Below are positions 1-64,000 of a DNA stretch of 64,000 nucleotides, piece by piece (position 1 is the first letter of the stretch; each line of letters starts with the position of its first letter). The stretch covers positions 1 to 64,000 of the forward strand of contig JBEWZL010000017.1 in assembly GCA_045837725.1 (NCBI GenBank), written 5' to 3'. The position numbers and the translations under genes were made by a program. The notes beneath the pieces were generated by a model, which ran no database searches, was not told where the DNA came from, and saw only the letters and a program-made list of their open reading frames with translations. The DNA comes from Vermamoeba vermiformis. Lineage: Eukaryota.

Positions 1-315
1 AGTGGTGTCAAAGAATTCATCAAAAGGAACTATGAGCACATGTCCCGAGAAGGACTACGTTACGCCATCGAAAAGATGAGCGGCCAAGACAAGGCAAAGC
101 TACTAGCTTACACGGGAAGTGCGAGCTCGGAAGAGATCTCTGAGGTACTTTCCGAATCTGCGGAACCTTCAGATGACGAGGACTTAGTCGTTCCTAAGAA
201 GAGCAAAAAGGTTACTAAGAAGAGGAAGATTGAAGAAGTTTCAGAAGATGAAGACGAGGGCGAGGACGAAAAGCCAATCCGAACTCGATCTGCCAAGGCT
301 GCGCGCAGAAAGTAA
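1..315 (+). CDS. 3' end of a gene; probable AlkD-like DNA alkylation repair (HEAT-like) protein with an acidic/basic tail
   Basis: Frame is open from base 1: VKEFIKRNYEHMSREGLRYAIEKM resembles the C-terminal LRYAIEK motif of DNA-alkylation-repair proteins; NLS-like KKRK follows. Truncated by the window edge. Confidence 0.5.
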   Translation, partial: SGVKEFIKRNYEHMSREGLRYAIEKMSGQDKAKLLAYTGSASSEEISEVLSESAEPSDDEDLVVPKKSKKVTKKRKIEEVSEDEDEGEDEKPIRTRSAKAARRK

Positions 316-350
316 CGGCTAAGTAAAAATAAAGACCATTTTATTATACA

Positions 351-2738
351 TTACGCGCTCGCATTTTCGATGGCGATGGGAGCAGGTACTACCGGCTCAA
401 CAACGACGGCTTGATCTGCGGGAGTCGCTGATCCTGAATTGACAGAATCACTTACAACAGGCGTAGATGGAGGTACTTGAAGATGTGGCTGCACGGTGGT
501 CACAGGCGCAGCAATTTGAGCTTGCAGCGAAGGTGCGTAAGCAGTGATCAGCGTCGGAGTTATTTTACGCGGCTTTTTCGCTGCTGGTTGCGGCGTTCCT
601 GATTGATCGCTCGATGATTGGTCCATTTCATCAGCCTTGCGCTTCAGAGGCGTTGTCTTCGTCGGCGAAGGTCTGAAGAAGTTGTCGAGTACCTTGGTAG
701 GCGATGATGTTGCTTTCTTAGGTTGCAAGATGTTAACAACTGGCGCAGCATTCTCTTTCGAGGCCTCAGCAGCGGCATTAGGAGCGATATTTTCCTTGTT
801 CTTTTTGACCTTGTTCTTCGCTTTCAGTTGTAACTCTAAGCGAGCTGCCTTGGAGTCTTCAATAGGCTTCATAGCGGCCACCAATTCTACGCAAAAATTA
901 AATTTCAACTTCTATCATGAAAAAAACTCGTTCGTCATCGATAACTTACCTTCGGGCGACAAAGGCTCACCGAGATCTGATTGATCAAAAGTCATGAACG
1001 AGCAGTAGCCGTCTGAAGATGAAATGCCGAGAGTATAGCCGTCGCTAGACCAAGACAAGTCGGTAATCGATGCGTAGTGGATCTTATTCGATACGACGAC
1101 AGCATTGGCGTGTTGAGTGTCGTAGATAAGCACACCATCTTGAGTTGCAACAGCATAGACCATTCTGTACGGCAATTGAAGGCCGCGGAACATGTCCTGA
1201 AATCGAGTTAGTAAATGTATTGTAACCCTCGTAGATTTCGTACCTCTTTAAACACGCTGTCAGGGCGGAGTTTGAATAACGTTGGATTGCATCGCACGAT
1301 CAAGGAAGGTTTGTCTGGGAGGGGCAAGTGCATAATAGGCCTAAGTACACATTAGTATCTGCCCACAAATAGAAACTATAAACTTACTTAGTGAGTTGAT
1401 GGCGGGAGAATACGTAAGTGGTATTGAAGTCTTCGTCGCCATTAGCGGTGGTCTTTTTGATCGTGCCAGTAGGAACAAATAACAGCGAACCTTCAGGGGA
1501 CCAGGACAAGCGACGGAAAAATCTACAAAGCTCGTCAGTTAAAAATCTTGTTGTTTTGATTTGCTTTGTAACTTACGACTTGACGGTTTCATCGAGGAAC
1601 ATTTTGTGGTCAGTAACGGGCTTATTGACTTGCGCATCGACACTAATGTTGTTAATATTGTCAGTGACCATAGCATCGGGTGCTATAGGAACGGATGCGT
1701 CAGATGTAGTTTGACCGACAGCTGCCTCGTTCTTTACTGCGCTTGCAGGCTTGTTAATTTGTCTCTTTTTCATTACTTTAACGCAATGGAATGAATTGTT
1801 CTTGATGCTCTTATTTTTTCGCCTTAAATAGAGATTAACCACAAATTCTTTGAGCGGATCGAGAATTGGACTTACTTGTAGACACGGCAAGTTTGATCTG
1901 AGCTTTGTGTCATAATATATTGATCTTGTGGGTCCCAACAAACACCTTGGACATAGTGTGTATGCTCTCTGAATTCGATAACTTGTTTCGCTTTACGGGA
2001 TGCGTTAGTCACGCGCCTTAAAATTGCAAAAATAAATTACTCTTACCTTGAACGACGTCCCAAATACAAGCAGTATTATCAACTGATCCACTAAAGATAT
2101 ACTGACTGTCAGGGGACCAAGACAGATCGTAAATTTCGGAAGATCCTCCTCTGTACACCGATTATCAGCAATTTTTTAACATTATTATCTAAAAATATAT
2201 GCGTACCTTAAGGTACTAACAACAGTCCAAACTTCTTTGCTTAAAGTATCGTCGTCATCATCGCCAAATTGAGCTTGAGGTTGCAAATTGGGATCGTGCT
2301 TCCAAACAAAAATAAAGCCATCTAAATACGAAAATAAAATTATTAGTAATGTTCATACGAAATAATTGCAATAATTATTACCATCGCTGCCTGACGCTAA
2401 ATATTCGCCTATTAATTTAAAAGGTATCATTAGCACTTGTATCGGTACAAGAATGTAAATAAATTTATTATTACCATTTGGTGAGAATCTGACCACGTTC
2501 ACCGAGCGCGTGTGACGGCGCAGATTCGCGCAAAATTCTACGTTGATCTTCTCGGGATTGTCTTTGTTAAAGCGCCATATCTAACGATAATATTAGCCAT
2601 GAATATTTTATTAATTATTATAATTACCTTTATTGTGTTATCAGCACCACCCGTCGCGATCTTTCCGGATGGATGAAAATCAATCGAAAAGACAGGCTCC
2701 TTGCCGTGCCAAACAACAAAGCACGTTTGAAAACGCAT
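351..2738 (-). CDS. CHAF1B: Chromatin assembly factor 1 subunit B (p60/Cac2), WD40 protein, multi-exon
   Basis: N-term [82 protein letters not shown]-domain-like PRKITPTLI in the tail. Confidence 0.9.
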
Positions 2739-3287
2739 TGAGGTGCCAAGTGATACAAATATTTATTTACAACACAACGACGAAAGTTGTTTTTAAATCG
2801 CGTAACGGCTACTTCACAACAGAATGGCGCCAAATTCGAACTAGCTCAATTTTACTCTTCTTCGTTCATTTTTCTTGATTTCGAACATGACTCTATCCTC
2901 TTCAGACATATTTTCAAGGTCTTCAACCTTCAACTCTTCTTTAATCTTCGCTTCTTGCTAAACGAAACCGATCGTCAGATCTATTTTTGTTAAAGAGACG
3001 CAAAAAATCATCATAATTTAATTTCATGTCCACTAAATTATACCTTATCCCCTCGTGCGCGGAAATCTGTAAAGTATTCGTTAGCAAATTTATTTGATAT
3101 TTTCGAATTGTTGGATCTTACACTGAATAACCATAGCAAGACTAGATGATACAAGCAAGCTACCGCTAATCACCATTACTCTGAATCTACCGGGAGTCAT
3201 CTTTTGAGCCATCTTGATAAGCTTTGGGTGTCGCTCGGTTTCTTTTGTTATTTTTAATCAAAGAACGGATCGCGACTACATAACACG

Positions 3288-5311
3288 ATGTCTTCTGATA
3301 AAAAGCGACCTATTGAAGAGACGTCCCCGGAGGATGAGAACCCTGCCAAGAAACAAAAGCTTGAAGAGTCCACTGATGTCGCGATCGCCGATGCAACTCC
3401 GGCAGCTGAGGCAAAGCCAGCTCCTACAAGTAATAATAATGGAGGAAAATCAAACAATAATAACAATAAAGAGGATGATGATGAAGACGAAATAGATGCA
3501 GCAACTGGTAAAAAAATCCCCAAAAGACGTGTTGCCCTTCTCGTCGGTTATTTGGGTGCAAACTTCCAAGGTCTTCAAAAGTAAGCATTTATATATTTTT
3601 TAAAAATTATTACGAGGTTAATCGGTATTATTTGCTTTCGGATCTGAAAAAATTCTCATAACCCGATTTTAATTTCAAGAAATCCTGGCGTTCGCACGAT
3701 CGAAGACGAGTTATTGAAGGCCATTCACCTCGCTGGAGGTATTTCCGACATCAACGCCGGCAATTTACGAAAGGTAAAGAAGATCGCACTTTGATTTTAA
3801 TTCTAAAATCTCTGCAGGTGAATTGGGGTCGATCAGCTCGTACTGATAAGGGTGTCTCAGCCATCGGCAACATTATTGCATTGAAACTTGGTAACTACTC
3901 AAAACTTTATCACCGATCTTGAATTACGCGTAACTTTGCTCACCTTAGTTTTGCACGATAATATTATCGAAAGAATTAATCAACATGTTACTTCCGAAAT
4001 CAAGGTCTTTGGTAAGTATATTCAAGCTTTAATAATAAACTAAGAAAGCTAATTAAAATATTTAATTTTTAGACCTGAAACGTGTCGGCAAACGATTCAA
4101 TCCTAAGACACGCTGCAATGGCCGAACATATCAATATTTCTTACCTACTTATGCTTTTAAACCCGTAAAAAAGATTGCACAGCCCGAAGCAGCTGCGCCT
4201 ACAACGGAAACACCCGCTGCTGAACCTGCTGTTGACGCGACGACTACGGAGGAAGGTGACAAGCCTAAAGTTGTCAAAACACCTGTTTGGGCTGAGACCG
4301 ACGAGCCCTGGGAATTCACCGAAGAGACGCGAGAAAAGATTAATCAGACCTTGAAGCGATACGTCGGAAGTCACAACTTCCACAACTTCACTAACAGTCT
4401 TGCGCCCAAAGACAAGAAATGCCAGCGCATCGTGAACTCATTTGAGGTGAGTCCCGTACATATTATACTACTACACGTATCTATTTAAAATCACTCACGC
4501 TTGATCCGTCGAAGTTGAGTCTTGAGATCTGATATTAACGGAGTTATGATGTAGTGCGGTAAGCCGTTCAAACTTGGCGATCAAGAATGGGTGGCATTGA
4601 CAGTCGAGGGACAAAGCTTTGTGCTGCATCAAATCAGAAAGATGGTCGGAATGATGGTGCCGATCGTGAAGGGCATCGCTGACACCAGTCTCATTGACAA
4701 GTGCTACAGATTTGGCAAGAAGTTCAGCACTCCTCTTGCTCCTGGATTTTGCTTGGTTTTGATTGAGGTAAGACCTCGGGCCGATATTTTCTTGCAAGTG
4801 AAATTATTTCTAAATTGTTGTTTTTAGTGCGACTTCAAACTTTACAACAGAAATTGTGCTCCTCATCCACCAATTGAGTGGTCTAGTATCCAAGGAGATT
4901 TGGATAAGTTCAAAACTGATATTGTTTTGCAACACATTGCCAATCAAGAAAAGACTGATCGACTGTAAGATATCAATTGCTTTTCAATGTCCTCTAATAC
5001 TAATTACTTTGCTTTAGCTTTGACAAGTGGTTGAGTGATGTGTACACTTATGAGTTTGATTATGAGAAGCGTAAGAAATATAGATAAGTGTAATAAGAGG
5101 GCATGCTTACTAATGATTTGTTACAGAGGCGGTTGAAGTGCCAAAGGACAAGTTGTATCAGACTGGCAGCAAGAAGCAACAAAACAAACGACCTCCTCGA
5201 GTATCACGTAATGAGGAAGATGCACTGAAAAACAATCAAAACCAAGTTGCTAAAGATGTGAAGAATGCTGAAGAAGAAGAAGAAAATGAAGATGAAGATT
5301 ATGATGAATAA
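3288..5311 (+). CDS. PUS1: tRNA pseudouridine synthase 1 (TruA family), multi-exon
   Basis: KRRVALLVGYLGANFQGLQ, catalytic RSARTDKGVSA, YVGSHNFHNFT and GQSFVLHQIRKMVG motifs across GT-AG exons. Confidence 0.93.
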
Positions 5312-5404
5312 AATTATCTGGTAGGTTCAAGTTTGGAGATAAATGAAAGAAAATTTCATGTCATCCACAAGAATGATAAATCAAAAACAGCATTATTTTA
5401 TTCC

Positions 5405-8400
5405 TTAAGATTTGAAATAAGATAAGTCCAGCCCATACTTGGCTACCAACTCATCAATTCTGGCGTCAGTCAGAGTGGTAGTGGTATCTATGCTAGTATG
5501 TGGTGCAGCAGTTCCTTGGGTTTGATCTAAAACCTCTGGGGAATTATGGGATTTAATTGGCTTTGCAGAGCTGATTTTTTGGATTGGCTTGGGTAAGTCA
5601 TTGGTGGTGATAATGATGATTGGAAACTTCTTGCCATGCTCAGTCGTGTTGTATTGACTGATGTCTATCCATGCATCTTCTGTGAAACCTTTTGCAAATA
5701 CAACCTGCAATTTAACCATAAAAATGATATGGCGAGAGAAAAAAGCCAGGGGAGCAAAAGAGAACGAGGGCGCGCGTTTTTCTTATCAATTTATTTCCCG
5801 TCCCCTCCCCCCCGCTTTCTTTTTTCTTTTTTTTTCGCTCCCCCCGCCTCCGTCGCCGCCCCCTCCCCTCCTGCCCCGTCCCTCCCCCCCTGAGCCCCCC
5901 CCCCCCCCTCCCCGCCAGAGCTGAAGAGTTTCTACTCCTGGGCTGAGACTCGTGGACCTCGCCATATACCTCCAAAATTTTCCACTTACTCGAATCCATG
6001 CAAAGTTCGGTGGCAATGCAGCAATTGCTATCTTCAATCGTTCATGTCTTGCTGACATTGATTCACCTTGGTACATTTTGGTTGGATCCAGTGGACTAAG
6101 TGCTTCTTGTAGTGTTGTTGGGTTCATAGATACTTTATGATTTTTTGACTGTGCCAAAAGAAATCCACTTGGCTTTTTTGTCTCATTTGATAGCAATACT
6201 CCAATTGTTTCAGGTTGCGTTGCTAGTGAAGGGCATAGGAGGACATCAAAATGATTGCTGTACTTTTCAAAGATTTCAACATTATCCTTGTCCTGCCAAT
6301 TCTCCACATGAACTTGTGGTGATAGATGAAATTTTGCTGCCACACTGTTGTTCAAATTTAGTTGTGCTACTTTGCTCAGTTGAGAAATTGAGGCAGAATC
6401 TTGTGCCTTCAGTTTAAGGTGAAGATTCAACATGTATTCTCCAACTGCTCCATCATTAAGTGGCACTGCTAACTTAAGGGTTTGTGGGAATTCCTAAAAA
6501 AATTAATTAGAGAGTGATTATTAAGCGTTCTCACCTTCACAAGCATGTTCAAGGGGTATGCATGCATTGCATGATGCAAATAGGGGTCAATATCAGAGTG
6601 TTTAACCTGCACTCCTGATTTGCTAGCAATGTCTGTTGGTAATGCCAAGATTCCAGATGCCACAAGATGGTCAACAGTTGAAATTTCTAGTTCGTTTGAT
6701 TTGCCTCCAAGAGATACTTGCAAGATAATGCTCGTGAGAGACTGATAAAGATTAGTTCATGAAACAACAATGTAAATGCATACTTCTTTGAGCTGTGGTT
6801 TGATGAGTGTTCTTTTATAGTTTGTTGTTATTTTTTTGGCCTGGGAATTTGTTGTTTGAACAATTTTGTCTACAAATTGCTGCAAGGTTTTTGTATTCTC
6901 AATACTGACCTACAATTTAGGTTAGTATTTCATAGGAGGATAAATTCTATAGCATACCCTAAGAATATCAAACAAATATACTGAACGGCCAGATAAGTCA
7001 TTTAGGGTTGTTGCATGCTTGTCTAAATGCTTAAATGCTGCTGCACCGTAAGCATGTTTGATCAAGTTGCCAAATCTTTGAGTTGAATCATCTGCCTTAG
7101 TTTCTAAAATAAATGACTCCACACGTAATCTGTGGCGAGAGTAGAGCTGGCCATCTAAATTTGCAAGCATTGTAGCAGAATATGCAGTTGATACTGTCAT
7201 TTGCTATGAATTCATTAGAATTCTTATTGTGAGCACAAAATAACTGTACTTACTGGCAACTGTTGCCTTGCAAAGTCCTCCATAACAATAGTTAACAGGT
7301 AGAGTAATGAAGTTTGTGCAAAATCATTGGGAACTCCTGGTCGAGGCTCCTTACATCCTTTGCGCTCAGCTTTTAGCCGTTCAAGCTATAAATTTGGATT
7401 AATTGGTTTGCATGTTGGAAACAGAATCACTAACCAAAAAAGCTTCCAATCCTGCTCCTGGCCACTTTTCTGGAGGAAAGTGCTGCGTATTTCGATTGGA
7501 CAAGCTGAAGTTATCAGGAGGTGCAGAATGTAAGAATTCTCCAACAAGCTTTGTGCTAAATTGCTGCACTTTATCATAAAAAAAGGCCATTTTCTTTGAC
7601 TTTGCATAATGAATCATTTCCCTTTTAAAGGAGTCAAATGCCAAACTATTTCTGCAGCGCATTGCAACATTCTTTTTCCACATGCCATAAATTATCGCTT
7701 GCCCTCCATCGAATGTTGCTCGAACAAATGCATTTCTTTGCAGCTCTTCTGACAGGTTAAGTTCAGAAGCTAAAGTACTTATTAGTAGAGCTCTCTTCCA
7801 TCAAAATGTCATACCTTCAGCATAAAAATACTTTGCATATTCAATAAATGTTAGTGGGATAAGGGCAATGATGTCTGTGGCAAGATTTGTAAATGCTTTT
7901 TCTTCTGCATAGTCCCCAACTCCACTGTTGCCAATATAATGGAGCTTGTTCTTTTCAGAGGTAATAATTTTGACAGCTTCTTCTAAAAACATCATGTGGC
8001 AGTCTTCTCTGAAGCTCATTAATATCCCCCCTTTGTCCATGACAAATTGCTTTGCAAGGTGTGTTTTGCCAGTGCCACTCACTACAATAAGGTAAGCTGC
8101 AGTCTTTCACACTAAGTGAGTACATACTTTGAATCAAGTGCAATAGTGATGCATTTTGATCAGATGCAACTGATGTTTGTACAATGTTGCAAAATTGTTT
8201 GTAGTGTTCTGAGGTGCAAACATCTGTGAAGTAGGATGGATCCCAATGAGTGCCCCAAGTCGCAAGTGGCAGGCATCTATGAACTCTGGGAGAAATTGTT
8301 TTTTTCTGGTAATCCACATTGTTGCACAATTGTAGAACTTTGTGCATTTTCAAAACTGTTTGGTGAATGATCATTTTAAGTCGAGATTCATCACTCAGGT

Positions 8401-8930
8401 ACCCAGACTGAGCAAGATAACTGCTAAATGTCAACAAGATGCTGTGAGCTTCACTTTCAGTAAATCCAAGAGCTATTAGCCATGATTGGTCAAGGTTCTC
8501 TAATGACTGTCCAGTTAATCTGCTCATGAAACTTTCAAATTTTGAAGACGGAACTGGCTTGAAGTCTTTGAGCCATTGCAGGAGTTCTGATTGTGACCAC
8601 TCAGAAGCTATATTGTGTCAACAAAAAGTTCGATTGGAACAAGCCTACCTTTTTTCGTTGAGTAATTATTGTTAACGTGTTTGCTTGTCGAAAAATTCCA
8701 CCGGAAAGCAATTACTTTAGGAACTGTTTGCTTACTAAAATTCTATTAATTCCTAAATGAACGAAATATTTGACTTACTGTCGCTGGTTGAACAATGCAC
8801 CTATTTAATCAAAAAATTATTAATTTGCAGCTTGATTTAATTAATTTCAATTCTGACCTGCGGTGACTAAAACTGCCTTGATTCCTTGGCTAGGGCACCG
8901 TTTGCATGGCCTCCAAAGCAGTCGTAGCAT
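5405..8930 (-). CDS. Crinkler/CR-like protein: N-terminal presequence, SAM-like domain, P-loop NTPase and PD-(D/E)xK restriction-endonuclease-like domain
   Basis: Manual splicing gives a continuous frame. SAM-like WSQSELLQWL..LTGQSLENLDQSWLIALGF; Walker A IQMSGTGKT; Walker B-like AFFYDKVQ; LSGR; REase-like GAVGEY..PETIGVLL..LLAQSK..ALSPLDP. Confidence 0.65.
5731..5963. mobile_element. MITE-like non-autonomous insertion (~233 bp) inside an intron
   Basis: Ends GGCGAG...CTCGCC flanked by ATAT on both sides (5727-5730, 5964-5967). Removing it with one ATAT shrinks the 285-nt intron (5705-5989) to a typical 48 nt. Confidence 0.65.
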
Positions 8931-9182
8931 TTGGTATTAGATCCAACCGTTTTGTTGTGTTCTCGTTTTTAGTTGTGTTAGTTTGAAAAACTTGTTCCCA
9001 ATTTAGTCGTACAAACTTACAATCGAATAAAATGAGCACCATTCCAGCTGTGTTGCCGCCGCTATATTTTTCTTTCCGAAAATAATGACCTGCCTCGCGA
9101 AATAGGAGAACAGAAAAGATCGTAAGGAACTATGATAAATTGAATTTTTAAATTTCTGTTCTTATAATTATTCGCTGCCTGT

Positions 9183-11154
9183 TCATTTCGACTTCGGAGT
9201 GAGCTGCACCAAGCAAGGTTTGACAGGTCTGAACACGCCCATCACTTGCTCTTTGGGCATCAGATCGGTCACTTTGTCGCTCATCTGAGCATCGAAACGA
9301 TCCAAGAAGCTGAATACAAGTGTCTTAATGTTCATCGTTGCGAATTTAACGCCTGTGCAGGGATGACGACCAGTGCCAAAACTGACATTTTGATACGGCT
9401 CTTTCGCCTCCGTTAAGAACCGATCCGGGTTGTGTGAACCAGGTGCAGAGTAGATAGAAGGGTTATGCGATATTAAGCCATAAGGGAAGATTAAGTACCA
9501 ATCTAAAAGCAAGAATTAAACCAGATCTGGCACACAGAAAATTGTTTCGTGGATGTGATTTCTCGACACTTTTTTCAACTTACCTTTCGGAATAACATAT
9601 CTATCAGCAACGTTCAAGTCTTGCAACGAGTAGCGTGGCGCAAATCCACCAATGCAAATGCGAACTGTCTCGTAGATGAGGCGCGTCGTGAAGGGCAAAC
9701 CATTGATCAACAAATTAGCCACATCTTCACCTGCATTTAACGCGGCAAAATATTGTTCTTTTTCTTCCATAACTTTAGCTCTCTATTGTGTTCAGTATTA
9801 ATAACAGTAATGTTGAAATCATAACTAGTTATCGTACCAAGTTTGCGTCACTTGCGACGAAAGCCAAGCACCAGGCACTCGTGGCATAAGTGTTGGTAGT
9901 ACCAGCGAAAATGATCGAGAAAATAGCGAGAGAAATCAACTCGTAGTCTGGTCCGCCTGTCAAAACAAATGAAATGTTAAACGTTCAAAATCGTTGTGAC
10001 ATGGCACGTGTCGATCTGTAGCCGTTTGAACGAATTAAGCCGCAAAAATTTTGCATCCAAAAGTACGTAAAAATTTCATACTACGTAAACGGATCATTAT
10101 TGGGTTAATTTTTTGTGCGACATCCGTATTTAAAGTTTTTTTCTTACCGTTAGGAGTGCGCAATTCTTGAATCAAAAAGTTGAAAAAATCGGGCTCGGAG
10201 TTCTTAGTAGCAATGCGACTGTCAATAGCCTTAGTGACGAGTTGGATCACCTGGTTAAATTGTTCGGTACTGGTTTTCTTGCCCCAAGGCATCGAGTAAT
10301 ACATAACTCGCTTCAAACTCTTCATTCTGTCTTCAATATCAAGTTCCTTAACCAAATGAACGAACTGGTCCAATTCTGCGCCTTTCAGATCGTCGCCGAG
10401 AAAAGATCTGAAATTTAATTTTAGTTAAATTGTCCAAATTAGTAAAATATTATCGTAATCATACCTAATCATGCCATTAAGTGTTAAATGATCGACTTCT
10501 TCGAATAAATTGATGGTACGGGTATTTCCGGCCCAATGGTTGTCGAAGTAATCATCGACTTGTCGTTTCAATAGCTTGGCAAAGTACGAGTAGCGCTCCG
10601 TAGAAAAAGCTTTGGCGAATACTTCGGTCAAATAAGTTTTGGTTTGATAGAAAAGTGGCGGCGAGGCGATCTTGTGGAAGATCTAAAAATGAAATTCAAT
10701 TAATTTAAAGTTTAGTAATGCGTCAAATAAATATATTATATTTTTGGGTAAGGTTATGTGATTTTACTGTCGTCGGAATTATAGCCGAGTGATTTACCGA
10801 TCCACAAATTTTATTGATTTTAAATTATTAATTACTTACGAAATAACCCTTCAGAAAATCCGCTTCTTTAGCAGCAAAGAACGTCTTGGCGTACTCGGGG
10901 CTGGTGAATAAAGCGATATCGCTCCAGAAAGGAACTCTAATCCAGACCAAGTCGCCGTACTTCTTTTGAACTACATCAAAAAAGCCGTTCTTTTTGCCCG
11001 CAGAAGACTTCATAATAGATAAGATCTCGCTGAAGGTAAGACGAGGCGGAAGTTCTAATTCAGGATAAGTAGTACTCTTCTTTGGCGCGGGATGCTTGAA
11101 CCAAATCCACGCCGCAAAGACGGTGGCAAAGGTGAAAAGAATATATAATAGCAT
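9183..11154 (-). CDS. Cytochrome P450, ER-anchored, CYP51/CYP7-clan-like
   Basis: N-terminal TM helix, I-helix IFAGTTNT, ETVR (ExxR), PDRF, heme motif FGTGRHPCTG. Confidence 0.9.
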
Positions 11155-11623
11155 CGCTTCTACTTGAATAAATAGTCTTTCGTGTTCGTCAGAGAAATCT
11201 AAATTGGGAAATTGAATCAGACAAATAGAACGAAAGTCAAGACTTAGAACTTCGCTCCACTACTATTCGCAATCTCGCTGAATATTCTTAATGAAAAGCG
11301 ATTTGTACACTTGTTGAAATAAAAACAACGATATTATCCGAAACCTTGTTTTCCAAAAAAGGAGATCCGTTCCTAACCAAAAATTCCTTTGTAAAGAACG
11401 GTACGATCGAAACTATAACATCATACCGAAGTAAGTTAGAACTTGCCTAAGGGAGATTGCGGTTCAAAGGTTAATCAATGATAATTTGTTCTCCAGTGTA
11501 CGCCTGTTGTAACGGAAATTGTCGCTCATCTTGGCACCGTTAGACAACATCAATTCAACCACGTTCAATTGGTAATAGCATTATGAAATATTGATTTATT
11601 GTAATGTATCAAAAAAATTTCTA

Positions 11624-12986
11624 TTATTCGCGATTAGCAATCACGAACAAGCCAAGAATGCCGATCAGAGCGAACTTGAGTTGAGGATAATCGTTCATAA
11701 TAATAGTCACCATTCCAACATAGGGCATAAAACTAAAACGACTCATATTAATTTCAAAAAAAATAACGAATAAAATACTGAATAAAATTCAAAAAAAATG
11801 TTGGATGTGGACTTACCCTTTAGCGCGACCAATAATATGATGATTTTGCAAGTAATGCAAGTTAGGATTGACTTCATAATACAATGGACGATCATCTCCA
11901 GGGTTGTTATCTCCTTTAGTCAAGATCCATGACGTTCCATTAACGCTATCCAAAAAAATTTCCTTAATTAGTCAAAATTCAATTTGCGCAAGTAGTTATC
12001 TCTCCTAATATAGTCATTCGATCCATATTTAGTAACTTACGTTTCATGAATTTGCAGTACACGATGCACGATCGGAATATCTCGACCTTCGAGTCTATAA
12101 ACGACAATTTCTCCAACAGATACAGGGTCGTCATTGTGGTACAAAAACAACAAATCTCCGCGGTAGAATGCAGGCTCCATACTTCCACTTTTGGTAATAA
12201 GGTATTGTTAGTTACTATTTTCAGAATAACAAAGTAGACAAGATCGCAAAAAATAAAGCGAGTAAATTGGTCTAGAGTATGATTAATTGTATAATTCAAT
12301 GTATATAGCACCCCTTGTGATAGCATTATTTTCATAATAAGAAAATTGCCCGACAGAAAGTGCGAATCCAAAATAAAAAGTTGAGGATCCTTTGATTTTA
12401 ACTCTAATCATCTTATTGAGCTTAAATATCTTGATATGAATTGTTTGCTATGATGTGCATTATTGTAGACGTTACCTGAGTACTACGACAATAGGACTTT
12501 CGCTGCCAGTGACGATCTTCAAACTGTTCCAGATCATGAGCGCAGTTGACACGATGAGACCAAAACTAATTATTTGTTGAAAGAGCTGTATAATAGTATG
12601 GTTAGAAGCAGTAAATATACAAATCAGAGGCCATGCACGGTCAAAAAAAAATTGCGTATTTTGATCTCTGCGTTGCATAGCTTAAATTTGGGTAAATAAA
12701 ATTCTAAAATTATCTGCATGTTATTTAATATATGCATGGATTGTATTATTTAATATCTTGGCGGATCTCGAGAATAAAAAAAAAGATTTTTTCATTCGTT
12801 ATTAAATTGAATTATAGAACATCAAATGCCGTAAAATAATCTACCACAGTATTTTATACATTAATATAATATTTGTGCAGTTAATCCTGCAGATCTAAAC
12901 AAAGAAGTTTTGAACAACAGTAGAATCCGTACCTGTCGTGCTCTCATCCGGCTAATAGCGCCGAATATTTCATTGACTGAATCCAT
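11624..12986 (-). CDS. SEC11: Signal peptidase complex catalytic subunit
   Basis: [52 protein letters not shown]. Confidence 0.96.
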
Positions 12987-13454
12987 GTTAAGATCCTTGT
13001 TATATAATACAATACAAATGAAATAATACGAAATACAACAACGAAAACATTTTTCTCGCCTGCCACGTGTTACGGCATTGAGGGGGGAGACATCTCTGAG
13101 TCTAGCCAGCGAGCTATATACGTTGAAAGAAAGCAAAGGGGGTCACTCGTAAACCAAAAAGTATGAAAATAGAAAATCGATCGCGATCTTTGATCAATCT
13201 AAACAAAGCTTGTATTGAAAAGGAGATACTAACGTAGATCCTCCAATGTTAAAGTACCTCTTTTTATTTTAATCCAGTGAACGGCGCAGCTATAAAAACG
13301 AACGTTGCGCTGTTTTCATTCTTCACTTTTTACTTTTTTTCCAACACCACACAATGTGCTGCGTTTACGAACGTGCTATGGGACCATCCATGGCGCTCTA
13401 TATGAGCGACAGGTCCGCCACTTCTGCTTTGGTCCTCTTTTAGAGACCGCCCTA

Positions 13455-14621
13455 ATGAACGCTGTATCCAAGCGAGACAATCTAACTCAACAAAACTTAC
13501 TACTGACCTCTTACGACAAGAGTATTAATATTTAACAACAAATACAACAAGACCTCAACGAAAAGTTCGACCTCGAATCCAACAATAACTCAGGCGCCCT
13601 CGCCAGTGAAGATGTCTCATCCACTTCACACGCCTCCCTCTGTGCCCTACCCGGACCCAGAGCCTATTGACCCTGATGTGCTCGTTCTCTTGGAGCACGA
13701 ATGGACCTGGTGGCATGATGGTATGAGCTCGATCGCGATTTTTTTGGATTTTCAAAAAATTAATTAAAATTATCTAGTGTATCCTGGACCAAATCTGACA
13801 GTTGAAGAGTACGAAGCTTCATTGAAGCCACTAGGTACTTTTGGAACTGTTCAGGTAAGAGATTATTGGGTTGTATTTTCGGTTCGATCCAAATCTGATT
13901 CGCAATTTTTTTCAGGACTTTTGGAGATGGTTCAATAACATGCCTGCACCTGGACAACTCGGAATGAGAATGAGTTACCATATTATGAAGCAAGGAATCA
14001 AGCCTTTGGTAAATATTTGGCTCTTTTTTGTTCTCGATCAAATCCCGAATCTAACTTTGTCCTTTTAGTGGGAAGATATAGAAAACCTCGAAGGTGGAAA
14101 TTTCTGCTTCAAGGTCAAGAAACATGACACGTAAGTTTGATTTCATATTATGAACTCTAGAAAATAAATCAAATCTGATCGTCATTTTCTCGTTCAGTGA
14201 AGAGCTCTGGAAGCTGATGGTACTGGGTGTTATCGGAGAGCAATTGAGTACCCTGCTCGAAGATGATATTTGCGGTGTTACTTTAAGTATCAGGTACGTT
14301 ACAAAGTCAATTTCGACCTCAATTCAAATCCGCTTTCAAATATAACTTATTCTTATCTGTAGACGCGACGAGAATGTAATCGATATATGGAACAAAAATG
14401 CATCGAAGTTCAATCTCGAGAAGGCCGTCAATGCCGTCAAAACGCTCCTCCCGTTTGCGCGCATAGATTCGCCCTGTTACAAAGTGCACAAGCAAGAATT
14501 GGACCACCACAAAGAGGTGACGTCCACGCCTAAGAAAGAGTTCCATAAGAAGGAAAGCCCACGAAAGCGAGCTAGTCCTCCTCATAAGACTCCGAAAGGC
14601 GGCAAAGAGCGAGTACTCTAA
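13455..14621 (+). CDS. eIF4E-family cap-binding protein (start uncertain)
   Basis: LEHEWTWWHD, LGTFGTVQDFWRWFNN, KQGIKPLWED..GG, VIGEQ, DICGVTLSIR, IDIWN. Confidence 0.88.
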
Positions 14622-14764
14622 ATCTCGATCTGATTTTTAGATCTGCTCGGTACTACTATTGCGACCTCGTAGTCGATAGTAGTATTAATTTACGTTTATT
14701 TGGTTTAGAATAAACAGTTTTTAACGTTACAAGTTGTCTTTTCGGTTCGCGTTGGATTTGCAAA

Positions 14765-17278
14765 TTATTTTGGCGGGACAGGAGTTGCAGTCGTGGTTGT
14801 AGTGGTGGTGGTCGTGACGGCAACAGTTTGAGCAGGTTGAGGAACAGGCTGTTGAGGGGGATAGCCTTGTTGAGGAGGAGCATAATAGACAGGTTGTGGC
14901 TGATAGACGGGGACTTGGGGCACGTAGTGAATGGATTCGTAGTACGAGATCAGCTGTCGCGGCACTTCAGCCAATACTTCTTGGGCCAAGGCATAGGGAT
15001 CAGCTTTGTGCTTTCTGAACGGCACGAACTGCACGACGTCGCGTTGTGCTTCTTTCTTGCCGTGGCGCAACTTGCCGCCGTCTCCGTCCAACACTTCCAT
15101 GCTGGAGAAGTTAGCACCACCAACACCGACAATAATGATCGAGATTGGGTCATCAGAGGACTCTACGATCTCCTTGATAGTCTCATCTTGGTCTGTACGA
15201 CAAAAATATTATCAATTTTAGCTCGTGCACGTGTCATTTGTATGTTCATAACATACCGTCAATTTGACCGTCAGTGAGGATCAAGAGCACGTAGTAAGTT
15301 CTCGAAGTGGCTTTAGTGCGCTCAGCAGTCGCTCGCTGTTGCTGGAGGACCTTGGAGAAGTGAGTGGGACCTATTAATGACAGTTAGTACGTGCTTCGTT
15401 CACAGAATTAAGAATTAATCGTACCTGACAAAGTGTACTTGGCCACAGCCTCTTTGTACGTGTTCATTAGTCCTTGAAGACCAACGACTTCAGGATCGTT
15501 GTCGTTTCCGTTCAAAGGGAAGCAGTGATTTGTGCCACCGTTCTTGTAAACACCACCGAATCCGTACAACTGTATCGGCATTAGTAACGCGTACAATCAA
15601 TCGATGAGTTAAACTTACGCCAAATCGTTGATCAGTGTCGTACGGGCACACGATGGAACCAATTTTCTCAATGGCCTCTTGGTACTCGTTCAAAGTTGTG
15701 CCGAGGTAATGCAATGAGCTAGGTTGGCTGGGCGTACTACAAAGCATATTAGAAAATAGGACTTTCAAAAAAAGTTTGCTGTTCTGCTTACCCGTTGGAT
15801 CCGGTGAAGTCGACAGCGACCGTCAAGCTGACTTGAACACCAGATTGCAAGTACTGCAAGAACGAGAAGGTCTGAATGGGCTTGAAGTTGATCTTGAACT
15901 TGCCCGAGTTCTCGTACTTCTTTTTCTTCTTTTGTTTTTCGGGATTGATCACGTCGTATTCAGTGTGACCGTTCAAGATAGCATTGACAGTAGTCTATAA
16001 CAAACTTATATTAGGTCTATGTATTTAATTGGTTATTGTGTATGTGACGTACCGTGAATCGGCCAATCAGATCGTGTTTTCCGACCTTATCCCAGTCCCA
16101 AATTTCGAACAAAAGCGGTCTGTTGACGTCACCGTTGCAAAGTTCGTCCATCTTGATGCTTTCTTCGGGCCATTCAGGGTTCAAAGTGTTCTTGATGATT
16201 TGACTGCGTGATAATACAAATGAATAAAAGTTGGATCAAGAGTCTATTTCACCTTACCTCTTACGCACAAGAATAGGGTTTGTGTTGTCAGGGCGAAGCT
16301 TTTGGATAGTATAGTAAGGGTCTATATCAAACAAGTAACGTTAGAGAACAATTTAGCGGATGTGGGCGTTACGTACCAGACTTTCCGTTCAAGTCCTTGG
16401 CATCCAAGTTGCGTCCATTGCACATGAACCTATTAAATGGATCGTTAAAAAGGCTTACTATATCAATAATAATGAACTTACACCAAGCCACTGAATGGCG
16501 TTGTGTTCTCGAACACTTCTTCAGCTGAGACCGACAAAGTACCGCTGTCTGAGTGCACAACATGATTGGTGCTCGCGCGGCTAATTAATTGTACTCAGTT
16601 AGTGCGAGTTACATATGGCAGCAGTTTTTAGATCTTACCGAATTGGAAGAGTCAAAGGCTTTCCGCGTAACGCAAGCAAATCCGCTAAGACAAATTCCTG
16701 CGATTGAACAAGGTTAATATTGATCGTCTAGTATTTTAGAATATTATTCTATTATTCTAAATGCAAATGCCCAGAATCATCTGCAGTCAGTCTTTAATTT
16801 TCCGTTGGTTGATCTCGAAATTTATTTTTTTTGCATTAAATTTAAAAACACTTACGACGTTGCCAATAGGTTCAACCTTCTTTTCATCGGCATCGCCAAT
16901 GAGAACCAGAATTTTTTGATAAACCTCAAATTTGTATTCGAGTTTAATCGGAGTTTGCCAGACCGGGTTGTGGTTGTTGCTATTCAAATATTAGAATATT
17001 ATTATTACACCATTTGCGCATTGTATTTACCTGATTCTTTCGGTTCTGCCAATCTCCCTAGCCACTTGGTTATTTTCTGAAAGCGAAGCAACCAAGATGG
17101 GGTCAGATTTGGAGAGCAAATCCATTCTGAAGTAGAGTAGTTAGTATTTTTTTGTAATAAAATATTCTAAGTAGAATTCCGCAACGGATGGAGTTGTGAG
17201 TTCTTACCGAGGAAGGTCCTTCGCGCTGAAGCGAAGCTCGATCTTAGGCCGATAAACGGGGTATTGCGGAGTAGCCAT
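14765..17278 (-). CDS. Copine (two C2 domains + vWA) with Pro/Gln/Thr tail
   Basis: MDLLSKSDP, DLNGKSDPY, VAVDFTGSNG, SLHY, ISTDGQID, PISIIIVGVG, QRDVVQFVPF, LAQEVLAEVPRQL. Confidence 0.95.
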
Positions 17279-17617
17279 GACTTGTTGTACACGACAGTCT
17301 AAAATTAAATAAAGAATACATTTCCACGCGCAGCAGATTTTTTTTTTGTGGGCCACAACGTAACGGCAATTTTCGATTTTTCGAGAATTCGAGGGTATTG
17401 CTCTTTCCAAATGCGGTCATGACCGTCGTTCCCTTGAGAATGGAAATTCGAGGTCTTAGCGCTAAAATGGCTAGAAGTAGTCCGCTAGTAGACATCAGAT
17501 CAAGATCTGCTCTCTCAGTCTATGCAACAACGCGAGTATTATTGTAGGGGTAAAGCAATATATTAGAAGTCTTTACATAGTAAGGTATAGCAGTGAATTG
17601 CAAACTAAGCCTGTCCT

Positions 17618-19278
17618 CTAATCGCCTAAAGTCAGGCACGAGTTACATTCAGCCTCGCGTACTTTTTTGAATGAATCACTTGTGCGATCATAAATCCTAT
17701 AATTTGAGAATGTGATGCAGTGGTTGCAGAATATACGATTACACGTTCTGCAATTAATGCAACACTTGTCGCACCCAGCTTCGCGTTCGCACGTATTGCA
17801 TAGGTTGATTGTAGACACTTGAGTTTGACATTTTTGACATTTGACATGTCCGCTGCAGTTTTCTTCGTGGTGAAAGAGGCACGCCATGCACAACTTTCGA
17901 TTGCAGACTGCACAATATTCCACGCAGGTCTTGCAGAACTTCTGATTTTCACATTTTCCGCAGTGCTCAATATCCAGGTCTTTGTTCATATAAACGAAAT
18001 TTTCCTCGCAATGGTGGCACTTGGCAACCTTTAATCCTAAAAGGAAATTTAAATTAGATCCGGATCCACTGAGTACTTATTACGCTTATAAGCACCTTTT
18101 CCAATGCATCCCTGTCTGCAAACTGTCCATTCGCCAATTTTCATCGAACATTTGCGACAAATATGATGCGAGCAGTTCTGGCACAGGTCACTGCATTCGT
18201 CGCAAATTTCCTTTGGACACTGGTAGCACGTTGTAGAGCAACGGAGGTGGTCTTCGTCTTCATAACGTGTGGTGCATATGTATCGCGGCTTTTCGCACTG
18301 ACATTTGATCAATTCCAGAGCGTGGATGCACATCTCAGAATTGCATCCAAAACATTCATGTTTCTCTTTGCAACACGTCTTACACGCCGAAACACCACAT
18401 TTCTTGCAGTCTTTTGAACATGAACCACATATTCGACGATCACAAGCGGAGCAACGGTTGTAGCAGTACTGGCAGAGCGGATGTGGCCAAGCTGCAAAGC
18501 AATTGCATTCTGGCGCATAATGATCTTCATAGCATTGAAGACATAATGGTGTTTTACATTCTTCGCAGCAATAACGTGTGAGCTGACGGCATTCGTAGCA
18601 ACCGAAGTGGTGCGTTAGATGTAGCAGCTTACCGTTGTCCTTCATTCAAAGTATTAGCCACCGTATTTTCGTTATAAATATATTGTACGTGGAATTGTAT
18701 TATACCTTATACTTTGTTAATTTGAGTTTTGAACTAAAAAGCGGATTTGCGTCCACGATCTGACGCCAAAATTTCTTCTCAACCCGCCTAAACTGTTTAC
18801 TTAAGGCACCAAGTCGTATGATCTTCTTCACGTAAGTTAAATCATTCATTTGCCGGAGCGTAAACAGCAAATTGAAGACTGAGAGCAGAACGTCATCTAC
18901 CAAATCTCGGATCTCCACCTGAAAGCTAAATTAAATATGGAATAACTTAAAATAATTCATATGTTATTTAATATTTCTCACATTAATTTTGAGTCGATCT
19001 GTAAAGTGATGTTCGTAAAAGATAGTTGCGATAATTACCTGCTGTTCTGTTTTCCCTTTTTTTAATTTTACTTCGCCATTTGATTTAATTTCTGATTTTA
19101 TCGTAATTTTTGCTTCGGTTGTAATATTATTCGTTGGTTCTTGCTTGATCTCGGATTCTGTTTTTATTTCCTGCTTTATCTTGCCTTCTTTTTTAATTCG
19201 CTTACTCGATCTTGCTACCACATTGTTATTGTATTCATAATCAGGCACACGAACTCGCTTTCTGGCTTGTGGCTCCAT
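17618..19278 (-). CDS. F-box-like + Cys-rich (CxxC repeat) protein, single-module paralogue of 29918-34639
   Basis: Exons splice in frame: Lys/Glu-rich N-terminus; IRDLVDDVLLSVF..LGALSKQFRRVEKKFWRQIV; KLLHLTHHFGCYEC followed by dozens of CxxC pairs. Confidence 0.7.
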
Positions 19279-19363
19279 TTTTAAGGATTGTGCACAAAAA
19301 TTTTATTTGGAAGAATTTATTCGATAAACACATGATTGTTGCGCTGATCTGGTCAATTTCGTA

Positions 19364-20489
19364 TTAAGCCAAATAGACTTTAGCTTCTTGCGGCAAGTAT
19401 CCCTTCTGCAGAGTTTGAATGTCCTCTTCGGTCAATTTCAACGAAAGAGCATTGACCGTATCAACGAGCTGCTCAGGCTTTCTCGTCACACCAACAATCG
19501 GACACGCGCCTTTAGCGATCAACCAAGCAATTGCTACTTGAGCATTGGATACGTTGTATTTTTTCGCGATCTCTTCTACAGCCTTTCGTACTGCTACTCG
19601 GCTAGTATTTTCAGGATCAATCCATTTCGAATTAATGTACTCGCGGCCAGTTTTAAATTCTGTCTCTTCAGCAGAACGGGCCAGAGCTCCTTGGGCTAGA
19701 GGTGAGTACGGAACTAGTGTGACGCCCATATCTTGACATAATGGCACCATTTCTCGCTCTTCTTCACGGTACAAAAGATTGTAGAGATTTTGCATCGAAA
19801 TAAACTTAGTCCAGCGATTTGATTCGGCGACGAATTGCATCTGAAAAAAAACCGGATCAGATCGATCTTAAGCAGAAAAATGGAGCTATTTACACTCGAA
19901 ATAATATGAATATTACTTATTAATTCTAATTTGATACCTTTTGGAATTGCCAAGCGCTCATGCTCGAAGCACCAATGTACCGAACTTTGCCCGCCTTGAT
20001 CAGGTCATGCAGTGCCTCCATCGTCTCTTCAATAGGGGTACTAGGGTCAAATCGGTGTATTTGAAGCACGTCTATGTACGATACTCCAAGGCGTTCGAGA
20101 GATCCGTCGACGGATGCGAAGAGCGATTTTCTGCTAAGTCCACGACCATTTGCCTTGAGCAATGAAGTAGTTTGACCCTCAGTTATTCCATCAGGATGAA
20201 AATAAGCCTTGGTCATAATTACAACTTGCTCGCGTGGTACGTTGTATTTTTGGAGAAATTTCCCGATCACGCGCTCGCTTTGACCAGCAGTGTAATTATT
20301 AGACGTATCAAAAGTATTGATACCAAGCTCGAAAAATGCTTGATGAAGCATTTTCAATGATTCTTCTTCGTTCATGACCCAAGCTGATGAAAAGAGTCCT
20401 TTTTCGGGAGCTTGTTCGCCCAGTGACATGCATCCGAGAATAATTCGTGAGACTTTCAATCCACTTCGGCCGAGATTTGTGTACTGCAT
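19364..20489 (-). CDS. Aldo-keto reductase (aryl-alcohol dehydrogenase/YajO-like), one intron
   Basis: LGRSGLKVSRIILGCM, GINTFDTSNNY, GLSRK..SLERLG..YIDVLQIHRFD, GKVRYIGAS, MQNLYNLLYREEERE. Confidence 0.93.
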
Positions 20490-21149
20490 CTTGTTGAATA
20501 AGCTTTGAATAATTGTGTTAAAATTTGTGCGAGAAGTGAAGGATTGGCTTCATTTAAATACCTGCGTACGGACAAATTATCGCCGACGAAGCATCGAGAT
20601 GGTACTTATTTCTCCGTTTTTCCGTGAAATTATCGGCGCCTATGCAGAATTTTGGAATTTCCTTTTTTAGCTAAATACACTCTGTAACTTACCGTTGATA
20701 GTGATAATTCAAGTCCTTGTTACAAATGTATTGGCGACACATTGGAATATCCAATTTATGCAGTGATATCGTGGTAGGCTATGACAGCCGTCGCAACCAA
20801 AATAATGAGCCAGATGCAACAGTTTTGGGTTATCCTTTCGAGTTCTGAAATTAGATTAACGCTTTTATAATAGTTCGTACCTTGTACCGGATGATTTTGG
20901 CTTCGAATGCAAAAAACTATTTGCTTGCGATGATCTGGCGCAATAATAATTTTTTCTATTTGCCTGAAGTGCGAATCTCAATAACCTTTTTTACGTGAGA
21001 TTATTCATTTTTGGCGAGGTAAATACAATTTAAAATTAACCGAAGAACATCGTCGGGCAGATCGCTCTCCAATTACCTGAAAAGTAATTAATTAATTATG
21101 CGGTTGTTTTTTTTTATTATTATAAATTTTTTCAACAATGATTTGATTA

Positions 21150-21660
21150 ATGGGAGCGTTTTGGAATCGACCTTTGAATTTGATCTTTCTCCGACTTTGC
21201 TGCAGCAAGCGTTACGTACCTTTGCGTGTAAAATGGATTCGACTACGGGATATGTGGTTACCTTGGCAGCATTGTAAACATTAACTAAATAAAAATAACT
21301 CGTTAAGCATTTGGTAATCACAATGAAGCGGATAATCTGCAACAAGTCTTGAGATATTGACGTTGAAGATATTTTGATAACCAAGTGCAGTGTCGTCACG
21401 ATTATCAAGAAAGAGCAATTTGAAAGGCTTTGGGCTATTACGAGCAAGTTCGAAATAGTGATTTGGATCTCGACGAAGAGGATCCGGAAACAGAGCAATG
21501 TTGTACAATACTACGAGTATATTAGAAAAATTGAAACGGTGCGAAGAAACTGCTGAAATGTACAAGCAATTCCACTTCAAGACGAAGACGACATTGCAAG
21601 ATTGGACTTACGAAAACAGACAAGAAAATTGCAAAAATTAGAGAACGGCTGACCAGTAGT
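21150..21660 (+). pseudogene. Degenerate TPR-repeat gene fragment related to the CLU-TPR gene at 24232-27903
   Basis: Fragments in shifting frames: KKEQFE/ALGYYEQV (cf. QRKFEEALAIYEAV), LEKLKRCEETAEMYKQ (cf. LIHLERYAEAAEKFKE), TKTDKKIAKIRERL (cf. QKTKEKIEEIKAKL). Frameshifts and stops lie between them. Confidence 0.5.
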
Positions 21661-21690
21661 AGCCCCCAATAATTTATCATCAGTTTGTTA

Positions 21691-23681
21691 CTAGACGTTT
21701 AAGTCGGTCATACGACTGGTAATAAAATTTACCCCTTTGTACTTGTCGGGCGAAAATGTCTCTACTGGTGCCTCGGCCGGTATGTGCTTCCAGGGTAGTT
21801 GAGAGGCAATTCCTTGCGAAATTAAAGTACTATCAATATCTTGCAGAAGCGTTTCGAGCCTTTCAAAGTTCTTGAATGATTGGTCTAGTCTCTGCGCATT
21901 GAAACCAGTTTCTGTAAGATGTATTCGAGCGTGCATTGGGCCATCTTTGGTCATGTAGCTAATTGCGAGGAAATAGTCATCTTTGCTAGGGTCTCGCAGA
22001 AGATACGAACCAATAGGATTAGACCGCAAGATCTCTTCTGCTTTGTCACTGGAAATACTTCCGTGATAGAAGGTGCTGTACGCGAAGTAACGTAAGTTCA
22101 GGTTGCAACCTAATCTGAAAGAAGACTTACCAAACACTCGGATGAAATAAATCCTTCACCTAACGAATAATTAGTGTCTTTTTGACCGATCTTAAACTCC
22201 ACTTACAACGTGCATTACGCGCCGCATTCCGCCAAATTTGTTGACCAATTTTATCATACTTTCTAGGAGTACGAATTGATCGGTTGGTTGCTTCTGGTGT
22301 AATAGTTCGTAAATATTCTGCCAATAGAGACTGCTGATGGTTCGCAGCTTTTCTAAGTCGACGTAAACATGAGGGCCCATTCGCTTAAGCACCTACGTGA
22401 CCAAATGTTAGGCTTGAAACCCATCAGTTCGGAACCATACCTGAATTTCTTCCAAGAATTTGCCAATGTCATTACTGACGGTGACAACAGGTGATCCATC
22501 ACTTCGTTTGCGCTTTTTTGACTCCTCTTCGGTACCATCAAGGTAATTTAATCCAGGCACAGTGGCATTGCTCGTGGTTAACCTCACGATGTTATTATTA
22601 TTGGGACCTTTTTTGAGATTGTCCAAAGATCCATCGAACTTCTGTATTGCTATAGTTTGAATTTTGTCTAAAATTTGTTGAATAGTATGCCTTCCGAAGG
22701 TTTTGACACAAGGTAGCGATTCAAAGTCCTCTGGGTATTCTACGCCTGTCTCCAAATCTCTCATACGGCGAACAGATGCTCGAACTGTTTCTCTTGCCGT
22801 TGCTCAAACTTCTCGATTTGAATTAACATGTGATTCACGAGTGTCCCAATACCACCTTTCAAACGGTCCACTTTAGCTCTATCACCGTTGAGCGCTCGAA
22901 CGATTTTCTTGAGTTTTGCTATCTTTTGATCTACCTGTGATGTATCGCTGTTGATCGAAGGTGTGACGCCAGGATTGGAAGTTGCAACTTCATACTGCGA
23001 AAATTCAACAGAATTTTCTTCGTTAGTGTCATTTGTCGGAGACGTATGCTTCAGTTTGGGTTTTGGATTGACACTCTTGGGCTTCTTCGGGGTCTCATTA
23101 ACATAAGGCTTGTGAATAACAAAGACAGAGAGCTGAATTCCGTTCTTTGTGGTCCATTGGATGGGGTAAAAGATTGGCCCTGAGTCGCGAAGTTTAGCTG
23201 GCAATTGTTTGAACTTAATTTTGAAGGCAGAAACCGCGCTGAATTTAGGTGCACGGCTGTCAGTTTCTACCGTCCAATGTGCATCGTCTGGCACACAAAT
23301 AGCTTCTGGTTCGTCAATAAAGAACCAAAACGTTTTACGGGAGTCAACTTCAATTGCTGCATTGCAAGCAATACTACGGCGACGCAACTCCGTCTCGAAA
23401 TTCTCTGCTGTTGCTTTTTGTAGTGATGCCGCGGTTGCGTAACGCAATTCTAACAACACGTCAATAAGGTAATGCAGCTGGCCGTCCGCACTTACCCGGT
23501 GGCTGGATCGAAGGCTCTATGGATTGTTCTTCAAACGAATATTCTGCGTCAACTATATAGTAATTGATAAGCAAAGTTTTTGTTGGAGGTTGGTTCGCCT
23601 ACCCATCTGTTCAGGTGGAAACAAGGCGGCGATGTCATCTGGAACATCGAGGCCAACTGAATAAAATTTCTGTGGGTCCAT
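21691..23681 (-). CDS. Protein with unknown N-terminal domain, coiled coil and C-terminal SH2 domain; one junction (~22760) unresolved
   Basis: SH2: FYHGSISSDKAEEIL..GSYLLRDPS..FLAISY..PMHARI. Upstream ORFs are joined by GT-AG introns, e.g. EIQ|VLK and HPSVC|TFYHG. Confidence 0.7.
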
Positions 23682-23790
23682 TTTCGCTTTAAATAATGGC
23701 GTTAGCCCCAGAAGTAAAGGTATAATAATATTATTTCCATAAATCCAGATCTTTTTTTCCACCCCCGTATTTTAATTTGTAATCATAACA

Positions 23791-23830
23791 ATACTATTGT
23801 ATTTAATATAATACTATTGTATTTAATATA
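23791..23830. repeat. Perfect 20-bp tandem duplication ATACTATTGTATTTAATATA x2
   Basis: Read directly from the sequence; lies between the divergent SH2 and CLU-TPR genes. Confidence 0.9.
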
Positions 23831-24231
23831 ATTAATTACTTGCGTAAAAGAAGAAGCGCCGTACAACCGGAATCCGATGCTTTTGTTATAAATTATCGCC
23901 ACTCTTCAGCTCGGGTTGATTAGTTTGCTCCAAATCTCGCTTGTTCTAACTCCCTTTCTCGACGGGTTGGACTGTAAATCCATAAATTCATTTCGCGTGA
24001 ATTCAACAACACGCCAGATCGAGATTTATCTGGGCGCCAAACTGTTTAATTACTGTATCAACAGAAACATAGTACGTACCAATCTAATTTGTACGGTGCT
24101 AATCTCGCCTGAAATTAAAAATATCCTTTTACCATCCAAAAATAATCACGAATTTAGGTAACGTTATGGAAATAAACGCTGTGCACGAGCCCAAAAAAGT
24201 AAGCGCAGATGTTCTTTAATATTTAACAATT

Positions 24232-27200
24232 ATGAATCCTGATCTACCATCGTAGGCAAAATATGACGGACTGATTTTCAATAGCGACAAGACTCTGTCC
24301 AATTTCCGAAAAAAACTGTTTTTTGAATGGAATCCTGATATGAGCAAGCCAGAGGAGGCCGTTAAATTCGCCATCACGGAACAACATGCTGAGGTAGATT
24401 GGAACGAAGTATTTCAGTCTCTCGTTGAGCTCCACTGTGCAACGCCATTTGAATTCGACTGGCGCTCACGAGCACTCAACAAAGTAATCGACATGTTCAC
24501 TGAAGATGCACTCCCTGATGCAATGGCAATCATGAACGCAGAAATGAATGGATCGAACTATCCATTTCCAACAGTCCAACTCGGACAAGCTGGTAAAAAA
24601 TACGTTGTTAGAGTACCTATTATACCTATATTTAATAGAATCTCATCTTCAGGTGGAGTGAAGTTCGTGCACAAGAACAAGTTGTTCAAACTGATCGGAC
24701 GAAAAACAATCACTGAGATCTACGGCGGAAATAATGTTGCAGCAATGAAAGTACCTCAACGCGAGATATCATCGATCAACTACTTGCTGTCACTGAACAA
24801 GCCAGGTCTTCATCTTCCATTGACAGTGATTGTCAGCTACAGCTGCTTTGCTGTCGTCGTTTCCGCACTCATTCCAATTGTAAGGAACACCGAACAACGA
24901 TAGATTATTAACGGATTGTTGTTGAATAGGACAAAACAACGATCGTGTACGGCTCTAATGATGGTGGCTCAACAGTGCACGATGACAGTGAGCCATTTCG
25001 TCAAATGATGGAAGAGATTGGCACATTGTTGAACCTCAAGAAACACGAAATCAAGTCATCAGGCAAGTGGTTGTACACAGCTGGTGACGTTGGTAAGCAG
25101 TGGATTCACGTGGCGGTTAATAGTCTTGACTCATGTCAAACAAACAGAGGGTCACGTCGGTCGCGATCATCGAAACTACTTGATTGATGTTGGTACGTTA
25201 CACTGATAGTATTGAATATGACACTCATTGTGTACTAATTTACAAACAGCACGATTGAGCCCTTCGATGGTACCAATGTCTGACAGGTAAGACGGGTTCA
25301 TGAAGTAATGACGGAGAGCTGAACTAACAACACATTTTTGAACAGTCAAGAGTGGCTTTTCAAGCAATTTAAACATCAGTTTGTAGCTGTGTGGCCAGTT
25401 GCGCTATCTGCTGATGCCTTCTCGAAGTTCGTAAGTGAACTGATCTCTTGTCAAATGGATTCGTTAAGTTCTAAAATTGCTACAGGAAAATTTGAATTGC
25501 CAATCGATGGTAGAAGCCAGCCAGATCGAAATTGAACAAGCCACAAAGCATCTCATCAATGTCGTGGTGCCTCGACTTGCTACAGAACTTGACAACGACG
25601 AGACATTGTCAGATTTCAACGCAATCAAACGGAAGTTTGAACAGACTGGCGTCAATCTCCGCTTCATTAACATTGTGTTCAAGCACATTCAACACAACAA
25701 GAGAGTGAAGTATCATTTGCTTCTGAACATGGCCGCACGTGCACTCAAATCAGACATCTTGCATATTCTTCAAGCACATGACAAACAGAGCTACATGCGG
25801 CCATTGGTTGAAATAGAGAAGCTTATTAAGAACGAATACAAGTTGGACATTGACATTTGGCGTGAATTGTCTTCTCTAGCCAATGCCGACCTTTCAGTCA
25901 ACCAAGATCTAATTCGAACCGTCGCTAAACTTTCTGGTATCACTTTGGTAATCAATGAATCGAAGCAAGTATGCATTGAAGGTATACAACCAATAGTGCG
26001 CAAGATATCTCCACCAACGCCTCTCTCCATCGAGCAACTAGAAAACTTGGTCAAAGACTATGAACGAAACTATCCAACAGCACAAATTCTTATTGAAATC
26101 AAAGAGAGATTAGCTGACGCATACATTGCTGCAGGCAAGTTCGACAAGGCTTTAGAGGTGAATGAGCAGGTACTCAAGCATCAAAGAGTTAACCTCGGAG
26201 AGATGCATACACGAACACTGGCTACGTTACATCATATTGCATCCATCTATCATTCTCAAGGCAATTACGAGAAAGCAAGATATCAATACGAAGAGTTACT
26301 TGACGTCGTTGATAAGAATCTGAAGTCCAGCCATGTACACCGATTGGTAGTGATGTCCAATTTGGCTCTGATTTACTCGGACCAAGGACAATATGACTTG
26401 GCATTAAAAACCTACGAAGAGGCTATGAATTACTACACACAGAACCAAGTTCAGCATCCGATCATCCTGACAATTACGAACAATTTGGCGGTGGTTCACG
26501 ACAACCTTGGCCACTATGAAGAAGCGCTAAAGCTTCACGAAGAAACGTACAATAATCACCTGAATCTTTTCGGAGAAACACCTGGCTTGGTTTCGACTAT
26601 CAACAACATCGGATACATCTACAGCAAGCAAAAGAAGCTCGAGGAAGCCAAAAAATATTATGAAAATGCCTATGAGCTAAGTTGTAGGCTTCTTGGACCA
26701 AAGAATATTATTAGCTTGACAGGAAAGAACAATATTGCTACGATCTTCAACAAAATGGAGAACTATGCGGAGGCATTGAAGTACTACGAAGAAGTTCTAG
26801 AGGGTGAAACTCAATTTTATGGCTTTGACAATCCAACAACTTTGATCACCAGACACAATATTGCCAACGTTTTGAAAGAGTTAGGAGATCCCGACGAAGC
26901 ACTGAAAATTTATAAAAAGATTGTTGCAGTACGAAGACGCACACTTGGAGAAGATCATCCCGACACTATAATGACGAAGAACAATATTGCACTAGTATAT
27001 TACGATATGGAACGTGATGAGGAAGCACTTAAATGCAGCCTTGCGGTTCTAGAGTCTTGTAAACAAACGTTTGGTCTAGACAAAGCACATCCGATCACTG
27101 TTTCAACGATGGATAACATTGCCAATATTTACGCAAAGCTTGACGACGATGAAGAATCGCTGAAGTGGTTCTCGTTGGTGTTGAAGTTTGAACAAGAGTT

Positions 27201-27903
27201 GTACGGAGAATATAGCCCCGAAGCCCTTGTTACTATGAGTAAGATTGGATTGGCTCACGAGAACTTGGGAAACTACGACGAAGCACTAAGACACTACAAA
27301 GTAGTTTATGATCTCAAGAAAGAAAAACTTGGGCAGAACCACTACAGCACGATGATGGCTTGGCGCGATATTGCTGATATATACAGTTACCAGAGAAAGT
27401 TCGAGGAAGCACTAGCAATCTACGAGGCTGTCCTCAGCTCTGTAGAGAAACCGCTTGATGCAAGTCTTGAAGACATCGTCGCTTACACACTGATTCATCT
27501 TGAGCGTTATGCTGAAGCAGCAGAGAAGTTTAAAGAAGAAATTAAGCTGCGTGAAGAGCATTTAGGAGAGGATCACGCTGATACTCTTGACTCGATGACT
27601 GGTTTGGCCATTGCGTACCGAAAGCAACAACAATACGACGATGCAATAAGCGTTTTGAAAATTGTTCTGGCTCGTCAGAAACGATCAAAGGAAAGCGATA
27701 TGGAAGATATTATGGAAAACAAAAACCAACTAGCACTGACGTATTTCAAGAAAGGAAGCCTCAAAGAAGCGCTAAAATTATACAAGCAAGTGCTGAACTA
27801 CCGCCAAGCCTCTGGTGCGGAGCCTGCTGATATTCAAAAAACGAAAGAAAAAATTGAAGAGATCAAAGCAAAGCTCGACAAAGGCAAGACCGAGCAACAA
27901 TAA
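24232..27903 (+). CDS. CLU-domain protein with a long array of ~42-aa kinesin-light-chain-type TPR repeats
   Basis: CLU motifs DWNEVFQSL, PLTVIVSY, IVYGSNDGG.TVH, YTAGDVEGHVGRDHRNYLID, GVNLRFI; then a dozen or more repeats like LGEDHPDTIMTKNNIALVY..EEAL. Confidence 0.85.
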
Positions 27904-28333
27904 CGCATTCACTTCCACCTTTTAAGCAAACAGCGCTTGGCTACCTCGAGCACTGAAAGAAATCGGATCGCGCTCGCTAGGCGCAAAGCGAATAAATGAC
28001 TCTACCATAACTAATTGTCGTCCCTATTATCGTCGTTAAAGTCCAAAGAAAAAAACAGCTTGAAATCAAGGGGCATGAGCAATTTGTTGAAAGATAATGT
28101 ATCAGCACAGTCAAAAATATGACCCAATCTAGCGAATGGTTTGCTATAATCGCGCAGACATGCTCGATCTCGAGAAATGTTCTGCCTAATCAACAGATAT
28201 TTCGCTTTTGCGTGAAACTGATGTCACTAGAGACACCGTCCCAATGAAATTTCTCTTTACGTCCCTTTCCGCGGAGTTTCAAACATTGCTTTAAAAAGAT
28301 TATCTTCTGACCGTAATTGGTTGATTAATTGGT

Positions 28334-29714
28334 TTATTTCGCTGCAGGACAATTACAAGTGTTACCACTGTAATATTTGCACGAATAGAACTCCAAATAA
28401 TACCCCCGAATAGTCCATTCATATCCGCCACCCGACGCAACGGCCACGTACTGCGAGCATCCGTCTTTCAAGTACTTGACGGGCACAGTCACAGGAATGT
28501 TCCAATTGTGCTTCGTGAATACAACAGATTCTGGGAACGACACGCAATCCGTGCACGTGCGCGGATAATCAGGCAATGGTTTGAAGGTAACTTTGACTGG
28601 GCCAAGTGTTTGAACTGGAGCAGCGAGCAATGAGATCGTGAAATTTTGGGTTGTATCGGAATAGACCCAGCCTGAGTTTGAATTATTGATATCGTAACCT
28701 TCGACATTCGTTAGTTTTCGGACTTTCTACTCAACGGAAACTACTCAAAGTGTTAACTTACCAAGGTCGGCGTCACCACATTTGATAGGCCAGTCTTGTG
28801 GCAATGCAAAATCCTTATCATGGACGACAGGAACAAACGAATTATAGACACGGTCGACATATCTGATGCAGCAGTAAGTACGAAATCTTGTCAAAAAGTG
28901 ACACCTGTCAAACTTACCCGTAGAAAGGTTGACCTTTCCAATAGCTCACAGAAGCCTGAATGTCCTTCAATGGCACGGGATTGATGTCTAGCGAGTACAT
29001 AATGCTCGAACAAGGGATAATTCCAACGCCTATGCCCGTCATATCGCACGTCGTTTGCGAGTCCCATCTCTTTTTTTCCGTAAGTCATTGCCTTTGACGG
29101 GATAATAGACTTACGTTAGCCATAACACCGAGCTCACTAACATAATATTCGCCACTGTAGACCATATCGTTTGGCAGGCTCAACCAAGGTCCAACACTGT
29201 AAGTCTCCGTCTCGATAATGGATAGCCATGATGTAGGGAACGGCGTGTCGTAGGCCTCCATTCCTGCACTAGTTTGATAATAGCACTTATTAGGAGGGGG
29301 CTGGTAGATGTAATTTGACGCGCTGTTAATGGCCAGTAACGTGTAGTTTTGTGAGGCGGGCTGGGAAAAAGTTAGTGGATGGCACATCCACACAACACGG
29401 AAAAGAAGCAAAACCTACACTGCCAGGTTGGGCACCAGGTGGACTGTATATTAAATACCACTCTTCGGGGCCGTTGGGACCCACTCTATCTATTCGAGCG
29501 CGTTTGTTCGGCAGATCCAAATAAACGGTCTGGATGTCGCCTAAAAAAATGAGTTAATTACGCATTAATGTTTCATTCGAATTATTTTACCTGAAGCATT
29601 GAAAGTCGTTGTAAAAACGGAAGGAAATGGCGGCAGAGCGGGCGCTCGTCGCAAGCAGATCACCGCTGTCGCCGCGAAGACGAGGAATAAAACTATCGCT
29701 GACGAGGACTTCAT
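28334..29714 (-). CDS. Secreted/lysosomal-type protein: signal peptide, ependymin-like N-domain, C-terminal beta-sandwich
   Basis: MKSSSAIVLFLVFAATAVIC signal; PPFPSVFTTTF..VYLDLPNKRARID; C-terminal PESVVFTKHNWNIPVTV. Domain names are inferred from motif resemblance only. Confidence 0.55.
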
Positions 29715-29917
29715 CTTGCAGTTATAATGAACAAATGAGCCACGAGCCACTTAAAGGCCGACCAATCGAATGTTCGCACCCACGTGACGAATGTTCGAAA
29801 GTTCACACGTCACATGGAATGGCGAATGTTCGATGACACGTGTCAATTTGTGTCACGAAACAAATCGATTCCGACTTCGACGTTAACGGAGTACCTGAAC
29901 AATAGAGCTCTGTCGTG

Positions 29918-32900
29918 CTAATCCAAGTCCATGGGATCAGCAGCCAATAGACAATTTGCGTTCTTACTATGGTCCAACATGCATCTTCGACACATCTCGC
30001 TCTTGCAGAAATGACACGTGCTTATGCATTTTTGGCACAGTTTCAAGCCAGGCAATTCCGTTCCATTAGTGACTTCGTACTCGCACTGGGGACATTGGCC
30101 GAACATTCCCCAAATCTTGCGCCGGCAGCTGAAGCACATTTCTTCTGCCGTGTCTATCAAGCAAGCTGTGCCAGGTCGAATCTTATCATCTCGACAACAA
30201 TTCAGCTTGCACTTGCAACATCTTTGGCAAATATACTGGACGCCGTTTTGTGGGTAGTACGGCCCTAGCCAGATAAGGCCACAATGGTTGCATCTGAGAG
30301 AATAACCACTTTGGATTTCAACTGGCCTCAGCTTATCGTTGAATAGGCCACACTTGGCACAGCTGAGATGCTGCCATAAGAACAGTTGCTTGGGTGTAGA
30401 CTAATAACGACAGTTAGACCCTTCATTATTTTGTTTTTACTTACCGCTTGGCAAGCTAGCATAGCACAGTTTGAATTGTAAGGACCAATGCAAATCTACA
30501 AATATTTATTAAAAATTAATTATACGGTAGTATTCTGCCTTGATTACCTTGTCTAACTGCACTTTGGTAACTATTGAATTCCAAAAATATGTCTCTATGG
30601 TTCTTAGTTGCTTATTGACCATGCCGATATTGAGTATAGAAACAGTTCGAGAAAGGAGGGGGCATTCGGTGTCGCAAATTATCATTTCTAAAATGCGCAA
30701 CATGACTTCTTGTGGCATTCGAAGTAACAGCTCTGGCTCAACTTAATTAGCGATATGAAATTTCGTTTTAAACGAGGTAATAATACCTGGATAAGGGAAA
30801 CAGTTTTGGCAAAAGCGCGTGTCTCCAAAGAACGACGAGCATTTGTTGCAGGTGGCCTTTCTACAAATTTGACATCTTCTCGTGCAGCCACGACAGAATA
30901 GTGTTGTGCATGAATGACATTCTAAAGGCGTGCAATCTTTGCAGATGCGACGATCCATCCAAGGAGGGCAAGCACAGCGTAACTTGGCCAATTTGTGTGC
31001 ACAAGTCCGTTCTCCATCACAAACTGTCCAAACCGAACAATGGACGTCTGTTTCTATGCACTTCTGACAACTTTCGATTTTGCAATACTGACAGGGCATT
31101 ACACAACTTCGACAAAAGACGATTGGTTCACCGTCGTCACCAAGACACTCGCATGGTGTTAGTCGTGAGTATTCGTAGCATTCTAAGCACATATTTGTAT
31201 TGCGACATCCGCAGCATTGATATTTTGTTGGTTTGCCGCAATCATTGCAACCGAAATAATGATTAATATGAAGTTCTTTGAGCTACGTAAAAGTGTCAGT
31301 AAACGTTCAAAAAATAATTCAACGCATACCTTATGCTTATTCGATAGCTTTAGCTTTGACGAAAAGAACGGATTTGAATCTACAACTTTGCGCCAGAAAT
31401 GATTTTCTGCTCGTTTGAACTGCTTGTTCACTGAACCAAGTTGAAAAATCCATTTGACCGATTTGATAGTCTTCATACTCATCGAGGAGCACGTTGCCTG
31501 CATTATCAAGAGAATAATTTCGTCGGGCAGTTCAGAAATTAACCGTGGCCATGCGCCAATACAACAATAGCACATGTCATTGCAGCATCTTTGGCATATA
31601 TATTCAACTCCGTATTCGCTAAAGAAAGGGCCACGAGTATACTGGCATTTGTTGCATTCGAAGTACGAGCCAGATTTGATCTCGATTGGTCGTGATTTGA
31701 CGTCTAGCATGCCACAACCCGCACAACTGAAGTGATGCCATAAAAATAGTTGTTTAGGCTCCTTCTACGAAAAATATTAGTATCGCGCGACCACGATTAA
31801 AATAAGTTGTCATACCACCAGATCTAGGGGCATGTAATTCCGTTGGTTGATCGGAATAAATTGCACCTAAAAAAATTATTAATTAGCAAATATTTTCTTT
31901 ATCAAACTTTTTCGTACCTTATTCTCGATCTCTTTTGAAACTATGAATTTCCAAAAATAAGTCTCGGACATTTTAAGCAACTTGCTGACCATTGCCAAGT
32001 TAAGCACGGATATTACTCGGCCGAGCAAACTACGGTCTGTGTCGCAAATAATAAATTCAAAAATATGAAGCAGGATCTCGGACGGCAAGTACGGGATTTT
32101 GCCTACAAACGAAACGTTAGTTTGAATTACGCTGATAATTTTGATATTAATTACTTTGTGGCGGACACTTGCAACGGCAATTGCGGAAACATCCCTGGCA
32201 TAATGTCGATTCGCAACCTTTGCAACTTTTTTTACAAAACCAGCAAACTGGCTGGAAACATTCTTGGCAGCGTTCGAGTCTTTTAGGAAAGCAATCTGGG
32301 CACACAAGCGAACATCTGTTGCAGCTACAAATCACTTTGCTCAAAAGATTCGAACACCAATCATTACCGCAAACGTAACATAAGCGTCGATTTTCGCAGT
32401 AAATACTTTCCGAGCAACTTCGGCAATAAGTAAACAAATCGCCCGACGTATTTGTGCATCCACATTTGCTATTTCCTGAATATTCGTTGCATTTTTGACA
32501 TATACTAGTGTCACATTTATGACACGTGTCACTCGTTGGTTTGCGGCATTCAGTGCAACCAAAATAGTGATTCAAATGTAAGTCCCTCGGCTAACAAAAA
32601 GGACTGTTAGCAAATCTATAGCACTAATATTAAATTCATACCGAGAACTTGGTTGATTGTTTTAGCTTTGAGGTGAAGAAAGGATTTGAATCTACAAGGT
32701 AGCGCCAAAACTTCTGTTCGACTCGTTTGAACTGCTTGTTCACTGAACCGAGATTAAAAATTCGCAGCAAAGATTCCACCGTTTTAGCTCTTCTTGGGCA
32801 GCTAATGATCTTGAATATCTCGAGTACGATGTCATCAGGGAGTTCTGGAGGAATATGCGTCTTAAGATGAACTTCATAACATGATTCGCAAAGTATTTTT

Positions 32901-34639
32901 TTGCAGTCTTTGCACTCGATCTGACAATTGAAGCAGCTGTCATATGTCTCACAGTCGTCGCAAGGCCCATCTAACAGCGACCATTCTTCGTGACACTTTT
33001 GACATGTCGTCCGATGTTCGTTGGGCTCGTGATAAATGATCATGCAATTGACACATAGTTCTTCATTGCATAATCGACACGGGGACACGCACTTCTTGCA
33101 GAGCTTGTAGCCGTTGATCTCGTTGTAGTACTCGCAATGAGAACACTGTCCAAACATCTCTTCGTCGTTGTCTCCTTCAATCTCATCGTTGCACTGAATG
33201 CACTTGATTGTTTGTTTCGTTTTGACGATTTCTTCTTCGCTTGCCTCGTCAGAATTCCAACACTTGTGAGATTCTTTGTGGAAACATTTTTGGCAAAAGT
33301 GATCGTTGCACAAAATGCACTCGTAATCGCATTCTTTGCATAAATTGCGATTGCAGTGGTCGCAAAAGTACTCATCTTTGCATGACTTGCAATGAAACGC
33401 CTTAACTGTGCATCCACATTCAACGTGACTGCCACAGGCATGGTCTCTATGACACACCTGTGAGCGACATCCGCGGCATTCTAGCGTCAATCTCTTTTGC
33501 CCACAATGATCGCAACAAAAGCTTGAATAAAGAACGATCTGCTTGGGGTCATTCTAAAGTTTCGAATACTGCGTTAAAGTCTGTTGCATTAGTACTTGGA
33601 TCGCTATCACTTACGCGGTGTTTGTTTGGCATGTGCGCAAGGTGCAAATAAAAAGATTGTTTCGGCGACCGCTAAAAAAAATGTTAGTTACAATTATGAT
33701 ATGCAATAGTACCAATATGTTACCTCTGTTTGTAAGTTTAGCTTGAGCGTCTGTCGTACGTACTTGGACCAAAACTTGAGTTCCGCAGTGCGTAGAAAAG
33801 ACGCAGCCATGCCAAGGTTAAGTACGTCACGCATACTACTGAGACTCGTTTCTGTTGTCAAACCATGAACGTACTCGAAGACTAGTACAAGAATTTCCGT
33901 TGGCAAGCGGCGGATGCGATTTTCTGTTGTTGGTTAATGAATTGATATTAAACAATTGCGTCGCTGAACTTACCCTTTCGGAGCTCCTTTATTGTTTTAC
34001 GACTAGTTGCAACCTGAAAATAATTATAGTGGTCGAATTGAAAGAAATCGTGGGTTTTTACCTTTGACCAAGTATCGCCCGCGAGGGTGTGTCCTCCAAC
34101 AACATCGTGTTCGGCGCAGTGAAAACAAAATGTCTCCCAACATTGCACACATTCTGATGAGCACATTCTACACACTGGTGCGTGACACGCTGGACACCTT
34201 TTGACGCAGGAACGACAGCGCAGATCCGTAGTTTCGCCGCCAAGGCATTCGTGAGTGAAATCGGGAGCGCAAGACTCACAGATGTTATCGTTACATTTTA
34301 TGCACGAGAATTTGCTTTTTTCTCCGCAGTTGTGGCAGGCCAAGTAATGATAAATGTAGATGTGCTTTGGGTTATTCTTAGAAAATGTCAGAGAAGCCGT
34401 GAAGTCATAAAATAGGCAATAATTACCTTGATCCTCCTGGGAATTTTGATAGGACGTGCTTTTTTAAATACTTTCTTTTCGTTGACCAACGCGCGCCAAA
34501 ATTTGCGTTCGATCTGTCTCATCTGTCGACTGATGAGACCGAACTGCGAAATCGACCAAATTTTATTTATATGGTCACCGCTGATGGCGTATATTTTGCG
34601 ACAAACTAGCAGCAAAATGTCATCAGGCAGATCTTCCAT
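29918..34639 (-). CDS. Large modular protein (~1,350 aa estimated) with six F-box-like + Cys-rich units
   Basis: Manual splicing through ~13 short GT-AG introns gives one frame. F-box-like starts LPDDILL, LPTEILV, LPDDIVL, LPSEILL, LPDEIIL, MPQEVML, each followed by a CxxC array. Confidence 0.75.
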
Positions 34640-34899
34640 TGTCGTTTTCAGATAAAAATTCCTAAAAATGAGGAAATTATAATACAGTGATATAAAATAT
34701 TTTTATTGATATATTAGTTTATGATGTAATTTTTGGTTCAAAAAGTTGTTGGTAGATCCTAGTTGACTGCGCAGCACGTTAATAGGACATACCTTCGTTG
34801 AATACTATTAAAAATGAACGAACAATATCAGAAAAAATAACATGTTGTTGATTGTTTCCGTGAAACTTAGCAATGATTTTTTATTTTTTGTTTCGATTT

Positions 34900-37612
34900 T
34901 TACACCCTGTCAAGCGCCTCGACATTCAACAAGCTCAAGCCATTAGACATCATTTGTTCGGTGACAACACATAATCGAAGGCGTTGATCTTGCTCGGGTT
35001 GTCCCAGAATGCGGCAAGTCTCGTAAAAGTGATGGAAGGCTTGAGCCGTTTGGAACAAGTGCAACGATAAGAAGTGAGGCTGTAGAGTGTCTTCGATGCT
35101 TCTAATAATATCAGGGAACTGAATAAGCTTCATGACCAATGCTCTTTCTTCCTTAGTCAACTTCCACTCGGTCGTGGCGTTGGCCAGATCTGCTGCATCC
35201 ACGAGCTCCGGGATCTTGATATTGGCTTCTTGTGCTTTTCTTCGAATAGACCTAATACGAGTGTACGCATATACCAAGTACATTGACGTGTTGCCCTTAA
35301 AGCTCAACATTTCTTGGAACGAAAAGACGTAGTTGGACTTGCGCTCTTTGCTCAATTCGAAGTACTTGATAGCATTGTACGCAATAGCTTCGACGTTCGT
35401 TGAAAACTCCATTTCTAAATTTGGATCTGCCTGGTTAAGTCGCTCCGGCTCGTTGAATTTATCCGTAACTCCGGCATTGTATTTGTGTGAAGTGACTTGC
35501 TCCGTTCGATGAGATCTATAAAAAAAATTAGGACTATTCATATTGCGTTTGTAGTCTTACCTAACAAATACGGATTTAGCAGCATGCACGGCCTTCTTAG
35601 TCTCCTCGACGGCTTGTTCTAGCAAGCTTTTCAAAGTCATTGAATCTCCTTCACGAGAGCTGATCTTAGTGCCCTTAGCGCCTTGAACAACTCCGAATGG
35701 AACGTGCTCAATTCTATTTTTAGGTGTGATCCAACCAGCCTGGCGAGCAACCTGAAACAAATTGTTAACGACTACCAATGACCACTTTAATATGACGTAC
35801 CTCAAAAACAGCGTTGAAGTGTTGCGCTTGAGAGGCATCAGTGACATAGTAAAGTTCATCGAGCTTGAGTTCCATGAGTCGGTAGTAAAGTGCTGCCAAA
35901 TCGGTAGCAGGGTACAATGAAGAGCCATCAGGTTTCTGGAAGCAAGTTAGCCATAGAATAGTACTTCAATAGTATAAATAACGTACTCGAACAACAAGTG
36001 GATTCTTTTTGCCAGCCGCATCGCATGTCAATGCTCCATCGATTTCAGTCAACAATCCCTGGCAATCACGCATTAGTTTGTGCTTGCTACGAACACTACT
36101 CGAGGCGCTTACTTTGCTTTGCAACATTTCAAATACTTTAGGCAATAGTGGTGCGTATCTTGACTCTCCGAACTCCTCGACTGAAACTCCTAACTTTTCG
36201 TACAATTCGTTGAAAGCACGTCTGGCCACAAGTGTTAGCACGAAGCGTTTTATAAGCCGAATAAGCACTAACCTGCTAACTTCACAAAGAATTTCCCAGC
36301 CTCGTTTGACACGCCAATCACCGTCTGGCTTTTGGATCGCGTGCAAAAATTTTGTTGAATTTGTTATGAAGTCATCACTGTTGTTTTTCTTTGCCTAAAT
36401 TATAACCTATTAGCACTAGTGCCATAATAATTTAATCTATGTGGCTTACGGCAATATATAATTGATACAGTCTGTTGATCGATGGCCATTCGCTCTCAGG
36501 AATGTCTTGCCAATTGGCCGGCTTCTTCTCACTTTGGCTCATTAACTTAACAAACCACGACTCTTTTTCGTGCAAAGCAGAGGCTAGTACTTGGCCCATT
36601 GGTGTTCCAAAGTCACCCACGTGACTGATTTTCATTACCTAATTTGGAAAATGTACGTAAGAATTTGATATCTAAGAAGCTTATATACACTTACATCGTG
36701 ACCTTGATATGTAAATATACGCTGCAAACAGTCTCCAACCATAATCGATCGCAAATGACCTACGTGAAGTTCTTTACCCATATTAGGTGATGAGTAATCG
36801 ATCAGCATGCGTTTCTTTTCGCGTGTCGCCTTTCTATCTATAATTTGCTTTGTAACGATATTTTTAGCAAGCCATTCATCACTATTGCATAAGATTAGTG
36901 GCAAAAACGAAATAATAGAACAGCTGTAGGTACCTTAAATGGATGTTTAAAAATCCTTTGTTAGTTGTAACTTTGTTGATGACTTCCGTCGATTCAATAT
37001 TCTTCAAAATATTTTCGGCGACTTCGACTGGCGACAAGGAGAGCTAAAAAAAGTTGTAAGCGACAGATCTCGACTAATAAGCATTCGATCTACATTACAC
37101 GCGTATATGTAGTCCTAACATACCTCTTGTGCGAGCGGCAAGGCAATATGAGCAGCATAATCGCCATCGGCTTTAGTAGAAAGAACTTTGAATGAATTTA
37201 CGGATGCCGAGTTAGCCATTGCTGGATAAGCTTTCTTCGTTGCATTAATGATAAGTTGCGATACATATGTCGCTACAGAAGGTATATCATTGGCCTACAA
37301 TCGACGTGAGAAGCGATTTTTGGATCGGACAGCAGATCAGAGCGCCGACGTTGTATAAAATTGCCGTTGCCCTTAAAATACTTTACCTTGATTGCGTAAT
37401 AACGAACTGGACTCGAGATGCCTCTGTATTAATTTTAAATTATAATTAAATGGATCTGATTCTTTACTCGATAGCACTCGACTCTTGACTTACGTCTTGG
37501 CACCAAAAAATAGTGATTTTTTATTAGTGATGCTATGAGTATTTCTTTCGGCCTGCACGACCCTGTCATCATCATCAGTTGACTTTTGTTGGGCGATCTA
37601 CGTGAGCTCATC
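34900..37612 (-). CDS. Arginyl-tRNA synthetase, possibly organellar (5' end approximate)
   Basis: IDYSSPNMGKELHVGHLRS (HIGH), HVGDFGT, GESRY, KPDGSSLYPATDLAA, KISSREG, FKGNTSMYLVYAYTRIRSI. Confidence 0.92.
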
Positions 37613-37965
37613 GTTTTTACCTGTTGAATATTGACCTACTGAACCTCTGCATTGTAATATTGTAGATTGTAGATTTTAAAGGATCGTGTTGCTTAGTCGT
37701 CAAGATCAACAACGAACAGAAAATTGAAACCGATCCATAAAAAGTGCTCCTCGCACAAGTTGACGTCAACGATAGGCTTGATATGAATACACTACTTATT
37801 AAATTTATTTACATTCGATTACAGCCCTGTGCTCAACCGCACAGCAAAAATAATTTTCGTTGGATCTAATCGGATCGATAGATCTTATTTAGCATAACAC
37901 ATTATGGCCCAAAATTTTTAAATATACTTTGATATGTAGTAATGAATATACTCATACTATAGTCT

Positions 37966-38574
37966 CTAGCGTCTTCGCTTTTTGTTGTTCCATTCTTTTT
38001 GAGCTTCTGCCTGCGCTTGTGCCCTATTATCAGCAGCTTTCTTCATCATTTCTCCTTGTTGAATTTGTTGCTGAGCCTCTGAACCTTGAATACCTAACTT
38101 GCGCAATCGTTCTTCTTCTTCCAGTTCACGATAAGCTTGTTGGATTAACTTGTCGCGAGATGGAGCTTGCAGCTTTTCTTCAAATTCTTGTAATTTTTTC
38201 TTTGCTTGAACTCGTCGTCTAACGGCTTCAATATTTGTAACTTCCTCTTCCTCTGCCTTCGCTTTGCCGAGCAGATCTGAGATCAATTATTAATATTTTG
38301 TAATTTACTCAAAACGAATGCCAGTCTTGCTAATAAATATTTAATATGAACCTGTGCGATAATAAATTATCTAATATTAAACTAACGTAGCTGAACAAAG
38401 ATCCGAATAGACGGGTCAGTTTAATTGCAGTCAGCTTCCTGCGTTTGGTAAAACATGCTTGTCCCATTATTCTTACGTAGTGTCCATAATAATGTTTCAT
38501 GCTAACGACTTACTCTTTGACTGGGCAATCCGACCAAATCTGGTACCCAACGTTAAAATATTCCTCGTCAGCAT
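37966..38574 (-). CDS. Small coiled-coil protein, possibly mitochondrial; exon structure uncertain
   Basis: Charged helical last exon; upstream exon MLTRNILTLGTRFGRIAQSK looks like a presequence. Confidence 0.45.
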
Positions 38575-38794
38575 TCTGGTTTAAGTTATATCCTAAATTC
38601 TCTTATAGTAGTAACGAAGTGAGGTACTCTATCGTTGCTATTATGCGAAATTCAGTGAAATAACTGTCACTCGGTGTTTGCCTCCCAAAAGAAATTTTAG
38701 AACGAGCGGCTAAAAATAAACCCGAGTGTTGGAGATAACAACAATACTATCAGTATAATAACGTGGAATTATTGGATGTCGAGATAGAAGATTT

Positions 38795-41700
38795 ATGGCG
38801 ATGAAAAGTTCTTCGGGATCAATCCCACATCCAAGCAAAATTGCTCCATTTTCAATACCGCCGATAATTCATGATTTAATAGAATTTATTGAAGAATATG
38901 GTAATAATTACTACATGAAGAAACAACGCTGATTCAATTCAATCGCGATCACAATTTTCGTTATTTAATTGAATTAAAATTCGCGTTTAACAATTTATTT
39001 ATTACAGGCGTTCAAACAGAAGGTATTTTTCGTATCAATGGTAGCTCGGAGCACATAGCCGCCATTAAGAAGCATTATAAAAAGGGTAAGATTTTATACA
39101 CAAAAAAAATCAATGCAGATCTGTTCGGTTATGTTATCTAGGCTTATATTCATTAATTTGTTATTATTTAGGCAAGAAAGTAGATCTTTTTTCTTATTCT
39201 ATTCATACTATTGCTGGCGCATTGAAGGTAAATAGGCAGATTCAGTTGGCGCGAAAATTTTCTCGCATAATGCTGAATACTACTTATTCATAAATTTAAT
39301 TTCGAATTGCCCAAACTCAACGTCATCATTTAGTCATATTTATGCGAAATGGACCCGCCCCTGATCGCTCGAATTGTTTTTGAAACTTTTGCCGTAGCTC
39401 AGAGTAAGTCTCTTTTTATTATTATTTGAATACTTTGCTACTTAAGCGTCACAATAACCTGACCGACAAATCTATCACGTAAATTGTCCCGTACTTTTCA
39501 AAAATCTGAAATTTCAACTTAGTAAATCAATTAACGATAATTAGATCGAGTGTATTAGTAATTGAAAATAATACTGCTCATTAAATTACCAATTTAGGCA
39601 TTTTGACCTCATACGCAAAATTTATTTATTCGCCGTATCTTTCAGGTTAACGATAGTATTAATTCGCTTTATATTTTTAGCGTACGAAGAAAACAAAGCA
39701 TTGCGAGTAATGCGCAAAGTACTGCAATCAGCAATGACAGCAGAGAACAAAATTATTTTAATCAAGTGCTGCGATTTACTTCAAAAAGTCTGTCAAAATC
39801 ATGCCAAGACCCGCATGACTATTGAATCCTTAGCCATAGGTATGTTATACTCGGCACCTACTAACAATTAACAATAATACTATTGCCCAAATACGCACGA
39901 TAAGAGTGCATGATTAGCGAGATCCAATGGTTTGACACGTGTCTAATTTTTTTTCCTGCGCAGTATTTGCACCGACATGGATGCGACTAGAATCGACGAC
40001 AATAGCAGACTATATGACAAATCAAAAATTACAAGCGAAATGCGTAGAATACATCATTCAAAACATCAAATATTTATTAATAGTGAGTATAATATCTATT
40101 TATTCATTCGATTAATATACTTAACTAACGATGGTATTTTTATTTGCAGAAAAAAGCAGGCGAAGAATTGTCGCGAGTGAAGCTGAAAAATATTGACTCG
40201 AGTGACGCCGAGTTCGAAGGGTTCATGAAAGCCATGCAAAGTGGCTCATTACGATCAGCGTCCAATATATTATTGAATCAATATGACCCCCGTAAGTTAT
40301 CCTAGGCATCCCTCTCGAACAGATCTAATTCGTATTTCCTTTTTTAGTAACATCAGAGAAGTTCGAACAACAAGCTGATGCGTTGATAAACAGTAAAAAT
40401 CGACAGCACAGTCGTAGTGTACGAACGATTTTTGATTTTGAAATTGATATGCCACAACGTGCTATTGATGACAACGGACCTCCTCAATCGCCCAGTGCTC
40501 GATCCAAAAATAGTAGAAGGTATAAACCTGACCTAGTTGGCCGTTATTACATGTTTCTAACCCTTTTATAGAGCTCTTCACAGTAGGCAACAAAGTGCGA
40601 TAGATCCAAGTGAAGTGCGCAGAAAAATGACCAATGAGAATCTTCCACCAGTTACCTTTACAAACACACTGCGGCGGGCGACGAGTGAAGATCCAGACCG
40701 ACAACGACCAGATCCAAGTGACTCTGACTCGACCAGCACGGTCAAAATATCGGACTCGAGCGAGGAGTTTAACAACCTTGAGCGACGAGACACGATTGGC
40801 ACGAGCTCTGACAGCACATTGATGAGCTCAGAAGTGACTGGGTCGGACTCGCTGCCAGAGGATGCGAGCACTAATAACGTTAGTGCACCTGCTTCAAAGA
40901 AGCCTCGGTCACAACACAAACGGGTCAAGAAGCGCGTGTCAAAGAAAAATGTTGGCGTGGGGCTGAGCACGAGCGATTCAGCCATTGCCTCGAGCAGCAA
41001 CACAAACTTACTTGAATCCAGCTCTACAAATGCAGAAAGTGAGGAGTCTAATAATAACAACGCGATGGCTAGTCCCAGGACGAAGAAAACTGACGTGGCC
41101 ATAACTGTCACGGCACCAAAACCAGCTCCAGTCAAGAACAGTAACGTTATCAAAGCAGCGTTAGAATATCAGGAACGAACGAAGAAGCCTGAAGAAGTCG
41201 TTACACCGCTGCTAGAAAGCAGTAAAAAGACCGAGCAAAAGATCCGCCAGAAACAAGAACAACGACAGCACCATAAAAAGTCCATCAATAACAACGTTAC
41301 TTTTGACCGAGCGCAATCAGAGTACAGTAACACTGGCGCCACGAATGACATTGAGTCGTTTAGAACCATTCACAAGTCACTTTCTGAAGGCGAGAAGAAC
41401 GGCCACGAAATCTCGAGCCCTGCGTCAGAACCGCGAGCAGTTGTGATCACCAAGACGGAGCCAATAGACGTCAAGGCCTTTGTCACGACCATCAACAAGA
41501 ACAACAGCACGAACACGAGCCCCGTTGTCCCGAAGAGTTCAGTCGGATCTCCCACCAAGACCAAAGTAGCCGTTACAAAAAGGCCCACACCCGTTACCTC
41601 AACGAATACAAGCGAGGCCAATAGCAAGACGAGCTCGCCTGCGACTAGTCCCTCGAAGGCACGAAGCAATAGTGCACCAAAGACCGTGCAACAAGTCACG

Positions 41701-42309
41701 CGCACTGGACACGCGGCTTCGACACCACCGCCCAAACAAGGCACGCCAAAGACACCTGCTAGTGGACCTTCTACTGCACCAAGCAGTGTGATAGGCGTGT
41801 CTACCAAGACTCCCGAACCAGTTGCTGCTAATAGCACCGCGCCAGAAGAGCCCAAAGTGGTCGCTACATCCGAGATCCCAAAACTTGTGGAAGAAACGCC
41901 CGTGATTGTAGAGACAGCTGTCATTGAAACTGAGCTCAAACTCGTCGAGCCACCAAAGCCTGTCGAGACTCCTACTAAGATTGCCGAGCCTAGTGACAGT
42001 ATCAGAAATGCGGTGGCGCAATCCACGCCGATCTTGAAATTCAGACCCGAATCTTCCGTGTCAAGCGCTACTTCAACGCCAAACACCTTGAATGGCAATG
42101 ATAAGCCTTCTAATGATACACCAACGCGATTAGCTGCTGTTTTGAGCCCGCGAAGGCATCAAGAGCTCACAGCAAAGCCATCCACGCAAAATTCAATCGA
42201 TGAGCTGATTCTGTCAGCCCTTTCAAAAACAGCAGTGAAAAAGGCAGATTTACCAGCGAATGATATTCTCAACAAACTACAGATATTACAGTCTGAGAAG
42301 AATAACTAG
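38795..42309 (+). CDS. RhoGAP-domain protein with a long Ser/Thr/Pro-rich disordered tail
   Basis: IPPIIHDLIEFIEEYG-VQTEGIFRINGS (arginine finger), HTIAGALK..EMDPPLI, KTRMTIESLAI-VFAPT. Confidence 0.88.
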
Positions 42310-42684
42310 CACGTAACGGCTAAGAAAATCTTTGATCTGAATCTAGCCGAAATGTTTTTGCGATGTAACAATTGTAATATATTTGTAAAAGTCTTATTAA
42401 ATTATTGGCTCTTAGTTAAGACTAAGGGCAGAACTTACAGTCCAAGCACGCGAAGCTGAAATTCAAATTTGAATTTTCGTGACAGATGTAACCGTTGCTA
42501 AAAGCGCTTTCTGTTTCGCAATGCAATATCTTGGCCAAGAAAGCCATATGCACGATTAAATAGTCCTCAATTTTTGTAATCTCGCGAATCTTTTGTGTTC
42601 TACAAGGGAGCAATAGGGCGAGAAAAAATCGAAAAGGATTTTTTAATTTATTATTCTTCAAGCAACAACAACTGTATATTAAAT

Positions 42685-43697
42685 ATGAGTCGATTAAGAG
42701 TTAAAGCTATTGTCGACACTACTCCTTATTTATTGGAAGTAGACCGTCGTGCCATTACTTTGTCACAACTCAACAGCGAGATTGGCACCAAGACGAAACT
42801 TAGTGGCTTCTCTCTGCACTTCCAAAACCCTGAAACTCAAGTTTCATATCAATTGAATGATGACGAGACACTGCACAAAGCTATTGCTGAGGCCACCAAG
42901 GCCGGATGCCGATCGCTCGATGTGAAAGTCCACACCGGCGGTAGTCACGCACCTTCAACCCCAACTAAACCCGCTGTTCAACCTACTCCCACCCCTGTCT
43001 CACCTCAACCACAAGCTCAACCCACTCAACAACCTCAAGCCCAGCCATCGCCTTCGCATCACACTTCCACATCTTCAAACGGTGGATCGAGCCACACCGC
43101 TGCTGTTGCTTCTCCTCCTAAGCATTTCAACCAACCTACTACCCCTAATAAGGTTCCTCTTGCTGCTGGACCCACTCCTACCCAACAACCTCTTAATCCC
43201 GGCGACGTCTTGATCACCGAGTTCACCGTTGTTCACGACCCTAGCAGCAGTCAAGAAAAAGTCAAAATTGAGTCAGACCAAACATACGCATATTTCTTAT
43301 TCAAGCCTAAAGCCAGCAAACACGACACCCACATCCGCGTCGTCTTGGCTGAGAAGATCAAGCTTCAATATCAATGCGTATATTCATTTGAAGACCAACA
43401 ACAACGATCTATTCGCACTGTGCAATTAACACAATCATTCCAACTGCCATTCGAGGTACATCCGAGATATTTTTTTGAATTGAAAAAGATTTTCTGAATC
43501 AATTTGCAAAATTAATTATTGTATTTATTGTTATAATGTCGTATATATTTTTAGCGATTTTTAAAGGCAAATTTCCTCGTGTCTTTAAGTTTTATCGAAA
43601 GTGATAAAATTACTAATTTTTTTTTGTTTAGGCCACTCCCAACTTGATCGAAGTTAACGGCCAAGAGATTAAGGTGATGATTCCTAACAGATTTTAA
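42685..43697 (+). CDS. PB1-like domain + Pro/Gln linker + small beta-rich C-terminal domain
   Basis: LRVKAIV..ITLSQLNSEI..LHFQ..LNDDETLHKAI fits a PB1 pattern; two exons. Confidence 0.6.
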
Positions 43698-43912
43698 TTT
43701 ATAAGTACCGAAAGAACGTCAGCTTAAGACTATGACGTCATTTTAACCTGGATCTTAAAAATGTCTACAAATTAATAAAAATCTAAAATTGTTAAATAGC
43801 ATTACTCGCGCTAAACATTAATTAGCATAATTAATACATCCAGAAATTCTTTCAACTAAAAATAAGCTAAAAGTAAAGGTTTATTGAAAGCACTAGAGAT
43901 CGACTCAAAAGC

Positions 43913-45471
43913 TTATTTCTTGCCATTGTCAACGTTCTTAGCGCAGTCTAATTTATGCACAGCCAAGGCCAACAATCGTTGATCGCGCCACTTACTCCAT
44001 TCGGGGATCTGTGTAACGTCGTATTTGTTTCTCATAGCAGTCTCGATCTTAGTAATTGTTTCCTTGGAGATTACGCGGCTATTGTCTTCTTCTTTCAGTA
44101 CGTTGTACATGCCACCCAAATAGCGCTCGCAGTAGTCTTTAACTCCTAAATAAGTAATTCGTTAGTGATCCGATCTCGCTTAGAAAATTTAAAAATGAGC
44201 TCTAGGTCATATTAATATTATATAGAGTGTAGCTTACCTTGAGGTGCGTTCAAGTCGATGGTTTGGAACGGGCCCATGAATGACCATCGCAAGCCTAAGC
44301 CGTGTGTAACAGCAGTATCGATGTCTTCAGGGCTTGCAACTCCGTCTTCAACCATTCTATAGCAAAATATAGTAAGTATAAGATATTAATATGATGGACA
44401 CAATAATTGGCATTAAATAATCTTTTCTTTGCTGAGATCGGCAAGTTTGAGTTTAAAAAGAAAATTGCCTCCAGTGAAACGTTGATAATTAAATACGACT
44501 ATTACCTGAATGCCTCAGCCATCAATGCGTATTGCATACGGTTCAAAACAAAGCCATTGACCTCTTTGTACAAGACAATTGGTGCTTGACCGGCTTGTTC
44601 CATCAATGATCTGGTTTGTTGGACCAGCTCGGGGGTAGTCCAAGGCGCAGGGCAAATTTCGACTAAAGGAATAGCATAGGGAGGGTTAATCTATTAAATT
44701 AAGGCGTTAGAATCTATTCGCTTGATCTTTGTTTATCGGCGCGTACCGGATGTGCCACCAAGCATCGTTGACGGTTCTTTAAATTCTCGGTAAATTTAGA
44801 AGCGGGAATATTTGAGGTACTGCTAGCCAGGACAGTGCTTGGATCAGCGGCAGCATCGAGCTCAGCGAAGATCTTGATCTTATGTTCCAAAACCTCAGGT
44901 ACGCATTCCTAATATACGAATATGTTACTATCAATGTATTAATTAATTTAGGGGGATTATATTACTTGAGCGTGAACAGCGCCTTTAAGTGCTTCTTTGA
45001 GATCCGTGGCCGAAGAGATTCGAGGGAAAACTTGGGCAGCAGTTTGACCGTTCAACAAGCCTAATAATAGTGCGTATATTAATATATTATAATTAATAAT
45101 ATTTTAGTACCATTTTGCTCGAGCATCTTCAATTTAGCTTCAATATCGACAAAGGCATTTCGGATTTGCTCTTCAATAACGTCATAAAGGCAGACAGAAT
45201 ATCCAGCACGAGAGAAAATCTATAATATGCATGAGTTAATATGGGTACTCGCTTCAAAAAGATTTTGTAAAAAAGAAACAATGGATCAAGTCCCTTAATT
45301 CACATTTTTGATTAGCAAAGCTATGTTTACGCGTATAATCCAGCAAATAATTTTATATGAATTAAAATATTAATATTTATGTAAGATCATCGCTGATTCA
45401 ATTGTTCTTACCAATGCCCAAGATCTACCGATCAGTCCACTGCCGATAATAGTGACTTTCTTGGCTTCCAT
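43913..45471 (-). CDS. CRYL1: Lambda-crystallin homologue / L-gulonate 3-dehydrogenase
   Basis: VTIIGSGLIGRSWA, ECVPE, LASSTS, VAHPINPPYAIPLVE, GFVLNRMQYA, GLGLRWSFMGP, WRDQRLLAL. Confidence 0.93.
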
Positions 45472-45606
45472 TGGTGCTAATATAATTAAGTGCTTCTTAA
45501 TATATCTAAAGTGATGTTCTTTGTTGAACGGACAAAACAAACAAATTTTTTTTTGTTGAATGAATTTTCAGATCTGTTTTTGTTCTTAATCATTCGAGAG
45601 TACACG

Positions 45607-48600
45607 ATGGATACAACAATAGATTATTTTGACCTATTATCTGACGAGGTCATCTCGCATATTGCGCAATTTTTAGACGTTGTTTCGTTGTTCAGGTTGT
45701 CAAGCACATCCAGAAGACTTTCAGTATTCAAAGATATCAGCAATGCTCAATGGAGAAAATTCTATGCCGAACGATGGCACGTCGATGAACGTGAATTGGC
45801 CGTTTATTCCACCATGTAAGATTCTCGCATCTGAGAAAAAATTTTCTAAATTTAATTTAAATATTTGACACGCTGTAATTTGACTCGTAGTAGAGTAATC
45901 AACGAAAATTAGCATACAGAGATAATATTATATTAATTGCAGCGGCATTAACTCTCTTTAATTAAAGAGCGTGGCAAGATACTTACAAAACTCGGATCGA
46001 GGCTGAAAAAAGTTACATTCTCAAGATAGAGGCAGATAGATTAATAGAGACACAAAAACAACAAGACAGCGAAAATCAAGAAGAAAAATCAGAGTCGAAT
46101 ACAGTTTCAATTACAAATCCAGTGACGAACAAAACTGAGACTTGGTTCTTGCCGTCTTGCGATCCATGGTATACTTTATTGACCACCGACGATTTTGAAG
46201 CAGTCGATAATGCAATGGGACAAATAGACTTGATTTTTAGCCCTCCCTGTAAGTCGATCCGGATGTACCAAAAATTTTCTTACCACCAAGTGACTTAATT
46301 TTAATGATTTAATACTAAGATAGTATACCATAATGTATTAATACTAATGGATTGTAATTTAGTTACCAACGATGATATTAACCGTGAAGTAATGGCTCGA
46401 CGATTTGAAATTCTTTGTACAGCGTTTACAAAACTGGCGCCAAATCATCCAAAACTTTTAACGCGCCTTCCTATATTTGAGACACTACTAGGTAATATAT
46501 TTACGCAAATGGTATTTTATTAACCGTTTAATTTATTCATTTTTTGTTTCTCGAGAAAAATTTATGCAAAGTTATTTTCTTTACTAAATTAGGAAATATT
46601 ATTTAGTGTCGGAGGCTTTTAAAGACTTTGAGCGGCCAATGGGATTGGTTGGTTTATTGGCGAGTTTATTGGACATCAAAACAGATATCACTGCCTTAGA
46701 CACCGCTGCTTACTGCATTTGGAGAGTGGCGCAAAGTTGTATGTTTGCAAAAATTTACATGAATTTCCTTATTTGGCAACACCTAATTGTAATTGTTAGC
46801 CCCGCTTACGATCAACGAGTTTTTTATCGCGTTAGATATTATTCCAAAGTTGATCAATGTGATTGAAAAGTGCGATGACAATGCGGTCGTGAATTCTTGC
46901 ATTGGCGCATTGACGTGGTACAAACCAAAAGGTAATTACCATATTTGGTATAATACACTTATACTGGCTCATCAGATCTTGAAACATAAATCCCGTGAAA
47001 AAAATAGTTTTTTAAAATTTTATCCAAAAATTATGCGATTAAGCAATTAGCACTAATATCCATGATAATTATGCCAGTGGTATATTTTTATTAATTTTAT
47101 TTTCGTTCAGATAACCGTGTGAAGTACTTCCAAAACGGAACTTTTCCGAAACGAATTGTGCAGTTATTGAAAGAAGTGCCTAAAACGAGCGGATTAGACT
47201 ACGAATGCGTTATTAAAGTGCTATATAAACTAGCACCTGAAAGTACGTCCTATTACCAAATAAGGAAATCTTAACAAAAAAACTAATCCACGAATTTTTT
47301 TTTTTGACACAGATGCGAAAGAGTGTTTGCAAGAAGGCATATTAGAAATATTATTTAGTATTATTCGCGGTGCTGAGACGCAAAGAAAACACATTTCTTA
47401 CGCTCTTGGCGCGCTGCACAATTTTTCATTTTTTTCAGGTACCCACTTTACACCTCATCCACACTAACACTAATAATCATATATCCTTATAATTACAATC
47501 ATATAATGTACTCGGGACCTATATTATAATCGACTAATATTTGATCATATAGATGAAGTATGCTTTGCGCTATCGGGTGACGAAACATCGCTCCCGATAT
47601 TGTTGAACATGCTGAGCATTAAAGGAGAGTTCGAGAAAGAAATAGTAGACTCGATATTATACGTCCTTAATGATGTGGCACTATCAGGTATGATTAATTT
47701 ATTCTACTCACAACCACTAAGACCAGATCCAACTTTTCACGAATATTTTACTAACCGTATTTATGATATTAGAGATTGGAGTTGAAAAATTGTTGGAATT
47801 AAATGCATTGGATCAATTATTGCCGCTATTGAACAGCGACAACAAGTCGTATTATTCTTCGATTTATAACGTACTCAACGGATCTGTTGACTTCTCCAAC
47901 ATGAACGGTACGATACCAAATACAATAATAATAATATTTAACATACTACGATCAGTATTAATGCATATTAACCACAAAAATGTGCCTGTAATTTCGGCTT
48001 TGTTTTAAAGTTTCATTGATCTAACGACATTTTTGCAGGATTTTTGCCCGAAGTTACGGCTAAAATTACACCGTATTTCCAAACACTGGTCGATCATTGG
48101 GACGTACCTACATCACGTGCATCGGCGAATAACTTTTGGTTGACTTACACATGCGGTACGTGAAAAATTGGTATATTATGTTAGGAGAACTAATAGGGTT
48201 AATATTTCTATAGCAACATCTCCTCCACGAGAAGTTTCCAAGAAATTGATCGAAAAAGTGATGAAACAATTACAAGTCGAAAAACGATTGGACTTCAAGC
48301 GCGACATTGTCATGTTATTGGCCAACACCGTAGAAGTCGATAGTACGTCAAATTTATCAGTTTTATTATAGCCGGCGGCTGCTAACTACTCCACCTATTT
48401 TTAGAACTGGCATTTGAAGGCTTGAATTTGACTAATTTGTATAAGTTCTTGTCGGACAATCTCGTGACACACGACAGCGAGAAAGAAAAAGCTGAAATGA
48501 TGAAATTAGAGATTGAAAAAATGTACGAACAAGCTGCTCTTCGAAGAAATAACGAGTTGTTCGGTGAAGATTCGGGCCCGAGTAATTTAATGACCGATGT

Positions 48601-49356
48601 TGATGCCGGTCAAACATTGACACCTGTCGACGTGTCAAACCAAGATGTTGACATGAAAGACGTCAATCAGAACCAGCAACAGAAAGACGATGACGAGGAG
48701 AACAGCGAAGAAGAAGTTGTGGACACAGACATGCCTTGGCCGCTCAGTCTTTTGGCTTATTTGATGCAGTTCGGTACGTGAAATTTGAAAAACTTTTTCA
48801 GTACTATATAACGTTAGAAATAACTGGGTTTCCTAATGTGACTTTCGCCACAGAGGAGCTCAAACAATTGGCCGTAAAAGATACCAAGTTACTGAACAAA
48901 ATGTTGGCACTCTACCACGACAAACAACAACGGCTTGAGAGTCACTTCTTGGTCGTGTTTTTCTGGTCTAATCTAACCAATATCCCTGGTAAGATATGGT
49001 ATACCTAAGGCCGACAAGTATATTCTAATTACCAAATATGGCAAGGTTGGGATCAAACTGAAGCGCTCGAGTGTATCGAAGACTTTGCTATGCAAGCGAT
49101 GTGGAACATGCGTTGGTCGTTCATGTTCAGCTACATTGACCCCTACATGCACTTCTTTAAGAAAGATAATCCCACGCCAATAGTTATCTTAGCTTCTTGG
49201 TTCATTGCGCACATGTCCACTACTGAACCAGGACGAAAAGGCTGTCAGAAACTGGATCCGAACACCATTAAGTGGATGGACACCTACCCTCATTCACGCG
49301 TAGAATTCAATATGACCCAATTCCATAAAAATATGCAAAAGAAGTCACGTAAATAA
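45607..49356 (+). CDS. F-box protein with ARM/HEAT-like repeats, many exons
   Basis: FDLLSDEVISHIAQFLDVVSLFRLSSTSRRL..WRKFYAERW; ARM-like AAYCIWRVA, SCIGALT, YALGALHNFS. Confidence 0.75.
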
Positions 49357-49430
49357 ATCTCAAAAGGTTGATGTAAATGCACATTTATGTACAGATTTTG
49401 CTCGATCGACGCCCTTCGGTTGTTTGGATC

Positions 49431-52400
49431 TTACGCGTAATTAAATGACGAAGGGTGATTGCCTTTAGAGCAGCATTGACCGTTCTTGCCATCAGTAATC
49501 AACCATTGGATAGTGTTCCATGTCTTGCACTTGCCACAACGAACCTAAAAAATAAAAATTAGATCCAGATCCAAAAAGTTGTAAGTTTGAGTCTTTGGCG
49601 TAACAATACAGCGGTAAAATCATAATATGCGATCAAAAAGCAAAAAAGTAAAGAGCACAACACCTCCGATTCCCAGGTAGTCTCCTACCCCAGTACTAAG
49701 AAGGCCTGAACAAGCTTAACTTCGCTGATCGGACGGGAAGCGGTGCATTCTTGTTAGTGTGGTCGTGCCCGAGACGCTTTGCAACATCGTGTTCGGGTCA
49801 CTACTTCCACAACATAACAAGAACGCGTTCCCTCCTCCCGTACGCGAAAGATAGCTTCTTTGTTCAGATCCACATCCGATGTTAAAGTGTCACTTTAGAT
49901 TTAGAACTTACCTTCGATTCTTTGAGATAAGCCAATTCAGCTTCGTATTTGCCAATCTTGTCGCTCAGACCGATCAAGTGCTCGCTCATCATTTGCAACT
50001 GACCCTCGTAGTTGGTACGAGTCGTATCCAGATCTTCTTGCGTATGTTTTTGCTTAGCAGAGAGTTGTTCAAGTTCTTTTTCTTTCAATTCTCTTTCATT
50101 CATCATTTGCTTAAGCTTCTCTTCGAGACTTTGTTTCTTCTTGAACAGATCCATTGCTTTTTTATCGGCAACTTGAAGCTGAGAAATATATTGATTGTAT
50201 TTCTCTTCGTAATATTTTTTCAACTCTTCTTCTCGCTTCTTATCATCTTCCGATAAGTTCAATGACTAAATAAAACACCGGATTAATTTTCAGTGAAACA
50301 AACTCGTTGTGGATCTTACGTTTGATTGTTTGCCAGCTTCGTCCATAACAGTCAGATTCCAGCCATTTTGTTTTGGAACTTCCGAGCTCGCCTTTGGTAA
50401 GGTATTCTAAAAATAGAAATAAAGCTCGTTAATATCACTGTTAGCGGATGTGGCCCAAAGTCCATGACTCACCGTGGGTTCGGGTGTGGCTTGCTGTTGA
50501 TTTCCGAAGAAGTCAAGCAGGGCCTGTTCAGCTGTTGGTGCACCAGTAACATTGTTAGCAGGTACAATCGGTCGCGGGACTTGAGGGCTAGGCTGTGCTG
50601 AAGAGACGTTGGATCCGGTCAGCAGATCATTTGAGAACGGATCGAAGACCATTGAGCTGTGACGCGACGACAGTGATGTGTTTGTCGTAGAGAGTGGCGA
50701 CTATACGAATATTAGTAAGTATTCGACGCTAGAGGAACAAATGTATGCTGGAAAAATTGTGCAAGATCTGCTACTCCGAGCGGATCCACGAACTCAAGAT
50801 CTACAAAAGATTGAATATTGGAATTAGGGTTACTTACGGTAGCAGTAGAAGGAGTATCAAAGTCCATAAATGAGATCAAGTCAGGTTGGATCTGAGGCAC
50901 GACAGGGGACGGTTCTGACTTTTTGGCGGGTTGATCCAAGGTAGCAAAATCAATTAAACCTTCGTTAATAGTACCACTAGTCTTAAGCGTATTAGGCTCT
51001 TCACCATTATCGGGACTAGCTTGATGATCTTGCTTCTCGGATGCGTTTTGTTGATCGGCAGCAGGACGAGGAGTGTTGTTCAAACTTTGAGCAGCCGATA
51101 GGGCAGTATTAGCACTGATCAAATTGTTCTTCAAATCAACAATTTGTTGGTCTTTAGCTTTGCTCTTGTTAATCTCTTCTTGGTACAAAGTTGTCTAAAG
51201 AAAAAATTAGGTTAAAAATAAAATTGATAAAATTTTGTAACGGAACTTACACTTTGTTGCAATTTCTTTCTAGTATCAGCAAGCTCCGCCAACAACTCAT
51301 TTAATTGCGATTGTTTAGCATTGAACGAGTCCTGTTGAAAATTCATTCGTTATTATGGCGTACTCTGATAATGAATATTAAACGTACTCTAGAGGCCGAG
51401 AGATCTTCGATTAATTTTTGTTTTTCTTGGACTAACTTCTGGATCTCGCTGTTTAAGCTCTCAATCGTAACTTTGAACTTGGCATTCTGTTCTAACAGCT
51501 CTTTAATAGTCTCAACGTGCTGCAATTGTTCTTCGTATGAGATTGAAGGTCGCTCGGGTATCTCATTAATATTTTGAAGGAACTTCGACGATCGTTTTTG
51601 AAGATCCGCGATCTCGAACTGACCTTGCTCGTATTTTACCTTCATCGCTGTTAGTATACTCTTGTATATTATGCCACTATATTCCTTACATTTACTCCAC
51701 GAACCAGGAAGTGACCAGGCGTAACTAGCAATTCACACAGGGTGGTAATGGATGTGCTGAAGTTGTCTACCAAGTACGTCAGATCCATCAAGATAAATTA
51801 CGCGAGTTTGGAATTTACCTAATTGGGCAACTATTCTTGACAGATTAGAAATGATGGTATTATTGATCTTCTTCACGTCTCCCATAATAAACAGGTCGCT
51901 TTGTTCCGCTTTCACTTGGATCGTGTATTGCGCGTGCATTTCTGAAGTGGCAATAATTAGTATAGTCCGATCGAGTACATGTATCGAACGTACCTCTCAA
52001 GTTGTTTAAAATCACGGTCAATTGGGATTGGAACTGCTTTACGATGGGCAGCAGCTTGACTCGATTTACAATATTATCGTCAGCTAAAAATAGCAAGTGT
52101 CAATTGAATTTCCTTAGTGTAGCATAACCGTGATGATATTACTTGGGAACATGTTAATTAGGACTTGAAGGAGCTTGTCAAGATTGTTTGCGAGCTGTTT
52201 GTAGGTCAAAGCCAATGCCTCGCTAGATCGCTGTTGCTCTTCATTTTCCTCGGCTTTAACGTTCTCTTGGAACCTATTTAATTCATCGTATCATTATAAT
52301 AGATCTCGGAGTAACTATTATCCTATTCAATACCTCTTTTGTTCACTCGTGCAAAGGTTTTGGAATGACAAGACTAAAGTTCTAAAGTTCTCGATAATTG

Positions 52401-54463
52401 CTTTCTATAAAAGGTTATTCCTTATTAGTACATGTGTCACGTGGTAAATTGAAATCGGGATTTAATTTGTTACGTACGTTCTCCGCTGCGTTTAGATACT
52501 GTTTTGTGCGCAACTTATCAACAGCCAATTTAAAGCTGTTTAATACTGGATCGAAGTACTTTTTGTGGCCTGAGATAATATCTGCGCTCTAATCCCGAAA
52601 AGAATAATGAGAATGCGGTTTTGGGGTCGTGGGGGTATCACATATAATGAATCCACAAACTGGACGGGAAGGTTTCCTTACCTTTTTGTTCAAAGCTTTG
52701 ATCTCTTCGCTGACAGGTTTATCGGGGATTTCAATGAGCAATCTTTCGGCTTGCGCGGTGTGGAAGTCAATGAACGACTTGAAGATGGACTCCAAGGATC
52801 TAAACCCACTTTCGATCGTTTCGACACGCTGTACCTATTAAATAACATTAATTAGTAGGGACGTTGGAGGTGTTGATCGAGATATAGGTATATTTTTCGT
52901 AGGAGCTAACTCCGTGGATCAGATCCCTAGATCACATTACTTACATCCACACTTGAATCGAAAGTTGGAACGTTCCGTTGATTGAAAATTGAATTTTTGG
53001 TGTCATCGAACAAGATTTTTCGCCCGATAATCTCCCGGGAGCTCTCCAAGTCACTCGTCAATTTTTGTTGAACTTTCGTCATGGCGTGTTCCCTCTCGCT
53101 CATTAATTGTTTTGTTCTATATAATAGTATTAGATAAGGCACTGTTAAGCATTATACGCGATTTGATGGCTATTTAATGCCAAGGGTAGCGTTAAACTGC
53201 CGGTTCACAGACTTTCATGAACTGCATCCGGCTAATAATTTTAAAACGAAAATTATTTCTTGCACAATAATTGCACACGTGCTTCTAATTTTAAACGATT
53301 TGTACGTGCACCGGAATGCGAGTAACTTCAGAACTTGCCTAACTAGTGAATCGGCCAAGTGATCGAGTTTCATATTCAACTCGTTGTTATTCTCCATTAA
53401 TTTTTCTACGGTGCTTTTATGTTGGTTCTTCGCATCCTCAAAATCTTCAGTTTGTTTTTGCAAATCTTTCTTCAACTTGTCCATTTTTTGTTGTAACATG
53501 GTCGTAGTTTGGTCATGCAACTTTTTACTCTCCGTAATAGAATGGTGAAGTTCCTCTGAAATAAACGAGTGGGATCAGATCGGAATTTGCATGGGATTTG
53601 ATTTAAAATAGTTATTACGGTCGTATATATGTATATTAAATTTACCATTCTCGTGGATCTTCTTTTGTAACTCTTCCGTTAGAATATCGATTTCATCTTT
53701 CTTCTTTTGAAGCTCTTGTTTGGCGCCACCAGAGAACCAACCGCCGCCGCTTGATTTACTTTTCTCCTTCAAAAGTACATATTAGGCGTCGGCACATACA
53801 TGGGTATAATAGTTATATAGTATAATGATACGTTGTTAGTTTGGAAACTTTCTGAGATCTTCGTGGATCGAGCAAGAACCGACGAAGAAATTTCGTTCAA
53901 ATAAGGTATCTTGACGTATAACAATGGCTCACATAATAATAACTTACTTCTTGAATAGTTGTTTGCAAAGCGGTAACTTTTTTGGTTAATTGTGTGTTGT
54001 TAAAGGTCAGAATGTCATTCTCTTCTAAGGCTGCCCGAAGCTTAATTTCTTTTTCTTTCAAATTCGCTTCTAATTGTTGATTTTTTTGTTGTTCCTAAAA
54101 TACACGTTAAAAGCTAAATTATTTTGCTCGATCAGGTAGTATGACCTGCGGTTATTACCAAAATTGCGAAAAAAAGATACAATATTTTTAATAATTACCT
54201 GTACGAATGCTTTCTTTAATATAGCATTTTGGGTCTTAATTCGTGATAGTTCTTTCACTAATTTTTCTGCGGTGTCCAGATCGCCTGTATAACGACACCT
54301 TAATTATTTCTATACTTTACTCATGTTCTTTTAATATTTTTAAAGCTGCAATATTATAGGAGCATTTAATAACGAAAGCGAAATTTGAAAAAATCGAAAA
54401 AAAATTTCTAGCCACATCCGCGACGAATATCAACGTGTACTTACCGCTATTATTTTCTTCCAT
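49431..54463 (-). CDS. PPP1R21: PPP1R21 (KLRAQ-domain/FERRY subunit) homologue
   Basis: N-term KELSRIKTQNAILKKAFVQEQ..EENDILTFNNTQLTKKV; ILFDDTKNSIFNQRNVP; C-term TTRTNYEGQLQMMSEHL; last exon 49431-49544. Confidence 0.85.
49636..49651 (-). terminator. Pol III oligo-T terminator of the 5S gene
   Basis: Minus strand reads TTACTTTTTTGCTTTTT right after the 5S 3' end. Confidence 0.7.
49652..49770 (-). rRNA. 5S rRNA gene (119 nt)
   Basis: GGGCACGACCACAC..CCCGTCCGATCAGCGAAGTTAAGC..TTAGTACTGGGGTAGGAGACTACCTGGGAATC..GTTGTGCTCT; the ends pair (helix I) and T-runs follow. Confidence 0.96.
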
Positions 54464-55620
54464 TATGTTCTTGCGCTAATTTAATATTATAAGCTGCAAC
54501 TTAACGAATCCAAGATTTTCTTTGATCAACCCGAAATTTAACTTACTCCAAATGCTTTAGATGTGATATGCCATGATACAATAAATAACTACTTGTGGTG
54601 GCTAATCGATAGGCCTCAATTAAATTTGAATTACCGGCAAAATTTTAGTTCTTCAATTCAACCATAGCGCAAAACAACAGCTCAATAGACCGGAATCCAA
54701 ATGCATCCAACCCTCCGTAACGTTTGGTAAGGCTCTCAACGGCACACAATCGGCGATTGCGGTTGATTGGAATTGGTACTGCGGTTAGTTTCCGTGAAAA
54801 GAATGTCACGAGCTTACTTCAACCTTTCAGAAAGAGATAATTATCTGGTGAGTTCGGGCAATTTTTTAAAATTAGTACAACTTTTAGTGCGTTCGATTTT
54901 GCCTAATTTTGTAAAATTTAGATCTTACATTCGAGCAATTATTTTACGAGAGACTTCATGGCTTTATTGTATCTTGTGCCATACTATCAACGCTCGGGCA
55001 TTTTTTAGGACCGATTTTAGATTCAAAGCTTTTCTGAAATCGAAGCACAAGTGGTTGATCTGATTTTGTTTTTTTTTCTGCAGGCTTGCCGACACTTGGC
55101 AATTAGTGGTTCTTGGCACGTTGTCAACTTGGCAGCGGAAAAGTAGCGCGCTATCAGTGAAACATTGAATGGGACATGTTCCTAAAGATTGCTCATTATT
55201 CCTGAGCTCATCGCCTGATTACGAAATCGATCCTTTAAAGGTTGCATATGGTCAGAGTAAGATCAAGTACTATCCTCACGAGCGTTTAAACATTGTCTCG
55301 TGTTGCGGGATAATAGGCTTAGTAAATTTGTTACTTTTATTATGAATCACAACATGCGGTCAAACGCCGCTATCGACCTCCTTTAGCTCTATTTCACTAG
55401 TTTTTCTCAAATATGACACTAATATCTCTCACTTAGCATAATGCGACCGTCGATATCGCTGGGAAAGTTGCTTGATTTTAGGGGTAGACTTTTACTAAAA
55501 ATGGAAATGGCAGCGCAAAATAAAAGAAGAACTGGACTCCCTTTATTTTATTCTGTCACTCGTTCGCGAGATAAACACCACACGAGACAACTAAACTGAA
55601 AAGTACTCGAAAAGAAGAAG

Positions 55621-56565
55621 ATGACTGCTGCGTCAACCAAGAGGATCCGTTTAGCGACGTACTGCACCGCCCAAGAAGTCGAAAAGTCGGCTAGATACAA
55701 GGACGTTTACCAGAACAAAGCTGCTAAATCCATTTTCCTTGACCTCTTGAAATCAAACTGGACTGGGTAAGTTCACTAACGGACACAATTTCAGGATTCT
55801 TGATCTGACGCTCTATTCCTTAGCAATACCACAATCAAGATTCCTTTGGAAGAGTTCGCCCACGTAGTCTGGATGACTTACCTCCTCCGCACACCTACCA
55901 ACAAGGGCAACGTCAAGCGCGACAAGAAAGGCAACAGAGTCGTCGACAACGAGGCCAAGAAGTGCATCCACAACACTGAACCATCTCACTTCCTCTCACT
56001 CTCGGACAACGAAAAGGAGAGCCGCTGCATGCACGTAATCAAGCACTTGCGCAAGTACTTTAAGATCGTCGACGGCAAAACTGAATGGTCTGTCACGCAC
56101 CCGAACTTTGCTACTGCAAAGTCACTAAACGAAGAAGTAATTGAAAACATTCTTCCTAACCGCAACGCTCCTGCCAACAACAAGTCCGCGCCATCGCCCC
56201 GCGTTTGTCGCACACGTTCGAAGAGGAAACGCACAGACTTGGAAAACGAGGATGAGTGTTCCGCAACTACTGAAAACCGAAAACGACGAAGGAAAAACAG
56301 TGACTCCGATGTGGCTTCTTCATACGACAGTGCATCGGATGTCGTTAGCTCGCCCGATACATCTTTCTACCAAGCCCCTGATTCACCGTCAGATCTCGAA
56401 CAACCCCAATCTCCCGTGATATGTGACAGCGCCACATTAGGAGATTTCCAAACTACTAGCCTAACCCCCCAACCCCACGTAGATTTATCATGGTATTCGA
56501 TGATGGCTCATCCTTCATTCTACTACTACCAAGTCTATTTCCCAGCGTTAAACGCCTGGGAATAA
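55621..56565 (+). CDS. Hypothetical nuclear protein, two exons
   Basis: MTAASTKRIRL..SNWTG|NTTIKIPLEEF splice; basic clusters RTRSKRKR and RKRRRK; Ser/Pro/acidic tail. No family recognised. Confidence 0.65.
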
Positions 56566-56968
56566 GACCAGGAGCGGTCCGATCTCGTGTAATTTAGTTG
56601 TGCACGTGTTTACCGAATGCAGTTTATCGGTTCAATTTTGTACAAACTTGTAATATTGTAAAATAGAAAGCGGTTATAAAAGATTAAAATCAAGCTACGA
56701 GTATCGCGCTCAGTTTTGATCCTCAGTTCCGAAAAGGAAATGTCAACTTTGCGATTGATCCGATACGATCTAAACGTTGATTTTAATGTGCCTAACGGTC
56801 GTTAGGTTAAGTCTTACTTCAACCGAATCGAGTTAGACAATAGCCGATCGAGAAAATGATGCAATTTTTCTTTGCCGACTCTTATCCTTGTAATATAGTT
56901 GTAAATACACCATTCACCAATTTATGTAAGAGTATTCCAACGAACAACAATTACGACCAGTATAAGCC

Positions 56969-59066
56969 ATGAAGAGGACGGATTCAGCTCCATCTCAGCA
57001 AAGCAAAAATGCTACCGCTCCAGCAGTGAACAATGCAGTAAAGAATTTGCCCGTTAAAGAATTAAAAACTTTGGAAGGACACACGGCATCCGTAGTAGCG
57101 GTAAAATTTAGCAGTAAGGACAGCATGTTAATACACAAAAATATTTATTTAAATTCTTATGACAAGCAAAAAATACCGAAACTTCTATTGTTAAATAAAA
57201 GAACAGAATCTGAATTTTTCCTGCAGGTAACGGAAATTATTGCGTAAGTGGCTCTTACGATCGAACGTTACGTTTGTGGAATCCGCAGAAAGGAACGACT
57301 ATTAAGGTCTATAAAGGCCATGGTTATCAAGTTGTGGACTTGGTTATGTAAGTATACGCAATTGGCATACTGCCGAGTTACTGTAACTAATTTGTCCGGC
57401 AGATCCAACGATAACACTCAGATTGCGTCTTGCGGAGGAGATCGCGCTCCATTTCTTTGGGATGTGTCGTCAGGAAACATTATTAGAAGATTTAAGGGCC
57501 ATGATCAGGTATGAATTACCTTTTTATTCTCAAACTCTATCTCGGCAAATCGTCAATTTTAGTTTTTTCCGCCGCAAATTTCTTTTCTGATATAGTTAAT
57601 AGTTTTTGGCTCGTGCAAACTTGATTAACGATCTTTCATTCTATTATTAGCGATTGAATTGTATCGCCTGGAATTCGGACAATTCAGTATTGGCCACTGG
57701 ATCTTACGACAAAACGGTCAAGTTATGGGACTGCAAGTAAGTTTGATTGCGATAATTTAATGCGGTTGAAAGCGTAACAATTATCTCCTTTTGTGCCGGT
57801 ATTTACAAAATGCCATGTTAACTCACAAACTCCTATTTTTAGGTCTCGAAGTTTCGATCCGATTCAGACGCTCGAAGAAGCGAAGGATAGCGTATCATCA
57901 ATATTCATATCTAGTCAAGAGATCATTACAGGGTAAGTTCTGGTATTATTAATTAACTTACTGCCGGAATCACACATACATTTTGCAAGTAGATTTCCTG
58001 ATCTGCGACTTATTTTGGTTTGCTGTATTTTTGGCTAATACTGAATTGCGTATCTAGGTCAATTGATGGGCGCGTGCGAGTATATGATATCAGAAAGGGC
58101 GAGCTGCGGTCGGATTACATTGGGCGTAAGTATTGCCACAAAATGGCGTTACAAATTGCCAAATTTCAGCACATCCGGAGAACATCCATATTAAATTCCA
58201 TATGAAATTGAATCATCCTTATGAGTATATGATACTGATTCAAATCCGTTCGTGAAAAGTTTGATTCTGAAACATCCCACGAAGATCGGAGACGCTAATC
58301 ATAAAATTTTTATAATTATGGCTCGCCTATATTAATCTCCAGTGTACTCATAATGACTTGTTTATATAGAGCCTGTTACTAGTGTATCACTCTCGCACGA
58401 TGAAAACATTTTATTAGTAAGCACTTTGGATAGCACCATCCGCTTGTTGGACAAAGATGATGGCTCTTTATATCACGAGTACGTAGACATGATTAAATAA
58501 TGATACACTAAGGCGCAATTCTATTTCGATCCGATTTATCCGCGTTGGATGTGATTGTTTCGTAACAATTATTTTGAATTGTTTCGGGCTTCTTTTGCCA
58601 GTTGACAAAATAGTATACTAACCCGGTTATCGATAGATATAAGGACCATAAGAATAAGGAGTTTAAGATCGATAGCATATTCACCATGGATGACGCACAC
58701 GTCGTGAGCGGATCTGAAGACGGCAACATTTACTTTTGGAGTCTTGAAGAGGTAAGCCTATACTTTAGTCATTATATTCCTATATTTAAGTCCGTTTCAA
58801 AATCGTTCTGAAAGTCTGGCTGCTAATCTTTGCACGAAATTTTTAATTGAAGTAACCGGATCCTGTCATTTCTGACACTTGCCGAAAAACTAAGTAATGG
58901 CTAACGATGATTATCATAGGGAGAATTGGTTTACGTCGCTAGGGCGCACAAACAGATGACTACCGGCATTTGCTATCATCCTAATGAATGTTTCATGTTG
59001 AGCGCATCTGCAGATCACACAATCAAGTACTGGGGATCGCCATCTTATGAATTGAATGTAAATTAA
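56969..59066 (+). CDS. WDR83: WD repeat protein 83 (MORG1)
   Basis: GNYCVSGSYDRTLRLWNP, IASCGGDR..LWDV..IRRFKGH, WDCKSRSFDPIQTLEEAKDSV, SIDGRVRVYDIRKG, VSTLDSTIRLLDK. Confidence 0.93.
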
Positions 59067-59379
59067 TCACACCCCACATGTAATAAAGTCATTTCGAAGT
59101 TAACGTGTATTGTTGCGTGTCTAAAACCGTTCACCGAAAAGCACGTCGGATAATCACCGCGGATGCGAGATCTAGTACACCGATTTTGTACTTTATTCAG
59201 CATTATTTAAATTACTAAATATGTCTTGGCGTAATATGATTGCGGAGCACTATAATTTAAAGTGTTTCAGTTCCACAATAGTGAGTGTTCTTTACACAGA
59301 TTTTTTTGCTTCGCTAAAATAAGATTTATATAAAACAAAATGAAACACGACAAGATAAAAACAATAGCCTATAGCTTAA

Positions 59380-61877
59380 TTATGGATCTTCGTCGTCTAC
59401 AGGCGTATAGGTTCTGCTCTTGTTATAATTACGCTTCTCCATGCAGCGGTCGATTGCCTTTTTGATCCAGTACGCAGATCCGCCTACAAGCAAAACTCCA
59501 AAACCGGCGATCTAAAGGATATTTTATAATTAATATATATATTTAACAATAATAGTATATTGAAGCGTTACCTGAATTTTCCAATCAGTCATGGCAATAT
59601 TAAAGCCCGCAACAAGGAAGGGAAAGACGCTCAATAAAATAGCGCCGACTTTGCCCAAAGGCACGGCAAAAGGTCTTTCCATATTAGGCTCGGTGAATTT
59701 CAAGCGAATGAAGGTCAAGCAGAGGATAATCGCGTGACAACTGTAGAAGATGGATTCCATCTCTACCACGATATGGAAGTCGAACAATACGAGAACAGAC
59801 GTCGTCAGCCTGCAATAGTAAGTTACGTTAGTACTATAGTTAACTTCAAAATAAAAAATAATTCTCTCCGCAACATCCGGATTTGTTTGTTTCAAAATTT
59901 AGGACGCGGGCAGAATCGATTTATAATTGGTAGAAATAACAGTACTTACGTAAAGAACAACATAGAGACGAACGGCGTGTTGAATCTCGGCAGAGTCTTT
60001 GAAAAAATCTTCGGAATGTAACCGTCCTCGCTAAACGAGCTGAGCGCGGCTGAAGCGGTGTGCAAATAGGCGTTGTACGTGCCTAATGAGCTCACTAGAC
60101 CTCCTCCAGTCTATAATATACAAAATTGTGTTAATCAGATGAAGAGTAGGTCACATCCAGAAGTATCTTCAGAACTCGATCGAGATCAGTGATTAAGTTC
60201 AACATTAATATTCAGGTCATTGCAATTATTAGCATCATACTCTATCATACTAAAGAGCGAGTATCTAAGCTTTACTTACGAATACTAAGGCTAACCAACG
60301 ACCGCCCAAGTTTTCAGCCACGATCGGGTACGCGCCTTCAGTCAACATTGCAGGGTCTGTAGTAATGGCAACAATGGCACCAACGGGCAGCAAGTACGTC
60401 AACTAATATATAGCAATCATATTAGCACTCATGGAGAGCCTTCATTAGGAGTTACGAGGTGACATCCGCTCGTTCAGTACTTACAGTCATAAGACCAACA
60501 GTCGAGGCCATAGCCACTGGAAACGTCTTTCTAGCGTTCTTAACATCGCCTATATTAATAAGTACCTTAGTATCACATTTCAGAGTCAGATGTGGATTCA
60601 AAAGTCTCGATCCATTACCGAGCAAGCTAACTTCGTTGCTTCGTATAATATGCATGCGATGCATGCTATATTGGCATTCGCTACTTACCTATCAAAAATC
60701 CAGCGTACTCGTAGCCACACGTAGCCCAGATCAGAACACTTAAGTAAAGACCTGGATCCCAATCACCTTCCTTCACCAGCCATCGACTAATGGTATATAT
60801 GGTTAATAACGTACTATTGGATCTTATTATACTATCAAATCGCCAATGGCAATGAAAGAATGAATTTAGAGGCGTTTTTGAGATCGTGTTACATACTTTG
60901 GATCGAAGTCAGGAGACATTGAGGCCATGACGATTAATATAGCAAAAGGTATTAAAGTGAGCAATGTGAACACTTTTGAACTATTGCCGACGGATCCAGC
61001 ACCAAACATATTGATGCCTAAGCAAAGTAGAATAAAAGCAATACAAAGCAAATATTGCTCCCTAAAATAGTAAACAAATTAATACGCGATCCATACCCTA
61101 TAATATAGTATGATATTTACCAGTAAGCAAATTCGATTAAGGACTCGGTATAGGAGATAAAAATTAAAGGATAAACAGCCAGATCAATAACAATAGTTAT
61201 AACCATGATCAGCGCATCCAAATACGACAAAAAATCTCCTAAACCTATATAATATAATTAATTAGTAATTTTGAATCTATAATCTTATATTTTTACGAAC
61301 CTCGACGGATCCAGAGCAGAAATCCGCCAGAATTTGGCATGGAAGAGCCTAATTCGGCAGTAATAAGCGCAATAGGCATACTCCATAACCATGGCACGCA
61401 AATAATGCCTAATAAGCCAAAGAACGGCGGAATTGCACCACCAAGATCTGTAAATTGACGTTAATTTACTAATTCGATTATTTATCGAGATTAGCGTTAC
61501 CTTCAGTACCATATGAACCTCCACATACAAGAAAGAATACAATTGAGATCAAGGCGATTCGGCCAAGGGACTTTCAGAATACGAAATATTGTTAATTTAA
61601 TAAATAAAATCTCGGTGTTTTAATTTTAAGACAATGTTAATCGATCCATCTCTATTTTTGCACGATCGTTAATGTAATGCCATCAATATAATTAATTTTG
61701 AAAATAAAAATAAATGTCAAATTCAAATTTTCGAATAAATTGGATGCCGATAATCTGAATTAACGACGATTGGTGCTTATTCGCCTATCATTTAATGAAC
61801 CATACCTTGGTCGACTCGTCTTGATCTCCTTTTGCGGATATCAACGGATCGGCGTCATTGGCGGAAGATTCTGCCAT
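59380..61877 (-). CDS. APC-family amino acid/polyamine permease
   Basis: YSFLYVGGSYGTE, WSMPIALITAELGSSMPNSGG, GLRGYEYAGF..GDVKNARKTFP, LKFTEPNMERPFAVP; multiple TM helices. Confidence 0.88.
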
Positions 61878-62396
61878 CCACAGTAGTTAACAAGATGCGA
61901 GTGCAAAAAATGAGCTGAATTTTGCACGATGTTCCTGTAATAACAAATAATATCCTCTAATTAATAAAGGACTTGTTGTATTCAACACTGAGTCGAAGAT
62001 AAAAATAAAACCGCGAAAGTTCACAAATAAAATTCCAAAAATATCACAGTTTAACTAAATAAAATGCTAGTATCATATGCAGCACGACATATTGAAAAAT
62101 TACTTTGGTGCAAAAAGCTACATCCCACTATAAAATTTTACTTTGTAAACGTTTGTAAGAGGCTTACGAGATTAATACCGTGTTAGGGCTCGTAATATGT
62201 AGTATACAACTGTGATCTGACGGACAAATGAGGGTCCGGTAACGGTACAACCTTTTTAAACTTTCTCCGCAGAAATTTTGCGTAAAATGGATTTAACAAT
62301 CAAAATTCGTCACCCAGTTTGAATTAACTATTTTTCTTAATAATACACTTGTACATCAACCGTATATAATTGTAGATAGTATACTAGTAAATAGAA

Positions 62397-64000
62397 ATGG
62401 CTGGAATTGGAACAGGGGTAAGATTCGCACTAACAATTCAAACTTGCTTATCAACTGCACCTCATCACTATTCCCTTGTTATTATATCAAACACAGCAAT
62501 ATTGTGTCGGAATGCGACTATGATATGGAGATAATACACGATTAAAATCGAAAAAGTTTTTCAGATGGAAATAATATTTTTAAAAATTTATAGAACGCAG
62601 TGGCAGCTTTATAATTGATTATATATCGGTTATATATTTATTTATAACGTAATATTGTATTTATATTGATTTTTTCCTCTTTAGTATGATGTATCTGCGA
62701 TGACTTATTCGCCCGAAGGCAAAGTCTTCCAAATTGAATACGCACACAAAGCAGTCGATAACAGTGGGTATGTGATAATATATAGAAAGCGATTTGGACT
62801 TGAAATTGATCAAATCACCTCAAAAATTTCAAACTACTTGATCGACGAAAAAATTTTCATCAATCATAAATCGACTTAAATATTACTCAAACACTTGATC
62901 CATCATTACAGCATAATATATCATAATACAAATATTTTTTCCACGGTATTTTCTTTGTTCTAAGCTAGTTTTCTCATGCTAGTACCGCGATCGGTCTGCG
63001 TTGCAAAGACGGCATTGTCCTCGCCGTAGAAAAGATTGTGCCCTCAAAAATGCTCGAATCCACATCTAACAAACGCATTGGCACTATTGATGAGCACGTC
63101 GGTTGCGTAAGTACTGAAATTTAACTCGATCTGCTTTGTCGCGAACAACTTTGCTTGAAAAACTTGAAATTTGAATGTTTCTTCGTGCATATCATTAAAG
63201 TCATTATATATAGATGATATATAATGCATATTAATTGATTTTAATGTTTAGGCCATTGCTGGTTTGTTGGCTGACGGACGACAATTGATGAACAGAGCTC
63301 GCCAAGAGGCTGAATCTTATCAGTAAGTCTCCTATTAATATCTAATATAGTCCTCATTGCCATGTGAGCTATCACAATTTCCAGATAAGGAAATTATTAT
63401 TAAGATTAGAAATCGACCTCAAACTGGGCTTCTCACATTGCAAATTTTTGGTCAGAAATTAATCTTAAATCGATTTGAAAAGACTTATAGATATCATTAT
63501 ACTAATACTATTGCTATTATAGCCACAATTTCAACTCAGCTATTCCTCTGCGCGTGCTCAACGACAGAATTGCAGGATACGTTCAAATGTTCACTTTGTA
63601 CGCTTCAGTTCGACCATTCGGCTGCTCATTGATCTTCGGAGGCAAGGACATGCATGGTCCTCAATTGTTTATGGTTGAGCCTTCTGGTATTTCATATGTA
63701 AGTGACTCGCTATTGCGGATGTGGATGTGCAGATCTTTAGTCGTTACACGAAGTTACGGCTCTTCTAACTCGCAGCTAAATCAGTCTAATGTGATATATG
63801 CATTGCGTTCATGTGACTTACATATTTAATAGGGTTACTACGGCTGCGCTATTGGTAAAGCTAAGGCATCCGCCAAGACTGAAATTGAAAAGCTGAAGTT
63901 GACTGAAATGACTTGCCGCGAGGCTGTTAAGCATGCTGCTCGAATGTAAGTACCGTTAATTATATGAAGCAAGTATTGCACAGCTCTTCGTGCTTCTTAA
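62397..64000 (+). CDS. PSMA3: 20S proteasome subunit alpha type-3 (alpha7), 3' truncated
   Basis: [55 protein letters not shown]. Confidence 0.96.

Follow-up and report, generated by a model that had tools for sequence, protein, structure and literature searches.

A twelve-exon Vermamoeba vermiformis gene encoding a putative member of an unannotated, multidomain P-loop NTPase family

Analysis of a 64,000-nucleotide stretch of Vermamoeba vermiformis DNA (the window) has defined a 12-exon gene on its minus strand (8930..5405), with a predicted product of 925 residues, and on balance we favor the view that the gene is intact, nuclear and present in a single copy, that it lies in a compact and gene-dense region, and that its protein belongs to a small, fast-evolving, lineage-restricted and unannotated family of multidomain P-loop NTPases. 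The copy in the window is probably a natural hydrolysis-deficient variant of that family, marked in its predicted protein by a Glu-to-Lys change in the Walker B strand.

The gene model is supported by splice signals, reading frame and codon usage. All 11 introns are of the GT-AG type, ten of them 41-57 nt long and one of 285 nt, and joining the 12 exons leaves an open frame across the 925 codons. The long intron 11 (5705..5989) carries a low-complexity tract, G-rich on the sense strand, at about 5795-5916, and is followed by exon 12 (5704-5405), which holds the last strands, a tail rich in Ser, Thr and Pro, and the stop codon (5407-5405). Codon usage was scored in bits per codon for the proposed frame against the other two frames, and in each exon of at least 24 codons the proposed frame outscored both alternatives. 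The gene as a whole gave 0.13 bits/codon, versus -0.13 and -0.22 off-frame, with introns at -0.46 to -0.53. Exon 3 scored 0.12 in frame (-0.10 and -0.29 in the others) and exon 12 scored 0.06 (-0.21 and -0.28).

Relatives of the protein were found in public data, and named families were not. Searches of Pfam, NCBIfam, PADLOC and PHROGs, collections without the CR-specific profiles of Zhang et al. 2016, gave no significant match to any family, including SAM, Crinkler, REase or P-loop families, and sequence searches of the PDB gave either nothing or weak chance matches (Nup35 RRM, E 0.02; MJ0927, E 0.96). The middle region encoded by exons 7-10 (7385-7254, 7203-6958, 6909-6784 and 6741-6535) likewise had no family match. 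Among 1.84 billion representative proteins there were eight matches at E<=0.001, all of them unnamed short ORF fragments. These fragments start or stop at the positions of introns in the window gene, which fits relatives that are themselves intron-bearing eukaryotic genes. A sister copy is 87-89% identical in its exonic parts and differs in the read-through intron tails, its ORF breaking just after the same residues as those preceding intron 11 of the window gene; at least five divergent relatives are present in public data. Scoring of the NTPase alignment against longer proteins gave no significant match among 8000 candidates. Pattern searches for the loci of the relatives returned 70 metagenome, 18 prokaryote-genome and 65 viral matches with a tightened alignment, and 516 matches with P0015, none of which was confirmed in either case.

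The string that the original prediction had quoted for the P-loop does span the junction of exons 4 and 5, and the loop itself (SGTGKT, 8062..8079, at the start of exon 5) reads GxGK[ST] in all five covering sequences; the strict Walker A pattern [AG]x4GK[ST] does not match, since Gln occupies its first position. Exon 4 (8607-8128) supplies the strand ahead of the P-loop, exon 5 (8081-7815) continues from the loop into a helix and the conserved block LIPLTFIEYAKYFY, and exon 6 (7769-7435) encodes a helical insert and the Walker B strand, such that the GxGK[ST] loop and the hhhDE strand lie about 150 residues apart. In an AlphaFold model of exons 5-6 (pLDDT 60), short strands flank the long helical insert at the expected positions and strand 1 is missing; no fold match was found with this model, which is too poor to place.

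The features of this core are akin to those of ASCE P-loop NTPases having a DExH-type Walker B, among them the SF1/SF2 helicases, the Schlafen group 3 helicase domain (PF09848) and AAA_22 (PF13401), in that a GxGKT loop is followed by a hydrophobic strand ending, in the relatives, in DE[AV]H. The NTPase could accordingly be pictured as a helicase- or translocase-like motor of the SF1/SF2 or Schlafen-group-3 type, with a C-terminal region that serves as a second motor or a substrate-binding domain and not as a nuclease, and the Walker B sequences of the relatives (YDEAH, YDEVH or FDEIH) do have a helicase-like appearance. One relative, P0004, also gave Pfam matches around the Walker B strand (SLFN-g3_helicase, E 0.014; AAA_34, E 0.019; AAA_22, E 0.16). 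However, these all fall below the curated cut-offs and come from one of the nine proteins scanned, the window's own sequence gave no helicase-type Pfam match, and no helicase C-terminal family was matched in exons 7-12. The core also departs from ASCE DExH NTPases in having about 130 helical residues between the post-P-loop strand and Walker B, as well as Gln at the first Walker A position. A motor of this kind is regarded as unlikely.

It is in Walker B that the window copy stands apart. Its strand (AFFYDK, 7570..7587) keeps the Asp, and Lys (AAA, 7572-7570) replaces the catalytic Glu of the relatives; D-E is found in four of the five covering sequences, namely the 87%-identical sister copy and three more distant relatives, versus D-K in the window copy only. 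In other NTPases, mutants of the Walker B Glu usually still bind nucleotide. The window protein would probably bind ATP and hydrolyze it poorly. The NTPase would act as a nucleotide-dependent switch controlling the C-terminal domain, for which a PD-(D/E)xK nuclease is one candidate activity. Because the Walker B Glu is lost, the window copy may alternatively be inactive or decaying. It would then be an allele or paralogue that no longer hydrolyzes ATP, is non-functional or retains a regulatory role only, and may not be expressed; the unusual G-rich low-complexity insertion in intron 11 could be taken in the same sense. Against this, all 925 codons are open, the splice sites of the 12 exons are intact, the whole gene has coding-like codon usage, and Walker B Glu mutants of other NTPases generally retain nucleotide binding. 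Decay seems very improbable, and an intact gene for a hydrolysis-deficient NTPase remains the preferred reading.

Between the leader and the NTPase, exon 4 encodes a helical domain (about 8605-8414) and a linker. The domain had been called SAM-like in the original prediction, and Pfam did not bear this out: no SAM family appeared at E<=10, the best match to exon 4 being Ish1 (E 0.008-0.023, over residues 2-20). The sole lead came from language-model neighbors, where the nearest named Atlas clusters of the domain are SAM, at 0.83, 0.82, 0.81 and 0.79 (all under the lead threshold of 0.9), and nine of the ten best named Atlas matches belong to one family or clan. A two-copy prediction of self-association for this piece scored 0.00, without a usable answer. 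If the domain is indeed SAM-like, it would serve self-association or adaptor binding.

The C-terminal domain, in exon 11 (6493-5990), is where a nuclease had been proposed, from an 'E..PE..QSK' motif. The strings are present, at 6247-6143, and exon 11 allows two candidate readings of them, D..ExK and PE..QSK; the pattern nevertheless occurs at chance frequency, P[DE]..[DEQ]xK appearing in 17% and D..[DE]xK in 49% of shuffled exon 11 sequences. Both the D..ExK and the P[DE]..QxK strings are kept in the sister copy, which has P-D where the window has P-E. The wider designation of the domain as REase-like found no support from profiles, PDB sequences or fold, the AlphaFold model of the C-terminal region (pLDDT 29) being too poor for fold placement. 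Comparison of exon 11 with longer proteins gave no significant match among 752 candidates, and comparison with proteins of nearly the same length gave one match among 51, this being the sister copy.

At the other end of the protein, the predicted leader is assembled from three small exons, and here the spliced string of 60 residues was identical, letter for letter, to that given in the original prediction. Exon 1 (8930-8858, 73 nt) begins with the ATG at 8930, which has A at -3 and an in-frame stop three codons upstream; it ends at a GTCAGA donor and encodes residues 1-24, the most presequence-like part. Exon 2 (8800-8779), of just 22 nt, lies between an ..AAATAG acceptor and a GTAAGT donor (donor score 8.7), and is required for exon 3 to be read in the frame set by exon 1. 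Exon 3 (8734-8649, 86 nt) encodes residues 32-60, which are basic and acid-free. The leader scored 0.10 bits/codon, exceeding 98% of off-frame windows. Its description as rich in Arg and Lys and devoid of Asp and Glu was also borne out, with 12 Lys/Arg, 8 Ser/Thr and no acidic residue in the first 62 positions, the first acidic residue of the protein being at position 63. An acid-free run of 62 residues has a probability of about 0.001 at the Asp/Glu frequency of the rest of the protein, where acid-free runs reach 31 residues at most. Residues 1-11 have a helical hydrophobic moment of 0.85, the highest in the protein, and the 18-residue moment at the N-terminus is 0.64, versus a maximum of 0.53 elsewhere. 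The leader is thus basic, acid-free and amphipathic-capable, as is expected of a presequence, provided that translation starts at ATG 8930. The 'cleavage-like RWNFSTS' noted previously appears not to conform to the R-2/R-3 rules. A signal peptide was considered and rejected, residues 6-25 having a mean Kyte-Doolittle value of about -0.07 (calculated by hand) and a hydrophobic run of only about 10 residues. The leader could carry the protein into mitochondria if translation does begin at ATG 8930, and from its composition such import is plausible.

A different N-terminus would change this picture. An upstream ATG at 9042, on the same strand, has G at -3 and +4, and 22 nt beyond it lies a consensus GTAAGT donor in a phase compatible with exon 2, so as to form a rival first exon or upstream ORF (9015..9042). 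Translation might start there, or the region around 9042-9020 might represent an upstream ORF of short length or an intron of the 5'UTR; the basic stretch would then be a linker or nucleic-acid-binding tail of a cytosolic or nuclear protein. Splicing paths to exon 4 were enumerated and the 15 best-scoring open paths compared. Fourteen of these begin at ATG 9042 and not at 8930, and exon 3 is unchanged in 13 of the 15. No exon scores lower for coding than exon 1 (0.04 bits/codon), and no donor or acceptor in the leader scores lower than those of exon 1. Yet 13 of the 14 paths from 9042 need an intron beyond the 41-57-nt range of 10 of the 11 introns in the gene, the exception combining a 58-nt intron with a 95-nt upstream exon, and the upstream region looks non-coding whichever frame is read (-0.14 to -0.22). 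Since the splice matrices were built from just eight introns, differences of less than 1 bit among these paths are not decisive. The alternative N-terminus is possible but somewhat doubtful.

Three RNA runs carrying the same species label were aligned at 90% likeness, with about 13 million records read per run; 112, 137 and 45 reads aligned, of which 107, 133 and 44 did so only in part. Depth was present in 6, 8 and 5 of 30 bins, nearly all of it on an exon of the neighboring gene (5000-5150) and on the low-complexity tract (5755-5905), and no splice joint within the gene was seen in these runs, which come from a lineage about 10% diverged. That divergence is indicated by five fixed differences within 5035-5063 in the reads on the neighboring exon, and means that missing coverage of the gene says nothing on its expression. 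The neighboring genes are ordinary ones (P450, aldo-keto reductase, SH2, CLU-TPR and an arginyl-tRNA-synthetase DALR domain). A transposon-borne copy was also considered and rejected, there being no terminal repeats flanking the gene and no paralogue or second copy within the 64-kb window.

The original prediction had combined these elements into a Crinkler/CR-type SAM-NTPase-REase protein that enters mitochondria (or is directed at an endosymbiont) and, as an effector in conflict or cell death, cleaves the nucleic acid there. As described in the relevant sections of PMC5289972, PMC11342252 and PMC6131194, CR effectors carry a domain of the restriction-endonuclease fold after their P-loop NTPase, and the order of parts in the window protein (NTPase, middle region, possible nuclease) resembles that of such Crinkler-RHS-type effectors (sections of PMC5289972 and PMC11342252), by an analogy that does not imply kinship. 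To the extent that these sections describe them, the likeness takes in a variable N-terminal 'header', then an ATPase ahead of a middle region, and at the C-terminus a domain in which acidic-x-Lys strings can be discerned, as well as a patchy, lineage-restricted distribution and fast divergence. The presequence-like composition and amphipathic start of the leader, its coding-like codon usage, and the candidate nuclease strings kept in the sister copy would suit the proposal also.

Unlike CR effectors, however, the window protein has neither Crinkler header motifs nor a detectable link in sequence or fold to REase or NTPase families, and its gene shows no transposon context, mobile-element marks or multiplicity in the 64-kb window. 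Regular expressions for LxLFLAK-like, loose LFLAK and HVLVxxP motifs found nothing in the spliced protein, and exon 4 matched no Crinkler family in Pfam (the leader exons being too short to scan). Since CR proteins can bear headers other than the Crinkler type, according to part of PMC5289972, the absent Crinkler header does not exclude the wider CR class. The lack of any profile, PDB-sequence or fold match to Crinkler, CR or REase families weakens the assignment without refuting it, given that the profile collections searched do not include the CR-specific ones. The chance-level nuclease motifs, the ambiguous start exon and the loss of the Walker B Glu in this copy weigh further against the full proposal. 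Taken in all its particulars it appears quite improbable, although its account of the leader composition and of the P-loop holds.

A parallel in part logic can be drawn with SARM1, which, in the portion of PMC12165793 concerned, consists of a mitochondrial targeting sequence, ARM, two SAM domains and a TIR NADase, with the role of its mitochondrial pool stated to be unclear. Were the original prediction right, the window protein would share with SARM1, so described, a mitochondrial targeting stretch, a SAM-type oligomerization module and a restrained, destructive C-terminal enzyme. It differs in having a P-loop NTPase instead of ARM or TIR and a SAM assignment that is only a lead, and no sequence similarity to SARM1 was seen. 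That the gene encodes a SAM-bearing, NTP-gated nuclease sent into the cell's own mitochondria, an organelle-directed conflict or death module that joins Crinkler-type parts to SARM1-parallel logic in a wholly unannotated family, we hold to be very unlikely, and an organelle-directed death nuclease is speculation.

In summary, the gene is at present of modest value. It supplies a clean model of its structure, a defined signature for the family and, in Walker B, a substitution of Glu by Lys. If the motifs have been read rightly, a further clade of multidomain P-loop NTPases, lineage-restricted and unannotated, would be added that current profile libraries wholly miss; and should the leader prove to be a presequence, and the C-terminus to be a nuclease, the protein would be an unusual conflict-type enzyme directed at an organelle.

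The gene at 8930-5405 on the minus strand is real and intact, and encodes a member of a rare, unannotated family of P-loop NTPases. Its 12 exons splice to a frame of 925 codons that is open throughout, and all 11 introns have GT...AG ends, with lengths of 41-57 nt in ten of them. Splicing of three small 5' exons (73, 22 and 86 nt) reproduced exactly the 60-residue leader of the original prediction, and the P-loop string it had proposed lies across the exon 4/exon 5 join. In a codon-usage score trained on other long ORFs of the window, the whole gene reaches 0.13 bits per codon and the leader 0.10 when read in frame, as compared with -0.13 to -0.24 off-frame, -0.46 to -0.53 in introns and -0.14 to -0.22 in the upstream spacer. 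Intron 11 (5705-5989) reaches 285 nt because of a low-complexity tract at 5795-5916, C-rich on the plus strand and thus G-rich on the sense strand of the gene; the window as a whole has a GC content of about 40%, and the tract could be an assembly artefact. The RNA reads that accumulate on it have long loose ends of poly-T or poly-C and are probably low-complexity artefacts.

RNA reads from runs carrying the same species label also show five fixed differences from the window within about 30 nt at 5018-5070 (plus strand), over the final exons of the neighbouring gene, and the adjoining exon sequence of the reads is different too. Lineages that differ by about 10% seem to be grouped under this label, and the runs are uninformative on transcripts of the gene because they derive from a lineage diverged from the window to this extent.

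The leader had been described as basic and free of Asp and Glu, and its 60 residues indeed contain 12 Lys/Arg, 8 Ser/Thr and no acidic residue, the first of which is at position 63. Given how often Asp and Glu occur in the remainder of the protein, 62 consecutive residues free of both would arise with a probability of about 0.001; the second-longest acid-free run is 31. The helical hydrophobic moment is 0.85 for residues 1-11, and the best 18-residue value in the leader is 0.64, against at most 0.53 elsewhere in the protein. The acid-free run and hydrophobic moment together make the compositional observation sound, and by composition the leader is presequence-like.

Support for this N-terminus differs among its exons. 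Exon 3 (8734-8649) is robust: its coding score is good, and of the 15 best-scoring open paths leading to exon 4, 13 contain it unaltered and 14 use its donor. Exon 1 (8930-8858), which contributes the most presequence-like residues, is the weak point of the leader model; no exon has a lower coding score (0.04), and its splice-site scores are weak. Only two ATGs are able to reach exon 4, at 8930 and at 9042. The latter is in strong context and is followed 22 nt downstream by a consensus GTAAGT donor, in a phase compatible with exon 2, such that 9015-9042 (minus strand) could be either an alternative first exon or a short upstream ORF/5' UTR intron donor. The predicted path from 8930 ranks second of 3397 open paths and is alone among the top 15 in keeping all introns within 41-57 nt, a ranking that is not decisive because the splice matrices were built from just eight introns. 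On balance the start at 8930 is slightly favored.

The domains proposed to follow the leader fared unevenly. For the SAM-like piece (exon 4), no Pfam SAM family was found even at E<=10, the sole weak Pfam match being Ish1 on its first 19 residues. Among named clusters of a language-model atlas, SAM clusters nevertheless came first, at 0.83, below the lead threshold of the tool, and nine of the ten best named matches belong to one family or clan; the SAM assignment is a lead. Atlas neighbours are mostly from Mucoromycota, although an SH2 domain, present in an ORF elsewhere in the window, speaks against the DNA being fungal. The nuclease call, placed in exon 11 as an REase-like domain, is unsupported, though such a domain may be present. 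Searches of Pfam, NCBIfam, PADLOC and PHROGs assigned exon 11 to no family, a sequence search of the PDB gave no match, and its homologue search returned only a sister copy of the gene. Two acidic-x-Lys readings are possible, and when the 168 residues of exon 11 are shuffled, such patterns arise in 49% and 17% of cases; the predicted fold of exons 11-12 (pLDDT 29) is unusable.

Crinkler-RHS-type (CR) effectors, as described in PMC5289972 and PMC11342252, carry an ATPase and then a domain of the restriction-endonuclease fold behind a variable header, and associations with mobile elements are frequent among them. The arrangement of parts in the gene is compatible with that description. The Crinkler header motif is absent from the spliced protein, none of the defining CR features tested was found, and the Crinkler call is unsupported, though the protein may still be related to these effectors. 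SARM1, as described in PMC12165793, offers a useful analogy in its targeting stretch, SAM and destructive enzyme; it is not itself related to the protein.

Next to the gene, a convergent gene has its stop 94 nt away and a same-strand P450 gene lies 253 nt upstream; no terminal repeats flank the gene, and the 64-kb window has no second copy of it. Other ORFs match ordinary cellular families, including aldo-keto reductase, SH2 (21691-22155, minus strand; E 4.6e-08), CLU with an 811-residue TPR_12/TPR_10 ORF after it (24256-27903, plus strand) and the arginyl-tRNA-synthetase DALR domain. A single complete 5S rRNA gene (49652-49770, minus strand; 104.7 bits) lies among the protein-coding genes, and the window contains no tRNA genes. 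Several long ORFs rich in Cys, in which CxxC spacing recurs and of which some share a C-terminal block, were read at 17618-18645 and 29918-34463 (minus strand) and look like a local tandem family; the two tested (18049-18645 and 32636-33553) had no Pfam family at E<=0.001.

The rarity of the NTPase is evident from a search with exons 5-6: exhaustive HMMER comparison with 1.84 billion representative proteins gave only eight matches, two representing the sister copy (87-89% identical) and the rest 32-59% identical. Each of the eight is a short ORF fragment without a name, derived from a Logan, NCBI or JGI/IMG contig, and several begin or end at intron positions of the window copy, as would be expected of intron-bearing eukaryotic genes. 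An AlphaFold model of exons 5-6 (pLDDT 60) has two short strands with about 130 helical residues between, to which Foldseek and VIA matched nothing meaningful. The relatives and the window copy share the block LIPLTFIEYAKYFY, and GxGK[ST] is present in all five sequences covering Walker A. At Walker B, four of five sequences have a hydrophobic strand ending in Asp-Glu, followed by His or Gln. The window copy alone has Asp-Lys (7570-7575, minus strand), whereas Asp-Glu is found in the sister copy, to which it is 87% identical, and in three distant relatives; the usual catalytic glutamate has therefore been lost in the window copy. Judged from these residues, the window copy looks like a natural hydrolysis-deficient variant.

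Follow-up and report, generated by a model that had tools for sequence, protein, structure and literature searches.

Gene structure and the repeated unit

The 64,000-nt window of Vermamoeba vermiformis contig JBEWZL010000017.1, which is the whole stretch of DNA analyzed here, contains on its minus strand a gene that extends from the first base of an ATG at 34639 to the last base of a stop codon at 29918. An earlier note on this DNA had placed a single protein between exactly these two positions. In our gene model, 14 exons and 13 GT..AG introns (44 to 61 nt) yield a 4068-nt frame encoding 1355 aa with no internal stop codons; splice sites were picked to keep this frame open. Most of the 13 introns contain a branch site resembling CTAAC, CTGAC, or CTAAT. 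The ORF fragments that had been proposed to join across short canonical introns (RK to ENRIRRLPTEI, PPQ to SKIPYLPSEI, and YP to VEPELLLRMPQE) are all joined in the same way in this model, and for the last of these junctions a second acceptor, 9 nt downstream at 30733, would also keep the frame. The neighboring genes include those for a copine, an SH2 protein that is not Spt6-like, CLU, and PPP1R21, a set that would be unusual for a typical fungus, although the introns are fungus-like.

This one frame contains six F-box-like modules, as the earlier note had described. Behind each of them is a linker with the pattern P[KR]x[LI]..H[HY]FxCxxC, which leads into a CxxC array. Cysteine accounts for 160 of the 1355 residues, with 11 to 40 in each module array. 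All exons lie on the minus strand. Exon 1 (34427..34639; 71 aa) contains the start codon and module 1, which is A-like, and exon 2 (34062..34376) contains the linker NNPKHIYIYHYLACHNC and Cys array 1. They are followed by a 40-nt mini-exon present only in the first unit (exon 3, 33974..34013), which is based on the gene model and has no read support, and by exon 4 (33724..33923), which is entered in phase 1 and encodes the B-like module 2. Exon 5 (33615..33671) is a 57-nt mini-exon encoding RSPKQSFYLHLAHMPNKHR, and a similar peptide is contiguous in the relative P0009. The uninterrupted 305-aa ORF of exon 6 (32642..33553) includes a linker, the long Cys array 2, and the type A module 3 (approximately 32860-32642). 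The second unit continues with the linker PRDLHLNHYFGCTEC and Cys array 3 in exon 7 (32155..32590), the type B module 4 with its IICDT motif in exon 8 (31918..32102), again with phase-1 entry, and a 51-nt mini-exon taken from the gene model (exon 9, 31816..31866). Exon 10 (31330..31764) encodes a linker, the short Cys array 4, and the type A module 5, and is 92% identical to the relative P0007. Linker LKELHINHYFGCNDC and Cys array 5 are encoded by exon 11 (30787..31282), a search with which returned a single near-identical relative (P0014, 90%). The type B module 6, where MP replaces LP, is in exon 12 (30548..30741), followed by another 51-nt mini-exon based on the gene model (exon 13, 30445..30495) and by exon 14 (29918..30400), in which a linker and Cys array 6 precede the stop codon.

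The proposed alternation of two module types (A, modules 1, 3, and 5; B, modules 2, 4, and 6) is supported by local alignment. Relative to 60 shuffles, z was 38.6 for modules 3 and 5, 58 for modules 4 and 6, 18.6 for modules 1 and 5, and 20.3 for modules 2 and 6, and all 15 module pairs had z of at least 7.3. Intron positions and phases recur with the A-B unit, also as claimed previously. A single phase-0 intron follows each A-type F-box (introns 1, 6, and 10), a phase-1 intron separates each A-type array from the next B-type F-box (introns 3, 7, and 11), and a pair of introns flanks a mini-exon of 51 to 57 nt after each B-type F-box (introns 4 and 5, 8 and 9, and 12 and 13). B-type arrays continue into the next A-type F-box without an intron, and intron 2 is an extra one found only in unit 1. 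The lengths of the three mini-exons after the B-type F-boxes are multiples of 3, so their inclusion cannot be shown by reading frame alone. The (A-B)x3 order together with the recurring intron positions indicates that the A-B unit was duplicated within the gene. Units 2 and 3 are about 74% similar in DNA along 229 nt, with three further short stretches, and unit 1 has no DNA match to unit 2 and one 20-nt match to unit 3. By sequence comparison, the duplication is old.

Helical modules and cysteine arrays

The helical modules are probably F-boxes. Aligned, the six modules share invariant P, E, F, W, and V residues and fit the F-box pattern LPxE[IV]L..I[F]...V[NS]KQ[FL][KR]..E..FW, except that some 8-10 residues are inserted behind helix 1. 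The motif has the length of an F-box (approximately 45-50 aa; PF00646 and PF12937), and it begins with LP in five of the six modules and with MP in module 6. Insertions between F-box helices are described as frequent in validated protist Skp1 interactors (PMC9485057).

A different reading of these modules, which we consider unlikely, is a lineage-specific spacer of three or four helices that packs on the conserved linker and the first zinc unit; the protein would then be a multi-zinc-finger scaffold, or would bind nucleic acids or proteins, and would be unconnected with SCF ligases. The same linker motif follows every helical module, which fits such an intramolecular partner. Against a spacer are the match to the F-box pattern at both ends of the motif (LPxEIL..IF and V[NS]KQF.R.E..FW) and the N-terminal position of the module in module 1, in a single-module paralog in the window, and in the relative P0016, which is the standard F-box layout. 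The Leu-Pro pair bears on the question as well, since it is replaced not only in module 6 but also in the window paralog (LV) and in P0011 (SH), consistent with a spacer. For the baculovirus protein LEF-7, this pair is described as essential for Skp1 binding (PMC6105029).

Profile searches returned PF12937 as the recurrent family across the modules, which argues against a spacer, and all F-box matches were sub-threshold, which favors one. Five of the six module-bearing fragments matched PF12937 (E 0.00065 to 0.47, including E 0.47 for module 1, 0.0065 for module 2, 0.00065 for module 4, and 0.039 for module 6), and module 3 had no Pfam match at E<=1. The best scores, 19.9 bits for module 4 and 20.5 bits for the relative P0017 (E 0.0004), did not reach the Pfam gathering score of 24.3, a cut-off that is an operational threshold and not a biological property. 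Among seven other module-bearing family proteins, one matched a Pfam F-box at E<=0.1. A profile of the six modules matched FBXL2 at no better than E 0.5 among PDB sequences, and a nine-sequence profile did not find canonical F-box proteins among 5.8 billion sequences.

The AlphaFold2 (AF2) model of the F-box part of exon 6 (module 3; pLDDT 73) has helices at residues 9-20, 28-34, and 42-58 and a fourth at 60-67. Foldseek returned nothing at E<=0.001 with either this model or that of exon 10 (pLDDT 65). Among the 40 weak rows listed for module 3, 15 are F-box proteins of at least seven kinds (Skp2, FBXO3, D3, Cdc4, FBH1, FBXL2, and a plant LRR-F-box ligase), a recurrence that speaks against a spacer. 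F-box proteins also make up 10 of the 21 rows of a second structural comparison, including Striga MAX2, and each presumably aligns at its F-box position, another point against a spacer. In that comparison, the model superposes on Skp2 (1fs2_A) with Z 4.3 and an rmsd of 2.1 Å over 47 residues, and the unrelated three-helix protein PupR, in the top rows, scores higher (Z 5.0). For the exon 10 model, which spans two domains, neither Foldseek nor a wide VIA structure search pointed to a clear fold, the latter returning nothing but generic helical matches (Z<=5.6). These values are within the range of any small helical bundle, which favors a spacer. The sequence pattern fits the F-box identity proposed in the earlier note, with every Pfam match below the gathering score and weak structural resemblance to solved F-boxes.

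The Cys arrays presumably bind zinc. In arrays 1, 3, and 5, as well as in the paralog, the first unit has the spacing C-x2-C-x7-C-x2-C-x4-C-x2-C, that of a binuclear cross-brace B-box. A profile of the A-type arrays matched PML B-box1 (2mvw) among PDB sequences at E 0.0068, and the ANCHR-like B-box family PF22586 matched at E 0.0067 to 0.012 (0.0067 for exon 2 and 0.0078 for exon 7), scoring 16.1 to 16.9 bits in three proteins and 13.6 bits in another, where the cut-off is 27. Other array units lean weakly toward IBR, ZZ, FYVE, or BRE1-RING; exon 11, for example, has a sub-threshold match to ZZ (PF00569, E 0.0011), and a search of named Atlas clusters with this exon gave no usable match. The exon 10 model contains beta-hairpins with pLDDT 73-79, for which FYVE, PHD, and LIM rows were weak. 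Cysteines are retained almost completely in relatives (35 of 35 in P0001, 30 of 31 in P0002, and 26 of 27 in P0017), including at array identities of 41% to 51%. In array 4, two of the eight Cys aligned with P0007 are replaced, indicating that not every Cys is a ligand.

Relatives, transcripts, and selection

With 11 matches among 1.84 billion representative sequences, the family to which the six-module protein belongs appears to be very small and lineage-restricted. Related loci were not found in metagenome contigs (queried with alignment A3 and with P0002), in viral contigs (P0015), or in genome contigs (P0016). The single-module paralog in the window (19278-17618; 471 aa) lies 11 kb from the six-module gene and is collinear with P0016 (389 aa), with 142 of 337 positions identical; in both, a lone F-box-like motif at the N-terminus precedes a Cys-rich domain. 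At approximately 21075-20709 there is a further member of the family, which has decayed and is interrupted by an in-frame stop. Compared with close relatives, internal F-box modules are identical at 49 of 50 and 47 of 50 positions, and arrays at 211 of 224 and 70 of 78. Exon 6 has relatives that are 95% (P0001) and 49% (P0002) identical, with the array-then-F-box order kept. A more distant relative shows the adjacencies of the six-module gene: in P0002 a B-type array runs into an A-type F-box, and in P0017 an A-type array runs into a B-type F-box. P0002 and P0017 may be located on one contig, judging only by the equal length (7417 nt) of the longest contig listed for each.

Run X1, from a close relative, provided contigs that are 95% to 99% alike to exons 1, 2, 4, 6, 11, and 14. 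One of them joins 34427 to 34376 and thus connects exon 1 to exon 2 (34097-34376), skipping exactly the 50 bases of intron 1 (34426-34377). Others cover 33724-33874 in exon 4, 31077-31225 in exon 11, and 29910-30058 in exon 14, the last crossing the stop codon. Splicing is confirmed by these contigs for one of the 13 introns, and no X1 contig bridges a junction between an A-type array and a B-type F-box.

It is at these junctions that the frame might have been wrongly joined, in which case the locus would be a tandem array of at least two separate genes or would be expressed mainly as shorter isoforms. We regard this as improbable. The limitation of read confirmation to intron 1 and the existence of single-module family genes are consistent with it, but each of the three A-to-B junctions has a good donor, branch site, and acceptor, the usual intron size, and phase 1, and there is no intergenic room for promoters. 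If intron 3, 7, or 11 were retained, a stop would follow within 2-14 codons, so A-type arrays could end proteins. The first residue of module 6 is M (MPQEV) and P0017 has an M two residues before its LP, which would fit separate genes. In modules 2 and 4, no in-frame ATG precedes the motif, which speaks against them. Furthermore, array 2 is joined to F-box 3 inside the 305-aa ORF and array 4 to F-box 5 inside a 193-aa ORF, so modules 2-3 and 4-5 would be part of multi-module proteins in any case. Because these two joins between B-type arrays and A-type F-boxes are within single exons and modules 2 and 4 lack an upstream in-frame ATG, a single gene is the most economical reading, and all six modules would be contained in one mature transcript.

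Among 1095 covered coding bases, the gene differs from that of the close relative at 22 positions, 11 synonymous and 11 non-synonymous. With approximately 211 synonymous and 893 non-synonymous sites, these 22 differences give a dN/dS of about 0.24, and the gene is under purifying selection. That the repeats are a decaying or non-functional array with a meaningless open frame is hardly credible, since the decayed family member and the near absence of reads in the raw RNA of organism B (2, 3, and 7 reads in X4-X6 on 5.3 kb, partially overlapping, around 29766-29953 and largely beyond the coding sequence, with no bearing on expression in the organism of the window) are set against the 4068-nt open frame, this dN/dS, the near-complete conservation of Cys, and a spliced contig in X1.

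Comparison with known systems and a possible mechanism

F-box proteins normally have one F-box and one substrate-binding domain, and the domain downstream is usually LRR, WD40, Kelch, or FBA. Like canonical members (Skp2, FBXL2, Cdc4, FBXO3, and D3/MAX2), the modules are helical motifs some 50 aa long with an LPxE[IV]L..I[F] start and a V.K.[FW]......[FL]W end, and the predicted fold has a weak structural match to the Skp2 F-box. Module 1 and the single-module paralogs are also N-terminal and precede a separate putative binding domain. Unlike canonical members, the protein has six copies per chain, five of them internal, with the insertion after helix 1, Pfam scores that are all below threshold, and a CxxC array downstream. 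In Cys spacing, the unit directly behind each A-type linker resembles the TRIM/PML B-boxes and PF22586, but neither a RING nor a coiled coil is present, the units form arrays of 11-40 Cys per module, and scores are below curated cut-offs.

The earlier note did not recognize this architecture, and in the main texts of the largely open-access literature searched, we found no description of a family combining an F-box with B-box arrays or of a protein with six F-boxes. However, the architecture is less isolated than that suggests, since the family has single-F-box members, including the paralog at a distance of 11 kb, and baculovirus LEF-7 is described as having three putative F-box domains (PMC6105029). 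The likeness to LEF-7 is conceptual only: more than one predicted F-box motif per polypeptide, each with a Leu-Pro pair. LEF-7 differs in being viral and about 290 aa long, in its closely spaced motifs and its Leu/Cys-rich tail, and in having no alternating zinc arrays or introns (PMC6105029). Nucleocytoviricota F-box domain clusters were the second nearest Atlas cluster for P0016 (feature score 0.91; recognition value 2094, below the 2300 mark), a language-model lead that comes without alignment or E-value. A giant-virus origin was set aside, given the spliceosomal introns, the G+C content like that of the neighboring genes, and the empty scan of viral contigs with P0015.

We give about an even chance to the reading that this is one gene of a small family encoding a 1355-aa cytosolic or nuclear protein, in which a duplicated A-B unit combines Skp1-docking modules with zinc arrays in a multivalent SCF adaptor or scaffold. 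The ancestral unit would have consisted of an A-type F-box-like module, a B-box-like zinc array, a B-type F-box-like module, and a second zinc array, and would have been duplicated inside the gene, with the simplest family members having the layout of an ordinary SCF substrate receptor. Each three-helix module would dock Skp1, and hence Cul1-Rbx1. The Cys arrays may fold around zinc into cross-brace or ribbon units like those of B-box, IBR, or ZZ domains, and may bind substrates or self-associate, so that the six-module protein could act as the multivalent adaptor or scaffold. No support was found for a suggested role as a host-defense or ubiquitin effector.

In a more far-reaching version, which seems doubtful to us, all six modules would be working F-boxes that recruit up to six Skp1-Cul1-Rbx1 units per polypeptide, and self-associating arrays would turn the protein into a polyvalent SCF scaffold that forms a ligase assembly or condensate. 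PML and TRIM B-boxes self-associate; to our knowledge, polyvalent SCF scaffolding has been reported for no cellular F-box protein.

For the multivalent adaptor or scaffold, the consequences depend on Skp1. If the modules do not bind it, what is left is a zinc-finger repeat protein that is specific to its lineage and only modestly interesting. If they do, the protein raises the questions of whether an SCF receptor can be multivalent, whether internal F-boxes work, and what the new Cys-rich recognition or assembly domain binds. The case is a tractable one: a single genome carries single- and six-module family members at a distance of 11 kb, and mutating the Leu-Pro pair is an obvious control.

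Gene structure and repeat order of the six-module locus

In the six-module region, the minus strand carries eukaryotic coding sequence, and ten long stop-to-stop ORF fragments there bear the motifs quoted in the earlier note. Reading this strand from the ATG at 34639 to the end of the stop codon at 29918, which are the very limits proposed there (29918..34639), we placed 13 introns, all GT..AG and 44 to 61 nt long, most with a CTAAC/CTGAC/CTAAT-like branch site 10 to 30 nt before the acceptor. The resulting 14 exons (4068 nt) form a stop-free frame for a protein of 1355 aa, of which 160 (11.8%) are Cys. Six anchors of the form [LM]P[DTSQ][DE][IV] each start an F-box-like helical motif of about 50 aa ending in FW. 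Downstream of each motif come first a linker (for example, SPRDLHLNHYFGCTEC) and next CxxC arrays, which hold 11 to 40 Cys.

The six modules probably belong to one gene. Of the five module-to-module joins, two are free of splicing: one 305-aa ORF holds both array 2 and motif 3, and one 193-aa ORF holds both array 4 and motif 5. No in-frame ATG precedes either motif 2 or motif 4, so both depend on upstream exons. Both observations count against several genes or shorter products, for which it can be said that the frame stops within 2 to 14 codons if intron 3, 7, or 11 is retained, and that the first residue of motif 6 is M. Six short contigs from sequencing run X1 of a close relative (possibly RNA; 95% to 99% alike to the window, low depth) map to exons 1, 2, 4, 6, 11, and 14. 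One of them omits exactly 34377-34426, which is intron 1; none of the six bridges any other intron.

Local alignment of whole modules, scored against 60 shuffles, gave z values of 38.6 for modules 3 and 5, 58 for modules 4 and 6, 18.6 for modules 1 and 5, and 20.3 for modules 2 and 6, with a minimum of 7.3 among the 15 pairs. By these scores, modules 1, 3, and 5 are assigned to type A and modules 2, 4, and 6 to type B, in agreement with the alternation described in the earlier note. The recurrence of intron positions claimed there is likewise borne out by the gene model, in which introns recur at the same places and in the same phases from one A-B unit to the next. A single phase-0 intron separates each A-type motif from its linker, and one phase-1 intron separates each A-type array from the following B-type motif; each B-type motif is followed by two introns flanking a mini-exon of 51 to 57 nt, and the passage from B-type array to next A-type motif is intron-free. 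Unit 1 has one additional intron. At the DNA level, units 2 and 3 share a 229-nt stretch at about 74% identity and three further short pieces, and unit 1 has no match to unit 2 and a single 20-nt match to unit 3. Judging from this low similarity, the triplication is old.

Identity of the motif and the Cys-rich arrays

P, E, F, W, and V are invariant across the six aligned motifs, and the family alignment yields the pattern LPxE[IV]L..I[F], an insertion, and V[NS]KQ[FL][KR]..E..FW. Helices 1 and 3 of the F-box consensus are expected to show such a pattern. The Leu-Pro pair is altered to MP in motif 6, to LV in the single-module paralog, and to SH in the related database protein P0011. In Pfam, PF12937 matches five of the six module fragments (E 0.00065 to 0.47) and the related protein P0017 (E 0.0004), all below the cut-off. 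No motif reached the Pfam F-box cut-off, motif 3 had no Pfam F-box match at E<=1, and only one of seven other module-bearing family proteins has a Pfam F-box match at E<=0.1. A sequence profile search of the PDB returned FBXL2 at E 0.5 only.

An AF2 model of motif 3, built on a nine-row alignment, has a pLDDT of 73.2 and helices at 9-20, 28-34, 42-58, and 60-67. F-box proteins account for 15 of the 40 Foldseek matches listed for this model, all weak (seven Skp2, two FBXO3, two D3, and one each of Cdc4, FBH1, FBXL2, and a plant LRR-F-box ligase); neither this model nor that of exon 10 (array 4 and motif 5) gave a Foldseek row at E<=0.001. A second look with VIA placed F-box proteins in 10 of 21 rows, each presumably aligned at that protein's own F-box position. 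The best of these is Skp2 (1fs2_A, chain 105-152; Z 4.3, rmsd 2.1 A over 47 residues), and the top rank is held by PupR, an unrelated helical protein (Z 5.0). A wide VIA search with the exon 10 model gave generic helical rows (Z<=5.6), among which FBXO42 came 35th. The Atlas ranked an 'F-box domain-containing protein' cluster second (score 0.91) for the related protein P0016, which is no more than a lead, given a recognition value under the tool's mark. Protist F-boxes vary greatly and have insertions between helices, according to a study of Dictyostelium Skp1 interactors (PMC9485057). Homology of the motif to the F-box is likely in our judgment, and we lean slightly toward the prediction that at least one module binds Skp1.

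The first unit after the A-type linkers has the spacing C-x2-C-x7-C-x2-C-x4-C-x2-C. A profile of the A-type array retrieved PML B-box1 (2mvw) at E 0.0068 and, more weakly, BRE1 RING and FYVE fingers, and Pfam gave sub-threshold matches to ANCHR-like B-box, ZZ, and IBR. The array part of the exon 10 model forms beta-hairpins (pLDDT 73 to 79), with weak FYVE/PHD/LIM/zinc-ribbon rows in Foldseek. The N-terminus (MEDLPDD...) shows no evident signal peptide, which makes cytosolic or nuclear zinc binding a more natural expectation than disulfides.

Family, conservation, and proposed role

A phmmer search of 1.84 billion representatives with exon 6 (304 aa; array 2 and motif 3) yielded 11 proteins at E<=0.001, all short ORF calls of 69 to 371 aa from NCBI/Logan/JGI records, unnamed or 'hypothetical protein'. 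Exon 11 (array 5) found one relative, and a nine-sequence motif profile searched among longer proteins gave four matches, all family members. In P0002, another relative, a B-type array leads into an A-type motif, and P0017 has an A-type array, an in-frame intron, and then a B-type motif; the longest contig for each is 7417 nt. A species at roughly 40% to 60% identity probably also has a multi-module gene. P0016 is complete at 389 aa, with one motif, a linker, and a long array. It is collinear with the single-module paralog in the window (17618-19278, minus strand; 142 of 337 positions identical), modeled as four exons encoding 471 aa with 61 Cys: an uncertain Lys/Glu-rich N-terminal exon, an A-type motif, a linker, and two array exons. 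The phase-0 intron after its motif lies in the same place as in the six-module gene. At about 20709-21075 (minus strand), a short distance upstream of the aldo-keto reductase gene, an F-box-like start (DLPDDVLRLILNCIY) soon meets an in-frame TAA, past which a linker and one CxxC unit precede an early end; this copy is probably a pseudogene remnant.

The X1 contigs differ from the window at 22 of 1095 covered coding bases (11 synonymous, 11 non-synonymous), which gives a dN/dS of about 0.24 for a small sample of low-depth contigs (roughly 211 sites being synonymous and 893 non-synonymous). Compared with the six-module protein, Cys are kept at 35 of 35 positions in P0001, 30 of 31 in P0002, 26 of 27 in P0017, and 6 of 8 in P0007, so the Cys scaffold is strongly conserved. 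Array identity in the same order is 211/224, 95/186, 58/141, and 70/78, and F-box-like identity 49/50, 30/49, 24/50, and 47/50. In the closest relatives, P0001 and P0007, the internal motifs are by this measure conserved at least as well as the arrays.

Single-module members resemble regular SCF substrate receptors, and their Cys-rich part would be a new kind of binding domain. In the six-module protein, zinc arrays would lie between up to six Skp1-docking sites, and the protein may act as a multivalent adaptor or scaffold. Another possibility is that some motifs only retain Skp1 binding, the remainder being structural spacers. The six-module (A-B)x3 observation of the earlier note is confirmed, and its interpretation is supported in part; a Skp1 sponge or defence role is possible but draws no support from the present data. 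Multi-F-box proteins have been described already, such as baculovirus LEF-7 with three putative F-boxes (PMC6105029). The literature covered, an incomplete set, describes neither a family that combines an F-box with B-box arrays nor a protein with six F-boxes.

Surroundings of the locus

The G+C content of the locus (0.41 to 0.45) is like that of its surroundings, where the neighboring genes are of ordinary eukaryotic kinds: CAF1B/HIR1, P450, copine (14768-15208, minus strand), aldo-keto reductase, SH2 (21694-22155, minus strand; not obviously of Spt6 type), CLU, a TPR_12 protein, and PPP1R21 (C-terminal domain at 49885-50265, minus strand). An arginyl-tRNA synthetase gene lies directly upstream of the six-module gene. 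Copine, this type of SH2 domain, and PPP1R21 together with introns of 44 to 61 nt and CTAAC-like branch sites make an unusual combination in taxonomic terms. A scan of the 64 kb with ARAGORN gave no tRNA genes, and a lone 5S rRNA gene is at 49652-49770 (minus strand; Rfam RF00001, 104.7 bits). The intron-free TPR_12/TPR_10-repeat ORF at 25468-27900 (plus strand, 811 aa, E 2e-92) lies within a stretch of strong AT skew (0.21). The maximum skew of the window (0.25) coincides with a Ser/Thr/Pro/Lys-rich open frame at 40561-42306 (plus strand, 582 aa) that matches no Pfam family and probably encodes a disordered protein or mucin-like region. RNA reads of organism B (runs X4-X6) match 29766-29953 partially, mostly at 90% to 95% likeness and mostly just downstream of the six-module stop codon. 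Their loose ends fall consistently at 29766 and 29865, and a related transcript or a repeat may be their source.
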